Source: an uncultured Clostridia bacterium
Lineage (GTDB): Bacteria > Bacillota > Clostridia > TANB77 > CAG-508
Direction of reading: 5' to 3'
NCBI GenBank assembly: GCA_944386735.1
Contig: CALXCH010000001.1
Coordinates: 2,218 to 66,217, forward strand
Length of the DNA stretch: 64,000 nt
Shown: one piece after another, positions 1 to 64,000 of the stretch
Position numbering within the stretch: the first letter of the stretch is position 1
How the letters are laid out: each line of letters starts with the position of its first letter
Made by a program: the position numbers and the translations under genes
The notes under the pieces: generated by a model
The model's input: only the letters and a program-made list of their open reading frames with translations
What the model was told of the DNA's origin: nothing
Databases searched by the model: none

Positions 1-702
1 GAAAAAATAAAAACATATAATATGCCATTTTTTAGTTATATAGTATCAGCATCATCACATACAGCATTTACATTAGATGGTTTGCAAGATACAAGTAAAG
101 TAAATATTGATGTAGGAAAATATAAAGGAACATTTTTTGGAAATTACTTAGAAGCAGTCAATTATGCAGACTATGCATTTGGAACATTTATAGAAGAACT
201 AAAGGATGCAGACTTGTATGATAATTCAGTAATTTTAATATATGGAGACCACAATGGAATAGATATGTATAATGCTGAAATGCTAGATTTCTTAGAACAG
301 ATAAATCCAGATTTAAATGATGTAGATATAAAATTAAATTATATAAGAGTAGCATGTGGAATGAAAATACCAGGAATAGAAAATTTAACAATAGAAAAAC
401 CAGTAAATAAATTAGATATAAAACCAACATTTGAATATTTAATAAAAGAAAATGCAGGAGTAAGTCTTGGAACAAATATGTTTGCAAGAAAAGATTTTGT
501 TTGTTTAAATAATGAAAGAATAGTAACTAGTAGATATTATTATGATGAAAAATGGTATAGAAGAATAGATGGAACAGAAGTAAATTTAGAAAATGGAGAA
601 ATACCAGAAGATGAAAAGGAGCTATTAGAAGAATATTATAATGATATGAAAGAGGAATTAGATATATCGACATCAATAAGTATAAATAATTTACTAAAAT
701 AA
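1..702 (+). CDS. LTA synthase / sulfatase-fold family protein, C-terminal part (5' end lies outside the window; the ORF track's Met at 22 is internal)
   Basis: The ORF is open from the window edge. Motifs such as SASSHTAF and LIYGDHNG are typical of the LtaS/sulfatase catalytic domain C-terminus. Confidence 0.55.
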   Translation, partial: EKIKTYNMPFFSYIVSASSHTAFTLDGLQDTSKVNIDVGKYKGTFFGNYLEAVNYADYAFGTFIEELKDADLYDNSVILIYGDHNGIDMYNAEMLDFLEQINPDLNDVDIKLNYIRVACGMKIPGIENLTIEKPVNKLDIKPTFEYLIKENAGVSLGTNMFARKDFVCLNNERIVTSRYYYDEKWYRRIDGTEVNLENGEIPEDEKELLEEYYNDMKEELDISTSISINNLLK

Positions 703-733
703 GCTGTTTTTGGGGACGGGGTCAAAAAACAGC
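703..733. repeat. Family-A hairpin repeat copy 1: GCTGTTTTT-GGGGACGGGGTC-AAAAACAGC
   Basis: Perfect 9-bp inverted repeat around a G-rich loop, starting right after the TAA stop at 700-702. Near-identical copy at 30066-30096 and an inverted variant at 33879-33913. Confidence 0.8.
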
Positions 734-754
734 ATAAAGAAAGGATAGTAAGTA

Positions 755-1759
755 ATGGATGAGGAAAGAGTAATAAGTCCAATGCTGGAAAACAAAACAG
801 AAGAAAGATTGGAAAATTCATTAAGACCTAAAATTTTAGATGAATATATTGGACAAGATAAAGTAAAAGAAAATATGAAAATATATATAGAATCAGCTAA
901 AAAAAGAAATGAACCACTAGACCATTGTTTATTATATGGTCCTCCTGGACTTGGAAAAACTACTTTAGCAAATATAATAGCAAACGAAATGGGGTCAAAT
1001 ATAAAAATAACATCAGGGCCAGCAATTGAAAAGCCAGGAGATTTAGCAGCAATACTTACAAATTTATCAGAATTTGATGTTTTATTTATAGATGAGATAC
1101 ATAGACTAAGTAAAAGTGTAGAAGAAATATTATATCCAGCATTAGAAGATTTTACATTAGATATAGTAATAGGAAAAGGACCAAGTAGTAGGTCAATAAG
1201 ATTAGATTTACCCAAATTTACGTTAATAGGGGCAACTACAAAAGCAGGTTCACTTACTACTCCGCTACGCGATAGATTTGGAATAATACATAGATTAGAA
1301 TTATATTCACCAGAAGAATTAGCAACAATAGTAAAAAGGTCAAGTAAGATATTAAATATAGAAATAGATGAGGAAGCAGCAGTAGAAATAGCAAGAAGGT
1401 CAAGAGGAACACCTAGAATTGCAAATAGGTTATTAAAAAGAGTAAGAGACTATGCAATTGTTTTAGGAGATGGGCATATTAGTTTAAAGATAGCAAAACA
1501 TGCATTAAATAAATTAGAAATAGATGAATTAGGATTAGATGATATAGATAGAAAATTGTTAGAAACAATGATTGTACAATATGGTGGAAGAGCAGTAGGA
1601 ATAGAAGCATTAGCTGCAACAGTAGGAGAAGAAATAGACACAATAGAAGATGTATATGAACCTTATTTAATACAAATAGGATTTATTGCAAGAACATTAA
1701 GAGGAAGAAAAGTATTGCCACCGGCATATAAACATTTGGGTTATGAATATTTAGGGTAA
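755..1759 (+). CDS. ruvB: Holliday junction branch migration helicase RuvB
   Basis: Walker [10 protein letters not shown], full-length RuvB-like sequence of 334 aa, RBS AAAGGA upstream. Confidence 0.95.
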
Positions 1760-1814
1760 TTGGAGATGCATACAAAATGTTACAAGGAAAACGTTCCTAG
1801 AAAGGATGATGTAG

Positions 1815-2315
1815 ATGTCAGAATTTTATAATAGAGTAAAAGAAATATGTAGTAGATATAAAAAAGTTGCAATGTTTGTGGATATGGATGGAACAATAGT
1901 AGAATATGTTATGTATCCAGATAAAACTATAACCACTAAAGCAAAAGGGATGTTTGTGAATAATAAACCTATAAAAATAATAATTGATGAATTAAGGGAA
2001 ATAAATGAAATACAAAATTTGAATTTATATATTTTATCTATGGCAAGAAGTTATATAATAGTTGAAGAAAAGAAAGAATGGTTAAAAAAATACATACCTT
2101 TTATAGATGAAAAAAATTGGATTATAATAAATAGAGAAGCAGGAGATTATAATGATGAAAATAGAAGTAGAATAAAAGCAGAGAAGATACAAGAAAAACT
2201 AAAAGAATATGACCATACTATATTTTTAGATGATGACCATAAAGTATTACAAGGAGCAATGAATTTATTAAAAGATAAATGTGATATATTTCACGTATCG
2301 TCAGCGATAATTTAA
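1815..2315 (+). CDS. HAD-superfamily 5'(3')-deoxyribonucleotidase-like protein
   Basis: HAD motif I FVDMDGTI near the N-terminus and a C-terminal LDDD motif. 166 aa with RBS. Confidence 0.45.
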   Translation: MSEFYNRVKEICSRYKKVAMFVDMDGTIVEYVMYPDKTITTKAKGMFVNNKPIKIIIDELREINEIQNLNLYILSMARSYIIVEEKKEWLKKYIPFIDEKNWIIINREAGDYNDENRSRIKAEKIQEKLKEYDHTIFLDDDHKVLQGAMNLLKDKCDIFHVSSAII

Positions 2316-2333
2316 GTACTAAAGGAGAAAAAG

Positions 2334-4043
2334 ATGATTTTAAGTAAAATAAAAGATAATTATAAAACTTTAATTTTTGTAGCGTTTATTAATTTAATAA
2401 TATTTGGAGTATCAAATCTTATATTTGATATAAAATATGAACAAGTGGATGACTTTTTTATATATGGATTATATTCTGGATTAGATGGAACTTATAATAT
2501 ACATGGAATATATATTCACCCTATTATATGTTTTATATTAAGTTTATTTTTTAGAATATTACCAATGATAAACTGGCATACAATGTTTTTACTACTTATG
2601 CAATTTATATGTTTTACAATAATTGGAACTTTAATAATAAGAAAGAATAATAGTAAAACAGCATATTTATTATATGTGTTATTTGCAAGTGTATGTTATA
2701 CTTCACTTTTAGAATTAATACAATACACATCTGTTGCAGCACTTTTAATATTAACAGCATTTTTTGTAATGATGGATTATATAGAAAGAAAAAAACATGG
2801 AAAAAAATATATAATTTGTTATGTAGTGTTATTTATAATAGGAATAATGACAAGGATGCAGTCATTGTTGATAATTGCTCCATTTTTTGCACTATATTTT
2901 ATATTTAATATTATTTTATTAATAAGAAAAAGAGTAGATAAGGAAAAATTAATAAAGATTGTAAAACATTATTTGATTTTTACAAGTTTAACAGTTTTAG
3001 TATATGTTTCAAATATTATAATTTATAATAGTAATGAAACATATAGAAATTATATGGAATATAATGATTTAAGATCAACATTACATGATGTATCATTTAT
3101 AGTATATCCACTAAATAAGGAAATATTTGATGAAATAGGTTGGTCTGAAAATGATTATTATTTATTTTATACATTTAATTATGGCGATGAAAATGTTTAT
3201 AGCAAAGAAAATTTACAGAAGATAATAGATTATAAAAAAAGTAATAATACCCTTTATGATTTTGATTTTAAATTAAAAGATTTTGAAGAAGATTTTATAG
3301 ATCAAATGACGAATACATATCCTTATATTATTATAATGTTTTTTGGAAGTTTTTTAATTGCAATATATACAAATAAAGAAAAAAGAGGCTATATAATAGC
3401 GATATTTTTGGTAACACTTGCAGTAAATTCTATATTTATTATAATAAATAGAAATGTTCACAGAGTAATAATTCCAGAATATATTTTGGGAACAGCAATG
3501 CTTTTATATTTAACGAAATATAAAAGTGAAAATAAAGAAAAAATAGATATAATAAGAGCAATGTCGATATTTATGATAGTAATGACAGTAATATTTGCAG
3601 GAGGAACATATGAATTTAATTATGAATTAGAAGACTATAGTAATTATAAAGATGTAATAAATTATACAAATGAACATAAAGAAAATGTGTACTTATATAC
3701 TGCCCCATCACTTCAATTTAGATATTTAGCATATTCTGTATATGAAATGCCACCCAAAGGAGCACTTTCAAATCTAAGAGTTATGGGTGGATGGGATATA
3801 TTTACACAGAATTATTATGATTTTAAAGCAAGATATAATTTGGATGGAACATTTTTAGATTTATTAAAAGATAACGTATATTTAATAGATGGAGATGTTG
3901 TGTGGTCAGGTATTGAATATAAAAATTATATAGATAATATAGTTTTATTTATAAAAGAACATTATAACAAAGATGTCACATATGAAAAAATAGAAACTTT
4001 TGATAATATTTATATTTATAAATTACATGAAGTAGCAGACTAA
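2334..4043 (+). CDS. Polytopic integral membrane protein, function unknown (possible glycosyl/lipid transferase-like)
   Basis: 569 aa with more than 10 hydrophobic segments and a soluble C-terminal about 200 aa. RBS AAAGGAG. Confidence 0.45.
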   Translation: MILSKIKDNYKTLIFVAFINLIIFGVSNLIFDIKYEQVDDFFIYGLYSGLDGTYNIHGIYIHPIICFILSLFFRILPMINWHTMFLLLMQFICFTIIGTLIIRKNNSKTAYLLYVLFASVCYTSLLELIQYTSVAALLILTAFFVMMDYIERKKHGKKYIICYVVLFIIGIMTRMQSLLIIAPFFALYFIFNIILLIRKRVDKEKLIKIVKHYLIFTSLTVLVYVSNIIIYNSNETYRNYMEYNDLRSTLHDVSFIVYPLNKEIFDEIGWSENDYYLFYTFNYGDENVYSKENLQKIIDYKKSNNTLYDFDFKLKDFEEDFIDQMTNTYPYIIIMFFGSFLIAIYTNKEKRGYIIAIFLVTLAVNSIFIIINRNVHRVIIPEYILGTAMLLYLTKYKSENKEKIDIIRAMSIFMIVMTVIFAGGTYEFNYELEDYSNYKDVINYTNEHKENVYLYTAPSLQFRYLAYSVYEMPPKGALSNLRVMGGWDIFTQNYYDFKARYNLDGTFLDLLKDNVYLIDGDVVWSGIEYKNYIDNIVLFIKEHYNKDVTYEKIETFDNIYIYKLHEVAD

Positions 4044-4112
4044 AAAACTGCTACTTTTGTTGTAACGAATTTAAAGTTTGTACGTCATATATACAAGAAA
4101 GGGGAAAAGGTT

Positions 4113-4589
4113 ATGCAGGATATGGAAAAAATATATGAAGAATATTTTGAAACTGTAAATAAATATTTATTCTGTTTAACTAAGAATTCTGACATTGCAG
4201 AGGAATTGACACAAGAAACGTTTTACAGAGCAGTAAAGAAAATAGGTACCTATAAAGGTGATTGTAAAATCTCTGTATGGTTATGTCAGATTGCTAAAAA
4301 CTTATGGTATGATGAGTGTAGAAAAAATAAAAAAATAGCAAATAACAATTTCGATTTACCTAATTTAGAATCAGAAGAAAGAGTAGAAGAACAAGTTATT
4401 TCAAAAGATGAAAAAATTACCTTATATAAGAAAATGCAAAGTTTAGATGAAAAAACAAGAGAGGTAATATATCTTAGAATAACAGGAGAATTAAGCTTTA
4501 AGGAAATTGGAGATATATTAAATAAGTCAGAGAACTGGGCAAGAGTAACCTTTTATAGAGGAAAACAAAAAATGAAGGAGGGTGATTAA
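4113..4589 (+). CDS. ECF-type RNA polymerase sigma-70 factor
   Basis: Sigma region 2 (WLCQIAKNLWYDECRK) and region 4 (REVIYLRITGELSFKEIGDIL). 158 aa. Confidence 0.85.
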   Translation: MQDMEKIYEEYFETVNKYLFCLTKNSDIAEELTQETFYRAVKKIGTYKGDCKISVWLCQIAKNLWYDECRKNKKIANNNFDLPNLESEERVEEQVISKDEKITLYKKMQSLDEKTREVIYLRITGELSFKEIGDILNKSENWARVTFYRGKQKMKEGD

Positions 4590-4590
4590 A

Positions 4591-5466
4591 ATGAAAGAAA
4601 GAGATTGTAAAATTGTTCAAGATTTATTACCTAACTATATTGAAAATTTAACAAATGAAGAAACAAATAAATATATAGAAGAACATTTAGATACTTGCAA
4701 AGATTGTAAAAAAATCTATGACAATATGAAAAAGGATTTTAATGTAGATAATAAAACTAAAGAAAAAAAGAAAGTTAAATTCTTAAAGAAATATAGGAAT
4801 AAATTAAGAATATTAGAAATTATTATAATAATTATCATAGTAATATTTATTGCAAATACAGGAAGAAAAGCATATATAATTTCAAATTTATCTGATAAAG
4901 CAAAAGAGTATGAAAATTCAAATAATTATCATGAAGTATCATATTCATTACAAGAAGGAATATTTAATAAATCTGAAATTTTTAGTATGGAAGGCAAAAA
5001 GAAATTAGTATATACGACAATTACAGATGAAGAAACTCAAATACTTACAATGAACCTTACTCAAATAGAAAATGAAAAATATGAAGGAAATATTTATTTT
5101 GATAATAGTTTAGGAAAAAATGTTGTTTTAGACCAAGAAGTTGGAGTAATGGTAGGTCCTCAAGATATTTTTAAAACTGAAAATTTAGGACAATTATTAG
5201 TATATTCAATTCCAACTTATGTAACAAGTACGAAATTTGATGGAATAGACAGTTATTATATATCAAACTTTCAAGGAGAAGGTGGAATGTATGTAAACAA
5301 AGAAACGGGACTTCCTATAAGTACTATGTCAAGTGAGATTGAATATGAGGAAGGAATAATGGGAAGGTCACCTACAACAGAATACAAATATGAATTTGGA
5401 ACAGTTACAGAAGAGGATTTTACAGAACCAGATATAAGTGAATATACAATTAAGGAAGGTATATAA
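4591..5466 (+). CDS. Anti-sigma factor, zinc-finger (HxxxCxxC) type with one TM and an extracytoplasmic domain
   Basis: Immediately follows the sigma gene (stop/start overlap region). N-terminal HLDTCKDCKK motif, a central TM segment, and GGAGG RBS before ATG 4591. Confidence 0.6.
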   Translation: MKERDCKIVQDLLPNYIENLTNEETNKYIEEHLDTCKDCKKIYDNMKKDFNVDNKTKEKKKVKFLKKYRNKLRILEIIIIIIIVIFIANTGRKAYIISNLSDKAKEYENSNNYHEVSYSLQEGIFNKSEIFSMEGKKKLVYTTITDEETQILTMNLTQIENEKYEGNIYFDNSLGKNVVLDQEVGVMVGPQDIFKTENLGQLLVYSIPTYVTSTKFDGIDSYYISNFQGEGGMYVNKETGLPISTMSSEIEYEEGIMGRSPTTEYKYEFGTVTEEDFTEPDISEYTIKEGI

Positions 5467-5581
5467 AAATATAAGGAAAGAGTAGAAATATTCTTTCCTT
5501 GTATTTTGGCTAAAAACTGGAAAAAAACTTTAAAATGTGTTATATTAGTATATGTAAATTAAAAGTAAAGGAAGACGAAAA

Positions 5582-6148
5582 ATGAAATTATTATTACATA
5601 CTTGTTGTGCACCTTGTAGTGTGTATTGCATTGATGAATTAAGAAGTGAAAATATAGAGCCAACTGTATATTGGTTTAATCCTAATATACATCCATATAT
5701 GGAATATAAAGCAAGGAGAGATTGCTTAAAAGAATATACTAAAAGTATAAATGTAAATGCTATTTTTGAAGAAAATTATGGACTAGATGATTTTTGTAAA
5801 AATGTTGTTAAATCTTTAGATACAAGATGTCAAGATTATTGTTATCCAGTTCGTCTAGAACAAACTGCAAAATATGCTAAAGAAAATGGTTTTGATACAA
5901 TTTCAACAACTCTTTTAGTTAGTCCATATCAAAAGCATGATATAATTAAAGATTTAGGAGAAGTAATTGCTAAAAAATATGGAATAGAATTTTTATATAG
6001 AGATTTTAGAGTAGGATTTAGAGAAGGACAAGCAAAAGCAAGAGAAATAGGTCTTTATATGCAAAAATATTGTGGTTGTATTTTTTCAGAAGAGGATAGA
6101 TATAGAAAAAAGATTGAAAAAGATAAGCAAAAGATATTAGTAAAATAA
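5582..6148 (+). CDS. queH: Epoxyqueuosine reductase QueH (DUF208)
   Basis: N-terminal HTCCAPCS motif and conserved Cys pattern. 188 aa. Confidence 0.8.
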   Translation: MKLLLHTCCAPCSVYCIDELRSENIEPTVYWFNPNIHPYMEYKARRDCLKEYTKSINVNAIFEENYGLDDFCKNVVKSLDTRCQDYCYPVRLEQTAKYAKENGFDTISTTLLVSPYQKHDIIKDLGEVIAKKYGIEFLYRDFRVGFREGQAKAREIGLYMQKYCGCIFSEEDRYRKKIEKDKQKILVK

Positions 6149-6182
6149 ATTTTACATACTGTTAAAAACAAGTCATACCAGA

Positions 6183-6398
6183 CTAGTATTCCTGGTATCC
6201 ACGTCTAATATAATTAACATGAGAGCAACAAGGACATTTGTAAGAAGATGTTGTTGCAAACATTCCATCATCGGGATTACTTTTTAAATCATCAAATCCA
6301 AGTTCAAGTATTGCTCCACAATATTTACAAGTTACCCGCATAAATCCTGGTTTTCCATCATTAAAAAGTTTTTTCTTTCCTTCTTTAATGACTCGCAT
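6183..6398 (-). CDS. Small zinc-ribbon protein (two CxxC pairs), unknown function
   Basis: CKYCGA...CPCCSH motifs. AGGAGG RBS 7 nt upstream of ATG (rc of 6396-6398); the longer ORF-track start lacks an RBS. Confidence 0.4.
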   Translation of the reverse strand: MRVIKEGKKKLFNDGKPGFMRVTCKYCGAILELGFDDLKSNPDDGMFATTSSYKCPCCSHVNYIRRGYQEY

Positions 6399-6594
6399 GA
6401 TAATCCTCCTTAGACTTATAGTGAACCAATTGGTTCTAATCTTATAGGACATGTATGAGATTTTACTCAATACAGTTATATTATACTATAATGTATTTGA
6501 ACTAGAATAAATAATTATGATATTAATAATATATAAAAGATAATAAATTATCTATTTATATAAAAATGAGAGAAATAAATCCTCTCGAGATTGC

Positions 6595-6777
6595 TTATTT
6601 AACGGAATTGGAGTTCTCTGCACGAACTTCAATTTTTCCTTTTGAAAAAGAAAAATATGTATTATAGCCGATTAAAGTAGTTAAAAACATAAAGAAGCAA
6701 ACTATAAATACAATAAAGCACAACCTAGATACTTTAGTGCCAATTCTTCGTTGTCTTTTGTTTCCAATTCTTTTCAC
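6595..6777 (-). CDS. Small basic membrane protein (60 aa), GTG start
   Basis: AAAGGAAG RBS before GTG and a single hydrophobic helix. Preceded on its strand by a structured leader. Confidence 0.35.
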   Translation of the reverse strand: MKRIGNKRQRRIGTKVSRLCFIVFIVCFFMFLTTLIGYNTYFSFSKGKIEVRAENSNSVK

Positions 6778-6803
6778 TTCCTTTCTGGCAAAATTAAACT
6801 GCT

Positions 6804-6883
6804 AACAGGTGCAGCTTATCAACAGTTGAAGTGGAAAACTGCCTAGCCAATCAGCAGTACAACTGCTGATTGATACACCTGTT
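6804..6883. other. Candidate structured RNA / cis-regulatory element: 8-bp outer stem AACAGGTG/CACCTGTT enclosing a 10-bp hairpin CAATCAGCAG-TACAA-CTGCTGATTG
   Basis: Nested perfect inverted repeats read directly from the sequence. Lies in the leader of the minus-strand small gene and upstream of the dapD promoter. Confidence 0.35.
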
Positions 6884-6993
6884 GTTAAAGTGAGAAATAA
6901 GCGACAAAAAGAATATATCAAGAATTAATTTAAAAGCCAATATTTATTTTATAAGTAAGGAAAATGTTAAAATAGAATATATAAGTTTGAAAA

Positions 6994-7022
6994 TTGACGG
7001 AAAAATATATAAATGATATAAT
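6994..7022 (+). promoter_or_regulatory. Sigma-A-type promoter for the dapD operon: TTGACG-17 nt-TATAAT
   Basis: Near-consensus -35 and -10 with a 17-nt spacer, about 40 nt upstream of the dapD RBS. Confidence 0.6.
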
Positions 7023-7062
7023 GCTTGAAAAGTTAATAAAAAGTTTTTTAGGAGTTGATGGT

Positions 7063-7854
7063 ATGGAAAAATACTTGAAATTATTAGAAAAAGAAGATTT
7101 AACAAGAGAAGAATTTATGCCAGTATGGGAAGAATTTAAAAGTGATTTAAATAAAGGAAATGTAAGAGTAGCAGAAAAAATAGATGGAGAATGGAAAGTA
7201 AATAAATGGGTAAAACAATTTATATTGTTAGGCTTTAAATATGGAGAAGTAATAAAATTTGAAGATGGAACTATAGATAAAGATACAATGGGAGAAAGAA
7301 AAGTAAATTTAGATGAAAAAGTAAGAGTAGTTTCTCCTACAGTATCAATAAGAGATGGTGTGTATATCGGAAAAGGAGTCACTTTTATGCCACCTTGTTA
7401 TACAAATATAGGAGCATATATAGATGAAGGTTCAATGGTAGACTCTTTAGCATTAGTAGGGTCTTGTGCTCAAATAGGAAAAAATGTACATTTAGGTGCA
7501 GGAGTAATAATAGGTGGAGTATTAGAGCCAGTAGGTGCATATCCTGTAATTATAGAAGATAATGTATTTGTTGGAGCAGGTTCACAAATAACAGAAGGAA
7601 CAATAGTAAAAGAAGGGGCTGTAATAGGAGCAGGTGTAACAATTACAGGAAGTACACCAGTTTATGATAATGTAAATGGAAACATAATTACTCCAAATGA
7701 AAATGGTCAAATAGTAATACCAAAAGATGCAGTTGTAATACCAGGAACAAGAGATGTTAAATCTAATATAGAAGGAGTAACATTATCTAAATCAGTTCCA
7801 ATGATTATAAAATATGGAAGTAAGGTAGTTTTAGAAGATTTATTAAGACCATAA
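7063..7854 (+). CDS. dapD: 2,3,4,5-tetrahydropyridine-2,6-dicarboxylate N-acyltransferase (DapD-type hexapeptide transferase)
   Basis: Strong resemblance to E. coli DapD (RVAEKIDGEW, NIGAYIDEGSMVDS, GSCAQIGKNVHLGAGV). AGGAG RBS 8 nt before ATG 7063; the ORF-track start at 6994 overlaps the promoter. Confidence 0.85.
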   Translation: MEKYLKLLEKEDLTREEFMPVWEEFKSDLNKGNVRVAEKIDGEWKVNKWVKQFILLGFKYGEVIKFEDGTIDKDTMGERKVNLDEKVRVVSPTVSIRDGVYIGKGVTFMPPCYTNIGAYIDEGSMVDSLALVGSCAQIGKNVHLGAGVIIGGVLEPVGAYPVIIEDNVFVGAGSQITEGTIVKEGAVIGAGVTITGSTPVYDNVNGNIITPNENGQIVIPKDAVVIPGTRDVKSNIEGVTLSKSVPMIIKYGSKVVLEDLLRP

Positions 7855-7906
7855 TATTTTATCGCATAAGGCTTCTTATGCGATATTTTGAAAGGAAGAG
7901 AAGTAA

Positions 7907-9110
7907 ATGGCAAATGTAAATGAAAATTTTTTGAACTTAAAGAATGATTATTTGTTTTCTACTATAACAGAAAAAAGAAATGAATTTGAGAAAAATAATC
8001 CAGATAAAAAAGTCATAAGTTTAGGAATAGGAGATGTATCATTACCACTTGCACCAGTTGTAATAGAAGCAATGAAAAAGTCAGTTGATGAAATGTCTAA
8101 AAAAGAAACTTTTAGAGGCTATGGAATAGTTCAAGGATATGACTTTTTAATAGATAGAATTTTAGATGTTGAATATAAGAAAAGAGGAGTTTCTTTAGAA
8201 AAAGATGAAGTGTTTATTGCAGCAGGAAGTAAAGGAGATTTAGCAGGAATAGCAGAGTTGTTATCTGAAGATAATATTGTAGCTTTAATGGATCCAGTAT
8301 ATCCAGCATATAGAGATGCAAATATAATGCTTGGAAGAAATGATATAGTTTATTTAAAAGCTACTGAAGAAAATAATTTTACACCTGAACTTCCAAAAGA
8401 ACATGTTGATATAATATACCTTTGTTCTCCAAATAATCCAACTGGAACAGTTTTAACTAGAAAGCAATTAGAGGAATGGATTAAATATGCTAAAGAAAAT
8501 AAAGCAATAATATTTTACGATTCTGTTTATGAAATATTTATAGAAGATGAAGATATACCTCATAGTATCTATGAGATAGAAGGCGCAAAAGAAGTTGCAG
8601 TAGAATTTAGATCTTATTCAAAACTTGCAGGCTTTACAGGTGTTAGATGTTCTTTTGCGGTTGTACCTAAAGAACTAAAAGTATACACAAAAAGTGGAAA
8701 AGAGGTGGATTTAAATAGTTTGTGGAGAAGAAGACAAAGTACTAAATTTGGTGCAGCGTCATATATTACTCAAAGAGCAGCAGAAGCAGTGTATACAGAA
8801 GATGGTCAAAAACAAATAAGAGAAAATATAAAATATTATAAAGAAAATGCAAAATACATAAAAGAAGAATTAGAAAAAGTTGGATTTATTGTATATGGAG
8901 GAGAAAGTTCACCATATATTTGGCTTAAAACACCAAATGCAATGAAATCTTGGGATTTCTTTGATAAATTATTAAATGAAGCAGCAGTAGTCCGGAACAC
9001 CAGGAGTAGGATTTGGAGAATGTGGAGAGGGATTTTTTAGATTAACAGCATTTTCTAGTAAAGAAGATACTAAAGAAGCTGTGGATAGGATAATTAAATT
9101 ATTTAAGTAA
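7907..9110 (+). pseudogene. Class I/II (PLP) aminotransferase of the diaminopimelate pathway (DapC/PatA-like), interrupted by a 1-nt frameshift near 8991
   Basis: Frame A reads ...AAVV then nonsense to 9040. The +1 frame from 8991 reads [39 protein letters not shown] to TAA at 9108-9110, the canonical aminotransferase C-terminus. Confidence 0.7.
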
Positions 9111-9121
9111 GAGGTAATGTT

Positions 9122-10252
9122 ATGAATATTGAACAAGAAGTTATGAATTTAAAAGAGCAAATGAAAAAGGATAAAGAGTATTTGTGGAATCATCCAGAAA
9201 AAGGCTTATGTGAGTTTGAAACATCAAGTTATATAAAGAAAAGATTAGAAGAAATGGGATATAACGATATAAATACAAATATATATGCAACAGGAATTAT
9301 TGCAACTTTGAGAGGAAGAGAAAATGGCCCTTGTATATTATTTAGAAGTGATATGGATGCAGTTGTAATGGATGAAACAGGAAGAACTAAGCATACATGT
9401 GGACACGATGCCCATATGACAATTTTACTTTCACTTGCTAAAATTTTAATGGATAATAAAGATAAAATAAAAGGAACTGTAAAACTTCTTTTCCAACCAG
9501 ATGAAGAAGGCGATGCAGGGGCTAAAGATATGGTTAAAAATGGAGCATTAGAAAATCCAAAAGTAGATAAAGCATTTGCAATTCATGTTTGGAGTGAATT
9601 TAAAGAAGATGAAATTGCTGTAAAATCAGGAACTGTAATGGCATCATCAGACCCTTATGATATTGTTGTATATGGTAAAGGTGGGCATGCTGCAATGCCC
9701 GAAAAATGTATTGATACAATTTATATTGCAAATAAAATAGGAATAGCTTTAAAAGAAATGGCAAGATTAGATGTAGAACCTGAAAAAAAAGCGATTATTG
9801 GAGCAACTGCAATAAGTGGTGGAAAAACAAATAATGTTATTCCTGATGTTGTACACATGAAAGGAATCTGTAGAACAAACAATAATGAAGTAAGAAAAGA
9901 AATGAAAAAGAAAATTGTAGAAACAGTAGAAGGTATTGCAAAAGAGATGGGAGGAAGAGCAGAGGTTAAGTTTTTGGTAGAATATCCTGTAACAGTTAAT
10001 TCTAAAGAAGAAGCGGAAACTGTACAAGAAATAGCAAAAAAGATTGTAAGCAATGTTGTAACAGACTATCAAACTACTACATCAGAAGATTTTTCATATT
10101 ATTTAGAAAAAGTACCAGGTTGTATGATATTTGTTGGTTGTACAAGAGATAAATTTTATCCACAACATAATGAAAATTTCACAGTAGGAGAAAATCCAAT
10201 ATTAATAGGAACGGAAGTTTTCTATGAGATTGCTAAGAAATATTTAATGTAA
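9122..10252 (+). CDS. M20D-family amidohydrolase (N-acyl-LL-diaminopimelate deacylase, YkuR-like)
   Basis: HTCGHDAHM metal-binding motif. 376 aa. Third gene of the dap cluster. Confidence 0.75.
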   Translation: MNIEQEVMNLKEQMKKDKEYLWNHPEKGLCEFETSSYIKKRLEEMGYNDINTNIYATGIIATLRGRENGPCILFRSDMDAVVMDETGRTKHTCGHDAHMTILLSLAKILMDNKDKIKGTVKLLFQPDEEGDAGAKDMVKNGALENPKVDKAFAIHVWSEFKEDEIAVKSGTVMASSDPYDIVVYGKGGHAAMPEKCIDTIYIANKIGIALKEMARLDVEPEKKAIIGATAISGGKTNNVIPDVVHMKGICRTNNNEVRKEMKKKIVETVEGIAKEMGGRAEVKFLVEYPVTVNSKEEAETVQEIAKKIVSNVVTDYQTTTSEDFSYYLEKVPGCMIFVGCTRDKFYPQHNENFTVGENPILIGTEVFYEIAKKYLM

Positions 10253-10273
10253 TTATAAAAGGGGGAATTGTCT

Positions 10274-10804
10274 ATGAAAAAGGTATATATAGTAATAATT
10301 TTAACAATAGTTCTAATTTTAATAATATGTGGAATTGAATTTTTCACCAATAATAGACATGAAGAAGAACAAAATATGACAACTGCAAATGAAAATGCTG
10401 TTGTAAATGAAGCTACGGAAAACTATGCTACAAATAGTAATGTAAATCAAATAGATGAAGATAGTAGAAATATTAATAATGTAACAATGAAAATAAAAGA
10501 AGGAACATTAACAAAAACATCTGCAACTATTTTAATAGAAGATAAAAATGAAGAAAAATATGACTATGGACAATGGTTTAGAATTGATAAAAAAGAAAAT
10601 GGAGAATGGAAAGAGTTAGAGCAAATAAATGAAAATTTTGCATTTACTGATATAGCATATATTCCAAAAGAAGACGGAACAATAGAAATCGAGGAGAACT
10701 GGAAAGATTTATATGGAGAGTTAGATACAGGAGAATATAGATTAGTAAAAGAATTATATGGTAATGAAAAAAATTATATATATGCAGAGTTTACAATTGA
10801 ATAA
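10274..10804 (+). CDS. Hypothetical secreted/membrane-anchored protein
   Basis: N-terminal hydrophobic segment and a GGGGGAA RBS-like sequence before ATG 10274. Confidence 0.4.
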   Translation: MKKVYIVIILTIVLILIICGIEFFTNNRHEEEQNMTTANENAVVNEATENYATNSNVNQIDEDSRNINNVTMKIKEGTLTKTSATILIEDKNEEKYDYGQWFRIDKKENGEWKELEQINENFAFTDIAYIPKEDGTIEIEENWKDLYGELDTGEYRLVKELYGNEKNYIYAEFTIE

Positions 10805-10810
10805 AAAGTT

Positions 10811-10849
10811 ATGGTACTATGAGCAAAGAACTTCTTAGTACCATTTTTA
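10811..10849 (+). terminator. Rho-independent terminator ATGGTACTA...TAGTACCAT followed by a T-run
   Basis: 9-bp perfect stem followed by TTTTT. Confidence 0.75.
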
Positions 10850-10947
10850 ATAGGTAAAATCTAATTATTAGTAAATTTGTAGTAAATAGAATAAAACTAT
10901 GTTATAATATTAAAAATTTCAAAATTATAGTTTAAATGGAGTAAGTC

Positions 10948-11565
10948 ATGGAAAAGAAAAAAATAATTGTATTTGGAGGATGCTTTAATCCACCGTTAAA
11001 TTCACATTTTTCACTTGCTGAACAAATTGTTAGTGAATATGCAGATGTAGAAAAAATAATATTTGTGCCAGTAAATAGTAAATATGATAAAGAAGGTTTA
11101 GTTGGTAATGAAGATAGATACCAAATGCTAAAAAGAGTGTGTGATAAAAATAAAAAGTTTAAAGTATCAAGAGTAGAAATAGATAGTGAAAGACCATTAT
11201 ATACCGTTGAGACTTTAGAGAGGTTACAAAAAGAATATAGTAAATATGATATTGCATTTGCAACAGGAAGTGATAATCTAAAAGAAATGAGCAAATGGAA
11301 AAAAGCAGACGAATTAGTAAAGAATTTTAAGGTTTTTGTGTTAGAAAGAGATAAAGACAATGTAGATGAGATAATAGAAAAAGATGAATTTTTAAAGAAA
11401 AATAAAGAGTCTTTTATAAAAGCAAAAGAAAGTATAAGAAGTAACTTGAGTTCTACTTTTGTAAGAGATAAAATAAGTAAAGGTAAGAGCATAAGATATT
11501 TAACAACAGATGACGTTATATCATATATAAAAGAACATAATTTGTATAAAAAACAAGGGAAGTGA
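10948..11565 (+). CDS. nadD: Nicotinate-nucleotide adenylyltransferase
   Basis: GGCFNPPLNSH nucleotidyltransferase motif. 205 aa. Confidence 0.85.
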   Translation: MEKKKIIVFGGCFNPPLNSHFSLAEQIVSEYADVEKIIFVPVNSKYDKEGLVGNEDRYQMLKRVCDKNKKFKVSRVEIDSERPLYTVETLERLQKEYSKYDIAFATGSDNLKEMSKWKKADELVKNFKVFVLERDKDNVDEIIEKDEFLKKNKESFIKAKESIRSNLSSTFVRDKISKGKSIRYLTTDDVISYIKEHNLYKKQGK

Positions 11566-12338
11566 TAAATATGTTAGAAAAAGAAGAACTAAGAAAAGAG
11601 TTAGATGGTGCAATTAAATGGATAAAAGATTATGTAGAAAAATCAGGTGCAAATGGATTAGTTGTAGGAGATAGTGGAGGAAAGGACTCAGCAACAGTAA
11701 TTGCAATGGCAGTAAATGCTATTGGGAAAGAAAAAGTAATTGCAGTATCAATGCCTTGTCATTCTGAGAATAGTGATTTTGATGATGCAAAATTAGTAGC
11801 AGATACTTTTGGAGTAAAATTTTTAAAAGTAGATTTAACTAAATCTTATGATGAAATGGAAAAAGAAATAGAAAATTCTTTATGTGATGAATTATCTAAA
11901 GAAGCAAAGATAAATATAAAACCACGTTTAAGAATGACAACGTTATATGGAATTGCACAGAGTTTAGGGGATTTGGTAATTGGTACAGGAAATCTTTGTG
12001 AAGCAATGGTAGGTTATACAACAAAATGGGGAGATAATAGTTCTGATTTAAATCCAATTGGAAATTTTACAGTTGAGGAAGTATTAGAAATAGGAAGGTA
12101 CTTGGGAGTTCCAAGTAAAATACTAGAAAAAGCACCAAATGATGGATTAGGTGGTGAAACAGATGAAGAAAAAATGGGGATAAAATATAGTGAAATTGCA
12201 GAAATGATAGAAACAGGAAAAACAAATGAAAATGTAAAAGAAGAAATTATAAAAAAATATAAAAATTCAAAACATAAAAGAGAGTTAGTACCAACATATA
12301 GATTTGATAGAAAAAATTATTTGAAAGAAGAGTATTAA
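11562..12338 (+). CDS. nadE: NH3-dependent NAD+ synthetase
   Basis: SGGKDS PP-loop motif. 258 aa. 4-nt overlap with nadD. Confidence 0.85.
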   Translation: MINMLEKEELRKELDGAIKWIKDYVEKSGANGLVVGDSGGKDSATVIAMAVNAIGKEKVIAVSMPCHSENSDFDDAKLVADTFGVKFLKVDLTKSYDEMEKEIENSLCDELSKEAKINIKPRLRMTTLYGIAQSLGDLVIGTGNLCEAMVGYTTKWGDNSSDLNPIGNFTVEEVLEIGRYLGVPSKILEKAPNDGLGGETDEEKMGIKYSEIAEMIETGKTNENVKEEIIKKYKNSKHKRELVPTYRFDRKNYLKEEY

Positions 12339-12341
12339 GAT

Positions 12342-12821
12342 ATGGAATATAAAATAAGAGAAATAGAAAAGAAGGATAATAAGCAAGTAGAAAATGTAAT
12401 TAGAACATGTTTAATAGAATTTGGAGGAAATCATGAGGGTCTAGCTTGGAGTGACCCAGATTTAGGAAGATTTTCTGAAGTGTATAACAAAACTGGATTT
12501 AAATATTGGGTAGTAGAAGATGAAGAAGGAAAAGTTGTAGGTGGATGTGGAATAGGTAAACTAGAAGGAACAGATGATGTTTGTGAACTTCAAAAAATGT
12601 ACTGCTTAGAAAGTGCAAGAGGAACAGGAATATCACATAAATTAATGGACTTAGCTTTGTCTTATGCTAAAAAATATTATAAGAGATGTTATATAGAAAC
12701 ATTAAGTAATATGGTAGCTGCAAATAAATTTTATAAAAAATATGGATTTAAAAGTTTAGATGAACCTTTAGTGAAGACTGAGCATTATGCTTGTGATGTT
12801 TGGTATGTAAAAGATTTATAA
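12342..12821 (+). CDS. GNAT family N-acetyltransferase
   Basis: 159 aa with acetyl-CoA binding-like core (RGTGISHKLM). Confidence 0.6.
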   Translation: MEYKIREIEKKDNKQVENVIRTCLIEFGGNHEGLAWSDPDLGRFSEVYNKTGFKYWVVEDEEGKVVGGCGIGKLEGTDDVCELQKMYCLESARGTGISHKLMDLALSYAKKYYKRCYIETLSNMVAANKFYKKYGFKSLDEPLVKTEHYACDVWYVKDL

Positions 12822-12835
12822 AGGAGAGAAGGCGT

Positions 12836-13708
12836 TTGAAAAGATTAGTTGTATTTGGAAAAAATAAAAAAGCTACAGCAACAGTATATTTTGTATTAAG
12901 ATTTTTGGTAATAGTAACATTAGTTTTACAATTAATTAAAGGGAATTATGAAAATGTGTTTATGTGTGTTTTAACACTTATTTTATTTTTAATACCAATT
13001 ATAATAGATAGAAAACTAAATATAAAATTACCTAATACTTTAGAAATAATAATATTTCTATTTATATTTTCAGCAGAAATATTAGGAGAAGTTCAGAATT
13101 TTTATGGAATATTTAAATATTGGGACTCAATCTTGCATACTATAAATGGATTTTTATGTGCAGCAATAGGATTTTCAATGATAGATATATTAAATAGAAG
13201 CACTAAATTTCATAAGATGCTAACCCCAGTTTTTGTTGCTTTAGTTGCATTTTGTTTTTCTATGACTGTAGGAGTTCTTTGGGAATTTATAGAATATGGT
13301 ATGGATAAAACTTTTAATACTGATATGCAAAAAGATAGAATAGTAACTACTGTTTCATCAACTTTACTAAATGAAGAAGGGAAGAACCAAGAAGAGGTTA
13401 TAAAAGATATTGAAAAAACAATAGTTTATGGAACTTTAAATGGAAAAAAGTCTGCGATTACAATTGATGGTGGATATTTAGATATTGGAATAAATGATAC
13501 AATGAAAGACTTAATTGTAAACTTTATAGGTGCTGTAGTTTTTTCAATAATAGGTTTATTGTATATTAAAAACAGAGATGAATATAGATTTGCAGAAGAA
13601 TTTATGCCAGCAGTAAAAACAGAAGAAGAAATAGAAGAAACAAAGAAAGAATTAGAAAGATTAGAAAAAGTTTTAGAGGATAAGAAAAAGAGAAAAAATA
13701 GAAAATAG
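12836..13708 (+). CDS. Integral membrane protein with a C-terminal charged coiled-coil tail, unknown function
   Basis: AAGGAGAG RBS then TTG 12836. Multiple TM segments and a KKRKNRK tail. Confidence 0.4.
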   Translation: MKRLVVFGKNKKATATVYFVLRFLVIVTLVLQLIKGNYENVFMCVLTLILFLIPIIIDRKLNIKLPNTLEIIIFLFIFSAEILGEVQNFYGIFKYWDSILHTINGFLCAAIGFSMIDILNRSTKFHKMLTPVFVALVAFCFSMTVGVLWEFIEYGMDKTFNTDMQKDRIVTTVSSTLLNEEGKNQEEVIKDIEKTIVYGTLNGKKSAITIDGGYLDIGINDTMKDLIVNFIGAVVFSIIGLLYIKNRDEYRFAEEFMPAVKTEEEIEETKKELERLEKVLEDKKKRKNRK

Positions 13709-13722
13709 AAATATCTTCATAA

Positions 13723-13751
13723 TTTGAAAAATAGAGGTATTTTTGGTATAA
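13723..13751 (+). promoter_or_regulatory. Strong sigma-A promoter TTGAAA-17 nt-(TGg)TATAAT
   Basis: Perfect spacing and an extended -10. Drives the high-GC orphan gene. Confidence 0.65.
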
Positions 13752-13797
13752 TATATATATGCAGAGAAAGGCTCTGCTGTAGTAGAAAGGATTAACA

Positions 13798-14319
13798 ATG
13801 TCGCAGTCACTAGAAAAGTATCTTGATATCTGCGTTCAGACGGCAGGTAATCCAGATTATGATGTACAATATGCTCTCGGAAAGAGACATGCTAAACTTG
13901 CACAGAAGTTGGCAAAGATGACTGATGATGCGCTTGGAGATTGGTTGGTATCAGAGGATGATACCAGCAGGGCGGCTGAGGATGCTGTTCGCATAGTTGG
14001 TCAAGAAAGAATCGAAGCAGCACTTATTAACATGTATATCACGGATGTGGAGAGACTCCTTCTTGATGCATCAAAAACTTTTCTTGAGGAAACTCAAGGA
14101 GAAGTAAACATCGGGATGCCTGAAGAGTTGCAGGGCATTGAGGACGACGAGAAACTGGTTAATAAGCTTTGTAGTCTTTACAACAACGATACTGCAAAGG
14201 CATTGCTGGTCCTCAGTAGCGAAGGCGAGCTTCTCGGTCTTTTGAGAAAGCAAATGCTAAGTTGCTACGAGGTCTCCATGATTCTTGTAGACTTCTACGA
14301 GGAGCTAATGGAAGACTAG
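13798..14319 (+). CDS. Orphan acidic 173-aa protein of unknown function, compositionally foreign (about 43% GC)
   Basis: GC content and codon usage (CTC, GCG, CGC, ACG) differ from the flanking genes. Has its own promoter and a GC-rich terminator. Confidence 0.6.
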   Translation: MSQSLEKYLDICVQTAGNPDYDVQYALGKRHAKLAQKLAKMTDDALGDWLVSEDDTSRAAEDAVRIVGQERIEAALINMYITDVERLLLDASKTFLEETQGEVNIGMPEELQGIEDDEKLVNKLCSLYNNDTAKALLVLSSEGELLGLLRKQMLSCYEVSMILVDFYEELMED

Positions 14320-14357
14320 AATATTCCCCCTAAGGGTTTGCTCTTAGGGGGATATTC
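14319..14357 (+). terminator. Strong terminator GAATATTCCCCCTAAG...CTTAGGGGGATATTC
   Basis: 16-bp GC-rich inverted repeat directly after the stop codon. Confidence 0.75.
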
Positions 14358-14462
14358 TATTTATAATTTATAGGATAAAAAATATTAAAATATTATTTTC
14401 GGTGGTAAATACAAAAAAACTGTGATATAATAAAAAAGATTTTTTATTAGGAGGAAAAACTT

Positions 14463-17198
14463 TTGGATAAATTTGTATTAGTAGATGGAAATAGTATAAT
14501 GAATAGAGCATTTTATGGAATAATGGGAAGTAAAATGCTAACAACAAAAGATGGAAAATATACAAATGCGGTGTATGGATTTTTAGCAATAATGTTTAAA
14601 TTGTTAGAAGACGTAAAGCCGCAATATATGGCAGTAGCATTTGATTTAAAAGCACCTACAGCAAGGCACAAAATGTATGAAGGATATAAAGCAAATAGAA
14701 AAGGAATGCCAGATGAACTTGCAGAACAAATGCCTATGATAAAAGAAATATTACGTGCAATGAATATAGATATAGTAGAAATGGAAGGGTATGAAGCAGA
14801 TGATGTATTAGGAACCCTATCTTGTTATGGAGAAAAACAAGGATTAGATGTAATTATTCTTTCAGGAGATAGAGATACATTTCAGCTTGCAACAGATAAA
14901 GTAACAATAAGAATACCACATACAAAAGCAGGAAAAAGTGAAACAGATGAATATGATGCAAAAAAAATAAAAGAAAAATATGGATTAAAGCCAAAACAAT
15001 TAATAGAAGTAAAAGGACTTCAAGGAGATACATCAGATAATATACCAGGAGTACCAGGAGTAGGAGAAAAAACAGCACTAAAACTGGTACAAGAATATGG
15101 CTCAATAGATAATTTGTATAAAAAAATAGAAGCAGGAGAAGATGATTTAAAAGGAAAACAAAGAGAAAAAATAGTAGAAAATAAAGACTTGGCATATTTA
15201 TCTAAAACATTAGGAACAATAAATGTAAATGTACCAATAAAAGATGATTTAAGCGATTTTAAGGTGGAAGAATGGGATAAAGAAAAAGTATTAGAATTGT
15301 TTAAGGAATTAAATTTTAACCGTTATATAGAACGTTTTAATTTAAAAGGAGAAGGTACTACAGGAGAAAAGGAAAATAACAGTAATAAGGAATTATATAA
15401 AAGAGTAGAAAAATCAAAAGAAGAAATAATTGATTTTATGAGACAATCAAAAGAAATGATATTTTACTTTGTAACAGAAAAAGATGATGATAAAGAAAAA
15501 ATAATAAAAGAAAAAATAAAAGGAATATCTATTTATAATAAAGAAAAAAATGAAGTTTATTATATAGAATTAAATAATGATGCGGATTGTTTGAAAGAAG
15601 TATTGGAAGATTCTGAAATAAGAAAAGTAGGAATAGATTTAAGTAGAATATATATATTATTAAAACAGGTTGGAATAAACTTAAAAGGAATAGATTATGA
15701 TATATCAATAGCATCATACATATTAAATCCAACAGATAATAAACTAAAAATAGAAGATTTAATAGTAAAATTTTTAGAATTAGATTTAGAGGAAATCTTA
15801 GGAGAAGAAGAAAAAAAAGATACTAAAGCAAAACAGATAAATCTATTTGAAAGCTCAGAAAATGATAGTGAAGAAAAAAGAAAATTAGAGGAAAGAAAAA
15901 AAGAAGAAGCTTGCTTGTATGTATATAGCATAGGAAAAATAAAAGAGATAACACTAAAGAAATTAGAAGAAGTAAATTGCTTAGAATTATTTAATAAAAT
16001 AGATATGCCTACAGTAGAAGTATTATCAAATATGCAATGGAATGGTATGTATGTAGATAAAGAAGAATTAGAAGCATTTGGAAAGGAACTAACACAAAAG
16101 TTAGATACAATAACAAAAATAATTTATGAAATGGCAGGAGAAGAATTTAATATAAATTCAACAAAACAATTAGGAGAAATCTTATTTGAAAAAATGAAAT
16201 TACCTGTTATTAAGAAGACAAAAAGTGGATATTCAACAGATGTAGATGTATTAGAAAAACTAAAAAAAGAAGATCCAATAATAGAACAAATATTAGAATA
16301 TAGACAACTTATGAAATTAAACTCAACATATGTAGAAGGATTAAAACCATATATAAATCCCAAAACAAATAGAATACATTCATTTTTCCATCAAACAATA
16401 ACAGCAACAGGAAGAATAAGCTCAACAGAGCCAAATCTACAAAATATACCAACAAGATTTGAACTTGGAAAAAGAGTAAGAAGAGTATTTAAGCCAGAAA
16501 ATGGATATGTCTATGTAGATGCAGATTATTCACAAATAGAATTAAGAGTATTAGCATCAATATCAGAAGATAAACATATGATAGAAGCATTTAAAGAAGG
16601 GCAAGATATTCATAAACAAGCAGCATCAAAGGTATTTAAAACCCCAATGGATGAAGTAACAAAAGAACAAAGAAGTAATGCAAAAGCAGTAAACTTTGGA
16701 ATTGTTTATGGGATAAGTGATTTCGGTCTAGGAGAACAATTAGGAATAGGAAGAAAACAAGCAAAAAAATATATAGATGAGTATTTAAGTGAATATTCTG
16801 GAATAAAGAAATTTATGGATAATATAAAAGAAGAAGCAAAAGAAAAAGGCTATGTAGAAACATTGTTCCATAGAAGAAGATATATACCAGAATTGAAATC
16901 AAACAATTATATGGTAAGACAATTTGGAGCAAGAGCAGCAATGAATACACCAATACAAGGAACAGCAGCAGATATAATGAAAATTGCTATGATAAAAGTA
17001 TTAAAAGAAATTGAAAAAAGGGGATTAAAATCAAAAATAGTATTACAAGTACACGATGAAATGATGATAGAAGCACCAATAGAAGAAAAAGAAGAAATAA
17101 AGGAAATAGTAAAAAATAGTATGGAGACAGCAACTAAGTTAAAAGTACCACTAATTGCTGAAATTTCAGAAGCAGACAACTGGTATGATTGCAAATAA
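14463..17198 (+). CDS. polA: DNA polymerase I
   Basis: 911 aa containing 5'-3' exonuclease, 3'-5' exonuclease-like and polymerase (family A) motifs such as DYSQIELR and QVHDE. AGGAGG RBS with TTG start. Confidence 0.95.
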   Translation: MDKFVLVDGNSIMNRAFYGIMGSKMLTTKDGKYTNAVYGFLAIMFKLLEDVKPQYMAVAFDLKAPTARHKMYEGYKANRKGMPDELAEQMPMIKEILRAMNIDIVEMEGYEADDVLGTLSCYGEKQGLDVIILSGDRDTFQLATDKVTIRIPHTKAGKSETDEYDAKKIKEKYGLKPKQLIEVKGLQGDTSDNIPGVPGVGEKTALKLVQEYGSIDNLYKKIEAGEDDLKGKQREKIVENKDLAYLSKTLGTINVNVPIKDDLSDFKVEEWDKEKVLELFKELNFNRYIERFNLKGEGTTGEKENNSNKELYKRVEKSKEEIIDFMRQSKEMIFYFVTEKDDDKEKIIKEKIKGISIYNKEKNEVYYIELNNDADCLKEVLEDSEIRKVGIDLSRIYILLKQVGINLKGIDYDISIASYILNPTDNKLKIEDLIVKFLELDLEEILGEEEKKDTKAKQINLFESSENDSEEKRKLEERKKEEACLYVYSIGKIKEITLKKLEEVNCLELFNKIDMPTVEVLSNMQWNGMYVDKEELEAFGKELTQKLDTITKIIYEMAGEEFNINSTKQLGEILFEKMKLPVIKKTKSGYSTDVDVLEKLKKEDPIIEQILEYRQLMKLNSTYVEGLKPYINPKTNRIHSFFHQTITATGRISSTEPNLQNIPTRFELGKRVRRVFKPENGYVYVDADYSQIELRVLASISEDKHMIEAFKEGQDIHKQAASKVFKTPMDEVTKEQRSNAKAVNFGIVYGISDFGLGEQLGIGRKQAKKYIDEYLSEYSGIKKFMDNIKEEAKEKGYVETLFHRRRYIPELKSNNYMVRQFGARAAMNTPIQGTAADIMKIAMIKVLKEIEKRGLKSKIVLQVHDEMMIEAPIEEKEEIKEIVKNSMETATKLKVPLIAEISEADNWYDCK

Positions 17199-17252
17199 TG
17201 TCGCATTGGGGACGTTTCCTATGAACACATTTTGTCGCATTTGGGACACATC
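17199..17252. repeat. Family-B element copy 1: direct repeats TGTCGCATTGGGGACG ... TGTCGCATTTGGGACAC
   Basis: Two 16-17-nt direct repeats 20 nt apart, immediately after the polA stop. Related copies at 23713-23761 and 25189-25280. Confidence 0.7.
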
Positions 17253-17289
17253 TTTCAAAGTGGAATGACAAAGGAGAGAGAAAATAAAA

Positions 17290-17851
17290 GTGAAAAATAT
17301 AAAACTAGTTATTACTATTGTAGTAATTTTACTTGTCATTGTATTTGTTTTTATTTTTAAAGATAAAATACTAAGAATAATTTACCCTAAAACTTATCAA
17401 GATATAGTTTCAAATTATGCTAGAGAATATAATGTTGAAGAAAATTTAGTATTTGCAGTTATAAAAGCTGAAAGCAACTTTGATGAAAATGCTGTGTCGC
17501 ATAAAAATGCTATTCGGTTTAATGCAGATTATGGAAGAGACAGCAGATGATATTGCAACAAGATATGGAATTGACATAGATAAAGAAAACATAAAAGAAT
17601 CTGTAACAAATGTACAAAATAATATAAATATTGGAACAAAATATTTATCTACTTTGCTTGATAAATATGGAAATAAAGAGGTTGCAGTTGCAGCGTATAA
17701 TGCAGGAATAGGAACTGTTGATAATTGGATAGCCAAAAATATAATAAAAGCAGATGGAAGTGATATTGAAAATATACCCTATAAAGAAACTAACAATTAT
17801 GTAAGGAAAATATTAAGAAATTATAAAATTTATCAAAGTATATATAAATAG
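17290..17851 (+). pseudogene. Lytic transglycosylase (Slt domain) interrupted by a 1-nt insertion at about 17515
   Basis: ORF1 ends ...AESNFDENAVSHKNAI then RFNADYGRDSR*. The ORF2 frame continues GLMQIMEETADDIATRYG...AAYNAGIGTVDNW. Removing C at 17515 restores the ESxF...GLMQ catalytic motif. Confidence 0.7.
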
Positions 17852-17912
17852 CTAGACAAATGATGAAAAATAAAATAAAATAGAAATGCAAAAAGTAAAA
17901 GGAGAAGTTAAT

Positions 17913-19166
17913 ATGCTAGTAGAACAATTACTATTTATATTTGTTTCGTTTGCAATGTTTGTATATATGTTTTTTAGAATGATAAGAAGAAATGATACTA
18001 GCTATGTAATTATTTTAGTATTAGAGGCAATGGGAATAGCTCTTAATTTCCTAGAAGTTTTATTTGATATAAAACTAAATGTTTTTTTTATGATTCTAAA
18101 ATATGTATTAGCAGTGTTAGTGCCAATAATAATTATTGCTTTAGAAAAACAAGGAATATACTTATATGAAGCAGTTAATTTGACTAAAGCTAAAATTTTT
18201 CTTATGTTTAAAGATAATAAAAAAGCAAAGGATGCTTTACTTAGTATACTTGATAAAGACAAAAATAGTTATAAAGCACACAAGATGCTTGCTCAAATTT
18301 ACGAAAAAGAAGGCGGAATGAGAAAGGCTATTGATGAATATGTACAAGCAATTGATATAGACAAACAAGATTACGATTCTTATTATAAAGTTGCAGAATT
18401 ATTAAATGGATTAGATAAAAAAGACGAAGCAGCCGAGATGTTATTTAATTTATTAAATAAGAAACCAGATACATATGAGGCATCTATATTATTAGGCGAT
18501 ATTTTAATTGATACTGAAATGTATAAAGAGGCAGTAAATGTATATCAAGAGGCATTAAAATATAATCCATATAGTTATGATATAAATTATAATTTGGGAA
18601 TTGCATATACTATGCTTAATGACTTCCAAAGTGCAAAAACTTGCTATGAGAAAGCTGCACAAATTAATAGTGTAGCATATGCATTAAAATATAATTTAGC
18701 TGAAATTGCACTTATATATAAAGACATAGAAGAAGCACAAAAGAAGTTTTTAGAAGCGGTAGATGAGGAAGAACTTTCAGCAGATAGTTATTATGAATTA
18801 TCTAAAATAGCTTTAATTAAAAATGATAAAGATACAGCTATAAAATATATAAATACAGCAATAGATATAGATAGTAAGAAAATCGTAGATAAAGTAAAAA
18901 AAGATCCAATTTTTATACCTATTATGGCAAGAATTTCAATTCCATTTAATTTAGAGAATAAAGAACAAGTAGATGAAAAACAACCAAAGAAGGAATTAAG
19001 TAAAAAAGAAATAAAAGCTAAAGAACATTTAGAAGAAATGTCTGAGATTACAAGGCATTTAAGCTATAATGATATTAATTTGTTAAAGAAAAACAGAAAA
19101 GAAAAATTAGAAGAAAAAGAAGTGAATGACCAAAAAGAAATAGACCAAAAAGAAAGACGTGATTAA
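17913..19166 (+). CDS. TPR-repeat protein with N-terminal transmembrane segments
   Basis: AAAGGAGAAG RBS before ATG 17913. Multiple TPR-like helices, including the pair EALKYNPYSYDINYNLGIAY. Confidence 0.55.
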   Translation: MLVEQLLFIFVSFAMFVYMFFRMIRRNDTSYVIILVLEAMGIALNFLEVLFDIKLNVFFMILKYVLAVLVPIIIIALEKQGIYLYEAVNLTKAKIFLMFKDNKKAKDALLSILDKDKNSYKAHKMLAQIYEKEGGMRKAIDEYVQAIDIDKQDYDSYYKVAELLNGLDKKDEAAEMLFNLLNKKPDTYEASILLGDILIDTEMYKEAVNVYQEALKYNPYSYDINYNLGIAYTMLNDFQSAKTCYEKAAQINSVAYALKYNLAEIALIYKDIEEAQKKFLEAVDEEELSADSYYELSKIALIKNDKDTAIKYINTAIDIDSKKIVDKVKKDPIFIPIMARISIPFNLENKEQVDEKQPKKELSKKEIKAKEHLEEMSEITRHLSYNDINLLKKNRKEKLEEKEVNDQKEIDQKERRD

Positions 19167-19219
19167 AATTACTCATAAAATTCCGAAAATTCAATATAAT
19201 AATCATAAGGAGGGATTTT

Positions 19220-20101
19220 ATGAGTACAAATTTTGCAATAATTGGTGGAGATTTGCGAATAATTAAGCTAGCTAAAATGCTTGCAGACGAAGGAAATATG
19301 GTATATACTTTTGGATTAGAAAAAGCAGAAGAATTAAAAGAACATAAAAATATTGTATTTACTGAAAAACTAAGTAAAGCTATTCCAGAAGATGTAGAAG
19401 TAGTAATTGGGCCAATACCTTTTTCAAGTAATGGCATAAATATTAATGCACCGTTTAGTAGAGAAGAAATATCTGTAAGAGAACTTGTTCATTACTTAAA
19501 TGCTAAAATATTAATTGCAGGGAGTATTATGCCAGAAGTTTATAGCCTAGCAAATGATGAATATGTTGAAATAATAGATATAATGAAAAGGGAAGAACTT
19601 GCAGTATTAAATACGATTTCGACAGCAGAAGGTGCAATTGAAATTGCAATAGCAAATACTAATAAAATAATACATGGAAGCAAAGTATTAATATTAGGTT
19701 TTGGAAGAATTGGAAAAGTACTGGCAAGAAAGCTAGCAGGGTTATCAGCTAAAGTTACTTGTGCTGCAAGAAAAGACGAAGATTTAGCATGGATTAAAGC
19801 ATATGGTCATAATGAAATTAATATAAATACTTTAGGAGAAAATTTAGGAGAGTTTGATATTATAATAAATACCGTTCCACATTTAATTTTAAATAAAGAA
19901 AGAATGCAATATGTAAAAGAAGATTGTTTGTTAATAGATTTAGCATCTAATCCTGGTGGAATAGATAAAAAAGAAGCAAAGGAGAGAAACTTAAAATTAA
20001 TATGGGCATTAGCTTTACCTGGAAAAGTAGCACCAGTTACAACTGCTGAATTTATAAAAGATACAATATATAATATATTAAAAGAAGTATATAAAAAATA
20101 A
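19220..20101 (+). CDS. dpaA: Dipicolinate synthase subunit A
   Basis: Closely resembles B. subtilis SpoVFA along its whole length (FAIIGGDLR, NTISTAEGAIEIAI, LIDLASNPGG, LPGKVAPVT). Confidence 0.8.
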   Translation: MSTNFAIIGGDLRIIKLAKMLADEGNMVYTFGLEKAEELKEHKNIVFTEKLSKAIPEDVEVVIGPIPFSSNGININAPFSREEISVRELVHYLNAKILIAGSIMPEVYSLANDEYVEIIDIMKREELAVLNTISTAEGAIEIAIANTNKIIHGSKVLILGFGRIGKVLARKLAGLSAKVTCAARKDEDLAWIKAYGHNEININTLGENLGEFDIIINTVPHLILNKERMQYVKEDCLLIDLASNPGGIDKKEAKERNLKLIWALALPGKVAPVTTAEFIKDTIYNILKEVYKK

Positions 20102-20122
20102 ACAAGGGAAGGAAGAATAGAT

Positions 20123-20977
20123 ATGGTATTAGAACTATTAAAAGCTGCTATATTTGGAGTTATAGAAGGAATTACAGAATGGCTACCAATTAGTAGTACA
20201 GGACATTTAATTTTAGCAGAACAATTTATAAAGTTTAAGGAGGTCTCTCCAGAGTTTTGGAGTATGTTCCAAGTTGTTATACAATTTGGTGCCATTCTAG
20301 CAGTTGTGCTTTTATATTTTAAGAAAATATGGCCTTTTACTAAAAATAAAGAAAAAGCAATTAAGAAGACTGGAATACTATCTTACTTTAATAAAGATAT
20401 AATGAATTTATGGGGCAAAATATTAGTTGGTTGTATTCCAGCAGCAATTATTGGATTGCTTTTTGATGAAGTTTTTGAAGCATTATTTTATAATCCAGTA
20501 TGTATAGCAATCGCATTAATTGTTTTTGGTATTGCATTTATTGTAATAGAAAATTGGAACAAAAATAGAAAGTCAAAGGTGAAGGAAACAAGTAAAGAGA
20601 TTACATATAAAGATGCATTTTTAATTGGAATATTTCAATTAATTGCAGCAATCTTTCCAGGAACGTCACGTTCAGGAGCAACTATTATAGGTGGATTATT
20701 AATAGGTCTTTCTAGACCAAATGCTGCTGAATTTACATTTTATTTAGCAATTCCAACTATGCTTGGAGCGAGTTTATTGAAATTAGTTAAATTTGGATTT
20801 GGATTTACAGGAATAGAAATTGCAGTATTATTAGTTGGAATGTTAGTTTCATTCTTAGTTTCTGTTGCAATTATTAAATTTTTAATGAATTATATTAAAA
20901 AACATAACTTTAAAGTATTTGGATATTATAGAATAGTACTTGGAATTATAGTATTAGCATATTTCTTTTTAAGATAG
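20123..20977 (+). CDS. uppP: Undecaprenyl-diphosphate phosphatase
   Basis: EGITEWLPISSTGHLIL and PGTSRSG motifs. 284-aa membrane protein. Confidence 0.9.
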   Translation: MVLELLKAAIFGVIEGITEWLPISSTGHLILAEQFIKFKEVSPEFWSMFQVVIQFGAILAVVLLYFKKIWPFTKNKEKAIKKTGILSYFNKDIMNLWGKILVGCIPAAIIGLLFDEVFEALFYNPVCIAIALIVFGIAFIVIENWNKNRKSKVKETSKEITYKDAFLIGIFQLIAAIFPGTSRSGATIIGGLLIGLSRPNAAEFTFYLAIPTMLGASLLKLVKFGFGFTGIEIAVLLVGMLVSFLVSVAIIKFLMNYIKKHNFKVFGYYRIVLGIIVLAYFFLR

Positions 20978-20989
20978 GAATAAGATAAG

Positions 20990-21019
20990 AAAGAGCTTGC
21001 AATTTTGCAAGCTCTTTTG
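20990..21019. terminator. Bidirectional terminator AGAGCTTGCAA-ttt-TGCAAGCTCT
   Basis: Perfect inverted repeat between convergent genes. Confidence 0.7.
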
Positions 21020-21022
21020 AGG

Positions 21023-21478
21023 TCATTTTGTTTTTGTTTCGTTCAACACATCAACATAAGATGAATCATTTATTTCTTCAAAAGCTTTTAAAAGTGCTTC
21101 AATAAGTTCATTTCTACTATTACGATATGCTAGTAAATACAAATATTTTTTGTAATCTTCAAAAGATTTTACTTCAGCATCAGGTATTTCATAGTAAAGC
21201 TCTAAAGTCCTATTTTGAAAATCTTTTACGATATTTAATAATGCATTTGTATACTTAATTTTAGCATTTGTAAATCCTAAGTCATATGAAAGAGGAATTA
21301 TAGAAAACTTAAATATAAGGTATGAAGAAATAACAGAAACAAGACCAACAAGAAGTATTGTTCCTACACTATCTCTAATAAAGTTTATTCCAGCTAAATC
21401 TAAAGCAAGGATGATAACTATCATAGCCATATTGAACAGAAACGAAACACAAAAAATATTCAAAAACCGTCTTGACAT
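21023..21478 (-). CDS. Hypothetical membrane protein (151 aa)
   Basis: ORF with two N-terminal hydrophobic helices. No recognizable family. Confidence 0.35.
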   Translation of the reverse strand: MSRRFLNIFCVSFLFNMAMIVIILALDLAGINFIRDSVGTILLVGLVSVISSYLIFKFSIIPLSYDLGFTNAKIKYTNALLNIVKDFQNRTLELYYEIPDAEVKSFEDYKKYLYLLAYRNSRNELIEALLKAFEEINDSSYVDVLNETKTK

Positions 21479-21693
21479 TTTAAACCTCCAAACGTAAAAT
21501 TTATGACTTAATTATTATACCACATTTTAGAGAAAAGAACAAATTATTTAAAATACAAGTTAAAAAATACTATCATATTATTGAAAATTATGTAAAATTA
21601 TGATATTATATTACCATAAAATTTTTATAATCTCGTTTTTCAGCGAGTGAATATACAACTGGTAAAATAACTATTTTAGGGAAAGGATTAAAA

Positions 21694-21990
21694 ATGGCTA
21701 AGACATTTGAAATTACGAAGAAACTTGTAGAAAACAGGATTTATGAACTTCAGCAAGAAAAAGAGAAAAATGAAAAAGCTGAGGAAGAGATTCTAAATAG
21801 TATGGATGAGCTAAAGCATATGAAAAGTCTTAGCGAAGCCAACTATGATGAGCTTGTTTGGCTTGCAGCAGACCTAGCAGAAGTTTATTGCAAGCTAAAA
21901 AATGTTTCAGCAGAATTGGAGAAGCTACTTGCTGAATATAAATGGCTAGGCGAAGCTGAACAAGAAACTTTTAATAGCAATTGTAAATAG
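21694..21990 (+). CDS. Small acidic coiled-coil protein (98 aa), unknown function
   Basis: AGGGAAAGGA RBS and a terminator hairpin GGCACCTCGAA...TTCGAGATGCC downstream. Confidence 0.4.
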   Translation: MAKTFEITKKLVENRIYELQQEKEKNEKAEEEILNSMDELKHMKSLSEANYDELVWLAADLAEVYCKLKNVSAELEKLLAEYKWLGEAEQETFNSNCK

Positions 21991-22089
21991 CCATTAAAAG
22001 ACTAATTAAAGGCACCTCGAACTTCGAGATGCCTTTTCTACTTCTTCATTTTTTTCATTTTCCTATTTGCTGAACTTTATAAGTTTATC

Positions 22090-22284
22090 TTATTTGTTAT
22101 CAATGATATCTTGGCTGATTTTTGAAAGATAATGATATCTATGAGGTATAAGTAACATTTCCACAGAAATTAAACTTATCAAAAACTCTGGCAAAGAAAT
22201 CTCCCCTTCCATTATGAAAGCGATAAAAATAAGTAAAAAAGCAAATAAAGATGATTGAAGAATCGCTTTTACAAGGTTAGACAT
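22090..22284 (-). CDS. Small membrane protein (64 aa)
   Basis: AGGAGG RBS 9 nt before ATG on the minus strand. One or two hydrophobic helices. Confidence 0.4.
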   Translation of the reverse strand: MSNLVKAILQSSLFAFLLIFIAFIMEGEISLPEFLISLISVEMLLIPHRYHYLSKISQDIIDNK

Positions 22285-22358
22285 TTGTCAAAACCTCCTA
22301 AAAATATAGGTGTGTAAAATATAAATGTATTATAACAATTTTTTTGAAAAAAGTAAAG

Positions 22359-22604
22359 TTATTCAGGTCTTCTAGAATTTCTATTTTCTTGGGTTTGCTG
22401 GTTATTGCATAGTTTTTCATATTCCTTACATTTTATTTTATAATCCATTTGCATACAAAGATATCGGTAATAGTAAAAAGCCTGTTCATATTGCATAATT
22501 GGATTAAACATAGGGTCTCTATATAAATCATTCATATCTGCATTCATATTTTGGTTGTAGTCCATAAAATTAGGATTAAATCCATTATTGAAATCTCTTT
22601 CCAA
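22359..22604 (-). CDS. Small Asn/Tyr/Met-rich protein (81 aa, TTG start), possibly spore-coat associated
   Basis: AGGAG RBS before TTG. Low-complexity N/Y-rich composition, adjacent to ylbJ. Confidence 0.35.
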   Translation of the reverse strand: MERDFNNGFNPNFMDYNQNMNADMNDLYRDPMFNPIMQYEQAFYYYRYLCMQMDYKIKCKEYEKLCNNQQTQENRNSRRPE

Positions 22605-22617
22605 GATAAATCATCTC

Positions 22618-23661
22618 CTATATATCAAAATTAAAAAATGGTATAACATTAATAAAAATATATGTATAAACAGCAGCTAGTATTCCTTGAAGTAATTTAC
22701 CATAAATATATGGCTTAATTGATAAATCAGTTTTAGAGGTAATACTTAGAACTTGTAAAAGTACTGAGATTCCACCAAAACCAAGTAAGAAGGCTGTAAA
22801 AATAATGTTTATTGAAAGTTTCTTGCAGGCAACTAGTGAAATACTATTTATTCCATTTGTAATTTCTAAAATGCCACAAAGAAGGGGACTAATAAAAGAA
22901 GTATCAATATGTAGAATGTTAAACAATGGGGAGATACAGGTAGAAAGAATATTTATTATTCCACTAGATTTTAAAATAGAAATTACACTAGAAAATATAA
23001 CAACAAAACCACCTATTAATAAAATAGTAGAAATACTACTTGTAATACTTTCAGCTAATACTTCTCCTAAGTTAGAAAAAGAAACAGTTTTATTTTCTAA
23101 ATTAAAATTAGAACTAGAACTTTCTAAATTTTTATTCTTTTTCCAAAATCTAAATATAATACCAACACTTATTCCTGCTAAAATGTGAGTTATAAAAAGT
23201 AAAATACCAATAGTTGTGCTTCCGAACATTAAAATACCAACTGTACCAATTATAAAAAGAGGACCAGAATTATTGGTAAAACTAAGAAGTCTTTCACATT
23301 CTTCTTTAGAACAAATATTATTTTTTCTAAAGTTAGAAGCAATTTTAGCTCCAACAGGATATCCACTAATAATTCCCATAATAAAAGCAAAAGCACCTTC
23401 ACCACGAATGTTAAATAAGGGCTTCATATATTTGTTTAGTAAACGTCCTAAAATACTTACAATCCTTGTATGCATTAAAAGTTCAGTAGATACAAAAAAA
23501 GGAAAAAGTGAAGGAACAACAGAGGTTGCCCATAAGGTTAGTCCAGATTTTACGGCTGGTAGGTTGGACTTAGAAAAGATAAGCAAACACAGTGTAAAAC
23601 CTAAAAAGATTAATGGTAAGATATTTCTTTTTAACTTTATAACATAAAAGCTTGGTTTCAT
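22618..23661 (-). CDS. ylbJ: Sporulation integral membrane protein YlbJ (nucleoside-recognition/Gate domain)
   Basis: AAGGAGG RBS before ATG (rc of 23659-23661). Polytopic with a conserved YlbJ-like pattern. The ORF-track N-terminal extension lacks an RBS and covers repeat B2. Confidence 0.65.
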   Translation of the reverse strand: MKPSFYVIKLKRNILPLIFLGFTLCLLIFSKSNLPAVKSGLTLWATSVVPSLFPFFVSTELLMHTRIVSILGRLLNKYMKPLFNIRGEGAFAFIMGIISGYPVGAKIASNFRKNNICSKEECERLLSFTNNSGPLFIIGTVGILMFGSTTIGILLFITHILAGISVGIIFRFWKKNKNLESSSSNFNLENKTVSFSNLGEVLAESITSSISTILLIGGFVVIFSSVISILKSSGIINILSTCISPLFNILHIDTSFISPLLCGILEITNGINSISLVACKKLSINIIFTAFLLGFGGISVLLQVLSITSKTDLSIKPYIYGKLLQGILAAVYTYIFINVIPFFNFDI

Positions 23662-23712
23662 ATTTCCTCCTTGAATTCTTTTTAATTTATATTCATAGAA
23701 TATAAAAATATT

Positions 23713-23761
23713 CATTGGGGACGTTTCCTTTGTGACATTTGGTATGCATTTGGGATACATC
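23713..23761. repeat. Family-B element copy 2: CATTGGGGACGTTTCCT ... GCATTTGGGATACATC
   Basis: Same paired-repeat architecture as 17199-17252. Lies in the ylbJ upstream region. Confidence 0.65.
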
Positions 23762-23899
23762 TACGAAAGAAAATTATAATTTAATTAATATATTTTTTAG
23801 AATTAAAATAATATAAAAAGAGTCTCAAATTAATGAGACTCCATGTTTACCCAAGAAAATGAAGATAATCACTGCTTCTTATAAGCTTACTTGATTTCT

Positions 23900-24109
23900 T
23901 CACCTTTCTTCGTCGTATATGTCATTGATTACTTGCATTCCAATTAGAACTCCAATCAACATACCGAAGAGTAAAATTACCCCAAGTGCGATAGCAAAGG
24001 TAATAGGGTTGATTGTTGTAGGCCCTATTCCTGATAAAGTGAGTAGCAGAATAGTAACAAGAGTGACGCCAACGGAAATTCCAAACGGGTAAACAAACGC
24101 ACGTAACAT
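23900..24109 (-). CDS. Small two-helix membrane protein (69 aa)
   Basis: AGGAGG RBS 7 nt before ATG (rc of 24107-24109). Highly hydrophobic. Confidence 0.4.
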   Translation of the reverse strand: MLRAFVYPFGISVGVTLVTILLLTLSGIGPTTINPITFAIALGVILLFGMLIGVLIGMQVINDIYDEER

Positions 24110-24267
24110 AGTGCTACCTCCTAAAGATAGGAATTTATAAAGTAAATAAAGTATATCATGATTTACATAAAAGTGCAAATAAATTTTGGGTTTAGCTTGT
24201 AATTTAGCTAAAAAAATGATATAGTAAAAAAAGAATTTTTAGGAAAATTTAGAAAGGAAGTGTAAGC

Positions 24268-25188
24268 TTGGATATAAGAAAGATTATAGAAGAAGCAAAT
24301 CTAAAAATTTCTAAAGATAGAATTTTATTTGAAGAGCCAATGAAAAAATATACAAGTTTTAAGATTGGTGGACCAGCAGAATGTTTAATAAAAATAGAAA
24401 ATAAAGAAGAATTAAAAGAAATATTAAGTTTAGCAAATGAAAATGATATACCTGTAACGATTATAGGAAATGGAAGTAATGTGTTAGTGCTAGATGAAGG
24501 AATACCAGGTATTACTTTAATGATAAAAATTGAAGGAATAAGCTTTCAAACTTTAGATGACAAAAAGTTTATTGTTAGAGTTGGAGCAGGAGAAAAGATT
24601 GCAAAAGTAGGAAGAATGTTTTTAAACAATTCTCTTACAGGTTTTGAAGAAATATCAGGAATACCAGGAACTTTTGGCGGAGCAGTAAGAATGAATGCGG
24701 GAGCACACGGAAAAGAAATGAAAGACATAGTAAAAACTGTTACTTGTATGGATTATTCTGGTAATGAAAAAATATTTAGTAATCAAGAAATGAAATTTGA
24801 ATATAGAAGAAGTATTTTAAAAGAAGAAAAATATATAGTAACAGAAGTAGAAATAGAACTTGAAAAAGGAAATACAGAAGAAATAAAAGCAAAAATGGAT
24901 GAATATGCAAAATTTAGAAAAGAAAAACAACCATTAGAATATCCAAGCGCAGGAAGTACATTTAAAAGAGGAGAAGATTTTATAACAGCTAAATTAATAG
25001 ATGAAGCAGGCTTAAAAGGATATTCTGTTGGTGATGCAGAAGTATCAACAAAACATGCAGGTTTTGTAATAAACAAAGGAAATGCGACTGCAAAAGATGT
25101 TTTAGAATTAGTAAACAAAGTAAAAGAAGAAGTTTATAAAAAATTTCAAAAGAAAATAGAATTAGAAGTAGAAGTAATAGGTAGATAG
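24268..25188 (+). CDS. murB: UDP-N-acetylenolpyruvoylglucosamine reductase
   Basis: FAD-binding PCMH domain (GGPAE) and a C-terminal MurB domain. 306 aa. Confidence 0.9.
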   Translation: MDIRKIIEEANLKISKDRILFEEPMKKYTSFKIGGPAECLIKIENKEELKEILSLANENDIPVTIIGNGSNVLVLDEGIPGITLMIKIEGISFQTLDDKKFIVRVGAGEKIAKVGRMFLNNSLTGFEEISGIPGTFGGAVRMNAGAHGKEMKDIVKTVTCMDYSGNEKIFSNQEMKFEYRRSILKEEKYIVTEVEIELEKGNTEEIKAKMDEYAKFRKEKQPLEYPSAGSTFKRGEDFITAKLIDEAGLKGYSVGDAEVSTKHAGFVINKGNATAKDVLELVNKVKEEVYKKFQKKIELEVEVIGR

Positions 25189-25280
25189 GATGTGTCCTAG
25201 ATGTGACATTTTAAGTTAGATGTTAAAGCTTTGCTTGTTACAGATAAATTACGCAAAGGAAACGTCCTAAATAGTGACAT
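25189..25280. repeat. Family-B element copy 3 (inverted orientation, longer spacer)
   Basis: The reverse complement reads ATGTCACTATTTAGGACGTTTCC ... ATGTCACATCTAGGACACATCC. Starts at the murB stop. Confidence 0.65.
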
Positions 25281-25295
25281 ATATAAAGGAGTAGG

Positions 25296-26984
25296 ATGAT
25301 GAAAGGTTTTTTTCAATGGTTTAAAGCAAGCAGTAAAATGAAAAGATGGATGTTTTTGATTTTAGTAGGTATTATACTTGCTTGTTATGGGTTAGCAAGA
25401 ATATTGGTAATGAAGGAAATTTCTTTCGTAGATGTTGGACAGGTTGTTGCAATATTTGTTGTTGGATTTCTTGCAATTGTAATAGGACTTGTATTCTTAA
25501 ATAAAAGAACATTAGAAGTTTTAATCGAAGCAAGTGACGAGAGAATGGAAAATAATAAAAATGTTAATATGAAGTCACTTATATTTAATAAAACTGTTTA
25601 TGATAAAGGACCTAATATTGTAGTAATTGGTGGAGGAACAGGTTTAGATACTGTACTTTCTGGATTAAAGAATTATACAAATAATTTAACAGCAATAGTA
25701 ACAGTATCTGATTATGGAGAGGCAGCAACAAACTCTAGAAAAGAATTACAAACATTACCACTTGATGATATAAAAGACAGTATAGTTTCTCTAGCTTCAA
25801 AAGAAGGTGAGATAGATAAATTATTTAATTATGAATTTAAAGAAGGAAAATTAAAAGGATTAAATTTTTCAGATATATATTTCTTAGCAATGAAAGGTGT
25901 TAATGGTAATTTTGAGGATTCTATTATAAAAAGTAATGAAGTTTTAAATATGATAGGAAAAGTTATTCCAGTAACATTAGATGAGATGAAAATTGTTGCA
26001 GAACTTGCAAATGGTTATATAGTAGAAGAAAAATCTAGAATACCAGAAGTTGTTGCAGACAAATTAACAAAAATAAATAGGATAACAATTAGTCCATCAA
26101 ATTGTAGACCAGCACCTGGAGTTGTAGAAGCTATAAAAGAAGCAGATTGTATTGTAATAGGACCTGGAAGTTTGTATACAAATGTTATACCTAATCTTTT
26201 AATAAATGGAGTTGCTAAAGCTATAAAAGAGAGTACAGCAATTAAAGTATATGTTTGTAATATAATGACAGAACCAGGACAAACAGACAATTATAGTATT
26301 TCAGATCATATCAATGCTATTATAGAACATTGTGGCAGCGGTATAATTGATTATTGTATTTATGATACTGGTGAAGTTATTCCAGAGTTTATAAAGAAGT
26401 ACAATATGGAAGGACAAGATTTAGTAGAACAAGATGTTGATAAAGTAAAAGGAATTAAGTTTTTACAAAGAAACTTGTCTATGATAAAAGATGATTTGAT
26501 AAGACATGACCCAGGACTTGTTGCTTCTTCTATTATTGAATTAATTTGTGATGATTTGAGATACCAAGATAAACAAAATGACCCACAATATTTGATGCTA
26601 AGCAACAAATTAAGAGAAGAAAAGAGAATAAACAAAATTAAAAAGAAAATGAAGAAAAAAGATATAAAGGCTGCTAAAAATAATAATGATAAAATTAAAT
26701 CTCCTCTTAAGTCAAAGAGTAAATTTAGTAGCAAATATAGTGATAGAATTGAATCAATTAGAGAAGCAGATAGAAAAGCAGAAGCAAGAGCAAGACAAAG
26801 GGATCAGAAAGGAAGAACAAAAACTAGAAAAGGTAGAAATCCAAGAAAGAATGATGTTACTAAAAAAAATTCAGCTCAAAGAAGAAATAGTGCTAGTGCT
26901 ACTACTAGAAAAAAATCGCCACAAGAAATTAGAGCAGAGATGTTAAAAAAATTAGAAAATAGTAAATTAAATGATAGAAAATAG
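25296..26984 (+). CDS. YvcK/CofD-like (UPF0052, gluconeogenesis factor family) protein with an N-terminal TM anchor and a long Lys/Arg-rich C-terminal tail
   Basis: VVIGGGTGLDTVLSGLK motif of the YvcK family. Two N-terminal hydrophobic helices. C-terminal about 130 aa is extremely basic and low-complexity. Confidence 0.7.
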   Translation: MMKGFFQWFKASSKMKRWMFLILVGIILACYGLARILVMKEISFVDVGQVVAIFVVGFLAIVIGLVFLNKRTLEVLIEASDERMENNKNVNMKSLIFNKTVYDKGPNIVVIGGGTGLDTVLSGLKNYTNNLTAIVTVSDYGEAATNSRKELQTLPLDDIKDSIVSLASKEGEIDKLFNYEFKEGKLKGLNFSDIYFLAMKGVNGNFEDSIIKSNEVLNMIGKVIPVTLDEMKIVAELANGYIVEEKSRIPEVVADKLTKINRITISPSNCRPAPGVVEAIKEADCIVIGPGSLYTNVIPNLLINGVAKAIKESTAIKVYVCNIMTEPGQTDNYSISDHINAIIEHCGSGIIDYCIYDTGEVIPEFIKKYNMEGQDLVEQDVDKVKGIKFLQRNLSMIKDDLIRHDPGLVASSIIELICDDLRYQDKQNDPQYLMLSNKLREEKRINKIKKKMKKKDIKAAKNNNDKIKSPLKSKSKFSSKYSDRIESIREADRKAEARARQRDQKGRTKTRKGRNPRKNDVTKKNSAQRRNSASATTRKKSPQEIRAEMLKKLENSKLNDRK

Positions 26985-26993
26985 GAGGAAATT

Positions 26994-29024
26994 ATGAGAT
27001 TTACAAAAGAAAGTTTAAATTTGGAAAATGGTTTAGATAAAGAATGGATAATTACTAATGGAATAGGAGGATATAGTTCTTCTACAATAATTGGTGCAAA
27101 TACAAGAAAATATCACGGATTGTTAGTTGCAAGTTTAACACCACCTGCAAGAAGGTTTTTAATACTTTCTAAGTTAGATGAAAGTATTGAAGTTAGAGGT
27201 AAAAAATATAATCTTTATACTAATATTGGAAAAGAATATATATCAAAAGGATTCAAGTATCAAGACAGCTTTGAAAAAGATATTGTACCAACTTTTACAT
27301 ACAAAGTAGGAAAAATTGAAATAACTAAAACTATTTGTATGGATTATGGTAAAAATACAGTTGGAATTTATTATAAAATTAAAAATGGAGCTTATAAATC
27401 TAAATTAACATTAGCGCCTATAATTAATTTTAGAGATTTTCATACTGTAAGTACAGACCATTGTTTCAATTTAAAACAACAAATTCATGGAAATAAAGTA
27501 AGAATAGAAGTAGATGAAAACTCTTATACTCCTATTTATATAAATCTATCAGATGGAAAATATGTAGAACATCAAAATGATAGCTTTAATAATATGTTTT
27601 ATATAGAGGAAGAAAAAAGAGGCTTTGAAGGAGAAGAAAACCATGCAGTACCAGGTAGGTATGAGATAGAAATTAAGGCCAAAGAAATAAAAGAACTTTC
27701 TTTTGTATGTTCATTAGAGGAAAATATTGAAGAACTTGATGTAAAAGATTTAATAGAAAAAGAAGAAAAAAGAGTAAATGAAATATATGAAAATTCAGAG
27801 CTTATAAATGAAAAGGCTAAAACTCAAAAAGAGAAAAAAGAGAATGAATTAATAAAAACATTTTTATTAGCAGCAGATAATTTTGTAGTAAATCGTTATA
27901 ACTTTGGATTACACACTTTAATTGCAGGATATCACTGGTTCTTAGATTGGGGAAGAGATGCCTTAATTTCTTTTGAAGGTGTTTTATTAATACCTAAAAG
28001 ATTTGATATAGCTAGAGAAGTTTTAAAAACAATGACAAGAGATGTTAAATATGGATTAGTTCCAAATGGATATTCAGGTTATGATAATAGACCACTTTAT
28101 AATAGCGTAGATGCATCACTATTATTGTTTGAAGAAATACAAAAATATATTGATTATACAAAAGATTATAAGTTTGTAAAGGAAGAAATGTATGATGTGA
28201 TGAAAGCAATAATTGAAAATTATTGTAAAGGAATAAATGTAGACGAAAATAATATCTATTTAGATACAGATGGATTAATTGTTTCAGGAACAGAAAATAC
28301 ACAAAATACATGGATGGATGTGAAATTTGACGGAAAAGCAGTAACACCTAGAAATGGAAAAGCTGTAGAAGTAAATAGTTTATGGTACAATGCAAATAGA
28401 ATTATGGCAGATTTAAGTATAAGATTTGGTCATCTTTTAACTGCTAAAAAGTACAAGGATTTAGCAGAAAATTGTAAAATAGCATTCCAAGAAAAATTTT
28501 ATAACAAAGAAACAAAATGTTTATATGATGTTTTAGGAGATGGAAAAATAAGACCAAATCAATTATTTTCATTAAGTTTAAGTTATCCTGTAATTGAACC
28601 TGATTCAGAAGAAGCTAGAAACATTATAACAGTAATAGAAAAAAAATTATTAAATGCATATGGATTAAAAACTTTAGCAAAAGGCGAAGAAAATTATGTA
28701 GAGGTTTATGAAGGTGATGAAAAACATAGAGATACAAGTTATCATCAAGGAATAACTTGGCCATGGTTACTTGGGCTATATTATAATGCTTTAAAAAATA
28801 TGAAGAATAAAATAGAAAATAAAGAAGAAAAAGAAGAGTTAGAACAAAAAATAAATAAGTTTATTGAAAAAACTAAAAAGACATTTTCTAAAGAAATTTA
28901 TGAAAATGGATGTATAGGAAGTATTTCAGAACTTTATGACTCAAGAAAACCACAATTACCAAAAGGAACAATTGCACAATGTTGGAGTGTAGCAGAAATA
29001 TTTAGAATAATACTTGGAAAATAA
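26994..29024 (+). CDS. Glycogen debranching enzyme (amylo-alpha-1,6-glucosidase family)
   Basis: 676 aa with GDE N-terminal and (alpha/alpha)6 catalytic-domain signatures (GYHWFLDWGRD). Confidence 0.75.
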   Translation: MRFTKESLNLENGLDKEWIITNGIGGYSSSTIIGANTRKYHGLLVASLTPPARRFLILSKLDESIEVRGKKYNLYTNIGKEYISKGFKYQDSFEKDIVPTFTYKVGKIEITKTICMDYGKNTVGIYYKIKNGAYKSKLTLAPIINFRDFHTVSTDHCFNLKQQIHGNKVRIEVDENSYTPIYINLSDGKYVEHQNDSFNNMFYIEEEKRGFEGEENHAVPGRYEIEIKAKEIKELSFVCSLEENIEELDVKDLIEKEEKRVNEIYENSELINEKAKTQKEKKENELIKTFLLAADNFVVNRYNFGLHTLIAGYHWFLDWGRDALISFEGVLLIPKRFDIAREVLKTMTRDVKYGLVPNGYSGYDNRPLYNSVDASLLLFEEIQKYIDYTKDYKFVKEEMYDVMKAIIENYCKGINVDENNIYLDTDGLIVSGTENTQNTWMDVKFDGKAVTPRNGKAVEVNSLWYNANRIMADLSIRFGHLLTAKKYKDLAENCKIAFQEKFYNKETKCLYDVLGDGKIRPNQLFSLSLSYPVIEPDSEEARNIITVIEKKLLNAYGLKTLAKGEENYVEVYEGDEKHRDTSYHQGITWPWLLGLYYNALKNMKNKIENKEEKEELEQKINKFIEKTKKTFSKEIYENGCIGSISELYDSRKPQLPKGTIAQCWSVAEIFRIILGK

Positions 29025-29040
29025 AGGAGTAATTTAAAAG

Positions 29041-30066
29041 ATGACATCTATTGAAAATCTAGAAAAAGAATTAAAACAAGAAAAATTGAATAGTTTATAC
29101 CTTTTATATGGTGAAGAACTATTTTTATTAGAAAACAATATAAAAAGAATAAGAAAATTATTTGGTGAAACTGTAAAAGGCATAAACTCTATTTTAATAG
29201 ATGATACAAATGTAAAAGAATTAATCCAAGATATTGAAACACCTGCATTTGGTTATGAGAAAAAACTAATTATTGCAAGAAATACTGGACTTTTTAAAGC
29301 AGAAGGAAAAAGAAAAAATAAAGAACTTAGTGATTTAAAAGATAAAATAAATGATTATTTAAATGAAAATATTGATATAATAAATCAAAGTGTTATATTA
29401 GTATTTGTGGAAGAAGATGCAGATAGTAGATTAAAATTATTTAAAACATTAGATAAACTAGGAACAGTTTGTAAATTCGATTTCCAAAAACCTGTACAAA
29501 TAGAAAAAAGAGTAAAAGCTATTTGTAAAGCTTATGAAGTAAAAATAGATGATAGTACTTTAAAATATTTTATAGAAATTTGTGGAACAAATATGCAAGA
29601 TGTAATAAATGAAATAAGAAAACTTATTGAGTATGCAGGAAAAGGTGGAGTAATTAAAAAAGAAGATGTTGATAGCTTAACAATAAAAAAACTAGAAGCA
29701 GTAATATTTGATTTAACAGATAATTTAGGGCAAAAACAAACAAGAAAAGCATTAGATGTATTAAAGAATTTGATTTATAATAAAGAGCCAATACAAAGAA
29801 TTTTAGTTATGTTATATAATCATTTTAAGAAACTATATTTCTTAAAATTAGCAATTAGATATAATAAAGATATTGTAACTTCATTAAGTTTAAAACCAAA
29901 TCAAACTTTTCTAGTAAACAAATATAAAACACAATCTAAATATTTTACAGAAAAAGAATTAAAAGAAGTTTTGCAAGCATTAAGAGATTTAGATGTAAAT
30001 TATAAGAATGGCCTAATAGACATACAAGTGGGCTTAGAAGCAATTCTTTGTAATTATTGCTCATAG
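29041..30066 (+). CDS. holA: DNA polymerase III subunit delta
   Basis: N-terminal LYLLYGEELFLLE, typical of HolA. 341 aa. Confidence 0.8.
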   Translation: MTSIENLEKELKQEKLNSLYLLYGEELFLLENNIKRIRKLFGETVKGINSILIDDTNVKELIQDIETPAFGYEKKLIIARNTGLFKAEGKRKNKELSDLKDKINDYLNENIDIINQSVILVFVEEDADSRLKLFKTLDKLGTVCKFDFQKPVQIEKRVKAICKAYEVKIDDSTLKYFIEICGTNMQDVINEIRKLIEYAGKGGVIKKEDVDSLTIKKLEAVIFDLTDNLGQKQTRKALDVLKNLIYNKEPIQRILVMLYNHFKKLYFLKLAIRYNKDIVTSLSLKPNQTFLVNKYKTQSKYFTEKELKEVLQALRDLDVNYKNGLIDIQVGLEAILCNYCS

Positions 30067-30096
30067 CTGTTTTTGGGGACGGGGTCAAAAAACAGC
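30066..30096. repeat. Family-A hairpin repeat copy 2 (identical to 703-733), overlapping the holA TAG stop
   Basis: 31/31 nt identical to copy 1. Confidence 0.8.
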
Positions 30097-30152
30097 CATA
30101 AACTAAAAACAAAATAGAAAAATAACTATAAAATGCATAATAAATCACTTAA

Positions 30153-30974
30153 ATGATAAAAATAGTAAAAAGAAATTTTATCATTTGGGTGATTTTTATG
30201 TTTAAAAGAAATAACGAAAAGATAGAAAATAAAAAGTTAAAAAATAAAAAAACAAAAATAACAAACAAAATAAAAGAAAGAACTTTAAGCAAAAAAAGTA
30301 TAAAGGTTAGTTTAGTAATTACATTTATAGTTTTATTATTTTCTACTGTTATTTTTATGTATTCTACAAATAACAGTGAAGTAGAAGCTTTATCTAAATA
30401 TGGTTCTAGGGGAGACGAAGTAAGACAGATACAAACTAAACTTAAAAGATGGGGATATTATAATGGCAATGTAGATGGCATATTTGGAAGTCAGACATTA
30501 GAAGCGGTTAAATATTTCCAAAGAAAAAATGGACTGACAGTAGATGGAATTGCAGGGCCTGCAACTTTAAAAGCTATGGGAATATATAGTTCTAGTTCAT
30601 CTTCTAGTTCGAGTACAAGTAATTCTAGTGATGTAAATTTACTTTCTAGAATTATTTATGGAGAAGCAAGAGGAGAACCATATACAGGACAAGTTGCAGT
30701 AGGAGCAGTTGTTTTAAATAGAGTAAAAAGTAGTTCTTTTCCTAATACAATATCAGGAGTAATATATCAATCAGGTGCTTTTGATGCTGTAAGAGATGGA
30801 CAAATAAATCTATCACCAGATTCTACTGCAAAAAAAGCGGCACAAGATGCTTTAAATGGTTGGGATCCAACATATGGAGCAATATATTATTTTAATCCAG
30901 CAACTGCAACTAATAAATGGATTTGGTCAAGACCAATGACAGTAACTATAGGAAGACATAGATTTTGCAAATAA
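30153..30974 (+). CDS. sleB: Spore cortex-lytic enzyme SleB (PG-binding domain + hydrolase domain); alternative start ATG 30198
   Basis: PG_binding_1 repeats (GSRGDEVRQIQTKLKRWGYY), a Ser-rich linker and an SleB catalytic C-terminus (IIYGEARGEP, YQSGAFD). Confidence 0.8.
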   Translation: MIKIVKRNFIIWVIFMFKRNNEKIENKKLKNKKTKITNKIKERTLSKKSIKVSLVITFIVLLFSTVIFMYSTNNSEVEALSKYGSRGDEVRQIQTKLKRWGYYNGNVDGIFGSQTLEAVKYFQRKNGLTVDGIAGPATLKAMGIYSSSSSSSSSTSNSSDVNLLSRIIYGEARGEPYTGQVAVGAVVLNRVKSSSFPNTISGVIYQSGAFDAVRDGQINLSPDSTAKKAAQDALNGWDPTYGAIYYFNPATATNKWIWSRPMTVTIGRHRFCK

Positions 30975-31228
30975 AAACAAAGAAGTTAAAAGCTATTATT
31001 AAGTATTGTTTTAATATTTGATAATACTTTTTTTATTTAGAATAAAAAATTGAATATTAAATAAGTGAAAAATATGAATGAAAAATAGAGCAAAAAGTAG
31101 AGTAAAAAGGTTTTTCTAAAGATAGTAAAAAATAGAAAAAAACATTTGACAAAAGGAAGTATTTAATAGATAATATATATGTAAAAAATGCAAAAGAAAA
31201 TGGCTTTAGATACGAAGGAGGAACATAT

Positions 31229-33799
31229 ATGTATTTATTTAATAGGATAACGGTAAATCCACAATTACCAAAAAGAATAGAAAAATTATCAGTGATAGCT
31301 AATAATTTATGGTGGTCTTGGAATACAGAATTCTTAAGACTATTTCAAAGAATGGATAGAGATTTGTGGGAAGTATCAAATAAGAACCCAATCAAGTTTT
31401 TAAAACATGTGTCACAAGAAAAATTAGAGGATGTAGCAAAAGATGTTACATTTTTAAAAGAGTATGACAAAATAGTAGAAGAATTTGAAGGATATATAAA
31501 TAGTAGAAATACATGGTTTAATAAAATGTATCCAGAAGAAAAAGGAGATTTAATAGCATATTTCTCAGCTGAATATGGATTAGACCAAACTATTCCTATT
31601 TATTCAGGAGGACTTGGAATATTATCAGGAGACCATTTAAAATCAGCAAGTGATTTAGGAATTCCCCTTGTTGCTGTAGGATTATTATATAAAAATGGAT
31701 ATTTTAATCAAAAAATAGATGGAAATGGAAATCAACAAACAGAATATAATGATATAGATTTATATGATTTACCAATAAACCCTGTAAAAGATGAAAATGG
31801 TGATGACTTAATAATATTTGTAAAATTTCCAAAAAGAAGATTATATTTAAAAGTATGGAGCATAAATGTAGGAAGAGTAAAACTATATTTATTAGACTCA
31901 GATATTGAAAAAAATAATCCAGAAGATAGAGATGTAACACTAAGGCTTTATGGTGGAGACCAAGAAATGAGAATACGCCAAGAAATAGTTTTAGGACAAG
32001 CGGGAGTAGAATTACTTACAAAATATTTAAAACTAAATCCAACAGTATATCACATGAATGAAGGACATTCTGCATTTTTAACATTAGAACTTATGAAAAA
32101 CATAATAAAAGAAAAAGAAGTATCATTTGAAGTAGCAAAAGATATAACAAGTTCAAAAACAGTATTTACAACACATACACCAGTACCAGCAGGAAATGAT
32201 ATATTTCCGCTAGATTTAGTAGAAAAATATTTCAAAGACTTCTGGCCAAGATTAGGATTAACAAGAGAAGAATTTTTAAGGCTTGGAATGAAACCGGGAA
32301 AAGATTTAGACAATGGCTTTAATATGGGAATATTAGCACTAAAAATTGCGGGAAAGAAAAATGGAGTAAGTAAACTGCATGGAGCAGTATCAAGAGAACT
32401 ATTTGGAGATGTATGGCCAAATATAGCGGCAAATGAAGCTCCAATAGGATATGTAACAAATGGAATACATACTTGTTCATGGCTTGCACCAAGAATGAAA
32501 GAATTATTTAATAAATACCTAATACCATATTGGCAAGATAATATGCATAAAGACCAAATATGGGAAAAAATAAGAAATGTGCCGGATGAAAAAATATGGC
32601 AAATACATAATGATAGAAAAATAAAATTATTAAGATTAGTAAAAGATAATACATATGAAAGATTAAGACGTTCAGGATATAGCTATGAAGATATTAATGA
32701 AATAATATCAAAATTAAACCCAAATGCATTAACAATAGGATTTGCAAGAAGATTTGCAACATATAAAAGAGCAACATTAATATTTAAAGACTTAGAAAGA
32801 ATAACACAAATAATAAACAATAGTGAAAGACCAGTACAAATAATATTTGCAGGAAAAGCACATCCAGCAGATAAAGAAGGACAAGATTTAATAAGGTATA
32901 TTCATCAAGTATCAATGATGCCACAATTTAAAGGAAAAATATTCTTACTAGAAAACTATAATATAGCAATGTCAAGATATTTAGTAAGTGGAGTAGATGT
33001 ATGGTTAAATAACCCAAGAAGACCAATGGAAGCATCAGGAACAAGTGGACAAAAAGCATCAGTAAATGGAGTAATAAACTTTAGTGTACTAGATGGTTGG
33101 TGGGCAGAAGGATATACACAAACCAATGGATGGACAATAGGAAGTAACCAAGAATATGAATCATATGAAGCACAAGATCAAGCGGATAGTCAAAGTTTAT
33201 ATAGAACATTGGAAGAAAAAATAATACCAACATTCTATGATAGGGATAAAAACGGAATGCCAACAAAATGGATACAAATCATGAAAAACTCCATAATAAC
33301 AACAGGAGGAAAATATAGTACATCAAGAATGCTTGTAGACTATACAAAAGATTATTATATGCCACTATGTAAGTTAACAAAAAAATATTACCAAGATATA
33401 GATAATGTAGCAGCATTTAACTCATGGAAAAAGGACTTGTACACAAACTGGAAAGATGTAAAAATAAGACAAACAGAAGAAGACGCAGATAATATAACAA
33501 TAGACGCTGGAAATAAAATAGAAGTAGGTTGTGAAGTAGAACTTCCAAATATAGATGTAAATAATGTAAGTGTAGAAGTTTATTATGGCAAAATATTAGA
33601 AAATGGAATAGTAGAAAACGTAAGTATAACGCCAATGCAATTAACAGAAAAAGATGAAGAAACAAGAAAATATTATTATACAGCAAAAATAGAATTAACA
33701 ACTGGTGGAAATTATGGTTATACATTTAGAGTAATGCCAAAACATGAAATGATATTAGAGCCAGCAAACTTAGACTTAATAAAATGGGTAACAAAATAA
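31229..33799 (+). CDS. glgP: Alpha-glucan (glycogen/maltodextrin) phosphorylase, long GT35 type
   Basis: 856 aa with PLP-binding region (GTSGQKASVNG) and GT35 motifs. Confidence 0.85.
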   Translation: MYLFNRITVNPQLPKRIEKLSVIANNLWWSWNTEFLRLFQRMDRDLWEVSNKNPIKFLKHVSQEKLEDVAKDVTFLKEYDKIVEEFEGYINSRNTWFNKMYPEEKGDLIAYFSAEYGLDQTIPIYSGGLGILSGDHLKSASDLGIPLVAVGLLYKNGYFNQKIDGNGNQQTEYNDIDLYDLPINPVKDENGDDLIIFVKFPKRRLYLKVWSINVGRVKLYLLDSDIEKNNPEDRDVTLRLYGGDQEMRIRQEIVLGQAGVELLTKYLKLNPTVYHMNEGHSAFLTLELMKNIIKEKEVSFEVAKDITSSKTVFTTHTPVPAGNDIFPLDLVEKYFKDFWPRLGLTREEFLRLGMKPGKDLDNGFNMGILALKIAGKKNGVSKLHGAVSRELFGDVWPNIAANEAPIGYVTNGIHTCSWLAPRMKELFNKYLIPYWQDNMHKDQIWEKIRNVPDEKIWQIHNDRKIKLLRLVKDNTYERLRRSGYSYEDINEIISKLNPNALTIGFARRFATYKRATLIFKDLERITQIINNSERPVQIIFAGKAHPADKEGQDLIRYIHQVSMMPQFKGKIFLLENYNIAMSRYLVSGVDVWLNNPRRPMEASGTSGQKASVNGVINFSVLDGWWAEGYTQTNGWTIGSNQEYESYEAQDQADSQSLYRTLEEKIIPTFYDRDKNGMPTKWIQIMKNSIITTGGKYSTSRMLVDYTKDYYMPLCKLTKKYYQDIDNVAAFNSWKKDLYTNWKDVKIRQTEEDADNITIDAGNKIEVGCEVELPNIDVNNVSVEVYYGKILENGIVENVSITPMQLTEKDEETRKYYYTAKIELTTGGNYGYTFRVMPKHEMILEPANLDLIKWVTK

Positions 33800-33834
33800 A
33801 AGTACTTAAATATGTTGCTTTTTCAGGACTTGAT

Positions 33835-33870
33835 TAAAAAAATACATCTCAAATAAATGAGGTGTATTTT
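33835..33870 (+). terminator. Terminator AAAAAATACATCTCA...TGAGGTGTATTTTT
   Basis: 10-bp stem followed by a T-run after glgP. Confidence 0.7.
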
Positions 33871-33878
33871 TATATTAT

Positions 33879-33913
33879 TCAGCTGTTTTTTGACCCCGTC
33901 ATGAAAAACAGCT
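33879..33913. repeat. Family-A hairpin repeat copy 3 (inverted/variant loop GACCCCGTCATG)
   Basis: CAGCTGTTTTTT...AAAAAACAGCTG stem. The loop is the reverse complement of the GACGGGGTC core. Confidence 0.7.
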
Positions 33914-34024
33914 GAATTAAAATTTGAAATTAATAATAGATGTAACTTGAAAAGAAAATTATTATATGCTAGTATTTAATATGTAAAACAAAGGAAAATG
34001 TAAATAAAATAGGAGGAAAATGAA

Positions 34025-35410
34025 GTGAATAATATCTCTAGTAAATATTTAGCAATATGTCCACTAGATGGAAGATATTCTGAGATTGGAGAAGCGTTAG
34101 CATCATATTTTTCAGAATATGCTTTAGTAAAAAACAGAGTTTGGGTTGAAGTAAATTGGCTTGTATTTCTATTAGAAAATTTAAAAGAAAGTGAAATATT
34201 AAATAAATTTTCAAAAGAGAGATTAACAGAAATATTAGATATTTCTGAAAATTTTTCAGAAAAAGAATTTATGAGAGTAAAAGAAATTGAAAAAGTAACT
34301 AATCATGATGTAAAAGCAATAGAGATTTTTGTAGGAGAAAAGCTTAAAGAAAAAGAAGTAGAAGAGCTTGTAAGTTATGTACATATTGGTTGTACTTCTG
34401 AAGATATTAATAATACTGCATATGCAAACATGATAAAAAATGGACTTAAAAAAGTTTGGATACCAGAAGCTAATAATTTAATAAATATTTTAAGTGACTT
34501 TGCAAAAAAGTATGCAGATATTCCAATGCTAGCACATACTCATGGACAACCGGCAACGCCAACAACAGTTGGAAAAGAATTTGCAATATATGTACATAGA
34601 CTAAAAAATTCTCTAAATAATGTAATAGAAATAAAACCTACAGCAAAGTTTAATGGAGCGACAGGAAATTATTCAGCAATATCAGTTGCATTCCCTGATG
34701 AAAATTGGGAAGAACTTTCTAAAAAATTTGTAGAAGAAAAACTTAAATTAACATTTAATCCACTAACAACTCAAATAGAAGGACACGATTATATGTGCCA
34801 TATATTTGATGGAATAAGACATTTTAATAATGTAATGTTAGATTTAGTACGTGATATGTGGTTATATATTAGTAAAAATTATTTTAAACAAATAGTAATA
34901 AAAAATGAAGTAGGAAGTAGTACAATGCCACATAAGGTAAATCCTATTAAATTTGAAAATAGTGAGGCCAATATAGATATTTCAAATAATATATTAGTAG
35001 GACTATCTAATAAACTTCCAGTTTCTCGTATGCAAAGAGATTTATCAGACTCTTCAAGTCAAAGAAATATTGGTATGGGAGTTGGATATTCACTTCAAGC
35101 AATAAAACAAGCAATTAGTGGATTAAAGAGAGTAGAAGTAAATAAAGAAGAAATTACTAAAGCACTTGAATGTAATTGGGAAGTACTAGCAGAGCCAATC
35201 CAAACTGTGCTTCGTAAATATGGCATTCCTGATGCTTATGATAAACTAAAAGAACTAACTAGAGGAAAGAGAATCTCTAAAGAAGATATACAAGAATTTA
35301 TCAAATCACTTAATATTCTTTCACCTGAAGATAAAGATAATCTTCTTCAGCTAACTCCTGGGAATTATGTTGGTTATGCTAGTAAACTAGCAAAAAAGAT
35401 TGCTGAGTAA
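34025..35410 (+). CDS. purB: Adenylosuccinate lyase
   Basis: Fumarate-lyase signature GSSTMPHKVNP. 461 aa. AGGAGG RBS with GTG start. Confidence 0.85.
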   Translation: MNNISSKYLAICPLDGRYSEIGEALASYFSEYALVKNRVWVEVNWLVFLLENLKESEILNKFSKERLTEILDISENFSEKEFMRVKEIEKVTNHDVKAIEIFVGEKLKEKEVEELVSYVHIGCTSEDINNTAYANMIKNGLKKVWIPEANNLINILSDFAKKYADIPMLAHTHGQPATPTTVGKEFAIYVHRLKNSLNNVIEIKPTAKFNGATGNYSAISVAFPDENWEELSKKFVEEKLKLTFNPLTTQIEGHDYMCHIFDGIRHFNNVMLDLVRDMWLYISKNYFKQIVIKNEVGSSTMPHKVNPIKFENSEANIDISNNILVGLSNKLPVSRMQRDLSDSSSQRNIGMGVGYSLQAIKQAISGLKRVEVNKEEITKALECNWEVLAEPIQTVLRKYGIPDAYDKLKELTRGKRISKEDIQEFIKSLNILSPEDKDNLLQLTPGNYVGYASKLAKKIAE

Positions 35411-35574
35411 GAAATTGCGTATTCGAGTTTATTCTATTAAAGGGAATGTTTACAATTTAGTAAGTGTTTCATTTTCTTTAGCCAAACAGGAAACTTATTC
35501 TAATATATATAAAATATTGTGTTCTTTTGTTTAAAATGTTATAATTATTTTATATAAAAAGGGAGAAATGTGTC

Positions 35575-38500
35575 ATGAAAAGAAACAAAAGAGTTTTAAT
35601 AATGATTTTAATAATAATTATTATATCAGGAACACTTTTTTTGATTTTTAATAATAGTAATAATATTACTAAAAATAAATCTCAAATAAAAGGAAATATT
35701 GAAATATCTACTAGTTCTAATGTAAATGTGGTAGAACGAGAAATGACATTATCTGCAGAAAAAACAACAGAAGCAATGGAAAACAACTCAAGAGTCTTAC
35801 AAAATGCTATAGATGAAGTTTCAAGTTCTGGTGGAGGAACTATAAGCTTACCAGCAGGAACATATTATTTTGCACCAATAAATACATATACAGACCAAGC
35901 AAGCTCTCAGAAAAGAGCATATTATGCTGTTGAATGTAGAAGTAATGTTAAACTTGTAGGAGCGGGAACTAATGAGAGTAATAGCAATTCATGTACTATA
36001 CTTAAACCATATGGTGCTAATTTGGATGTTTCATTTACAATGTTCCAGTATATAAGTCAAGATACACCTAAAGTATATATTGAAAATGCGGATTTTGCAG
36101 ATTTTATAATAGATGCTAATGAAACATCCAAAAATCAAAACACTGGATATGTAGCTCAAGGAAAAGGATTTTCTTTTTCAGCATATAAAGATTGTGATTG
36201 GAATAATGTAGTGGTTAAGAATACAGATGGTACTGGATTTGGTATGGATTATCCAATAAATTGTACTGTAACAAATTGTGTTGCGATAGGATGTGGAAAA
36301 GCAGCTGCAGATACTGATGCTGGAGCATCAGGTTTCGGAATAGGAACAGGATATTCTGAGGACGAATCAATGAAAATTTCTAATTGTTTATCAATAGGAA
36401 ATAGAAAGTTTGGATTTTTCTTTGAACATCAAGGTAGGTTTGGTTCTGATATAAGAGCTAGAACTGCAAAAGGATTTATTGTTACTGATTGTGTAGCAAG
36501 AGGTAATATGTATAATTTTGGAGGAGAAAAAGCAAATGATTTGATTTATATAAATTGTACATCTGAGAATAGTAATAGTAATGATCCAAATCCATTAAGG
36601 AATCAGAATAAAAATGCGTTCTATTTTGGAACAAATACAAGAAGATCATATGTACAAGATTGTGATATAGAGCAATCATACACTAATATAACAGATACGA
36701 GTGTTTCATACTATACACCAGTTTATTGGGCTGCAAAAAACTCAATAATAGATATAGGTGGTGACAGAACGGAATATAATGCATTAAATAATTGTTATAA
36801 TTCATCAGCGATAGCGATGTTATGGAGATTTGCTGGCAGACCAGGAGAGGTATTAATAGGTAATGAACAAGGTGATACAGGATATGATGATGTTGGCTCT
36901 AATGACTGGTTTGTTGATGCAGTAGTATGGGCATATAATGAAGGCATATTAAGTGGAGGAGGAGCGTTTAATGCAGGAAATGACTGTACTAGAGGAGAGT
37001 TTATAACAATGCTTTGGAAATATGCTGGTAGCCCAATTGTTAGTACGGGAAATAATTATACAGATGTTAATGCAGGAGATTCCTTTTATAATGCTGTAAA
37101 CTGGGCATTAAGTAAGAGAATAATAGAATCACAAGGAAGTGAATTTTATCCTTCAAATGCATGTACAAATGCTGAGATTTTAACCATGTTATATAAATAT
37201 GATACAGTAAATCCACAAAGAGTAGTAATATATGATTATTGGGAAAATGGAGGAAATGATTCTAGTAAAGTATATGAAATAGAAAAACAAAATGAAAATG
37301 TAGATTTAAATGTAAAAGCGCAAAAAGATGGATATCAATTTGAAGGATGGTCAACTAATAAAAATGCAACAACTGGAGCATCTTCTTTAAGGATGAATGC
37401 AGACAGTATATATTTATATGCTTTATACAAGAAAGATATAAAAATAACATATGATGCAAATGGTGGAAATAATGCACCATCAGTTCAAACAGCTACAATT
37501 TATAATAATCAAGAAAGTGTAAATATAACCTTAAGCAAATCTATACCTACAAGAGCAGGATATACATTTAAAGGATGGACAGATGAGAAAGATTCTGCAC
37601 AAGTTAAATATAGTTCAGGTGAAACATGTTCATTTGATGATAGTTGTACATTATATGCAGTATGGGAAGTAATGAAGGAAAAATATACATTAACAGTAAG
37701 GCCAAATGGAGGAAAATGGAATAATTTAACACAAGATGCAGAAATTAATGGTGAATCAGGAACAAGTGTTAACATACCAAATCCAATTCCACCACAAGGA
37801 TATACAATAATATTTAATGGAAATGGTGGAATAGCTAGCAAAACATCTGAAACAACGACAAAAATTTTTAACAATTGGAGTTTAAGTGGAGTTGGAAGCT
37901 TAACTGGAACAACATATACATTTGGAGAAGGTTCAGGAATATTAACAGCAAATTATACGGATATAGGAATAGAAATGCCAACAGCTATAAGAGATGGATA
38001 TACATTTAGAGGTTGGACAGATGTAAGAGGTTCAACAGAAATAAAATATAGAGCAGGAGAAACATATTCTTTTGATAGCAATTGTACATTATATGCAGTA
38101 TGGGAAGAAAATACAAGCGCGTCATATATGGTAACGTATGATTATTCTCATAATGGTGGAGAAAGTGTGGATAAAGTGCAAGAAGAAAAAAAACCGGGAG
38201 AAGAAATAGACTTAAATGTGCAAGCAAGAAAATCAGGATATGAATTTGTCGGATGGTCAACTGATCCCCAGGCTAAAGAAGGGGTAGAGTTTTTAGTAAT
38301 GGAAAATGAAAATATTACCTTATATGCAATATTTAAGAAAGATATTAGATTAAACTTTATTGATTATAATGGAAGAGAAGAAAATCAAACAGTAGAAAAC
38401 ATAACAATATATAATAATGACAAGGGAGAAATTACAGCACCAACTATAAATCAATATTCAGATTGGATTGCAAGATATTGGACAATTGATAAACAACCAG

Positions 38501-39618
38501 ATTCAGAGCAAACTGTAGAATCAGGAGGAATAATTACAAATATAATAGAAAACCAAACATACTATGCAAGATATACAAAAGAGATAGAAATATCATTTGA
38601 CTTAAATGAAGGAAAAGGTATATTACCAGAAACGATAAATGGTAATATAGAAGCAAATAGTAATAATATAAATGATATAAAAGGATTCGAAGTAACAATT
38701 CCAGATGCTGAAATTTCACGAGATGGATTTAGTTTTTATGGATGGATGACTAATAAAGATGGAACTGGAGCAGATTATGAGATAGGAGATGAATCTTTAT
38801 TTACTTCAGATGTTGTACTTTATGCAAAATGGGTTGAAAATAGTGAACCAACAACTGATACTACTTTACCTGTTTTAGAAATAGAATATAATAAAGAAGA
38901 AAAATGGACAAACAAAGATATTGAAATACTAATAACTGCAGAAGATAAAGGTTCAGGAATAGAAAAAGTAACAGTAAACGATAAGGTTGTCCTTGAAAGT
39001 GATGGAAATACATCATATATTGTTAAAGAAAATGGAACTTATAATATTGTAGCAATAGATAAAGTAGGAAACAGTATAAGAAAAACTGTAACAGTATCTA
39101 ATATAGATAAAGTTTTACCTGTGATAGATAAAATAGAACAAGATGGACATGAAATTAAAATTACTTCTATTGATGAAGAATCTGGAACAAAGAGTATTGA
39201 ATATAGCTATGATGGAAAAACCTGGAACGATTTGCTAGACGACAACATAGATAAAGAATTTACTGTGACAGATTATGTATATAAAACAGGAGAATCATAT
39301 ATTATACTAAAAGAACTTGGAGACCAAACTATATATTTTAGGTCTATAGATGAAGCTGGAAATATTGGTGAAATACAGGCATTTAAGCAAAATCCGGAAG
39401 AAAACAAACCATCTGGTAATGGAAATAATACATCATCAACTAATAATAGTAATATGAATACAGTAAATACAGGAAAAGAAGAAAATAGTAAAGATAGTAT
39501 TGCTAACAAATTGTTACCATATGCAGGTAAAAGAACAATTATTGTTTTAATTATAATAATATCTATTATTGCAATAGTGTTTAGAAAGAAATATAATAAC
39601 CTAAAGGATATAAAATAG
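35575..39618 (+). CDS. Large cell-surface protein: signal peptide, right-handed beta-helix (pectate-lyase-like) domain, three SLH-like repeats, multiple Listeria-Bacteroides (Flg_new) repeats, Big-like domains, C-terminal TM anchor
   Basis: 1347 aa. Repeated YTFKGWTDxxxSxxxKYxxGExxSFDxxCTLYAVWE units and SLH-like FYPSNACTNAEILTMLYKY motifs. N-terminal signal sequence. Confidence 0.7.
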   Translation: MKRNKRVLIMILIIIIISGTLFLIFNNSNNITKNKSQIKGNIEISTSSNVNVVEREMTLSAEKTTEAMENNSRVLQNAIDEVSSSGGGTISLPAGTYYFAPINTYTDQASSQKRAYYAVECRSNVKLVGAGTNESNSNSCTILKPYGANLDVSFTMFQYISQDTPKVYIENADFADFIIDANETSKNQNTGYVAQGKGFSFSAYKDCDWNNVVVKNTDGTGFGMDYPINCTVTNCVAIGCGKAAADTDAGASGFGIGTGYSEDESMKISNCLSIGNRKFGFFFEHQGRFGSDIRARTAKGFIVTDCVARGNMYNFGGEKANDLIYINCTSENSNSNDPNPLRNQNKNAFYFGTNTRRSYVQDCDIEQSYTNITDTSVSYYTPVYWAAKNSIIDIGGDRTEYNALNNCYNSSAIAMLWRFAGRPGEVLIGNEQGDTGYDDVGSNDWFVDAVVWAYNEGILSGGGAFNAGNDCTRGEFITMLWKYAGSPIVSTGNNYTDVNAGDSFYNAVNWALSKRIIESQGSEFYPSNACTNAEILTMLYKYDTVNPQRVVIYDYWENGGNDSSKVYEIEKQNENVDLNVKAQKDGYQFEGWSTNKNATTGASSLRMNADSIYLYALYKKDIKITYDANGGNNAPSVQTATIYNNQESVNITLSKSIPTRAGYTFKGWTDEKDSAQVKYSSGETCSFDDSCTLYAVWEVMKEKYTLTVRPNGGKWNNLTQDAEINGESGTSVNIPNPIPPQGYTIIFNGNGGIASKTSETTTKIFNNWSLSGVGSLTGTTYTFGEGSGILTANYTDIGIEMPTAIRDGYTFRGWTDVRGSTEIKYRAGETYSFDSNCTLYAVWEENTSASYMVTYDYSHNGGESVDKVQEEKKPGEEIDLNVQARKSGYEFVGWSTDPQAKEGVEFLVMENENITLYAIFKKDIRLNFIDYNGREENQTVENITIYNNDKGEITAPTINQYSDWIARYWTIDKQPDSEQTVESGGIITNIIENQTYYARYTKEIEISFDLNEGKGILPETINGNIEANSNNINDIKGFEVTIPDAEISRDGFSFYGWMTNKDGTGADYEIGDESLFTSDVVLYAKWVENSEPTTDTTLPVLEIEYNKEEKWTNKDIEILITAEDKGSGIEKVTVNDKVVLESDGNTSYIVKENGTYNIVAIDKVGNSIRKTVTVSNIDKVLPVIDKIEQDGHEIKITSIDEESGTKSIEYSYDGKTWNDLLDDNIDKEFTVTDYVYKTGESYIILKELGDQTIYFRSIDEAGNIGEIQAFKQNPEENKPSGNGNNTSSTNNSNMNTVNTGKEENSKDSIANKLLPYAGKRTIIVLIIIISIIAIVFRKKYNNLKDIK

Positions 39619-39649
39619 ATACAAAACATAAAAATAATAAATTTTTGTT

Positions 39650-39678
39650 AAAAGGGTATGTTAAAGCATACCCTTTTC
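39650..39678. terminator. Bidirectional terminator AAAAGGGTATG-ttaaag-CATACCCTTTT
   Basis: Perfect inverted repeat between convergent genes. Confidence 0.7.
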
Positions 39679-39715
39679 TAATGACAAGAAAAATGAAATT
39701 GTTGAGAAATGTTTT

Positions 39716-40633
39716 CTATAAAGTAGCACCAAGAATTAGAATGCCGATATTATCATTGTAGATTTCGTCAAATTGAGAAATAGGAAGAGGATTTTCACCA
39801 ATACCTGCTTCTATAGTATAGCCTGGTCTGTTATATTCTTGAATAAACCAATCTTTATATCCTGCAAAACTAGAATTGTAAGGTGTTTCAGCAAGTAAAT
39901 AACCACTAGCTTCAGCTAATCTATTTCCGATATATTCACCTTTTGGAGGATTAAAATCTTGAAATTGCCAATAAATTTCTTTTCCTTGCGTATGAAATGC
40001 AATAACTAAGCTAAAATTATAAGAAAGAGTAAAGTTATAAATAGTAAGAGCTTCTGGTTCTGTTAAAGGGCCAAATCCTACAAAATCACGAGGACTTGGC
40101 TTATTAAATCCTTGAGCATATTTTATTTCTTTTGCGTTATTCCAACCTGCAGGAAATTGTAAATTTAAATCTACACCATTAAAATTTGCTTTCCAACCAT
40201 CAGGAAAAGGTATGTCAGGAAAATTTTGAGCAATAGATTGGAAAGAACGATATATTAAACTATTAGTAGGGTAAAAACCAGTAACTAAATCAACTCCATC
40301 TGGATTAACCATAGGCATAATATAGATAGAAGTAGACAAAAATAAATTCCTAATTCTAACACCATAAAGAGATCCATTAGTAATGTAAGCTAAACAATAA
40401 TCTTCTATAAATTTCATAAGAAGAACAGATGTAATCCATTCCTGAGCATGAATAGCAGCGGAATAAAATACTTTTTTTCTACCACGGCCAAGCCTAATTA
40501 CAGGAATAGATTTACCAAGAACACTATAACCTGTATTTTGAATTTGAATAAAAGGATAAGTATTATTTAGTTCATGAAGATTAGACATCATAATTTCATA
40601 AGTATAATTAATATTTGTTTGAACAATAGCCAT
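39716..40633 (-). CDS. Peptidase M14 family (gamma-D-glutamyl-L-diamino acid endopeptidase-like)
   Basis: HAQEW zinc-binding motif and M14 carboxypeptidase fold features. 305 aa. Confidence 0.65.
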   Translation of the reverse strand: MAIVQTNINYTYEIMMSNLHELNNTYPFIQIQNTGYSVLGKSIPVIRLGRGRKKVFYSAAIHAQEWITSVLLMKFIEDYCLAYITNGSLYGVRIRNLFLSTSIYIMPMVNPDGVDLVTGFYPTNSLIYRSFQSIAQNFPDIPFPDGWKANFNGVDLNLQFPAGWNNAKEIKYAQGFNKPSPRDFVGFGPLTEPEALTIYNFTLSYNFSLVIAFHTQGKEIYWQFQDFNPPKGEYIGNRLAEASGYLLAETPYNSSFAGYKDWFIQEYNRPGYTIEAGIGENPLPISQFDEIYNDNIGILILGATL

Positions 40634-40726
40634 AAAATCACCTAAAATATAATATGCGATAAATAAAATAAAAGTGAAAAAAGTGAAAAACTTGTAATTT
40701 TTATCTTATCAAGTTATAATGTTTAT

Positions 40727-41585
40727 ATGAAAAAGTTAGTAGTTAGTAAAAAATATGATGGAAAAAAATTAAATAAGTTTTTGTTTTCTAATATATCTGG
40801 ATTATCAGAAGGTCTATTTTATAAAACTCTTAGAAAAAAAGATATAAAAATAAACAGAGAGCGTGTTAATTCTAATGTGATTGTAAATGAAGGAGACGAA
40901 GTATTAGTATATATATCAGATGAATTATTAAACTCTAAAGTTTTATTAGATGTAATATATGAAGATGAAAACATCTTAATTGTAAATAAGCCTTATAATT
41001 TAGAAGTAACAGGAGAGAACAGTTTAACTAGTATAATCCATGAAAAATATAAAGGAAATGATTTTTTACCAATGCCTTGTCATAGAATAGATAGAAATAC
41101 ACATGGGATGGTTTTATTTGCTAAAAATCAAAAAGCATTAGATATCCTTTTAAATAAATTTAAAAATCACGAAATAGAAAAACATTATTTAGCTTTGGTA
41201 TATGGTTGTCCAAAAGAAGAATATAAAATAGCAGAAGCTTATTTATTTAAAGACAATAAGAAATCTAAAGTATATATAAGTGATATTCCTAAAAAGGGAT
41301 ATAGAAAGATTATTACAATATATAGAGTATTAGAAAAAAGAAAAGATAATACATCTCTTTTAGATGTAGAAATAAAAACAGGAAGAACGCATCAAATAAG
41401 AGCTCATTTAGCTTTCTTAGGGCATCCAATAATAGGAGACCGGAAAATATGGGAAGAATGAAATAAATAAAAAGTTTGGCAAAAAGTATCAATGTTTGAA
41501 AAGCTATATATTAAAATTTAATTTTAAAGATAATAATGGTATTCTAGAGTATTTAAATGGAAAAACAATTATATTGAAAAAATAA
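40727..41585 (+). pseudogene. RluA-family 23S rRNA pseudouridine synthase interrupted by a 1-nt insertion in an A-run at 41444-41447
   Basis: The frame ends ...GHPIIGDRKIWEE*. The -1 frame continues KYGKNEINKKFGKKYQCLKSYILKFNFKDNNGILEYLNGKTIILKK*, the normal RluA C-terminus. Catalytic HRIDRNTHG motif is present. Confidence 0.7.
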
Positions 41586-41657
41586 AAAGATAGATAGAAT
41601 AAAATAAATTGAATATATTATAAAAAGCATACTAATAAAAATAGTATGCTAAATGCG

Positions 41658-42761
41658 TTATAAAGTAATTTTTTGATTATCTTTTTTGGCTTTAGATGGA
41701 GAAGCTTTTTTTCTTGCATCTAAAATTGCAATATTAATGTACATTTGAAAATTATCAGTATATATATGATTATGTATAAAGTCATTTACAGTTTTATATT
41801 CTTTATCAGTAAAGCAGATTATTAAGTAAAAAGCGTTCTTACATCCACTATATCTAATATAATCACATAATTGATTTTCATATCCTGCTTTTAAATATGA
41901 GCTACTAGCCTTTTTGACTTCTATTAAGATTTTTTCATCTTTTTTATTACTTCTAAATAATTTAAAATCAACTTGTCCATTTTTAACTAAAACTTCTCTA
42001 GAAATATCTACTTCTTTTCCAATAAAATATGCATCCATGATATTTTCTATAATTACATGAATTTTCTTTTCGGTTACTGGTTGTTTATTTTCCCAAAATA
42101 GTTCTGCTAAACTTCCACTATTAATTCGTTGCTGTAAATAAGAAAATAATTCGCTGATTTCTCCTGTTAATGTAATGTGGTTGCTTTTGAATTGCTTTTG
42201 AATATCTATTGGTAAAATTTCAAAGTAATAATCCAAATTAATTCCCATTGTTTTAGCTATAATAGGCATATTAGCTTTTTGTTCATTATATAAATAAGGA
42301 AGTTCTATAAAATCAATATCATCATAAATATCTTCACAAATATAACTTGGGTTATAATAGTATCCTTCGAGTATATCAATTGGAAAGTCATCATCATCCA
42401 TTTCTTTTTTATCTATCTCGACATATTTTTGTATAGTATCTATTAATTCTTTGTCATAAAATACTTTTTTAAAATCTTCTTTCATATCATTTTTTAAATT
42501 TTGCATTTCCATTAAAAAATAATATAATGCTACTTCGTGAAAAGCTGTAAGTTCGTGCCAAAATTCATCACTTGTCCAAGCGTATAAATCTTTAAATACT
42601 TCTAGACATTTTTGATATTGTTCTCTAAATAAATATTTAGGCATATAATCTTCTATCATATCTCCAATATCAATTTCTGGATCTCCAAAGATTTCTCCTT
42701 CTAAATAATTATGTATTATTTTGCAGTATACTATACTTCTGGGTGTATTAAGATTTATCAT
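41658..42761 (-). CDS. Hypothetical 367-aa protein with a C-terminal PD-(D/E)xK-like nuclease motif (D...ILIEVKK), adjacent to tRNA-Gly
   Basis: GQVDFKLF ... EKILIEVKK pattern. No recognizable N-terminal domain. Terminator hairpin downstream. Confidence 0.4.
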   Translation of the reverse strand: MINLNTPRSIVYCKIIHNYLEGEIFGDPEIDIGDMIEDYMPKYLFREQYQKCLEVFKDLYAWTSDEFWHELTAFHEVALYYFLMEMQNLKNDMKEDFKKVFYDKELIDTIQKYVEIDKKEMDDDDFPIDILEGYYYNPSYICEDIYDDIDFIELPYLYNEQKANMPIIAKTMGINLDYYFEILPIDIQKQFKSNHITLTGEISELFSYLQQRINSGSLAELFWENKQPVTEKKIHVIIENIMDAYFIGKEVDISREVLVKNGQVDFKLFRSNKKDEKILIEVKKASSSYLKAGYENQLCDYIRYSGCKNAFYLIICFTDKEYKTVNDFIHNHIYTDNFQMYINIAILDARKKASPSKAKKDNQKITL

Positions 42762-42774
42762 TTTTTACCTCACT

Positions 42775-42849
<75 letters not shown>

Positions 42850-42915
42850 AAAATATAAGAATACAATAATAAGTATATCATAATTATAAGAAAAAGTAAA
42901 ATATATAGAAAATTT

Positions 42916-43695
42916 TCATTTGAAATCGTAAAAATTTTTGAAAGTGTATCCTTGAGATCTTAAATAATTTATAGAATCTTTTAACACAGTTGAACTATCA
43001 CTAACATCTTTTGTATCATGCATTAAAACGACTAAAGTATCTTTATTTTTTGAAGATGATATTAAATTATCTAATAATTGTTTTTTAGTATATTTCTTTT
43101 CTGAATCTTTATTTAAAGCATTCCAATCAATATAAGTGTAATCCATATTTTGTAAAAGTTTTACATATTCATTCTTTTTATCTTTATATACATTAGACAT
43201 AAATCCATTTGGAAATCTAAATACATGTGAAGAATAGTTATTAATACCAATAGCATTTCCAATTGCTAAATCTGTTTTTTCTATTTCAGATGTAAAAGAA
43301 TTAGCATCTTTGTACAAAATAGAATTATTGTGACTATAGGTATGATTAGCTATATAGTGACCTTCTTTATAAGCTCGATTTACAATCTCAGGATGTTCTT
43401 CAACTTTTTTTCCTATTACAAAAAAGGTGGCTTTAATATTTTCTTCTTTTAGAATATCTAAAATTTTTGGGGTAACAGAAGGGCTTGGACCATCATCAAA
43501 GCTTAAGTAAGCAATTTTTTCGTTAGAATTAAATATATTATTAATACTATTTGTAAATTCACTTGAAACTTCTTTAATATCGATGTTTGATGCTAAAAGT
43601 ATACTTCTTGAAAAATAACAAATAGAAAATATAAATAATATAAAAAATGTAAGAAATATAAAAATAGCTCTTTTTTTAAAAAGAAAAATTTTCAA
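42916..43695 (-). CDS. Polysaccharide deacetylase (NodB homology domain) with an N-terminal TM anchor
   Basis: NodB motifs (DDGP, HTYSH). 259 aa. Confidence 0.75.
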   Translation of the reverse strand: MKIFLFKKRAIFIFLTFFILFIFSICYFSRSILLASNIDIKEVSSEFTNSINNIFNSNEKIAYLSFDDGPSPSVTPKILDILKEENIKATFFVIGKKVEEHPEIVNRAYKEGHYIANHTYSHNNSILYKDANSFTSEIEKTDLAIGNAIGINNYSSHVFRFPNGFMSNVYKDKKNEYVKLLQNMDYTYIDWNALNKDSEKKYTKKQLLDNLISSSKNKDTLVVLMHDTKDVSDSSTVLKDSINYLRSQGYTFKNFYDFK

Positions 43696-43783
43696 TAATC
43701 ATCACCAATAAAAAATATTACAAAAATATGAAAATATTACAATTATTGCTCAAATTAATTATAAAAAATAACTATTGTTATTG

Positions 43784-43812
43784 TTGATAAAATCTTTAAA
43801 ATATAGTATAAT
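43784..43812 (+). promoter_or_regulatory. ssrA promoter TTGATA-17 nt-TATAAT
   Basis: Consensus-like -35/-10 about 10 nt upstream of the tmRNA 5' end. Confidence 0.6.
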
Positions 43813-43821
43813 AGATAAGAC

Positions 43822-44179
43822 ATGGGGATGAAATGGTTTCGACATAATACTAGAAGTATAGATTGCAAGTAGTGGATGGTCGCTTTGGCCACTTAAAAAA
43901 AGCGAAAGTAAATATAAACGCTGATAACGAAGAATTAGCATTAGCTGCCTAAGTTGCGGCTACGCTTTACTAAAAAGTCCCACCTTTTTAGATAAAGTGT
44001 TATAACAGTGGGAAACGAAGCTACTTTTGCTTTTAAAGTAGTAGGTATTTTAAAAAGCTATATTTTAATAAAACCTGTTTGTTGGTGTTATTAAAATGAA
44101 TAAAATAAACAAACTAAACTTGTAGATATCTATGTGGAAGGTATTGTGGACAGGAGTTCGACTCTCCTCATCTCCACCA
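43822..44179 (+). ncRNA. ssrA: tmRNA (SsrA), tag reading frame GCT GAT AAC GAA GAA TTA GCA TTA GCT GCC TAA (ADNEELALAA)
   Basis: 5' GGGGATG and 3' GGACAGGAGTTCGACTCTCCTCATCTCCACCA tRNA-like ends. Internal tag ORF at 43926-43958. Terminator hairpin follows. Confidence 0.9.
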
Positions 44180-44383
44180 ATTAGGACACGAAATTAACCT
44201 TTTTGTGTCTTTTTATTTTTTGTAATTTATTAAAATAAAAAAATATAGTGAATTAATGTTAATAACTAAAGAAAATTGGTTAAAAATTGTACTTAAAGAG
44301 GCTTTTTGTTGAAAGTTATGTAAAATTCTGATATAATAAGAAAGTATTATACATAGGCTTAGCCATAAGAGAAGGGAAAAATC

Positions 44384-45139
44384 ATGGCTACTATTGTTCA
44401 CACTGACGAAGACTTTGCAAAAACTTATGTTTTTCGAACTCAAGATGAGCACGTTTTGTATATTAGCGATTTTAAGGAAGGAGTTGCTACAGTAGAATTA
44501 ACAGATGACCATACACTTGATTCTTTGGCAAGAGTAATTTTCGGCTGTTTTTCAAAAAAATCAAATTTTGCTGAAGCGATTCTTAAAGCTTATCATTGTG
44601 ATGAAAATGTGAGATTTAAGGGATTTGCAATTAATATTAACGGAAAATTGGTAAATATTACTAAGGAAGACTGTGACATTGATGAAATTATCGAATTGAT
44701 AAAGCAAGCTGAGAAGGAAACTCAAGAAGAAACAATGGCAAATTCATTTGGACAGCTTGTGGAATTTTTTACAGGAATTCCAAAAGAAGTAAGTTATGTG
44801 AGAGCAATTGTTAAAATTGAGTTTAAAGATGAAGCATCTGAAAAATCATGGAATGAATGGTTTGAAAGTGCTGAGAGCGAAGAACAAAATGAAATTGTTA
44901 GCTTTGGAGATTTGCTAGCTAGGTATTCACAAAGTGCAATGAAAGATGGATATCCTTTTGAAACTGCTGTAACTAGGTCATATCTGAAACTTTCTGCAAT
45001 GGATGAAAATCTAGATGATGCAATGAAACAATATGCAATTGATAAGCTGATTGAATGTTGGAAATATGGTAAAGAACTGAAGGAATGGAATGATGGTAGA
45101 ACCAAGTCTGACCTGGAAAATCTGATTGATGAAATCTAG
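44384..45139 (+). CDS. Acidic 251-aa protein, uncharacterized family, paralog 1 of 3 in tandem
   Basis: Own promoter TTGAAA-17-TATAAT, RBS, and terminator CCTCCTTTAAAGGAGG. N-terminal VHTDEDF...GVATVE...GCFSKKSNF...AYHCDEN is shared with the paralogs. Confidence 0.6.
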   Translation: MATIVHTDEDFAKTYVFRTQDEHVLYISDFKEGVATVELTDDHTLDSLARVIFGCFSKKSNFAEAILKAYHCDENVRFKGFAININGKLVNITKEDCDIDEIIELIKQAEKETQEETMANSFGQLVEFFTGIPKEVSYVRAIVKIEFKDEASEKSWNEWFESAESEEQNEIVSFGDLLARYSQSAMKDGYPFETAVTRSYLKLSAMDENLDDAMKQYAIDKLIECWKYGKELKEWNDGRTKSDLENLIDEI

Positions 45140-45308
45140 TGGCTATACCGTAAAAGCTAAATAGCTTTTAGTAAAAAGAAAATAGTTTTCTTTACCTCCT
45201 TTAAAGGAGGTTTCTTTTTATTCTACATAACTATTTGAATTGTTATATAATTGTGGTATAATAAATGAGTATTAAAGTAATAGTTAGTATATAGAAAGGA
45301 AGAGTATT

Positions 45309-46064
45309 ATGATTACATTTGTACATACTGACGAGGAATTTGTGAAGATGTACAAGTTTCGGACACAGAACAATCATGTTGTGCTTGTAAAAGAATTTGA
45401 AAATGGAGTTGCAACAATTGAACCAACATGGGATTACAAAAATTTAGATGAGTTTATTGAAGTTATTTCAGGTTGCCTTAATGGAAAATCTAATTTTAAA
45501 AAAGAGCTTATGAAAGCCTATGGCCATGATGAAAATTCTGAACTTAAGGGAATTAATATTATCATATTAGGTATCAATGTGTTTATTTCGCCTGAAAAGA
45601 AGAACAAAGATGAAATTCAAGCTATTATTGATTCAAGTATGATAAAACATTTTGAAAGAAACTTACGAGAAGTAATCGATAGTTCATTCCATTGTCGGTA
45701 TTGTGATTATATAACTAATATTGTCTATAGTACGGAAATTGAATTTGTAAGTAAAGAGGCAGAAAGAAAGTGGAGAAAGAAGACTGATAAGTTAAGAGAA
45801 ACAGAAACAGGATTCTTTATAGTAGACTATGCAGACAACTTAGCTAAATATATTCAGTATCTTGTTGAGGATATGGATAAAAAGTTTCCTACAGTAATAG
45901 ATGAAGCAATGGAAGACATTGATTCATTGACGATGGCAGAAGGTGACACTATACTAGAAGCAATCTATTTGCTTGTTGATACTTGGAAATATGGAGATGA
46001 ACTTATAAAATGGAATAGAAAAGTAATCGATTTTCAAATGCAAAGTATCATAGATGACCTCTAA
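45309..46064 (+). CDS. Acidic 251-aa protein, paralog 2 of 3
   Basis: VHTDEEF...GVATIE...GCLNGKSNF...AYGHDEN, C-terminal WKYGDELIKWN. Own promoter and terminator CCTCTAGAAATAGAGG. Confidence 0.6.
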   Translation: MITFVHTDEEFVKMYKFRTQNNHVVLVKEFENGVATIEPTWDYKNLDEFIEVISGCLNGKSNFKKELMKAYGHDENSELKGINIIILGINVFISPEKKNKDEIQAIIDSSMIKHFERNLREVIDSSFHCRYCDYITNIVYSTEIEFVSKEAERKWRKKTDKLRETETGFFIVDYADNLAKYIQYLVEDMDKKFPTVIDEAMEDIDSLTMAEGDTILEAIYLLVDTWKYGDELIKWNRKVIDFQMQSIIDDL

Positions 46065-46259
46065 CTTTGCTAACTAATAACAAATGGTTAAATAACCATT
46101 AAGCTAAAAAGAAAAAATTTCTTTTCCTCTAGAAATAGAGGTTTCTTTTTTTATTTTTTATTTTTGACAAAAATTAAGTATTAATTGACTTTTATGTAAA
46201 TGGAATATATAATAACAATATGTAATTGTAAAATCATTTTACTTAGAGAAAGGAATATC

Positions 46260-47027
46260 ATGAAAACCATCATCAAAAAAGTAAATAAAATTTTTTCTTT
46301 TAAAGACGAGAAAGGATATGAAGTCCTTGTAGATGGATTTAAAGATGGATTTGCAACAATCCGGATTCCAATTACTGTTACTAGATATGAGGATAAAATC
46401 TCTGCTTGCATAGTAGACGGAAATAATCTTATTAGCTTTTTATCAGGCTGTTTTGGCAAAGAGTCTAATTTCGTAAAAATGCTGTTTGAAACATATGAAT
46501 GTGATTCAACTGCTGAATTTCTTGGATTTAAGTTAAAGGCAGGAGATATGTCATGCACAGTAACTAGGGAAAATTCAGCTTTTTACAGCATTAAAGAAAT
46601 CATAGAAAATTTCCTTGGCATATATGCTGAAGCAGAAGCAGAAAAAATTAACAAGCGAACAGATGAGTATAATAAAGAAAGGGAAGATTTGGATAATCTT
46701 CTCGATAGTCTAGATATAGCTTTTAAGAGTGATCAAGCAGAAGATAAATATATAGAAGAAGCTGAAAGGTTAGATGAAAACTTCTTGGGATATGGACAAG
46801 ATTTTGTTGCACATGTTCAGTACCTTGTGGAACAAGAAGGCTACAATATTTCTGATGCTGTTAATGAGACCTATAGAAGGTTTGATTCAATCAGTTTCAA
46901 TATTGAAGAAGGATTAGCATCAATACAATTCATTTGTAGGTTCTGCCTCTATGGAGATGAGATTTATGAAAGTTATTTTAATATTTGGATGAAGATGTAT
47001 AACGATGAGCTAAATAACTATCTCTAA
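46260..47027 (+). CDS. Acidic 255-aa protein, paralog 3 of 3 (more diverged)
   Basis: GFATIRIP...SGCFGKESNF...TYECDSTAEFLGF, C-terminal LYGDEIYESYFNIW. Promoter TTGACT-17-TATAAT. Terminator CCCTCTAGAAATAGAGGG. Confidence 0.55.
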   Translation: MKTIIKKVNKIFSFKDEKGYEVLVDGFKDGFATIRIPITVTRYEDKISACIVDGNNLISFLSGCFGKESNFVKMLFETYECDSTAEFLGFKLKAGDMSCTVTRENSAFYSIKEIIENFLGIYAEAEAEKINKRTDEYNKEREDLDNLLDSLDIAFKSDQAEDKYIEEAERLDENFLGYGQDFVAHVQYLVEQEGYNISDAVNETYRRFDSISFNIEEGLASIQFICRFCLYGDEIYESYFNIWMKMYNDELNNYL

Positions 47028-47183
47028 GAATGATTAACGAGAGTGTTAAATAACCTCTTAAAAAAGATTTTATCTTTCCCTCTAGAAATAGAGGGTTCTT
47101 TTTATTTTTTAGATTTGTAATAATAGAATTTTCAGTTGAATAAAATAAAATGTGAACATTTTGTGAAAAATTAAAAATAGGTA

Positions 47184-47212
47184 TTGACAATTAGCAAAAT
47201 AGGGTATACAGT
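47184..47212 (+). promoter_or_regulatory. groESL promoter (TTGACA -35 with TATACA/TACAGT -10)
   Basis: Consensus -35 immediately upstream of CIRCE. Confidence 0.5.
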
Positions 47213-47213
47213 A

Positions 47214-47240
47214 TTAGCAGTCAATAAGATAGAGTGCTAA
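47214..47240 (+). promoter_or_regulatory. CIRCE operator (HrcA binding site) TTAGCAGTC-N9-GAGTGCTAA
   Basis: Matches the CIRCE consensus TTAGCACTC-N9-GAGTGCTAA with one mismatch, 21 nt upstream of groES. Confidence 0.85.
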
Positions 47241-47543
<303 letters not shown>

Positions 47544-47579
47544 TGAAAAATTTAAAAAGAAAGTTTTAGAAAGGAATGA

Positions 47580-49217
<1,638 letters not shown>

Positions 49218-49264
49218 TAAATAAATATAAGAGAAGTTACAGGTATTGTAGCTTCTCTTATATG

Positions 49265-50143
49265 TTATAACCAATTTTTAATTACATCTTCAGAAACATT
49301 CATATTATTATAACCAATCCCAATTTTTCTATCAGGTTTTTTATCTCCGTGACAGTCAGTACCAGCGGACATAAACATATTATTTTGTTTGCAGTAATTT
49401 TCTAAAGTCTTTATTTGGGTAGAACTAAAACCAGAGTAATAAACTTCTACACCATCAATTATATTGTTATTTCTTAAATTATCTAAAAATTCAATGTAAT
49501 TATCTAATGGATACAAGTATAAATGTGCTATAAAAACTTTTCCACCATATTTTCTAATTTTATTTGAAACTTCTTTTGCAGATGGATATTGTTTAGAAAA
49601 ATTTCTATATAATATAAAATTAGGATTACAAGTAGATTTCCTAAAAATAATACCACTATTATTCCACTCTTCATCAGTAAAGAATTTTTTGTTTTCTTCA
49701 TATTTGGTAATATCATCATAAATAATTTTTACAGGAAATTTTTGTACTTCATTATATTGTAAATTAGGAGTTGTTTTTATATTATTTTTCTTACATAAGT
49801 CTAAAAATTCTTGAAATTCTTTTTTATATCCATTAATTTCATTGTTTTTTGTATATGTTTTATCTATCCAGTCTTGTAATTTAAAGGGGTCAAAACCATA
49901 TCCTAAAAGTTCGATTTTAACACTATCAAAAACACAATTAAATTCTCCTCCAGTTACAATTCTTCCAGAAAAGTATTTTTTTACATCAATATCTTTTAAC
50001 TTTATATGTGGAAGAGATGTGTCATGGTCTGTAATTGCTAAAGTTGTAACATTATTTTTTGCAGCATTAGATAGCAGTTCTTCGATTGTCCATGTACCAT
50101 CTGAAAATATTGTATGTGTATGTAAATCTACCATTTTTATCAC
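49265..50143 (-). CDS. PHP-domain phosphoesterase
   Basis: N-terminal DLHTHTIFSDG ... ITDHDT PHP motifs. 292 aa. Confidence 0.65.
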   Translation of the reverse strand: MIKMVDLHTHTIFSDGTWTIEELLSNAAKNNVTTLAITDHDTSLPHIKLKDIDVKKYFSGRIVTGGEFNCVFDSVKIELLGYGFDPFKLQDWIDKTYTKNNEINGYKKEFQEFLDLCKKNNIKTTPNLQYNEVQKFPVKIIYDDITKYEENKKFFTDEEWNNSGIIFRKSTCNPNFILYRNFSKQYPSAKEVSNKIRKYGGKVFIAHLYLYPLDNYIEFLDNLRNNNIIDGVEVYYSGFSSTQIKTLENYCKQNNMFMSAGTDCHGDKKPDRKIGIGYNNMNVSEDVIKNWL

Positions 50144-50296
50144 CTATTTTATTTTAAAAATTTTTTTAAGTATATATTTTTTTATTATTTTTGTCCATTG
50201 TATAAAAAAATTAAATAAAATTTTATACAAAAATAAATATTTTTAATTGTTGATTTTTTCTGTTAGTTAAGGTATAATAAGTCTTGTATTACTTAT

Positions 50297-50372
50297 GCCA
50301 AAATAGCTCAGTTGGTAGAGCAACGGATTCGTAACCCGGAGGTCAGCAGTTCGATTCTGCTTTTTGGCACCA
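50297..50372 (+). tRNA. tRNA, most likely Thr (anticodon CGU), 76 nt with encoded CCA
   Basis: GCCAAAATAGCTCAGTTGGTAGAGCAACGGATTCGTAACCCGGAGGTCAGCAGTTCGATTCTGCTTTTTGGCACCA. Acceptor, D and T arms are perfect. The anticodon stem has only 3 WC pairs. Has its own promoter and terminator. Confidence 0.65.
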
Positions 50373-50555
50373 ATACAAATTTTATCAAACTTTATTAATT
50401 GAAAATCAAATTATTATAAGAAAATAGGCAATTAGTTAGAAGTAACTAGTTGCTAATTTTTTGTGCTTTTTATTTAAGGATGAGAAGGACTGGAATTAAT
50501 AAAAATAACATGCTATACTAAAATAAATGATAAAAAATAAAAGAGGGTGAAAAAT

Positions 50556-51263
50556 ATGAAGGAATTAGACAAAATTTTTGAGTATTTAAATGATTGGATG
50601 AAATTACCAAAATATCAATTAGAAAGAAGAGTCGATATATTTTTTTCAATATATTTAGAAGAAATATTAAGTAAAAAATTAGAAATAGGAAAAGAACAGA
50701 TAAAAGAAATATTGCCAGAATTTCCACTAAGAAAAGAGAAAAAAACAGGAAAAGAAATATATGCTAGTAATAATGCAGATTATGCAGTATTTGTGGCAGA
50801 AAACGAAAAAATAAAAATGTATTTGGTAGAATTAAAAACGGAAATGGATTCTATAAGTGGTATTCAAAAAGAATACTATAAAACAGCTAAGGGAAAAAAG
50901 TTAAAAGAAATTTTAAAAGATATAATAGAAATAGAGAAAAAAAGTGATCAATGGAGAAAATATGATTATTTATTAGGGAAATTAGAAAGACTAGATTTAA
51001 TAAAGATTAATAAAGATAATGGAAAAAATTATAGAAAAGAATGGAAAGTAATAACAGATAATATTAGTAAAGATAAAATTGAAGTTATTTATATTACACC
51101 AATTAATCCAGAAAACTGTGAATATACAAATATTACATTTAAAGATGTGAGAGAATTTTTGAAAAATGGAGAAGGTGAATTTGTGAAAAATTTTATTAAT
51201 TTATTAGTAAATATAGAAAAATACAATGAAGAAGAAAAAAATAGAAGAAAAAGTAAATTGTAA
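50556..51263 (+). CDS. Hypothetical 235-aa protein with a PD-(D/E)xK-like nuclease core (ADYAVFVA ... LVELK)
   Basis: AGAGGG RBS 8 nt before ATG 50556. D-x18-ExK pattern within predicted beta strands. Forms an operon with the next gene (10-nt gap). Confidence 0.5.
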   Translation: MKELDKIFEYLNDWMKLPKYQLERRVDIFFSIYLEEILSKKLEIGKEQIKEILPEFPLRKEKKTGKEIYASNNADYAVFVAENEKIKMYLVELKTEMDSISGIQKEYYKTAKGKKLKEILKDIIEIEKKSDQWRKYDYLLGKLERLDLIKINKDNGKNYRKEWKVITDNISKDKIEVIYITPINPENCEYTNITFKDVREFLKNGEGEFVKNFINLLVNIEKYNEEEKNRRKSKL

Positions 51264-51273
51264 GGAGTAATTT

Positions 51274-52428
51274 ATGGAAATAACAATACATAGAGGGACA
51301 CACCAAATAGGAGGATGTGTTACTGAAATAGAATCTAGTAAAGGTACAAAAATAATAATAGATATTGGTGAAAACTTACCAACAGAAGATGGAAGAAAAT
51401 TACCAGAACTTAATGTAGAAGGATTAAAAGAAGGTAAAGAAGATATAGATGCTGTATTTGTAACACATTATCATGGAGACCATATAGGGCTATTTAATAA
51501 GATTTCACCTAAGATACCAATATATATTGGAGAAATTTCAAAACAAATATATATGATGGTAGCAAAGAAACTTGCAAGTGCTGGTATAATAGGAGAGGAA
51601 GATATAGAAAGAATTAACAAGTTTATAGGTTATAAAATTGGAGAAAAAATAAAAATAAATGATATAATAGTTACACCAATAGAAGTTGACCATTCAGCAT
51701 TTGATGCACATATGTTATTAATTGAATGTGACGGTAAAAAAGTATTACATACAGGAGATTTTAGAACACATGGACAAAGAGGGAAAGCAGTTATTCCAGC
51801 ATTAGAGATATATGTAGGAAAGGTAGATTGTTTAATATGTGAAGGAACTACGCTTTCAAGAGAAAAAGAAACTCAGATAACAACAGAATTTGAAATACAA
51901 AAAGAAGCTAAAGAAATTTTTGAGAAGAATATGTATTCTTTTGTAATATGCAGTAGTACTAATATTGATAGAATTGCAGCAATACATAAGGGAGCAATAG
52001 AAGCAGGAAGATTATTTGTATGTGATGAATATCAAAAAGAGATTTTAATGTATATAGATACTGTTTCAAGAAGTACATACTATAAATTTAAAGGAAAAGT
52101 ACTTAATTATGCAGAAAACATTAAAAATCTTATGAAAGAAAAAGGATTTGTTATGCTTGTTAGACCAAATTATATATCTAAAAAAGTTATGAGAGAATTT
52201 AAGGATAGTGTGTTTATTTATTCACAATGGAAAGGTTATTTAAGTGAAAAATATAAAAATGATTATGAGTATTTACAAAGTTTTGTACCAAGAGATTATA
52301 TATATTTACATACAAGTGGTCATGCAGATTTTGAAGCAATAAAAAAGATTTGTGAAGCAGTAAAACCCCAAATAATAATTCCAATACATGGAGAAAAACC
52401 AGAAGAATTTAATAATATGCGGACTTGA
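51274..52428 (+). CDS. Metallo-beta-lactamase-fold nuclease with a beta-CASP-like C-terminus (384 aa)
   Basis: MBL motifs D(IIDIGE), HYHGDH, TGDFR, and the beta-CASP motif C HTSGHA near the C-terminus. Confidence 0.65.
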   Translation: MEITIHRGTHQIGGCVTEIESSKGTKIIIDIGENLPTEDGRKLPELNVEGLKEGKEDIDAVFVTHYHGDHIGLFNKISPKIPIYIGEISKQIYMMVAKKLASAGIIGEEDIERINKFIGYKIGEKIKINDIIVTPIEVDHSAFDAHMLLIECDGKKVLHTGDFRTHGQRGKAVIPALEIYVGKVDCLICEGTTLSREKETQITTEFEIQKEAKEIFEKNMYSFVICSSTNIDRIAAIHKGAIEAGRLFVCDEYQKEILMYIDTVSRSTYYKFKGKVLNYAENIKNLMKEKGFVMLVRPNYISKKVMREFKDSVFIYSQWKGYLSEKYKNDYEYLQSFVPRDYIYLHTSGHADFEAIKKICEAVKPQIIIPIHGEKPEEFNNMRT

Positions 52429-52505
52429 AAATTGTAAGATATTATTAATTAAAGATGGTAAAAGTATTAAGTTGTAAATAATAGATAAAAAAAGGGGATA
52501 ATATC

Positions 52506-53108
52506 ATGAATAAAATTTTAGATTTTTTTAAAACAAAAAAAGTTGTAAAAATAATAGGAATAGTAATATGTATAATTGTTATAATATTAGCAATTTGGTT
52601 ATGGTCTATTTTTGGACCTACTTTTAAAGTTGTAAATATTTTAGGTAAAATTAACGGAACATCGTATAGTTTAGAGAAAAGTAAAGGTAGTGTGGCTTAT
52701 AATGGAAGATGTAGAGTGAATGTTTATCCGTCAGAGAATTTATATGAACCAGATCTTGTACAGGATCAAACCAATAAACAAGCGATATTTTTGTATGTTG
52801 GAAGTGCTACAAGTAATAAAAAAGGAGCTGTTTCTATAACCGTTGAGTCGATGGCTGAGTCAAGTAGTAGTATTGTAAGTAGTATGAATACAATAACAAG
52901 TACAAAAGAACCAACAATAAGTAGAGAATACAATACTTTAAATTATTTTGTGTACAATGGAAAAAATTATTTTTATAACTTAAATCCATATGGAATAATG
53001 TTTACAACGCCAATTGATAATAATTATTTGTATTGGGTAATGATTCAAGATTATAGTAATTTAACTAAAGAAGATATAGAGTCGATACTTTATTTTAAGG
53101 TTGTATAA
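52506..53108 (+). CDS. Hypothetical membrane-anchored extracytoplasmic protein (200 aa)
   Basis: N-terminal TM helix, Ser/Thr-rich middle. No family recognized. Confidence 0.4.
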   Translation: MNKILDFFKTKKVVKIIGIVICIIVIILAIWLWSIFGPTFKVVNILGKINGTSYSLEKSKGSVAYNGRCRVNVYPSENLYEPDLVQDQTNKQAIFLYVGSATSNKKGAVSITVESMAESSSSIVSSMNTITSTKEPTISREYNTLNYFVYNGKNYFYNLNPYGIMFTTPIDNNYLYWVMIQDYSNLTKEDIESILYFKVV

Positions 53109-53122
53109 TTGGAATGTTTAAA

Positions 53123-53151
53123 TTTACAAAAAAGCCAAGATATGCTATAAT
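53123..53151 (+). promoter_or_regulatory. Promoter TTTACA-17 nt-TATAAT for the 53231 gene
   Basis: Spacing and hexamers close to consensus. Confidence 0.5.
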
Positions 53152-53230
53152 AATAGTATGTAAGATGCATTAACTCCATTTTGCATCAAAGTATTAACGT
53201 CTATGTAAAAAGACTTTTTTAGGAGGAAAA

Positions 53231-53644
53231 ATGAAGAATGGTTACGACTACGCTGTCGAAATGATGAGGAAGTATCCTCATGATGAAGCGACAGACTTGG
53301 AAGAACGCTACTACGACTATGCAGGTGAAGTTTCAAGACTCCTTCGTGTTAAGAAGCTGACCGGAACGTATAGTGTAAACTCAGGTGCTAGGAAGACCTT
53401 CAGGCAAGAGTATGAGAAGCTCGTTGATAAGGCTATCTGCATGATTAATGGCTCAGCGGAGATTGTCTTCCAAGGTACTTATGGGCATGTTTTACCTAAC
53501 CCAGATGGTGCAATTCGCTTCACAGTTGATGTGAGCAATATCATCAAAAAGCTTCCTAAACTTCAAAAGGGTGAAAGCTATGTCTTTCCAACTCTTAAGG
53601 TAGACAAAAAGTGGGGACAGGTGAATTTCCAAGTAGGTAAGTGA
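53231..53644 (+). CDS. Small protein (137 aa), unknown family, high-GC (about 43%) copy of a duplicated gene
   Basis: AGGAGG RBS. C-terminal KKLPKLQKGESYVFPTLKV is shared with the paralog at 53909. The GC content is far above local background. Confidence 0.55.
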   Translation: MKNGYDYAVEMMRKYPHDEATDLEERYYDYAGEVSRLLRVKKLTGTYSVNSGARKTFRQEYEKLVDKAICMINGSAEIVFQGTYGHVLPNPDGAIRFTVDVSNIIKKLPKLQKGESYVFPTLKVDKKWGQVNFQVGK

Positions 53645-53691
53645 CAATAAACACAAAAGGCTGGTTCAGATAGGACTAGTCTTTTGTGTTA

Positions 53692-53758
53692 TTTTTCTAA
53701 TAAAGTAAGCAAAAAAGTATGCAGAATTGGAAAAGTATGGTATACCATTATATCAATG
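53692..53758 (+). repeat. 67-nt duplicated promoter-containing segment, copy 1 (TTTTTCTAATAAAGTAAGCAAAAAAGTATGCAGAATTGGAAAAGTATGGTATACCATTATATCAATG)
   Basis: About 85% identical to 54301-54368. Contains an extended -10 TGgTATACC. Confidence 0.7.
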
Positions 53759-53804
53759 TAGTCATAAAGCAAGAGGTCAACTTTATTGAAGTTGGCATTT
53801 TTGC

Positions 53805-53833
53805 TTGCAAAAAATGGGAGAAAAGTGTATAAT
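53805..53833 (+). promoter_or_regulatory. Strong promoter TTGCAA-17 nt-(TGt)TATAAT for the 53909 gene
   Basis: Near-consensus hexamers with an extended -10. Confidence 0.6.
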
Positions 53834-53908
53834 AATAATGTTTAAAGGTATAACTCCTTTTTACACTAAGATGTTGGCAACTTGTAAAAGACTTTTTAAG
53901 GAGGAAAA

Positions 53909-54259
53909 ATGAGTGGTTATGCAAATGATGTTGCAAATAGACTTTGGATTAGAAATGGAAGAAACAGAAAAGAAGTTCAAGCTAATGTATTAATTCAATT
54001 TAGAGATTGTTTAGATGATTTTATAGATGAAAATATGCATGAAATAAAAGTTAGGCCTGTTTGTGTTATTTTTCAGAATCCTAGAAAACCATATAAGAGG
54101 GAATTTAAAAGAAAAGGCGTGACTTATATTGAAAAAAGTTTGGATTCGGTAGTAAAAAAACTTCCTAAACTTAGTGAGGGAGAATACTACGACTTTCCTA
54201 GTCTTGAAATTATTTTGGAACGGAATGGAACGGGTTTTATCTATTTAAGATATGCATAA
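53909..54259 (+). CDS. Small protein (116 aa), native-GC paralog of the 53231 gene
   Basis: AAGGAGG RBS. C-terminal KKLPKLSEGEYYDFPSLEI. Terminator GCAGCTTAAGG...CCTTAAGTTGC downstream. Confidence 0.55.
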   Translation: MSGYANDVANRLWIRNGRNRKEVQANVLIQFRDCLDDFIDENMHEIKVRPVCVIFQNPRKPYKREFKRKGVTYIEKSLDSVVKKLPKLSEGEYYDFPSLEIILERNGTGFIYLRYA

Positions 54260-54300
54260 CACAAAAAAGCAGCTTAAGGGCGATATTGCCTTAAGTTGCT

Positions 54301-54368
54301 TTTTTCTAATAAAATAAGTAAAAAACAGTACACAGATTTGGAAAAGTATGGTATACTATTATACAATG
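54301..54368 (+). repeat. 67-nt duplicated promoter-containing segment, copy 2 (likely the promoter of the flavodiiron gene)
   Basis: Contains TGgTATACT about 30 nt upstream of the flavodiiron RBS. Confidence 0.7.
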
Positions 54369-54399
54369 AGGAAGAAAATGTAAAAGGAGGAAAATTGTT

Positions 54400-55569
54400 A
54401 TGGCAGATATGAATATATCAAAAGATATAACTTGGATAGGTGCAAGTGATAATGACCTAAAATTATTTGAAAGTCAATATGTATTAGAACATGGAATGAG
54501 CTATAATTCATATATAATAAAAGATGAGAAAAATGTAGTGTTAGATACAATAGATGAGCACGTGACTGATATTTGGCAAGAAAATTTGGAGAAAGCATTA
54601 GGAGGAGAAAAACCAGATTATTTAATAGTTTCACATATGGAACCAGACCATGCATATAATATAGGATTACTTGCTAAAAAATATCCAGACATGAAATTAG
54701 TAGGAAATCAAATGACATTTAATATGCTTTTAAATTTCTTTAGTGATATAGATTTAAGTAGTAGAAAAGTAATTGTAACAGAAGGAGATATACTAGATAT
54801 AGGAAAACATAAATTACAATTCTTTATGGCTCCTATGGTTCATTGGCCAGAGGTAATGGTAACATATGAGCAAACAGAAAAGGTATTATTTTCAGCAGAT
54901 GCATTTGGAAAATTTGGTTCATTAGATTATGATGAAGAATGGGACTGCGAAGCAAGGAGATATTATTTTGGAATAGTAGGAAAATATGGAACACAAGTAC
55001 AAGCATTATTAAAAAAGGCGGCTACATTAGATATAAAAATGATATGTCCATTACATGGACCAATATTAAAAGAAAATTTAGAATATTATATAAATAAATA
55101 TGATATCTGGAGTAAATATGAGCCAGAAGAAGAAGGTGTATTTATTGCAGCAGCAAGTATATATGGAAATACATTAAATGCAGCAAAAGAGATGGCTGAA
55201 ATTTTAAAAGAAAAAGGAGCTAAAAAAGTTGTTGTATCAGACTTAGCAAGAGAAGATTGGGCAGAGGCAATAGAAGATGCATTTAGATATTCTAAATTAA
55301 TAGTTGCATCATCTAGCTATAATATGGGAATATTCCCACCAATGGAACATTTCTTAAGACATTTAAAAGATAGAAATTATCAAAAAAGAACTGTTGGAAT
55401 AATAGAAAATGGTTCTTGGGCACCATCAGCAGGAAGAGGAATGAAAGCAATAATTTCTGAGATGAAAGATTTAAATATAGTAGAACCAATGGTAACTATA
55501 AAATCAAGAATGAATGCAGAAAATAAAAAACAAATGGAAAGTTTAGCAGATGAAATATTAAAAAACTAA
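54400..55569 (+). CDS. Flavodiiron protein (class A FprA-type: metallo-beta-lactamase-like + flavodoxin domains)
   Basis: SHMEPDHAYN di-iron motif and a C-terminal flavodoxin-like domain. 389 aa. Confidence 0.8.
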   Translation: MADMNISKDITWIGASDNDLKLFESQYVLEHGMSYNSYIIKDEKNVVLDTIDEHVTDIWQENLEKALGGEKPDYLIVSHMEPDHAYNIGLLAKKYPDMKLVGNQMTFNMLLNFFSDIDLSSRKVIVTEGDILDIGKHKLQFFMAPMVHWPEVMVTYEQTEKVLFSADAFGKFGSLDYDEEWDCEARRYYFGIVGKYGTQVQALLKKAATLDIKMICPLHGPILKENLEYYINKYDIWSKYEPEEEGVFIAAASIYGNTLNAAKEMAEILKEKGAKKVVVSDLAREDWAEAIEDAFRYSKLIVASSSYNMGIFPPMEHFLRHLKDRNYQKRTVGIIENGSWAPSAGRGMKAIISEMKDLNIVEPMVTIKSRMNAENKKQMESLADEILKN

Positions 55570-55591
55570 CTTTAGGAAGGAGAGCTTAAGA

Positions 55592-56497
55592 GTGGGATTT
55601 TTTGAGAAATTAAAAAGAGGAATGAACAAAACAAAAAGTTCATTTGATGAAAAAATAAGTAATGTATTTAAAAGCTTTAGAAAAGTAGATGAAGACTTTT
55701 TAGAGGAATTAGAAGAAATTTTAATAATGTCTGATATTGGAGTGGATACTTCAGTAAATATAATAAATAATTTAAGAGATAGGATAAAAAAAGAAAAAAT
55801 TCAAGATGAAGAAGATGTAAAAAAAGCATTAAGAGAAGAAATGCAAAAGATTTTAGATGTGGCAGATGTAAGCTTACATTTAAATACAAAACCATCTGTA
55901 ATTCTAGTTGTAGGAGTAAATGGCGTTGGTAAAACTACTTCAATTGGAAAAATTGCAAATAGATTAGCAAAAGATGGAAAGAAGGTAGTAGTTGCAGCAG
56001 CAGATACATTTAGAGCAGCAGCAGTAGAACAATTAGAGATATGGGCTAATAGAGCAGGGGCAGATATAGTAAAAAGAGAAGAAGGAGTAGACCCAGCATC
56101 TGTTGTATATGATGCAATTAGGATAACAAGAGAAAAGAATGCAGATGTATTAATAGTAGATACAGCAGGAAGATTACATAACAAAAAATATTTAATGGAT
56201 GAATTAAATAAAATTCAAAAAGTAATAAATAAAGAAATGCCTGACTCAGATAAAGAAGTATTATTAGTAATAGATGGAACAACAGGCCAAAATGCTATTT
56301 CACAAGTAAAAGCTTTTAAAGAAGAAGCGGATATAACAGGGTTAGTAATTACAAAATTAGATGGAACAGCAAAAGGTGGAGTTGCAATAGGGATAGTTTC
56401 AGAAAACAAAATTCCAATCAAATTTATCGGAGTTGGTGAACAAATAGATGACATGGAGGTATTTAATGCAGAAGATTTTGTAAAAGCTATAATCTAA
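55592..56497 (+). CDS. ftsY: Signal recognition particle receptor FtsY
   Basis: SRP GTPase motifs GVNGVGKTT and DTAGR. 301 aa. GTG start. Confidence 0.9.
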   Translation: MGFFEKLKRGMNKTKSSFDEKISNVFKSFRKVDEDFLEELEEILIMSDIGVDTSVNIINNLRDRIKKEKIQDEEDVKKALREEMQKILDVADVSLHLNTKPSVILVVGVNGVGKTTSIGKIANRLAKDGKKVVVAAADTFRAAAVEQLEIWANRAGADIVKREEGVDPASVVYDAIRITREKNADVLIVDTAGRLHNKKYLMDELNKIQKVINKEMPDSDKEVLLVIDGTTGQNAISQVKAFKEEADITGLVITKLDGTAKGGVAIGIVSENKIPIKFIGVGEQIDDMEVFNAEDFVKAII

Positions 56498-56534
56498 ATA
56501 AAGGGGCAATTTATTAACTAAAGGAGGTAAAAAA

Positions 56535-59465
56535 GTGGATAAAGATACCCAAAAACAAGAAAATATTCAAACAGAAGGAAATGAAACAAAAAAGGTAGAA
56601 ACAAAGGAAAAAGAAGTTACAAAGAAGAAAAATAGTAAAACTAGAATGTTACTTGTTATTTTATTTTTAATAGTATTTGCAATAGTTAGTTATGTGCAAT
56701 TAAGGGGAAGTTATTTAGAATATTTAGAATTAGGACAAGATTATACTAATGTTTTTACAACAAATATAACTTATCGTTATACAATTATGGTTGTTATTTT
56801 CCTTCTTCTATATATTATTATTTATTTTACAAATAGAGGAATAAAAAAAGGATTAAAAGTATTTTTTGATAATGAAAATAAAACACAACCAAAACTCCCA
56901 AATAAATCTTTAGCACTAGTAATATCAGCGATAGTAAGCTTTTTTACATCATCAGCTATTATGCAAAAGATAATGATAGCGACTAGTGGAGCATCATTTG
57001 GAATACAAGACCCAATATTTGGATTAGATATTTCATATTATATGTTTTTAAAACCATTGATAGAAACATTGGTATTATATTTTGTAATATTATTTGTAAG
57101 TTTATCAATATATATGGCTATATATTATATTATAGTATTTAACCGTTATTTTGATGGTGTAGACGGTAAAATGTTAAAAGAAAGCCTATTTATGAAAAAA
57201 TTACTTAGAAATGTAATGTTAATAGTAATAGGTATTGCCATTTTAACTGTTTTAGGTACTCAAAATGTAATGTTTGGAAAAATACTTACAGTAGGAGACA
57301 ATATAGAGATAAATGGAGCTGGAATGACGGAAGCAACAGTTCAAGTTTGGGGATATGTAATATTTGCACTTGTAATAATAATTTTTGCATATAGAGCTTT
57401 AAGAGCATTTAAAGCAGAAAATACAAATAAAGTATTAAAAAATTTAGCAGTAATACCTGGATATCTGGTTATATTATTTGTAGTAATGTTAGGATTTGAC
57501 CTAATATATGTAAATTCAAACGAATTAGATAAAGAAAGAAATTATATTTCAGAAAATATAAAAAATACCAAAAATGCATATAACATAAATATTGAAGAAA
57601 CAAACTTACAAGATTCAGGAACTATCACACAGGAAGAAGTAGAAGAAAACCAAACTGTAATTAATAATATACCAATAATTAGTAAAGATGCAGTTCTAGA
57701 AACTTTAAAAAATAATCAATCAAATGCTGGATACTATGTATATCCAAATGCAACACTTGCAAGATATAATATAAATGGACAAGATAAGTTGGTATATTTA
57801 GCACCTAGAGAAATTACTAACTCAGGTAGAACTTATAGTAATAAGACATATGAATATACTCATGGAATGGGAGAAATAATAACATCTGCAACAGAGAGTA
57901 CAGATAGTGGAAATATTAAATATGTACAAAGTGATGTGTCAGGTTCAGATGAAGTGATTAAAATTTCACAACCAAGAATATATTTTGGACTAGAAACAGA
58001 TGAGACAATAGCAACAAACACAAAAAATAAACAAGAATATGATTATACAGATGAAAATGGAACAGACCAAGTATCAATATATGATGGAAAAGCAGGACTA
58101 AATTTAGGATTTTTAGATAGATTAGTACTTGGAATTTATAAAGGAGATTTAAATTTAGCATTTTCTAGTGAAATGACAAGTGATAGTAAAATATTAATAA
58201 ATAGAGATATAGTAACAAGAGCAAAGAAAGCAATGCCATATCTAATTTATGATGAAAATCCTTACACAGTTATTACAGACGATGGAAAAATTGTATGGGT
58301 ATTAGATGCTTATACAGTATCATCTAGTTATCCATTCTCACAATATACAACAATTGAACATGATGGATATACAGAAGATATAAATTATATAAGAAATTCT
58401 GTAAAAGTAATAATTAATAGCTACGATGGAACAATGGATTTTTATATAACGGATAGAACAGATCCTATTGCTATGGCTTATAGAAATATTTATAAAGATT
58501 TATTTAAGGTTGTAGGTTTAGATGGAGAAATACCAGAAGATATTTCTAAGCATTTTGTATATCCAGAATTCTTATATAGTGTACAGGCAGAAGTATTAAA
58601 AGTATATCATAATACTAGACCAGATGTAATATATAGAGCAGATGATTTATGGGATATTGCAAAATCTAGCTCAACAAGAAATACAAATACAACAGGAACA
58701 TATATGGAACCTTATTACACAATGGTTAAAACTAATAGTGGAGAACAATTAGGACTAGTACAAATATATACGCCAGATGAAAGACAAAATATTATTTCAT
58801 ACTTAGTAGGAAGTAATGAAAATGGTGAAAATGTACTAAGGTTATATAAATTCTCTGCGGATAGTAATATAGTAGGTCCAATGCAACTTGATAAACAAAT
58901 AGAAGAAGATACAACAATTAGTAGTGAGTTAGATTCATTAAATGTAACGGGAACGAAATTGACAAAACAAATGATTATAGTTCCAATTAATAATACATTG
59001 CTATATGTAGAGCCTATTTATCAAACAATGCTTAATGAGTCTGATGTTCCACTTCTAAAGAAAGTAATAGTGGCATCTGGAAATAAAGTTGCAATAGGAG
59101 ATACTTTAACAGAAGCTTTACAAAATTTACTTTCTAGATATGCTACAAATATTGAAGTTGAAGATACTGAGGATATAGAAGGTCTTATTGATGCTATTAT
59201 AAAAGCGAACCAAAATTTAACACAATCAAATGAAAATAATGATTGGGAAATGATGGGGAGAGATATTTCAAAACTTCAAGAATTAATTAATCAATTGGAA
59301 CAAGCAAAGAAGGAAGATGAACAAGAGCAAGAAGAACAAGCTAAAGAAAATCAAAACCAAGTAGATGAAAATACAGCTAATTCTATTGATACAAATACTG
59401 CAAATGATACTAATATAGTAAATGAGCAAAATAATATAGTTGTAAATAATAAAATAAGTGAGTAA
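56535..59465 (+). CDS. UPF0182-family large membrane protein (976 aa)
   Basis: N-terminal about 7 TM helices then a large extracytoplasmic domain and a Q/E/N-rich C-terminus. Architecture and size match UPF0182. Terminator AAAAATCCACC...GGTGGATTTTT. Confidence 0.55.
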   Translation: MDKDTQKQENIQTEGNETKKVETKEKEVTKKKNSKTRMLLVILFLIVFAIVSYVQLRGSYLEYLELGQDYTNVFTTNITYRYTIMVVIFLLLYIIIYFTNRGIKKGLKVFFDNENKTQPKLPNKSLALVISAIVSFFTSSAIMQKIMIATSGASFGIQDPIFGLDISYYMFLKPLIETLVLYFVILFVSLSIYMAIYYIIVFNRYFDGVDGKMLKESLFMKKLLRNVMLIVIGIAILTVLGTQNVMFGKILTVGDNIEINGAGMTEATVQVWGYVIFALVIIIFAYRALRAFKAENTNKVLKNLAVIPGYLVILFVVMLGFDLIYVNSNELDKERNYISENIKNTKNAYNINIEETNLQDSGTITQEEVEENQTVINNIPIISKDAVLETLKNNQSNAGYYVYPNATLARYNINGQDKLVYLAPREITNSGRTYSNKTYEYTHGMGEIITSATESTDSGNIKYVQSDVSGSDEVIKISQPRIYFGLETDETIATNTKNKQEYDYTDENGTDQVSIYDGKAGLNLGFLDRLVLGIYKGDLNLAFSSEMTSDSKILINRDIVTRAKKAMPYLIYDENPYTVITDDGKIVWVLDAYTVSSSYPFSQYTTIEHDGYTEDINYIRNSVKVIINSYDGTMDFYITDRTDPIAMAYRNIYKDLFKVVGLDGEIPEDISKHFVYPEFLYSVQAEVLKVYHNTRPDVIYRADDLWDIAKSSSTRNTNTTGTYMEPYYTMVKTNSGEQLGLVQIYTPDERQNIISYLVGSNENGENVLRLYKFSADSNIVGPMQLDKQIEEDTTISSELDSLNVTGTKLTKQMIIVPINNTLLYVEPIYQTMLNESDVPLLKKVIVASGNKVAIGDTLTEALQNLLSRYATNIEVEDTEDIEGLIDAIIKANQNLTQSNENNDWEMMGRDISKLQELINQLEQAKKEDEQEQEEQAKENQNQVDENTANSIDTNTANDTNIVNEQNNIVVNNKISE

Positions 59466-59542
59466 TAAAAAATAGACAAAAAATAAATGAAAAAAGAATA
59501 AAACAAACATAAAAAATCCACCATATAATTAGGTGGATTTTT

Positions 59543-59881
59543 ATGTTTTTTGATAAAATAAAGAGAAAGAAAAAAGAAGAAAAAGAAGAAGTGAAAAAAA
59601 CCAGAGAAAAAATAAGTATATTAAATAAGTCAATAGATCATTTAAATAAAGTTCTTCAAGAAGGAAATTTTGTAGAACTTGCTTATTTATTAGGAAATAG
59701 AAAAGAAGTATTTATAAGAAATTTTTTTGCAGGGATATCAAGAGGGATTGGTATAGGAATAGGAGTAACAATAATTACTGCAATTCTTGTAATGATTCTT
59801 CAAAAGATAGTAACATTAAATATACCAGTAATTGGAGAATATATATCAGACATTGTAGAGATAGTTCAAAAAAGCAGATGA
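59543..59881 (+). CDS. Small membrane protein (112 aa)
   Basis: Basic N-terminus, one or two TM helices, RBS-less but tightly placed after the terminator. Confidence 0.4.
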   Translation: MFFDKIKRKKKEEKEEVKKTREKISILNKSIDHLNKVLQEGNFVELAYLLGNRKEVFIRNFFAGISRGIGIGIGVTIITAILVMILQKIVTLNIPVIGEYISDIVEIVQKSR

Positions 59882-59911
59882 GACAAAAGGGAACAGGGCT
59901 TTTTTGTCTCA
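59879..59911. repeat. G-loop hairpin variant: TGAGACAAAA-GGGAACAGGGC-TTTTTTGTCTCA overlapping the TGA stop
   Basis: 9-bp stem with a loop resembling the family-A loop. Confidence 0.6.
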
Positions 59912-59970
59912 AAAATAGTGCATAATTAGATTTACTATGTTATAATTTAAGAAAAAAAGAAGGTATAGAT

Positions 59971-60843
59971 ATGGAAGAATTAAAAAAAGAAGATATAAAA
60001 AATATATTTCCTAAAAGAGATGAAAATTCAAATAAAGGAAATTTTGGTTATGTAGGAATAATGGGAGGATGCATAGAATATTCAGGAGCTGTTAAGCTTG
60101 CAAACTTAAGTAGTTCTGCTTTAACATCAGGAGCTGGTGTTGTAAGACTTATAGTACCGAAAGAAATAGCAAGTGGTGTTATGCCGTATCTATTAGAGCA
60201 AACATTGTTTACAATTGAAAGTAAAGATGGACATATGTTATTTAATGAAGAAGAAATAGATAAATCTTTAGAAAAATTAAAAGCCTTATCAATAGGTATG
60301 GGATGGGGTGAAAGTAAAGATAATGAGAAAATACTTAGTTACATATTAGAAACAAAAGATATACCAATTGTAATAGATGCAGATGGTTTAAATACCTTAG
60401 CTAAAATGGATAAAAGTATCTTAAATAGAACTAAGTCTAAAGTAATATTAACACCACATCCAAAAGAATTTGAAAGAATAAGCGGTTATGATTTTGAAGA
60501 TATTAAAAGTAATCCACAAGAACTTGCAGTTAAGTTTGCGAAACAATATGATGTTATTTTATTACTTAAAGGGCATACTACAATTGTAACTAATGGAGAA
60601 GAAGGCTATTTAGTAAAAAGAGGATGCGCAGGTATGGCAACAGCAGGAAGCGGAGATGTTTTATCAGGGGTTTTAGTGGGTCTTCTAGGATATAATGAGC
60701 CAACGGTTTTAACAATATCAGCAGGAGCATATTTAGCAGGTTTAGCAGGAGAGTTAGCAGAAAAAGAATTAAATGATATTTCTATGAAAGCATCTGATAC
60801 AATATCTAAAATACCAGAAGCAATAAATGAAATAAGAAAATGA
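59971..60843 (+). CDS. ADP-dependent NAD(P)H-hydrate dehydratase (YjeF C-terminal domain family)
   Basis: Carbohydrate-kinase-like fold motifs (GGMGWGE, TPHPKEFERI, GSGDVLSG). 290 aa. Confidence 0.7.
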   Translation: MEELKKEDIKNIFPKRDENSNKGNFGYVGIMGGCIEYSGAVKLANLSSSALTSGAGVVRLIVPKEIASGVMPYLLEQTLFTIESKDGHMLFNEEEIDKSLEKLKALSIGMGWGESKDNEKILSYILETKDIPIVIDADGLNTLAKMDKSILNRTKSKVILTPHPKEFERISGYDFEDIKSNPQELAVKFAKQYDVILLLKGHTTIVTNGEEGYLVKRGCAGMATAGSGDVLSGVLVGLLGYNEPTVLTISAGAYLAGLAGELAEKELNDISMKASDTISKIPEAINEIRK

Positions 60844-60874
60844 GACAAAAAAGCCCCGTCCCTCAAATGTCTCA
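60841..60874. repeat. G-loop hairpin variant: TGAGACA-aaaaaGCCCCGTCCCtcaaa-TGTCTCA overlapping the TGA stop
   Basis: 7-bp stem. The loop contains the reverse complement of GGGACGGGGC. Confidence 0.6.
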
Positions 60875-60905
60875 AAAAAAGAGTTCGATTTTGAACTCTT
60901 TTAAA
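60875..60905. terminator. Bidirectional terminator AAAAAGAGTTC-gatttt-GAACTCTTTT
   Basis: Perfect stem flanked by A- and T-runs between convergent genes. Confidence 0.7.
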
Positions 60906-60908
60906 CTT

Positions 60909-62129
60909 TTATATTAATTTATTAAATACTTTTTTACCTTTTTTAAGAATTGCATATCCGTCTTTGAAATCTTTATCTGATAATTGGTAGTTTGTATCTG
61001 TAACTTTTTCATCATTTAGAGTTATACCACCTTGGTTGATAAGTGTTCTTGCTTGTCCTTTAGAAGGAGCCATGTTGCACTTTATAATTGCATCTAAGAT
61101 TGAAATATTTCTATCTTCTAATTTAGTAGTAGGCATGTTATCTAAGTTACCTTGTCCACTAAATAATGCATTTGATGCTTCTTCAGCTTTTTTAGCTTCT
61201 TCTTCACCGTGAACTAATTTAGTAATTTCATATGCTAGAATTTTTTTAGCATCATTTATTTTTTCATCTTTAAGGCTTGCAAGTTCTTTTATTTTTTCAA
61301 TAGGTAAGAAGGTAAGCATTTTTAAAACATTTTCTACGCTATCATCTTCAACATTTCTCCAATATTGGTAAAATTCATAAGGAGAAGTTTTGTTAGGGTC
61401 AAGCCATAAAGCACCTTTTTCAGTTTTACCCATTTTTTTACCTTCTTTAGTTGTAAGAAGTTTAAATGTTAAACCAAAAGAATCGTCTTTACCTATTTTT
61501 CTAATTAGATCAACTCCACCTATAATATTAGACCATTGGTCATTTCCACCCATTTCTAACTTACAACCATATTCATTATATAAATGTAAGAAGTCATAAG
61601 ATTGCATAAGCATATAACTCATTTCAAAAAATGTAAGTCCTGTTTCTAGTCTTTGTTTATAACATTCAGCAGCAAGCATCTTATTAACAGAAAATAGGCT
61701 ACCAATTTCACGTACAAAATCAACAAATTTTAAATCTAAAAGCCAATCTGCATTATTTACTATTATTGCTGCATTTTCACCTTCAAAACTAACAAATTTT
61801 TCAACTTGTTTTTTAATACAAGCAACGTTATGGTCAATTTCTTCACGAGAAAGCATTTTTCTCATATCTGTTTTACCAGAAGGGTCACCAATTGTAGCAG
61901 TACCACCACCAACTAATATAATTGGTCTATGTCCACATTTTTGCATATGAGATGCAACCATTAGTGAAACAAAATGACCAACATGTAAACTATCAGCAGT
62001 AGGGTCTATACCAATATAAAAAGAAATTTTTTCTTTTCCTAAAAGTTCTTTTAATTCTTCTGGGTGAGTAATTTGTTCAATGTAACCTCTTCTTTCAAGT
62101 ATGTCTATAACATTTTCCATAAAATTCAA
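60909..62129 (-). CDS. tyrS: Tyrosine--tRNA ligase
   Basis: HIGH-class motif (SLHVGHFV), KMSKS-like KMGKT and a C-terminal S4 domain. 406 aa. Confidence 0.92.
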
Positions 62130-62137
62130 ATCCTTTC

Positions 62138-62425
62138 TTAGTTAAGCGTAATTCCGTTAAAACCAGTATCTTGATTTTGATTAATACCGTTTTGAAAATC
62201 TTTTTTATAATTTTTAAATTCAGGATATTTAACAAAACGATTTAAGTTTCTAACAGATATTCCTGTTTGATTAGAAATAGTATCTAAAGAATTATTAAAT
62301 CCATTTTCATCTAAATAAGATGTAAATTGCATAAATTCAGCTCCATCTTTTTTACTACAGTTTGGGCAAACATTACCCTCTGATACATAAAAACTTCCAC
62401 ATCTACTACATCTATTAAATTCCAT
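62138..62425 (-). CDS. Zinc-ribbon domain protein (95 aa) immediately upstream of tyrS
   Basis: CSRCGS...CPNC motif. AAGGAGG RBS. Confidence 0.45.
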
Positions 62426-62500
62426 TTTAAATCCTCCTTGTTTTATCTTTTGACAAATTATTCTAAAATCTACTACATTGTAACATAAATCAAAGGAAAA

Positions 62501-62923
62501 TTAAAGACTTTTTTCCTTTAAATCATTAAATTTTTTATAGAATTCAGGAATAGATTTTTGAAGACGAATAGGTCTTAAGTTTTTATCTGTAAAACAATGT
62601 TTAGTTTCGCCTGTAAAAACAACTTCTCCTGTATTCTTTTCAGTTGCAGTATAACCCATAGTAAGTCTTACTCCATTAAATTCTTTAACATATAATTTAA
62701 TTAAAATAACATCATTAAAAGTTACATGATGTTTAAAAGTGCAATTAACACCAAGAACAGGTATCATAACATTGTTATCTTCAAAAGCAGAATAAGGCAT
62801 ACCAAGTTCGTCAAGTAAGTAACATCTTGCTTCTTCCATATAACGAATATAATTAGAATGATGAACAATTCCCATTCTATCAGTTTCATAATAATTAATT
62901 TTTCTTTCATATACGTAATCCAT
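62501..62923 (-). CDS. Acyl-CoA thioesterase (4HBT/YbgC hotdog fold)
   Basis: 140 aa with a hotdog-fold catalytic-region pattern (YYETDRMGIVHHSNY). Confidence 0.7.
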   Translation of the reverse strand: MDYVYERKINYYETDRMGIVHHSNYIRYMEEARCYLLDELGMPYSAFEDNNVMIPVLGVNCTFKHHVTFNDVILIKLYVKEFNGVRLTMGYTATEKNTGEVVFTGETKHCFTDKNLRPIRLQKSIPEFYKKFNDLKEKSL

Positions 62924-63056
62924 AAAAAATCATTCCTTTCAGGGAGTAATTATATAAAAATAGTAAAAATATGTCAAATGTAAAAGATAATAAAAAGTGT
63001 ATGAAAATATCTAAAAGTATGATATATTATATAAAAATAAAAAGGGGAAAATGTTT

Positions 63057-63926
63057 ATGAAGAAAAGTTCTAAAATAATATTAGGTATAATAGTTGTGTT
63101 AATAGTTATATTTGTCATATATAAGGTCGATAGTATGAGAAGAGTAGAGGAAAGAATAACAGAAATGGCACAATATCTATTAGCAGGTATAACTAATGAA
63201 GATTATGAAAAAATTAGAAGTAATTTAAGAAGTGTAGAAGGAAATGAATTATCAGACCAAGAAATAACTAATTTTTTATTAAATACAGAGCTTTATAGAG
63301 CTACACTTTTGGATAATGGCGGAGTTATGTATGATGTAAATGTAAATTTCTTTAATATAAATGAAGGAAATATAGTATTCGGTTTTACAGCATTAAATGG
63401 AGAAAATATAACTAGAGAATTGAAATATGTAAAAAACGGAACGCATAGTTATTTTGTAACAGAGGAAACAGAGGAATGTATCAAAGAAAAAGAAAGCTAT
63501 TCAATTGATACAGATTTAGCTGATGGAACTGAACTTAAATATAATACATCAGAAGATACTCCTGATACAAAATTAAAAATATATGTATTTAAGCAAGATG
63601 AAAATGGTGGAATTTCATTAGAGATTATTAAGGAAGCAAAAGAAGATATAGAAAGAAAAATAGAACTTGGAATGAATGAAGAAATTAAGACCTTAAAAAG
63701 TATAAATGATAATTATACAATGGAATTTGATAATGAATATAAAAAAGTTTCAGTATATTATAGTGAAACTGATAAAAATAAAGTTGGCATAAAAGCACTT
63801 CCATTAAAAGTAATGTTATATTCTATAACAAAACAATCGTTAAGTGGAAATTCAGATTGGAAATTAACCATAGATTATTATGATTATAATACAAGAGAAT
63901 TATTATCAGAACAGGTAATTAGATAG
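63057..63926 (+). CDS. Hypothetical secreted/membrane-anchored protein
   Basis: GGGGA RBS 8 nt before ATG 63057, then an N-terminal TM helix. Confidence 0.4.
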   Translation: MKKSSKIILGIIVVLIVIFVIYKVDSMRRVEERITEMAQYLLAGITNEDYEKIRSNLRSVEGNELSDQEITNFLLNTELYRATLLDNGGVMYDVNVNFFNINEGNIVFGFTALNGENITRELKYVKNGTHSYFVTEETEECIKEKESYSIDTDLADGTELKYNTSEDTPDTKLKIYVFKQDENGGISLEIIKEAKEDIERKIELGMNEEIKTLKSINDNYTMEFDNEYKKVSVYYSETDKNKVGIKALPLKVMLYSITKQSLSGNSDWKLTIDYYDYNTRELLSEQVIR

Positions 63927-64000
63927 ACAATAATAATAAAAATAAGAAAATTTAATATAGTTTATTCTTAATTTTTGTGATATAATCAAAAAAATTAAGT

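Follow-up and report, generated by a model that had tools for sequence, protein, structure and literature searches.

Genes A and B are best explained, at a probability of about 0.5, as a self-contained, horizontally exchanged operon of two nucleases that acts as a defence-type module, a function read from genomic context. The pair was studied in a window of 64,000 nucleotides, the whole stretch of DNA analysed, from an uncultured Clostridia bacterium (contig CALXCH010000001.1). It lies directly downstream of a tRNA-Thr gene (Table 1).

Table 1. Features at the tRNA-Thr locus, in window positions.
Feature	Position	Strand	Description	Basis
Promoter-like site upstream of tRNA-Thr	50250-50278		TTGATT-17-TATAAT	
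tRNA-Thr	50297..50372	+	anticodon CGT	ARAGORN; Rfam RF00005, 65.7 bits
Lineage-specific segment	50376..52521	.	2,146 bp, whole A-B cassette	blastn against L107
Terminator-like hairpin, then T-run	50427..50454	+	12-pair stem, GGCAATTAGTTAGAAGTAACTAGTTGCT + AATTTTTTGT	
Candidate A-B operon promoter	50496..50524	+	weak, sigma-70-like, TTAATA-17-TAAAAT	consensus scan
Gene A	50556..51263	+	235 aa, predicted PD-(D/E)xK-fold nuclease	
Gene B	51274..52428	+	384 aa, compact metallo-beta-lactamase (MBL) + beta-CASP nuclease	

The initial annotation had described a stand-alone tRNA with its own promoter and terminator, followed by an operon of two genes. A promoter-like site, the tRNA and a terminator-like hairpin can all be located, and the coordinates of both genes are borne out. 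The hairpin is probably the end of the tRNA-Thr transcript. It is located within the lineage-specific segment, and at the equivalent place the related contig L107 has another hairpin (CTTATGAAC...GTTCATAAG followed by T7 in the junction alignment). The tRNA forms the left edge of the variable segment and is not a component of the cassette. An Rfam scan of 49-55 kb returned the tRNA only.

Gene A starts at the ATG at 50556, with GAGGGTG ahead of it; the mechanical list of open reading frames began it at a GTG at 50547 instead. The two genes are separated by 10 nt, and the ribosome-binding site of gene B (GGAG) overlaps the stop codon of gene A, which supports the operon reading. The candidate operon promoter matches 9 of 12 consensus positions, a pattern match only in AT-rich DNA. 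Around the cassette lie groEL, PHP, small unknown genes, an FprA-like gene and ftsY, in keeping with the earlier remark that the pair has no metabolic context.

The cassette is accessory and is gained or lost as one unit at the 3' end of tRNA-Thr. A look-up of GroES found the order groES-groEL-PHP-tRNA-Thr-200aa-136aa-FprA-ftsY, without A-B, in the related contigs L107, L109 and L110, and the same tRNA-Thr is carried by L107 and L110. Breakpoints were mapped by blastn of window positions 47000-56000 against L107. Homology stops at 50375, 3 nt beyond the 3' end of the tRNA, and restarts at 52522. L107 has approximately 125 nt in place of the 2,146-bp segment, in which A and B are the only genes. 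Presence or absence at this tRNA, which had been proposed as a check across strains, is seen between related lineages. Together with a separate 483-residue RNase J-like gene that coexists with a B homologue at another locus (L126), this polymorphism argues that the pair is not a core housekeeping unit.

Variable DNA placed directly 3' of a tRNA has the form of a tRNA-associated island. At the window locus, no att-type flanking direct repeats better than chance were found by junction alignment and repeat search, nor was an integrase reading frame or a duplicated tRNA 3' end.

Homology with the lineage that lacks A-B resumes inside the gene for a 200-residue membrane protein (52506-53108). This gene had been suggested as a possible member of the unit. 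Since it is retained where A-B is absent, it lies outside the unit and was rejected as a third component. The upstream PHP gene, which is conserved with or without A-B, was rejected as well. Over the 28 loci compared, the pair has no further gene as a constant companion.

Judged by its sequence and structural model, gene B is predicted to encode a complete MBL/beta-CASP nuclease that is distinct from the housekeeping RNase J. MBL motifs 1-4 are represented by D30, H65-x-H67-x-D69-H70, H140 and D162, and the beta-CASP motifs A, B and C by E190, H350 and H372. All seven are invariant among 28 B-family sequences from several phyla. The sequence HTSGHA, previously labelled motif C, is motif B, as its alignment to HVSGHA of RNase J shows; the true motif C is His372, within the sequence PIHGE, whose aligned counterpart is PVHGE.

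The earlier description of gene B as an MBL-fold enzyme of the beta-CASP family, shorter than RNase J, agrees with these motifs, with Pfam (PF12706 at 5.9e-12 and the RMMBL family PF07521 at 7.3e-8, with PF00753 also matched) and with searches of the PDB (2az4 at 1.9e-21, plus alignments to RNase J). An AF2 model with a pLDDT of 86.5 gave Foldseek TM scores of 0.72-0.75 to RNase J, CPSF73 and IntS11.

Membership in RNase J itself is contradicted by scores below the cut-offs of both RNase J models (79.7 bits against 400 for TIGR00649; 63.9 bits against 820 for NF047419) and by a length of 384 residues against approximately 550. The polypeptide ends just past motif C and is without the RNase J C-terminal domain. 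A histidine at motif C is the state of RNA-acting beta-CASP enzymes. Because gene B has this histidine, a DNA substrate for it is not assured.

Gene A is a predicted RecB-like PD-(D/E)xK nuclease belonging to a rarer, "A1-type" partner family. Its confident model has the alpha-beta-beta-beta-alpha-beta arrangement of the PD-(D/E)xK fold around a conserved D...(D/E)xK core. The motifs are PKYQLERRxD (E23, R24, R25, D27), PEF (E55), NADYA (D75), ELKT (E92, K94) and QxxxY (Q104, Y108), and among these E23, D75, E92-x-K94 and Q104xxxY108 are invariant. The spacing of the core, first given as D-x18-ExK, is D75-x16-E92-x-K94.

The assignment to PD-(D/E)xK made in the initial annotation holds in its motif set and fold model. 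Gene A had no match in Pfam, NCBIfam, PADLOC or PHROG, and PDB sequence searches with profiles of A1 and of the typical, A2-type partner returned nothing significant. The A2-type partner likewise has no match in Pfam, NCBIfam, PADLOC or PHROGs. A fold search of BFVD with gene A gave weak PD-(D/E)xK matches only, and a scan of IMG/VR found no relatives of A. When A1 and A2 were compared profile to profile, the catalytic motifs were in register. A probability of 9.9% (E 0.0032) is too low to establish that the two share an ancestor more recent than the superfamily.

By the distribution of their sequences both genes are real, since A has homologues in 30 clusters formed at 90% identity and, by profile search, in 1,665 representatives, and homologues of B number in the thousands. 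PHP and pol III alpha fragments recur near distant relatives of A.

Co-occurrence of two such genes elsewhere, another proposed check, is borne out. In 40 of 49 genome loci, the gene next to the B-family gene encodes a D...ExK protein without annotation, and such pairs occur in Clostridia, Proteobacteria, Myxococcota and Acidobacteria. The partner reading frame abuts gene B, often with a 4-nt overlap of stop and start codons. Classified by HMM, the 40 partners are of the A2 type in 34 loci (upstream of B in 33, downstream in 1), of the type seen at L029 in 5 and of the type seen at L025 in 1. Across phyla, the partners comprise at least four sequence families.

In a neighbour-joining tree of B, the partner types are intermixed within B clades. 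The window B is 61-72% identical to B proteins that are solo or paired with A2, and just 34-36% identical to the A1-paired proteins of the clade of L001, L004 and L121. The B protein of L125, also paired with A1, is 61% identical to it.

The subclade of A itself tells of the same association. An MBL gene is present in 6 of its 7 independent contexts, with gaps of 2-25 nt in four (the window, L001, L121 and L125); at L004 another PD-(D/E)xK gene stands between A and B. Among more distant A1-family members in metagenomes, an MBL gene adjoins in 3 of 37 loci, many of them on short contigs. Because most of these loci are without an adjacent MBL gene, A-type proteins can work without B. Solo B homologues occur at L126 and L022.

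The initial annotation took the pairing as typical of anti-phage defence or toxin modules. This reading stands on circumstantial evidence from other genomes, where neighbours of homologous loci are often WYL regulators, BREX, Dpd and restriction-modification genes, McrC, recombinases and plasmid backbones; PADLOC, for its part, offered no convincing match. The defence-type neighbours include four WYL genes, two NgoFVII genes and one D12 methyltransferase. In a raw census of 140 neighbours, with no matched background, BrxA/B/C, DpdF, PDC-S01, PDC-S04, PsyrT, UzuA and MTase_II were matched at E<1e-10.

Examples can be found on plasmids, where the pair lies beside McrC and a WYL gene, beside an Eco57I methyltransferase and a GIY-YIG nuclease, or beside two DUF262 genes and a WYL gene. 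Large serine recombinases adjoin L121 and L125; L004 has GIY-YIG, SRA and GIY-YIG genes as neighbours, and L017 and L018 have SLFN/AlbA_2, Eco57I methyltransferase and resolvases. The window locus itself has housekeeping surroundings (groEL, ftsY), with no other defence gene, integrase or flanking repeats. Because the pair is often found among anti-phage genes, it is a reasonable defence candidate.

A-B is one form of a gene pair that is widespread and unnamed, made up of a conserved, compact beta-CASP core of the RNase J/CPSF73 type and an exchangeable, RecB-like PD-(D/E)xK partner. The pair may be an innate defence or restriction-type system directed against incoming nucleic acid. In the mechanism preferred here, the PD-(D/E)xK subunit would recognise a feature of foreign DNA, such as ends, structures or modifications, and make the first cut. 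The beta-CASP subunit would then degrade the product in the 5'->3' direction, probably while bound to the PD-(D/E)xK subunit. With another partner, recognition would be altered. Both proteins have complete catalytic motif sets.

A broader version of this proposal is tentative. It holds that the module is a phylum-spanning and hitherto unrecognised form of innate immunity. Interchangeable RecB-like PD-(D/E)xK sensor-nucleases would recruit or license a conserved beta-CASP exonuclease that has no helicase, and the family of the partner would set target specificity. Such a system could be the first beta-CASP defence outside type VII CRISPR.

Another model is accessory DNA repair or end processing. 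The RecB-like nuclease A would work together with B as a 5'->3' exonuclease, an activity comparable to that of SNM1/Artemis or to the DNase activity of RNase J, to trim cross-links or DNA ends that are damaged or blocked. Repair and replication genes lie near several loci (SbcCD with MYG1, UvrB fragments, DNA_pol3_alpha, two RuvB, two ExoI, MutS and UDG), and distant A1 relatives stand beside UDG, DEAD helicase, PHP, pol III finger/OB and DUF2779 genes. The D-ExK-QxxxY signature of gene A also fits the model. It is nevertheless unlikely. The pair is present or absent at the level of lineages, often swaps partner families, and is found on plasmids and beside restriction-modification, BREX and WYL genes. 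It has no constant association with a ligase, Ku or a helicase, and no NCBIfam match to the ligase-associated repair exonuclease family was obtained.

The pair could also be a toxin, addiction or abortive infection module, in which one nuclease, a toxic effector, is restrained by its companion, and the cassette either is maintained through post-segregational killing or kills infected cells. A small, tightly coupled two-gene cassette with plasmid loci, recombinase neighbours and, in some neighbourhoods, Fic and HicB genes would suit this model. Because both proteins retain full catalytic sites, neither resembles an antitoxin; both are large for type II toxin-antitoxin components, and solo B genes without an obvious partner are hard to square with an unchecked toxin. 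This explanation is improbable.

A little less probable still is that A and B have no functional link, and that a restriction-like nuclease and an MBL hydrolase, each acting alone, travel together by chance. The many distant A1-family loci without an MBL gene, the solo B genes and the extra gene between A and B at L004 are what this would predict. Against it stand the adjacency in 6 of 7 contexts of the A subclade with the short gaps in four, the D...ExK partners with overlapping codons in 40 of 49 B loci, and the joint gain or loss of A and B in the window lineage.

Finally, it is very improbable that gene B serves RNA maturation or decay (of the adjacent tRNA, for instance) as a paralogue of RNase J of the housekeeping type, with A as its helper. 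In favour of this, RNase J and CPSF73 are the named proteins that match it best in sequence and fold, its motif C is His, and the cassette follows a tRNA gene directly. Against it, gene B reaches 79.7 of the 400 bits required for RNase J and has no C-terminal domain, the pair is missing from a related lineage with the same tRNA, homologous pairs elsewhere are in unrelated, tRNA-free contexts, and a B homologue is accompanied in its genome by a separate RNase J-like gene of 483 residues.

If the pair is a defence system, as preferred here, it would represent a new compact two-gene immune architecture with no protease, ATPase or methyltransferase among its parts. Two sizeable groups of proteins, now labelled "hypothetical" or "MBL fold metallo-hydrolase", would gain a function: the A1-type family, with its 1,665 representative clusters, and the family of A2-type partners, for which Pfam offers no model. 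Beta-CASP nucleases act in mRNA 3'-end processing, RNA decay and DNA repair, and a defence role would extend them into innate immunity. Partner swapping around a fixed core is a natural experiment in the exchange of specificity modules. Should the pair be a repair module instead, it would be of interest too, as a minimal pair for end processing that has no helicase. Under either reading, the comparison supplies concrete catalytic residues and natural lineages with and without the pair for testing.

No named system matching A-B was found, and literature searches for a described pair of PD-(D/E)xK and beta-CASP proteins found none. PADLOC gave no convincing model for A or B; the match of B to LmuA-MBL spans 60 residues (19-78) at 3e-6, and the LmuA and RTasMBL matches cover the HxHxDH region only. 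The solved structure nearest to gene B, 2az4, is EF2904 of E. faecalis, for which no function was found in the literature. It was rejected as a functional lead, being encoded in a sugar ABC-transporter operon without a PD-(D/E)xK partner.

For gene A, the closest systems include stand-alone PD-(D/E)xK defence nucleases such as Shedu (SduA, DUF4263); gene A has no match to DUF4263 or to the Shedu models. The unit contains no cognate methyltransferase, which sets it apart from restriction-modification systems.

The D-ExK-QxxxY signature is typical of end-processing nucleases of the RecB/Cas4 type. AddAB/RecBCD and Artemis/SNM1 are like A-B in this RecB-like signature and in a nuclease type known for 5'->3' exonuclease activity. 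They differ in that neither A nor B has a helicase or ATPase domain and that the pair does not belong to the core genome. Any action of A-B at DNA ends is hypothetical.

The RNase J/CPSF73/IntS11 branch shares with gene B the MBL motifs 1-4, beta-CASP motifs A, B and C, the histidine at motif C and the two-domain fold. Gene B departs from RNase J in having 384 residues without the C-terminal dimerisation domain, in being accessory and in being paired with a PD-(D/E)xK gene.

In Canu and in the trypsin-MBL pairs that occur with Avs, Hachiman, Lamassu and DRT, the MBL nucleases are described as resembling DNA-uptake (ComEC-type) proteins and as being activated by a neighbouring protease (PMC12799240). 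Their marks are a trypsin-like or caspase protease next to a ComEC-like MBL with gating insertions. Like A-B, these protease-gated pairs, Canu and 6A-MBL place a separate MBL nuclease gene beside a variable partner in conflict-type loci. Gene B differs from the protease-gated pairs in being of the beta-CASP type, with no protease in the cassette or its flanks, and it scores 20.6 bits against a cut-off of 220 for 6A-MBL (NF058524).

A precedent for the defence reading of gene B is Cas14 of type VII CRISPR-Cas, a beta-CASP immune effector. Gene B is not itself Cas14 (with NF045584 it scores 29.7 bits, where 800 are required), and no cas genes occur among the window reading frames that flank the cassette. 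Cas14 is guided by crRNA, whereas any targeting by A-B would be protein-based.

Gene A and gene B lie in a window with a GC content of about 27% and a coding bias strongly to the + strand. They follow a tRNA-Thr(CGT) gene that is detected by ARAGORN and scores 65.7 bits in Rfam. A promoter-like site precedes this tRNA gene and a hairpin with a T-run follows it. Gene A has a GAGGGTG ribosome-binding site 6 nt upstream of its ATG, and the GGAG ribosome-binding site of gene B overlaps the stop codon of A. The initial annotation had described this tRNA-adjacent two-gene pair correctly, including its coordinates and 10-nt gap. A and B, both predicted nucleases and both intact, form a single, tightly coupled operon.

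Features of the window and of loci fetched for comparison
Feature	Sequence	Position	Strand	Detail
tmRNA	window	43824-44179		
ORFs after tmRNA	window	44384-45139, 45309-46064, 46260-47027		
Stand-alone PHP-domain protein	window	49265-50143	-	289-292 aa; PF02811 7.4e-9; divergent, upstream of tRNA-Thr
Promoter-like site	window	50250-50278		TTGATT-17-TATAAT
tRNA-Thr(CGT)	window	50297-50372		
Hairpin + T-run	window	50427-50454		12 pairs
Gene A	window	50556-51263		235 aa
Gene B	window	51274-52428		384 aa
Small paralogous genes	window	53231-53644, 53909-54259		137 and 116 aa
IS605 OrfB/TnpB-type genes	L107	5110-6363, 17773-18948		Cas12f1-like TNB domain
Extra gene	L107	12043-12396		117 aa
A1-type domain fused to or followed by DNA pol III alpha finger + OB, then PHP-domain gene	L077	308-2140, 2194-3516		
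Same	L079	14-2954		
DNA_pol3_alpha gene after MBL	L004	11123-12745		
GIY-YIG, SRA, GIY-YIG trio	L004/L005	6240-7859		
One-BLAST-cluster gene adjoining A1-type gene	L085	5632-7134		
Same	L100	5832-7163		
Same	L092	4815-5501		
Same	L098	93-494		
Same	L101	290-553		
EF2904-type MBL with flanking genes	L119	3295-7570		

A related lineage without the cassette was found by an exact GroES sequence look-up (L107, L109 and L110; 88-95% nucleotide identity). Its gene order is groES-groEL-(117 aa)-PHP-tRNA-Thr-200 aa-136 aa-FprA-like-ftsY, and A and B are absent. In blastn against L107, homology stops at window position 50375, 3 nt past the tRNA, and restarts at 52522; the intervening 2,146 nt correspond to about 125 nt in L107. 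Both versions have their own hairpin terminator after the tRNA. The window locus is flanked by housekeeping genes, and neither an integrase nor a flanking repeat was found around the cassette. The 200-aa membrane gene, first considered a possible member, is ruled out as part of the cassette, being present with and without A-B; so is the upstream PHP gene, common to both versions. PHP genes recur near distant relatives of A1, the partner family to which gene A belongs, which at the window locus is probably coincidence.

The OrfB/TnpB-type genes of L107 sit near a polysaccharide deacetylase gene and after ftsY, and its extra gene lies between groEL and the PHP gene. All are missing in the window; several small indels thus distinguish the two versions along this part of the chromosome. 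Directly after the tmRNA come two tandem 251-aa genes, which match PF25186 (Tad4) in the precomputed hits of the identical locus L010. The third gene, of about 255 aa, has no match and is followed by groES. Only one Tad4-like copy is present in the related lineage, against two in the window. Upstream in L109 and a further locus, L113, is a block with phage-like content: an Amidase_2/CW_7 lysin, a series of small ORFs and HicB. This points to a prophage, or the remnant of one, associated with the tmRNA. The small paralogues of 137 and 116 aa (22% identity, E ~1e-6) each have a strong promoter-like site and hairpin terminator of their own, lie in a local GC bump (0.34 vs ~0.27), and match no family except, weakly, PADLOC CARF_HEPN (5e-4). 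In the related lineage a single 136-aa gene, without alignment in DNA sequence, takes their place, which makes this a further hypervariable site, at a distance of 1 kb from the cassette.

In Pfam, gene B has hits to Lactamase_B_2 (5.9e-12) and to the RMMBL domain (7.3e-8); against the RNase J subfamily model it scores 79.7 bits, far under the cut-off of 400. Among solved structures EF2904 (2az4, 1.9e-21) is its closest relative, and RNase J, CPSF73, IntS11 and SNM1A come next. When superposed on RNase J, CPSF73 and IntS11, the predicted structure (pLDDT 86.5) reaches TM 0.72-0.75. Residues D30, H65, H67, D69, H70, H140, D162, E190, H350 and H372 are invariant in 28 B-family sequences, from Clostridia to Myxococcota, and cover all four MBL motifs and beta-CASP motifs A, B and C. 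HTSGHA, initially assigned to motif C, is motif B; motif C is His372 in PIHGE. The histidine at motif C is as in RNase J/CPSF73; SNM1/Artemis have a valine there. Gene B is a minimal MBL + beta-CASP enzyme without the RNase J C-terminal domain. The EF2904-type MBL of L119 (OR846619.1), an Enterococcus "phage" record flagged UNVERIFIED_ORG that looks like host DNA, is flanked by two ABC sugar-permease genes and the gene of a solute-binding protein; no PD-(D/E)xK partner adjoins it.

Gene A has no match in Pfam, NCBIfam, PADLOC or PHROGs. Only 30 clusters of homologues are found by a word-indexed search of 5.8 billion proteins; an exhaustive profile search gives 1,665 representative clusters, most of them of stand-alone proteins 200-260 aa long. 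Residues invariant in 22 homologues include E23, R24, R25 and D27 (PKYQLERRxD), E55 (PEF), D75 (NADYA), E92 and K94 (ELKT), and Q104, while Q104xxxY108 is found in 21 of the 22. The core spacing is D75-x16-ExK, correcting an earlier count of x18. We take the series D...ExK...QxxxY to be the signature of RecB/Cas4-type PD-(D/E)xK nucleases.

Distant A1 genes (37 environmental loci, 23-38% identity, query-wide) rarely adjoin an MBL gene (three loci: L073, L079, L087). Among the genes near them are DUF2779 (at five loci), a DEAD helicase, UDG, PHP and pol III finger/OB genes, and L077 has a fusion of the A1 domain with a pol III finger and OB segment. The A1 domain is therefore a general-purpose nuclease module, recruited to B in a Clostridial subclade. 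A1-type nucleases and DnaE-like polymerase fragments form a recurrent, unexplained association (L077, L079, L004); the order in L079 is MBL, A, finger/OB, PHP-like. Another recurrent A1-family partner, distinct from the beta-CASP pairing, is a gene of one BLAST cluster, adjacent at five loci, which carries DUF2779 with an RNase_H_2-like region in L085 and L100, the two cluster members scanned with Pfam.

Within the A subclade, homologues at 40-70% identity directly precede a B-family gene in six of seven independent contexts, the window included; the exception, L123, has no MBL. The A-B gap is 2 nt in L001, an extra 293-aa gene separates A and B in L004/L005, the MBL is split in L007, and the pair lies beside large serine recombinases in L121 and L125. 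Beside B homologues at 60-70% identity the upstream genes differ. A scan of species-representative genomes gave 49 B-family loci in Clostridia, Alpha-, Beta- and Deltaproteobacteria, Myxococcota, Acidobacteriota, Gemmatimonadota and others. Most have an ORF of 300-390 aa directly next to the MBL gene, frequently overlapping it by 4 nt; these ORFs bear an hD...x(8-25)...hhExK motif and match nothing in Pfam, NCBIfam or PADLOC. HMM searches place a partner beside the B-family gene at 40 of the 49 loci: the commoner A2 type upstream at 33 and downstream at one, an L029 type (IDL...LFELK) at five, and a unique one in L025. Nine have none or could not be assessed. A fifth variant (CDLVSF...ILELKK) occurs on the Butyrivibrio plasmid pCY186.

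Invariant in 22 aligned A2 partners are R58, Y65, D155, E157, D173, E190 and K192. The catalytic motifs of the A1 and A2 profiles align in register at a probability of only 9.9%, and the two are therefore treated as different families of one superfamily. Partner types are intermixed in the B distance tree: window B shares 61-72% identity with A2-paired or solo B proteins and 61% with that of L125, also A1-paired, but only 34-36% with those of the L001/L004/L121 clade, A1-paired too. Thus B is the conserved core, and its PD-(D/E)xK partner has been exchanged repeatedly. The pairing rule for B spans phyla. No third gene is conserved across the pairs. Solo B genes occur without a partner in L022 and without a partner remnant in L126.

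The pair has an accessory, mobile distribution, and a B homologue is found on twelve plasmids. On pCY186, WYL-partner-MBL lies beside McrC; on Rhizobium pRphaN671a the pair adjoins an Eco57I-type methylase and a GIY-YIG nuclease; on Prevotella pE2-28 a longer MBL adjoins two DUF262 genes and a WYL gene. The L017/L018 genes are set among resolvases, SLFN/AlbA_2 and an Eco57I methylase. Raw counts without matched background over 140 neighbours of 27 pairs include, in Pfam, WYL (four), NgoFVII (two), D12 methylase, MutS, RuvB and ExoI, and, in PADLOC at E<1e-10, WYL (4), BrxA/B/C, DpdF, PDC-S01, PDC-S04, PsyrT, UzuA and a type II MTase. The trio directly upstream of the A1-type gene in L004/L005, a locus with both partner types, looks like a modification-dependent restriction module.

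Such surroundings fit the pattern used to nominate defence systems, on raw counts without matched background and with repair genes recurring too. We infer, with a probability of about 0.5, that A-B is a stand-alone defence or restriction-type system. More tentatively, the PD-(D/E)xK subunit would recognise and nick foreign nucleic acid, which the beta-CASP subunit might then degrade 5' to 3'; the two may possibly act as a complex. An accessory pair for DNA end processing or repair, in keeping with the SbcCD, MYG1, UvrB and pol III alpha genes near pairs, is unlikely. Two coupled nucleases could also form a toxin or abortive-infection module, which we hold to be quite improbable. Slightly less probable still is that A and B are independent neighbours; the two co-vary in presence. 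That B is an RNA-processing paralogue is very improbable: L126 carries a separate 483-aa RNase J-like gene in addition to its B homologue, so the housekeeping RNase J is distinct from the B family.

No description of a PD-(D/E)xK + beta-CASP pair was found in the open-access literature. The pair differs in defining features from RNase J, Shedu, 6A-MBL, Cas14 of type VII CRISPR, R-M systems, and the protease-gated MBL nucleases of Avs, Hachiman, Lamassu and Canu. Against that literature and the 2023 version of PADLOC-DB, it is rated as a small accessory or defence cassette built on nucleases, in a composition that as yet has no name.

Follow-up and report, generated by a model that had tools for sequence, protein, structure and literature searches.

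In the 64-kb stretch of DNA from an uncultured Clostridia bacterium analyzed here (the window, with a GC content of 27%), two neighboring ORFs, at 59543-59881 (DUF5665) and 59971-60843 (Carb_kinase), each end with a TGA codon that also opens a short hairpin. The features at this locus are as follows:

59879-59911, + strand: copy B1 of the type-B repeat; the + strand carries the G-rich core, and the opening TGA doubles as the stop of the DUF5665 ORF.
60841-60874, - strand: copy B2 of the type-B repeat; here the - strand carries the G-rich core, and the opening TGA, read on the + strand, doubles as the stop of the Carb_kinase ORF.
60877-60902, no single strand: hairpin resembling an intrinsic terminator in both directions, located where the Carb_kinase and tRNA-synthetase ORFs converge; it lies outside the repeat and marks the right-hand context.

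The positions and sequences of both hairpins, and the overlap of each with the stop codon of the upstream gene, had been described in an earlier sequence-only reading of the window and were found to be exact. B1 is composed of TGAGACAAAA-GGGAACAGGGCTT-TTTTGTCTCA and B2 of TGAGACA-AAAAAGCCCCGTCCCTCAAA-TGTCTCA, the latter being the form with T-runs on either side of the core. When folded as RNA, B1 gave -14.8 kcal/mol (z -5.5), while B2, a weak hairpin with a 20-nt loop on a 7-bp stem, gave -7.2 kcal/mol for the + strand and -11.5 kcal/mol for the - strand. A consensus terminator scan returned a weak terminator-like match inside B2 on the - strand. The loops matched the type-A loop described below, GGGGACGGGG, at 8 of 10 positions in B1 and at 9 of 10 in B2, which bears out the claim that a G-rich loop like that of type A, with a GGGAC(G/A)G-type core, is carried here on an unrelated stem. 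A loop motif at the frequency of shuffled sequence, which had been named as a finding that would speak against selection, was not what was observed: GGGACGGGG occurred 3 times and TGAGACA-N15-25-TGTCTCA twice, each vs. 0.00 in shuffles, and the bare 7-mer TGAGACA was not enriched (6 observed vs. 6.85 expected).

Three further hairpins of the window, termed type A, have the same core as B1 and B2 on a different stem. These copies and the features associated with them are as follows:

703-733, + strand: type-A copy A1, GCTGTTTTT-GGGGACGGGGTCA-AAAAACAGC, which begins immediately past the TAA of the ORF at 22-702.
30066-30096, + strand: type-A copy A2, with 32 nt identical to A1, overlapping the TAG of the ORF at 29041-30066.
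33814-33841, + strand: decayed copy paired with A3 on its left, GTTGCTTTTTCAGGACTTGATTAAAAAA, which lacks 13 nt present in L012; its identification is based on alignment with the doublets of L012 and L005.
33838-33871, no single strand: terminator-like hairpin that makes up the spacer within the A3 doublet; in L012 and L005 it likewise separates the two repeat copies.
33877-33917, - strand: type-A copy A3, whose stem has 14 bp and whose loop is partly decayed; the core reads on the - strand, and the copy makes up the right half of an old doublet.

The old doublet spans 33814-33917, and A3 is orthologous to the doublets of the relatives L012 and L005. In total, the window contains five repeat copies of 31-41 nt, every one of them between ORFs, with fold energies from -7.2 to -19 kcal/mol (z -3.9 to -8.4).

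A scan of the sequence collection for GGGACGGGGTCAAAAAA returned at least 102 stretches, and about 85 of those listed are from Clostridia MAGs with a GC content of 25-33%. Among the matches listed, all the Clostridia copies are hairpins of the form xxTGTTTTTT-core-AAAAAACAxx, while the 16 from GC-rich genomes are all without a stem. A Fusobacterium origin, which the 27% GC content could suggest, was rejected in view of this distribution in uncultured Clostridia MAGs. Several MAGs contain at least 13-18 type-A copies each, and identical 17-mers recur tens of times in a genome. Among 112 unique type-A copies, stem pairs 5-14 are Watson-Crick in 78-100%. Stem pair 6-34 is A-T in 45 copies, C-G in 24 and G-C in 17, with a Watson-Crick fraction of 0.78 vs. 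0.35 in shuffles, and the outer stem pairs are genome-specific and complementary (i.e., GATG/CATC, GGTG/CACC, and GCTG/CAGC). Type-A stems have a foot of GATG, GGTG, GCTG or ACTG, and type-B stems one of TGAGAC; a canonical GTAG/CGTC head is absent from the stem foot, CGTC being found only within the complement of the loop. Type B is also multi-copy, is found in several genera and forms doublets in L015, L052, and L088; B1 aligns with 17 further type-B copies. The stem covariation put forward in the sequence-only reading exists between the two families and between genomes within type A. It does not exist between B1 and B2: the two have a common stem, and each is in essence the other read on the opposite strand, so that they represent a single element in two orientations. 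Flanks common to all copies had been named in that reading as a sign of a single mobile repeat that would speak against it; by this measure, copies within each type do have the same stem, while the stems differ between types.

Inverted type-A doublets number at least 24 among the matches listed and have a uniform order, in which the G-core copy precedes the C-core copy. Their spacers are unrelated within one genome and are not conserved between copies, which rules out a MITE with a conserved body. At the orthologous site, B1 is retained in L005, L009, and L012 and is flipped in orientation in L015. The neighboring Carb_kinase proteins are 80-92% identical in amino acids among the species sharing the B1 site, so that no recent movement of B1 is visible. 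Several type-A copies are, like B1, stable at orthologous sites between relatives. B2, the sole case of presence and absence, is found in the window and is missing in four relatives (L012/L014, L005, L009, and L015), with no clean empty site to define the ends of the element. L012/L014 are without B2 at the orthologous site, yet the same neighboring gene and terminator are kept; the terminator-like hairpin at 60877-60902 is conserved in L012.

In nine fetched loci that represent eight lineages, all from relatives of the window genome, a single Y1 (HUH) transposase gene lies between inverted copies of the hairpin of its own genome (L060, L082, L120, L126, L132, L134, L136, L214, and L216); in L123, the repeat flanks the transposase gene on one side. 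The encoded proteins have 249-287 amino acids (about 255; 250-260 for the repeat-flanked genes), of which approximately 100 lie past the Y1 domain. They match Pfam PF01797 (Y1_Tnp) with 38.6-52 bits, and their best NCBIfam match is REP_Tyr_transpos ("REP-associated tyrosine transposase") with 56-78.5 bits, just under the equivalog cut-off of 80. Their sole PDB match is 4ER8 (TnpA-REP), and one source calls a homologue RayT. The HUH motif and the Y-IH-NP-K motif of the catalytic Tyr region are invariant, and the C-terminal extensions of L136 and L216 have weak matches to HTH_19, HTH_3, and HTH_31 (E = 0.006-0.2). In four species the RAYT gene is single and syntenic, in the order PRK-RNHCP-RAYT-Peptidase_U32. 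The loop variants follow the lineage (i.e., GGGACGGGGTC, AGGACGGGGTC, GGGACGGAGCA, and GGGGACAGAGG). A second RAYT lineage, RAYT-B, is 39% identical to the first, and its genes are flanked by hairpins of the type TTAAGACAA-TGGGACGGGGTTT-TTGTCTTAA, i.e., with the type-B stem AGACA/TGTCT; these hairpins are among the 17 copies with which B1 aligns, and their mean column identity to the type-B copies of the window is 77% in the alignment. A tblastn search found no RAYT gene within the 64-kb window. For the genus of the window, RAYT-B was not found in approximately 1 Mb of fetched loci; it was seen only in other low-GC lineages. Relatives with 80-93% nucleotide identity to the window encode RAYT, and we infer that the window genome still encodes the transposase as well.

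We therefore consider it likely that B1 and B2 are copies of a non-autonomous short palindromic repeat and that, together with type A, they belong to REP/REPIN-like repeats of a RAYT/TIRYT-type Y1 (HUH) clade in uncultured low-GC gut Clostridia. The observations on which this reading is based are the behavior of the repeats as families, their flanking of transposase genes, the variation of the hairpin with the transposase lineage, and the presence of B2 in the window and its absence from relatives. Points against it are the window without a RAYT gene, the genus of the window without RAYT-B in the fetched loci, the stable site of B1, B2 as the lone presence/absence case, the unique doublet spacers, the missing GTAG/CGTC head and the NCBIfam scores just under the cut-off. 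In the sequence-only reading, selection on a hairpin with a specific loop had been preferred to simple repeat spread. The first part is supported by a core that is conserved far beyond two copies on unrelated, complementary stems. The second part is not supported, given interspersed families of tens of copies per genome, genome-specific variants and inverted doublets, and the RAYT/TIRYT-type gene that these repeats flank in relatives. Judged from sequence comparison, the same core on unrelated stems, the changing and still complementary stems and the wide conservation of the core point to a hairpin that may be recognized via a specific motif. The hairpin, suggested earlier to be an RNA or cruciform ligand, probably does act as a ligand, most likely in the form of single-stranded DNA and for the transposase. 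Because the repeats flank a RAYT/TIRYT-type Y1 gene in relatives and have spread as families, the transposase is a likelier partner than an RNA chaperone or RNase.

The positions of the copies relative to genes bear on a different account, in which the hairpins would be host RNA elements selected in 3'-UTRs or intercistronic regions as 3'-end stabilizers, as translation-termination or coupling devices or as G-loop sites for an RNA-binding protein or RNase, with the link to the transposase being secondary. The copies are at transcribed positions beside stop codons, and at 6 of about 11 independent type-B sites the TGA of the element is the stop of an ORF of at least 112 codons. In doublets, the G-core copy adjoins the stop codon, and 10-25 nt separate the end of the C-core copy from the next ATG. 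These positions, the retention of B1 at its own site across species and the stability of the hairpins folded as RNA are all consistent with an RNA element. However, the order within doublets is symmetric under reverse complement and is therefore uninformative on the direction of transcription, while the strand bias of single copies relative to transcription is weak (orientation by position, Fisher p = 0.09). A strict rule for single copies, with the sense G-core at stops and the sense C-core at ribosome-binding sites, is accordingly suggestive only; for doublets the rule does hold, which follows from their symmetric geometry. Both orientations are found in the mRNA sense, as in the flipped B1 site of L015. 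Stem mismatches of G.T (19) and A.C (21) are equally common and provide no signal of selection on the stem at the RNA level, and Rfam gave no match, either for the whole window with the gathering threshold or, with E<=1, for 59800-60950, which covers B1 and B2. An RNA element also gives no reason for the presence of these same hairpins beside transposase genes in all the lineages examined. We thus regard it as improbable as the primary explanation; the hairpins may still have an additional role as RNA.

Between L005 and L012, the spacer between two inverted copies is in opposite orientations. This flip and that of the element itself at the B1 site in L015 would agree with a host DNA site, either a hairpin or cruciform bound by a chromosomal protein for nucleoid, replication or segregation functions, or inverted copies acting as recombination sites that flip the spacer. 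E. coli REP/BIME elements provide a precedent, being reported as binding sites of several proteins (PMC2817692). This explanation is very improbable given that the spacers, with 20-50 bp, are very short for a recombinase to invert, that the flanked transposase is the only candidate binding protein identified, and that in the window the cores favor neither strand with respect to the GC skew associated with replication (G-core on the + strand in three copies and on the - strand in two). A polar motif of the KOPS/Chi type was rejected on the same strand split. An invertible promoter switch was also rejected, the spacers being too short and promoter calling being unreliable in AT-rich spacers; one between-species spacer flip was seen. 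That the hairpins are ordinary intrinsic terminators, or chance palindromes with a G-rich loop in common by accident, is suggested by their location at gene ends and the weak terminator-like match inside B2 and is nevertheless hardly credible, as the terminator reading is ruled out by AT-rich stems, the lack of a T-tract 3' of B1 and a separate, proper terminator immediately after B2, and chance by a motif frequency of zero in shuffles and the identical 17-mers in tens of copies per genome.

For repeats of a RAYT/TIRYT-type transposase, we propose that the GGGAC(G/A)G core in the apical loop of an AT-rich stem may serve as the recognition signature of the clade, with a role like that of the GTAG head in proteobacterial REPs, and that the stems would be lineage-specific and need only to pair. 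If E. coli TnpA-REP and IS200/IS605 are taken as analogues, the hairpin would be extruded in single-stranded DNA during replication, and the chromosomal, single-copy transposase would bind it and then cut and rejoin the strand. Such cutting and rejoining could spread or maintain extragenic copies, mostly just 3' of stop codons. Binding, cleavage, and mobility of the repeats are all envisaged here by this analogy. One core on stems that differ by transposase lineage and genome yields a testable hypothesis, namely that the loop provides sequence specificity and the stem structure only, and many putative natural substrates of one transposase clade become visible together. Annotation pipelines could recognize such repeats in low-GC gut MAGs at gene ends, where stop codons can be donated, and repeats of this kind could break assemblies.

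Whether the host has also exapted the repeats as gene punctuation is a more speculative matter, and we think it rather unlikely. In such an arrangement, the 3' copy would supply or adjoin the stop codon, its inverted partner would lie 5' of the next ribosome-binding site, and the pair would bracket a spacer that often contains a terminator. Each cistron would then be given a defined hairpin at both its 3' and its 5' end, or the pair would form a long duplex as an RNase III target; the spacer could flip via recombination between the copies, as between L005 and L012, and operon architecture as well as mRNA ends would bear the mark of the RAYT/TIRYT system throughout a low-GC Clostridia lineage.

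The Clostridia repeats resemble IS200/IS605 and their ORF-less derivatives (PATEs) in having an HUH/Y1 transposase that would recognize subterminal hairpins in single-stranded DNA, with insertion without target duplication. In contrast to those elements, the Clostridia transposase gene is syntenic and present once instead of in multiple copies, the repeats are free-standing units of approximately 33 nt rather than the ends of a 0.7-2-kb element, and the NCBIfam IS200 score of the transposase is 22-25 bits vs. a cut-off of 55.

The likeness to the REP/REPIN/BIME and RAYT (TnpA-REP) systems of Enterobacteria and Pseudomonas is closer in several respects: imperfect palindromes of 30-35 nt that are extragenic and mostly 3' of genes, tens of copies per genome, inverted doublets, a repeat-flanked Y1 transposase gene that is single-copy, syntenic and vertically inherited, and a repeat variant of its own in each lineage. 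To our knowledge, REP/REPIN-RAYT systems have been characterized almost only in Proteobacteria, with the GTAG head as the mark of the repeat. Work on these systems reportedly includes that of Nunvar 2010, Bertels and Rainey 2011, Ton-Hoang 2012, and Messing 2012 (PDB 4ER8). The Clostridia repeats differ in being without a GTAG/CGTC head, their conserved asymmetric part being the loop, and in having AT-rich instead of GC-rich stems. Their doublet spacers are unique and often hold a terminator, whereas the REPIN body is copied whole, and the protein scores slightly below the NCBIfam RAYT cut-off.

The RAYT-like proteins that have a C-terminal extension (TIRYT, subclass 2.1) occur widely, with a poorly defined recognition target. 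TIRYT genes are flanked by inverted repeats with a common GGGGWSAS, some of which are self-complementary and form repeat families (Di Nocera et al., 2013, PMC3733652; PMC6006769). TIRtrons/TIRYT are probably the same as the subclass 2.1 TnpA-Y1, which has a C-terminal HTH and beside whose genes REP-like structures were not found (Quentin et al., 2018, PMC6006769). In the Clostridia loops, GGGGACAG fits GGGGWSAS exactly (L134, L129, and the type-B copies of L052, L088, and L068), and the fit is 7/8 for GGGGACGG (type A of the window and L132), 7/8 for GGGAACAG of B1 and 6/8 for AGGGACGG of B2. The Clostridia system differs from TIRtrons/TIRYT in that the motif lies in the apical loop of an AT-rich hairpin of 9-14 bp and in that one core is common to two transposase lineages with different stems. 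The lineage is also different, being uncultured low-GC Clostridia, while the terms "Firmicutes" and "Clostridi" are not in the text of PMC3733652. Common to both are a Y1 protein of approximately 255 amino acids with a C-terminal extension of approximately 100 amino acids (with weak HTH matches here), a gene located between inverted repeats with the upstream G-motif on the coding strand, and dispersed repeat families that include dimers, clusters and some self-complementary members. The Clostridia repeat is thus probably an element of a known kind in a new lineage and a new shape.

The two hairpins that the sequence-only reading had described as a second type were located exactly where it had placed them, in a window with a GC content of 25-30% and a positive GC skew throughout. 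Both begin with the TGA stop codon of the upstream open reading frame (ORF), as had also been claimed. These hairpins (type B: B1 and B2), their upstream ORFs and three further hairpins (type A), which were identified from an exhaustive list of the window's hairpins and a scan for G-runs and which carry the type-B core on a different stem, are the following:

703-733 and 30066-30096: type-A copies, identical 32-mers, AGCTGTTTTTGGGGACGGGGTCAAAAAACAGC
33877-33917: type-A copy, flipped relative to the other two
59543-59881: ORF matching Pfam DUF5665; its terminal TGA opens B1
59879-59911: B1, TGAGACAAAA-GGGAACAGGGCTT-TTTTGTCTCA; its opening TGA is the stop of the DUF5665 ORF
59971-60843: Carb_kinase ORF; its terminal TGA opens B2
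60841-60874: B2, TGAGACA-AAAAAGCCCCGTCCCTCAAA-TGTCTCA; its opening TGA is the stop of the Carb_kinase ORF

Because the reverse complement of B2 reads TGAGACATTTGA-GGGACGGGGC-TTTTTTGTCTCA, B1 and B2 are a single element in two orientations. Thus, of the covarying stems proposed earlier, those of B1 and B2 proved to be common to both, but type A does bear the same core on another stem. The pattern TGAGACA-N15-25-TGTCTCA occurred twice in the window versus 0 times in 100 shuffles, and GGGACGGGG three times versus 0 in shuffles; the 7-mer TGAGACA by itself was not enriched in the window. The predicted RNA fold of B1 was -14.8 kcal/mol (z -5.5). B2, whose stem has only 7 bp, folds less stably: the + strand gave -7.2 kcal/mol and the - strand -11.5. 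A perfect 17-bp inverted repeat, AAACATAAAAATCCACC-ATATAATTA-GGTGGATTTTTATGTTT, lies at 59505-59548; both an RBS-like GGTGGA and the DUF5665 start codon (ATG, 59543) fall within its 3' arm, and the repeat could be the terminator of the upstream UPF0182 gene, a translation-masking hairpin or both.

The type-A copy at 703-733 begins right behind a TAA, and that at 30066-30096 overlaps a TAG. A doublet at 33795-33925, located 3' of an ORF ending at 33799, encloses a terminator hairpin, and its left copy, with the G-rich core on the strand read (G-core; its complement, C-core), is decayed with a 13-nt deletion. Orthologous doublets were found in the fetched metagenome loci L012 (18150-18290) and L005 (19995-20125). 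These two could be aligned only in reverse complement; the spacer between the inverted copies has therefore flipped between species. In several contigs DNA polymerase III alpha appears as two adjoining ORFs of 528 and 617 aa (L005 16506-20004, L012 14652-18150); the gene may truly be split, or a frameshift or assembly feature may recur.

Scanning one genome per species for GGGACGGGGTCAAAAAA yielded at least 102 stretches. About 85 of the matches listed were in metagenome-assembled genomes labelled uncultured Clostridia or Clostridium sp. with 25-33% GC (among the matches listed, BRZ_*, Lapin-*, SRR*_bin and ABMPRH_46_1). The left flank, which was free in the pattern, was a T-run plus an outer arm pairing with the right side in every listed Clostridia copy; the 16 listed matches in unrelated GC-rich genomes, which serve as an internal control, all lacked the stem. 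Among the matches listed, the outer stem pairs varied by genome with complementarity kept (GATG/CATC, GGTG/CACC, GCTG/CAGC, ACTG/CAGT), and stem pair 6-34 was A-T in 45, C-G in 24 and G-C in 17, a Watson-Crick fraction of 0.78 versus 0.35 (maximum 0.47) with shuffled partners. For the most part, the stems covary between subfamilies that are each specific to a genome. At least 24 inverted doublets had one order throughout, i.e., G-core copy, unique AT-rich spacer of 20-50 nt, C-core copy. The copies thus behave as a family. The earlier idea of a specific-loop hairpin presented to a ligand was reasonable, but the copies did not evolve independently as separate structures: they are interspersed repeats. 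The most likely ligand would be a transposase of the REP-associated tyrosine (RAYT) or RAYT-like, inverted repeat-flanked (TIRYT) kind, acting on the hairpin in single-stranded DNA.

Repeats lie on both sides of transposase genes in nine fetched loci of eight lineages. In L060, two inverted copies delimit an 857-bp interval containing a 259-aa ORF that matched Pfam Y1_Tnp (52 bits) and, as its best NCBIfam match, REP-associated tyrosine transposase (78.4 bits, cut-off 80, versus 21.6 bits for IS200). A profile of eight transposase proteins, in which the HUH motif and a Y-I-H-x-N-P-x-K-A region are invariant, had 4ER8 (E. coli TnpA-REP) as its sole PDB match (E = 1.8e-5). Orthologues with 70-100% identity lie in one conserved gene order (PRK, RNHCP, RAYT, Peptidase_U32) in four species, and the flanks of each carry its own genome's loop variant (GGGACGGGGTC, AGGACGGGGTC, GGGACGGAGCA), which was found again elsewhere on the same contigs. 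Homologues of other genera (49-53% identity) also had their own variants on the flanks: a GATG stem in L082, an ACCTG stem with a BIME-like cluster in L132, loop GGGGACAGAGGAA in L129 and GGGTGTTTTT-GGGGACAGACCTT in L134. Thus, the repeat variant co-varies with the transposase. In RAYT relatives from diverse metagenomes (L168, L138, L182, L203, L155), the same core, GGGGACGG(T)TC or GGGGACAG, adjoins the gene on quite different stems. Such a transposase, presumably encoded in the window's own genome as well, would bind, cleave and mobilize the repeats.

Several other features were observed near these genes. The cluster immediately 3' of the L132 gene (5762-5966) reads G-core, spacer, C-core, same spacer, C-core. 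A conserved box, (A/T)GGGGCAAAT(T), lies 24-35 nt 5' of the RAYT start in L060, L120, L126, L132, L135, L214 and L216; L123 and L136 have variants of it. In both transposase lineages the box falls between the hairpin upstream of the gene and the gene's start codon; it did not occur in the window and is a possible operator or promoter element. A third Y1_Tnp paralogue (L029 26-889; 38% identity to the first lineage) is followed at 895-960 by two direct repeats, CCTGTCCCAAA(G/C)TTGCCATTTA, in which a TTGCCA-type flank carries the complement of GGGACAGG. Perfect terminator-like palindromes (A-run, TTGCCA...GGGACGGTCCC...TGGCAA, T-run) in L039 (~390), L068 (~2622) and L018 (~5643) have an apex similar to the repeat core; they could belong to a third type of stem or simply be ordinary terminators.

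Type B is a separate repeat family. In the window's genus, the TGAGAC.../...GTCTCA stem occurred three times in L015, two of these copies forming a doublet right behind an Ldh-domain (lactate/malate dehydrogenase family) gene, and twice in L040; in other genera it takes the form TGAGACAG-TGGGGACAGTCC-TTTTCTGTCTCA, also in doublets (L052, L088). The second RAYT lineage shares 39% identity with the first. In L136, L214 and L216 its genes lie between inverted hairpins, TTAAGACAA-TGGGACGGGGTTT-TTGTCTTAA or TTTAGACA-TAGGGACGGAGCTTT-TGTCTAAA, that match B2 in their AGACA/TGTCT stem and the T-run 3' of the core; 18 type-B sequences, including these flanks, aligned with a mean column identity of 77%. 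The hairpins described earlier as a second type are thus the counterpart of the repeat that goes with the second lineage. This lineage was not found in the window's own genus (~1 Mb of fetched loci), where type B may be a relic, which would agree with its few copies, the drift of its loops and the stability of its sites. The element's first TGA serves as the stop of an ORF with 112 or more codons at 6 of ~11 independent type-B sites, so the stop-codon overlap seen in the window is recurrent.

The Carb_kinase protein has many relatives (77-100% identity), all encoded on contigs of gut-type metagenome assemblies. Where it is 86-92% identical, B1 is kept at the orthologous site, with the TGA always contributed by the element and the loop drifting to GGGACGGGCC, GGGGACGGGCC or GGGGACGGGGA; in the relative with 80% identity (L015-L017), the element is inverted. 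This opposite-orientation copy, behind the DUF5665 gene at ~9880-9913, has an unusual loop end (...GCC) in common with L005 and L009, and reflects either an in-situ flip or an independent insertion. B2 was missing at the orthologous site from all compared relatives (80-92%): L012 and L014 retain the convergent neighbour and terminator, but in place of B2 they have a TAG stop and 30 nt of unrelated AT-rich DNA. B2 is thus one presence/absence polymorphism. Together, B1 and B2 enclose the entire Carb_kinase gene (59879-60874), G-core then C-core, in the order found around RAYT genes; this is probably a coincidence, because the relatives lack B2.

With mechanically called ORFs, 36 of 47 sense-strand G-core copies had their start between -6 and +14 nt relative to the upstream stop, and 21 of 35 sense-strand C-core copies ended 10-25 nt 5' of the next ATG. 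For doublets, this pattern follows from the symmetric geometry of filling a short intergenic gap. Among single copies, a tie between orientation and position is only suggestive (23:3 versus 8:5, Fisher p = 0.09). Stem mismatches were G.T in 19 and A.C in 21 cases; neither was preferred, and there is therefore no sign of RNA-level selection. Rfam had no match to the repeats, its sole matches in the window being the tmRNA gene (43824-44179, 191.7 bits) and the tRNA genes at 42779-42849 (-) and 50297-50369 (+). Any host function of the repeats is putative.

RAYTs are vertically inherited, single-copy and almost always flanked by REPINs; Group 1 RAYTs occur in Clostridia, and very abundant flanking 16-mers only in Groups 2 and 3 (Bertels et al., 2017, PMC5581495). 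The element described here works like REP/REPIN sequences but lacks the GTAG or CGTC head of canonical REPs, which are classed into GTAG-headed and CGTC-headed families in a text where the words "Firmicutes" and "Clostridi" are absent (Di Nocera et al., 2013, PMC3733652). TIRYTs are RAYT-like genes with flanking inverted repeats that have GGGGWSAS in common; some of these repeats are self-complementary, and some make up moderately abundant families that include dimers and clusters (Di Nocera et al., 2013, PMC3733652). They were assigned to subclass 2.1, in which the proteins are long and carry an HTH-like domain at the C terminus, and REP-like structures were not found near the genes (Quentin et al., 2018, PMC6006769). 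The proteins studied here have ~255 aa and a C-terminal extension with only weak HTH matches, and the core GGGGACAG fits GGGGWSAS exactly, GGGGACGG in 7 of 8 positions. We found no description in the literature of a variant of this particular shape, an AT-rich hairpin that carries the signature motif in its loop. The element is therefore REP/REPIN-like and most probably has its place among the TIRYT repeats.
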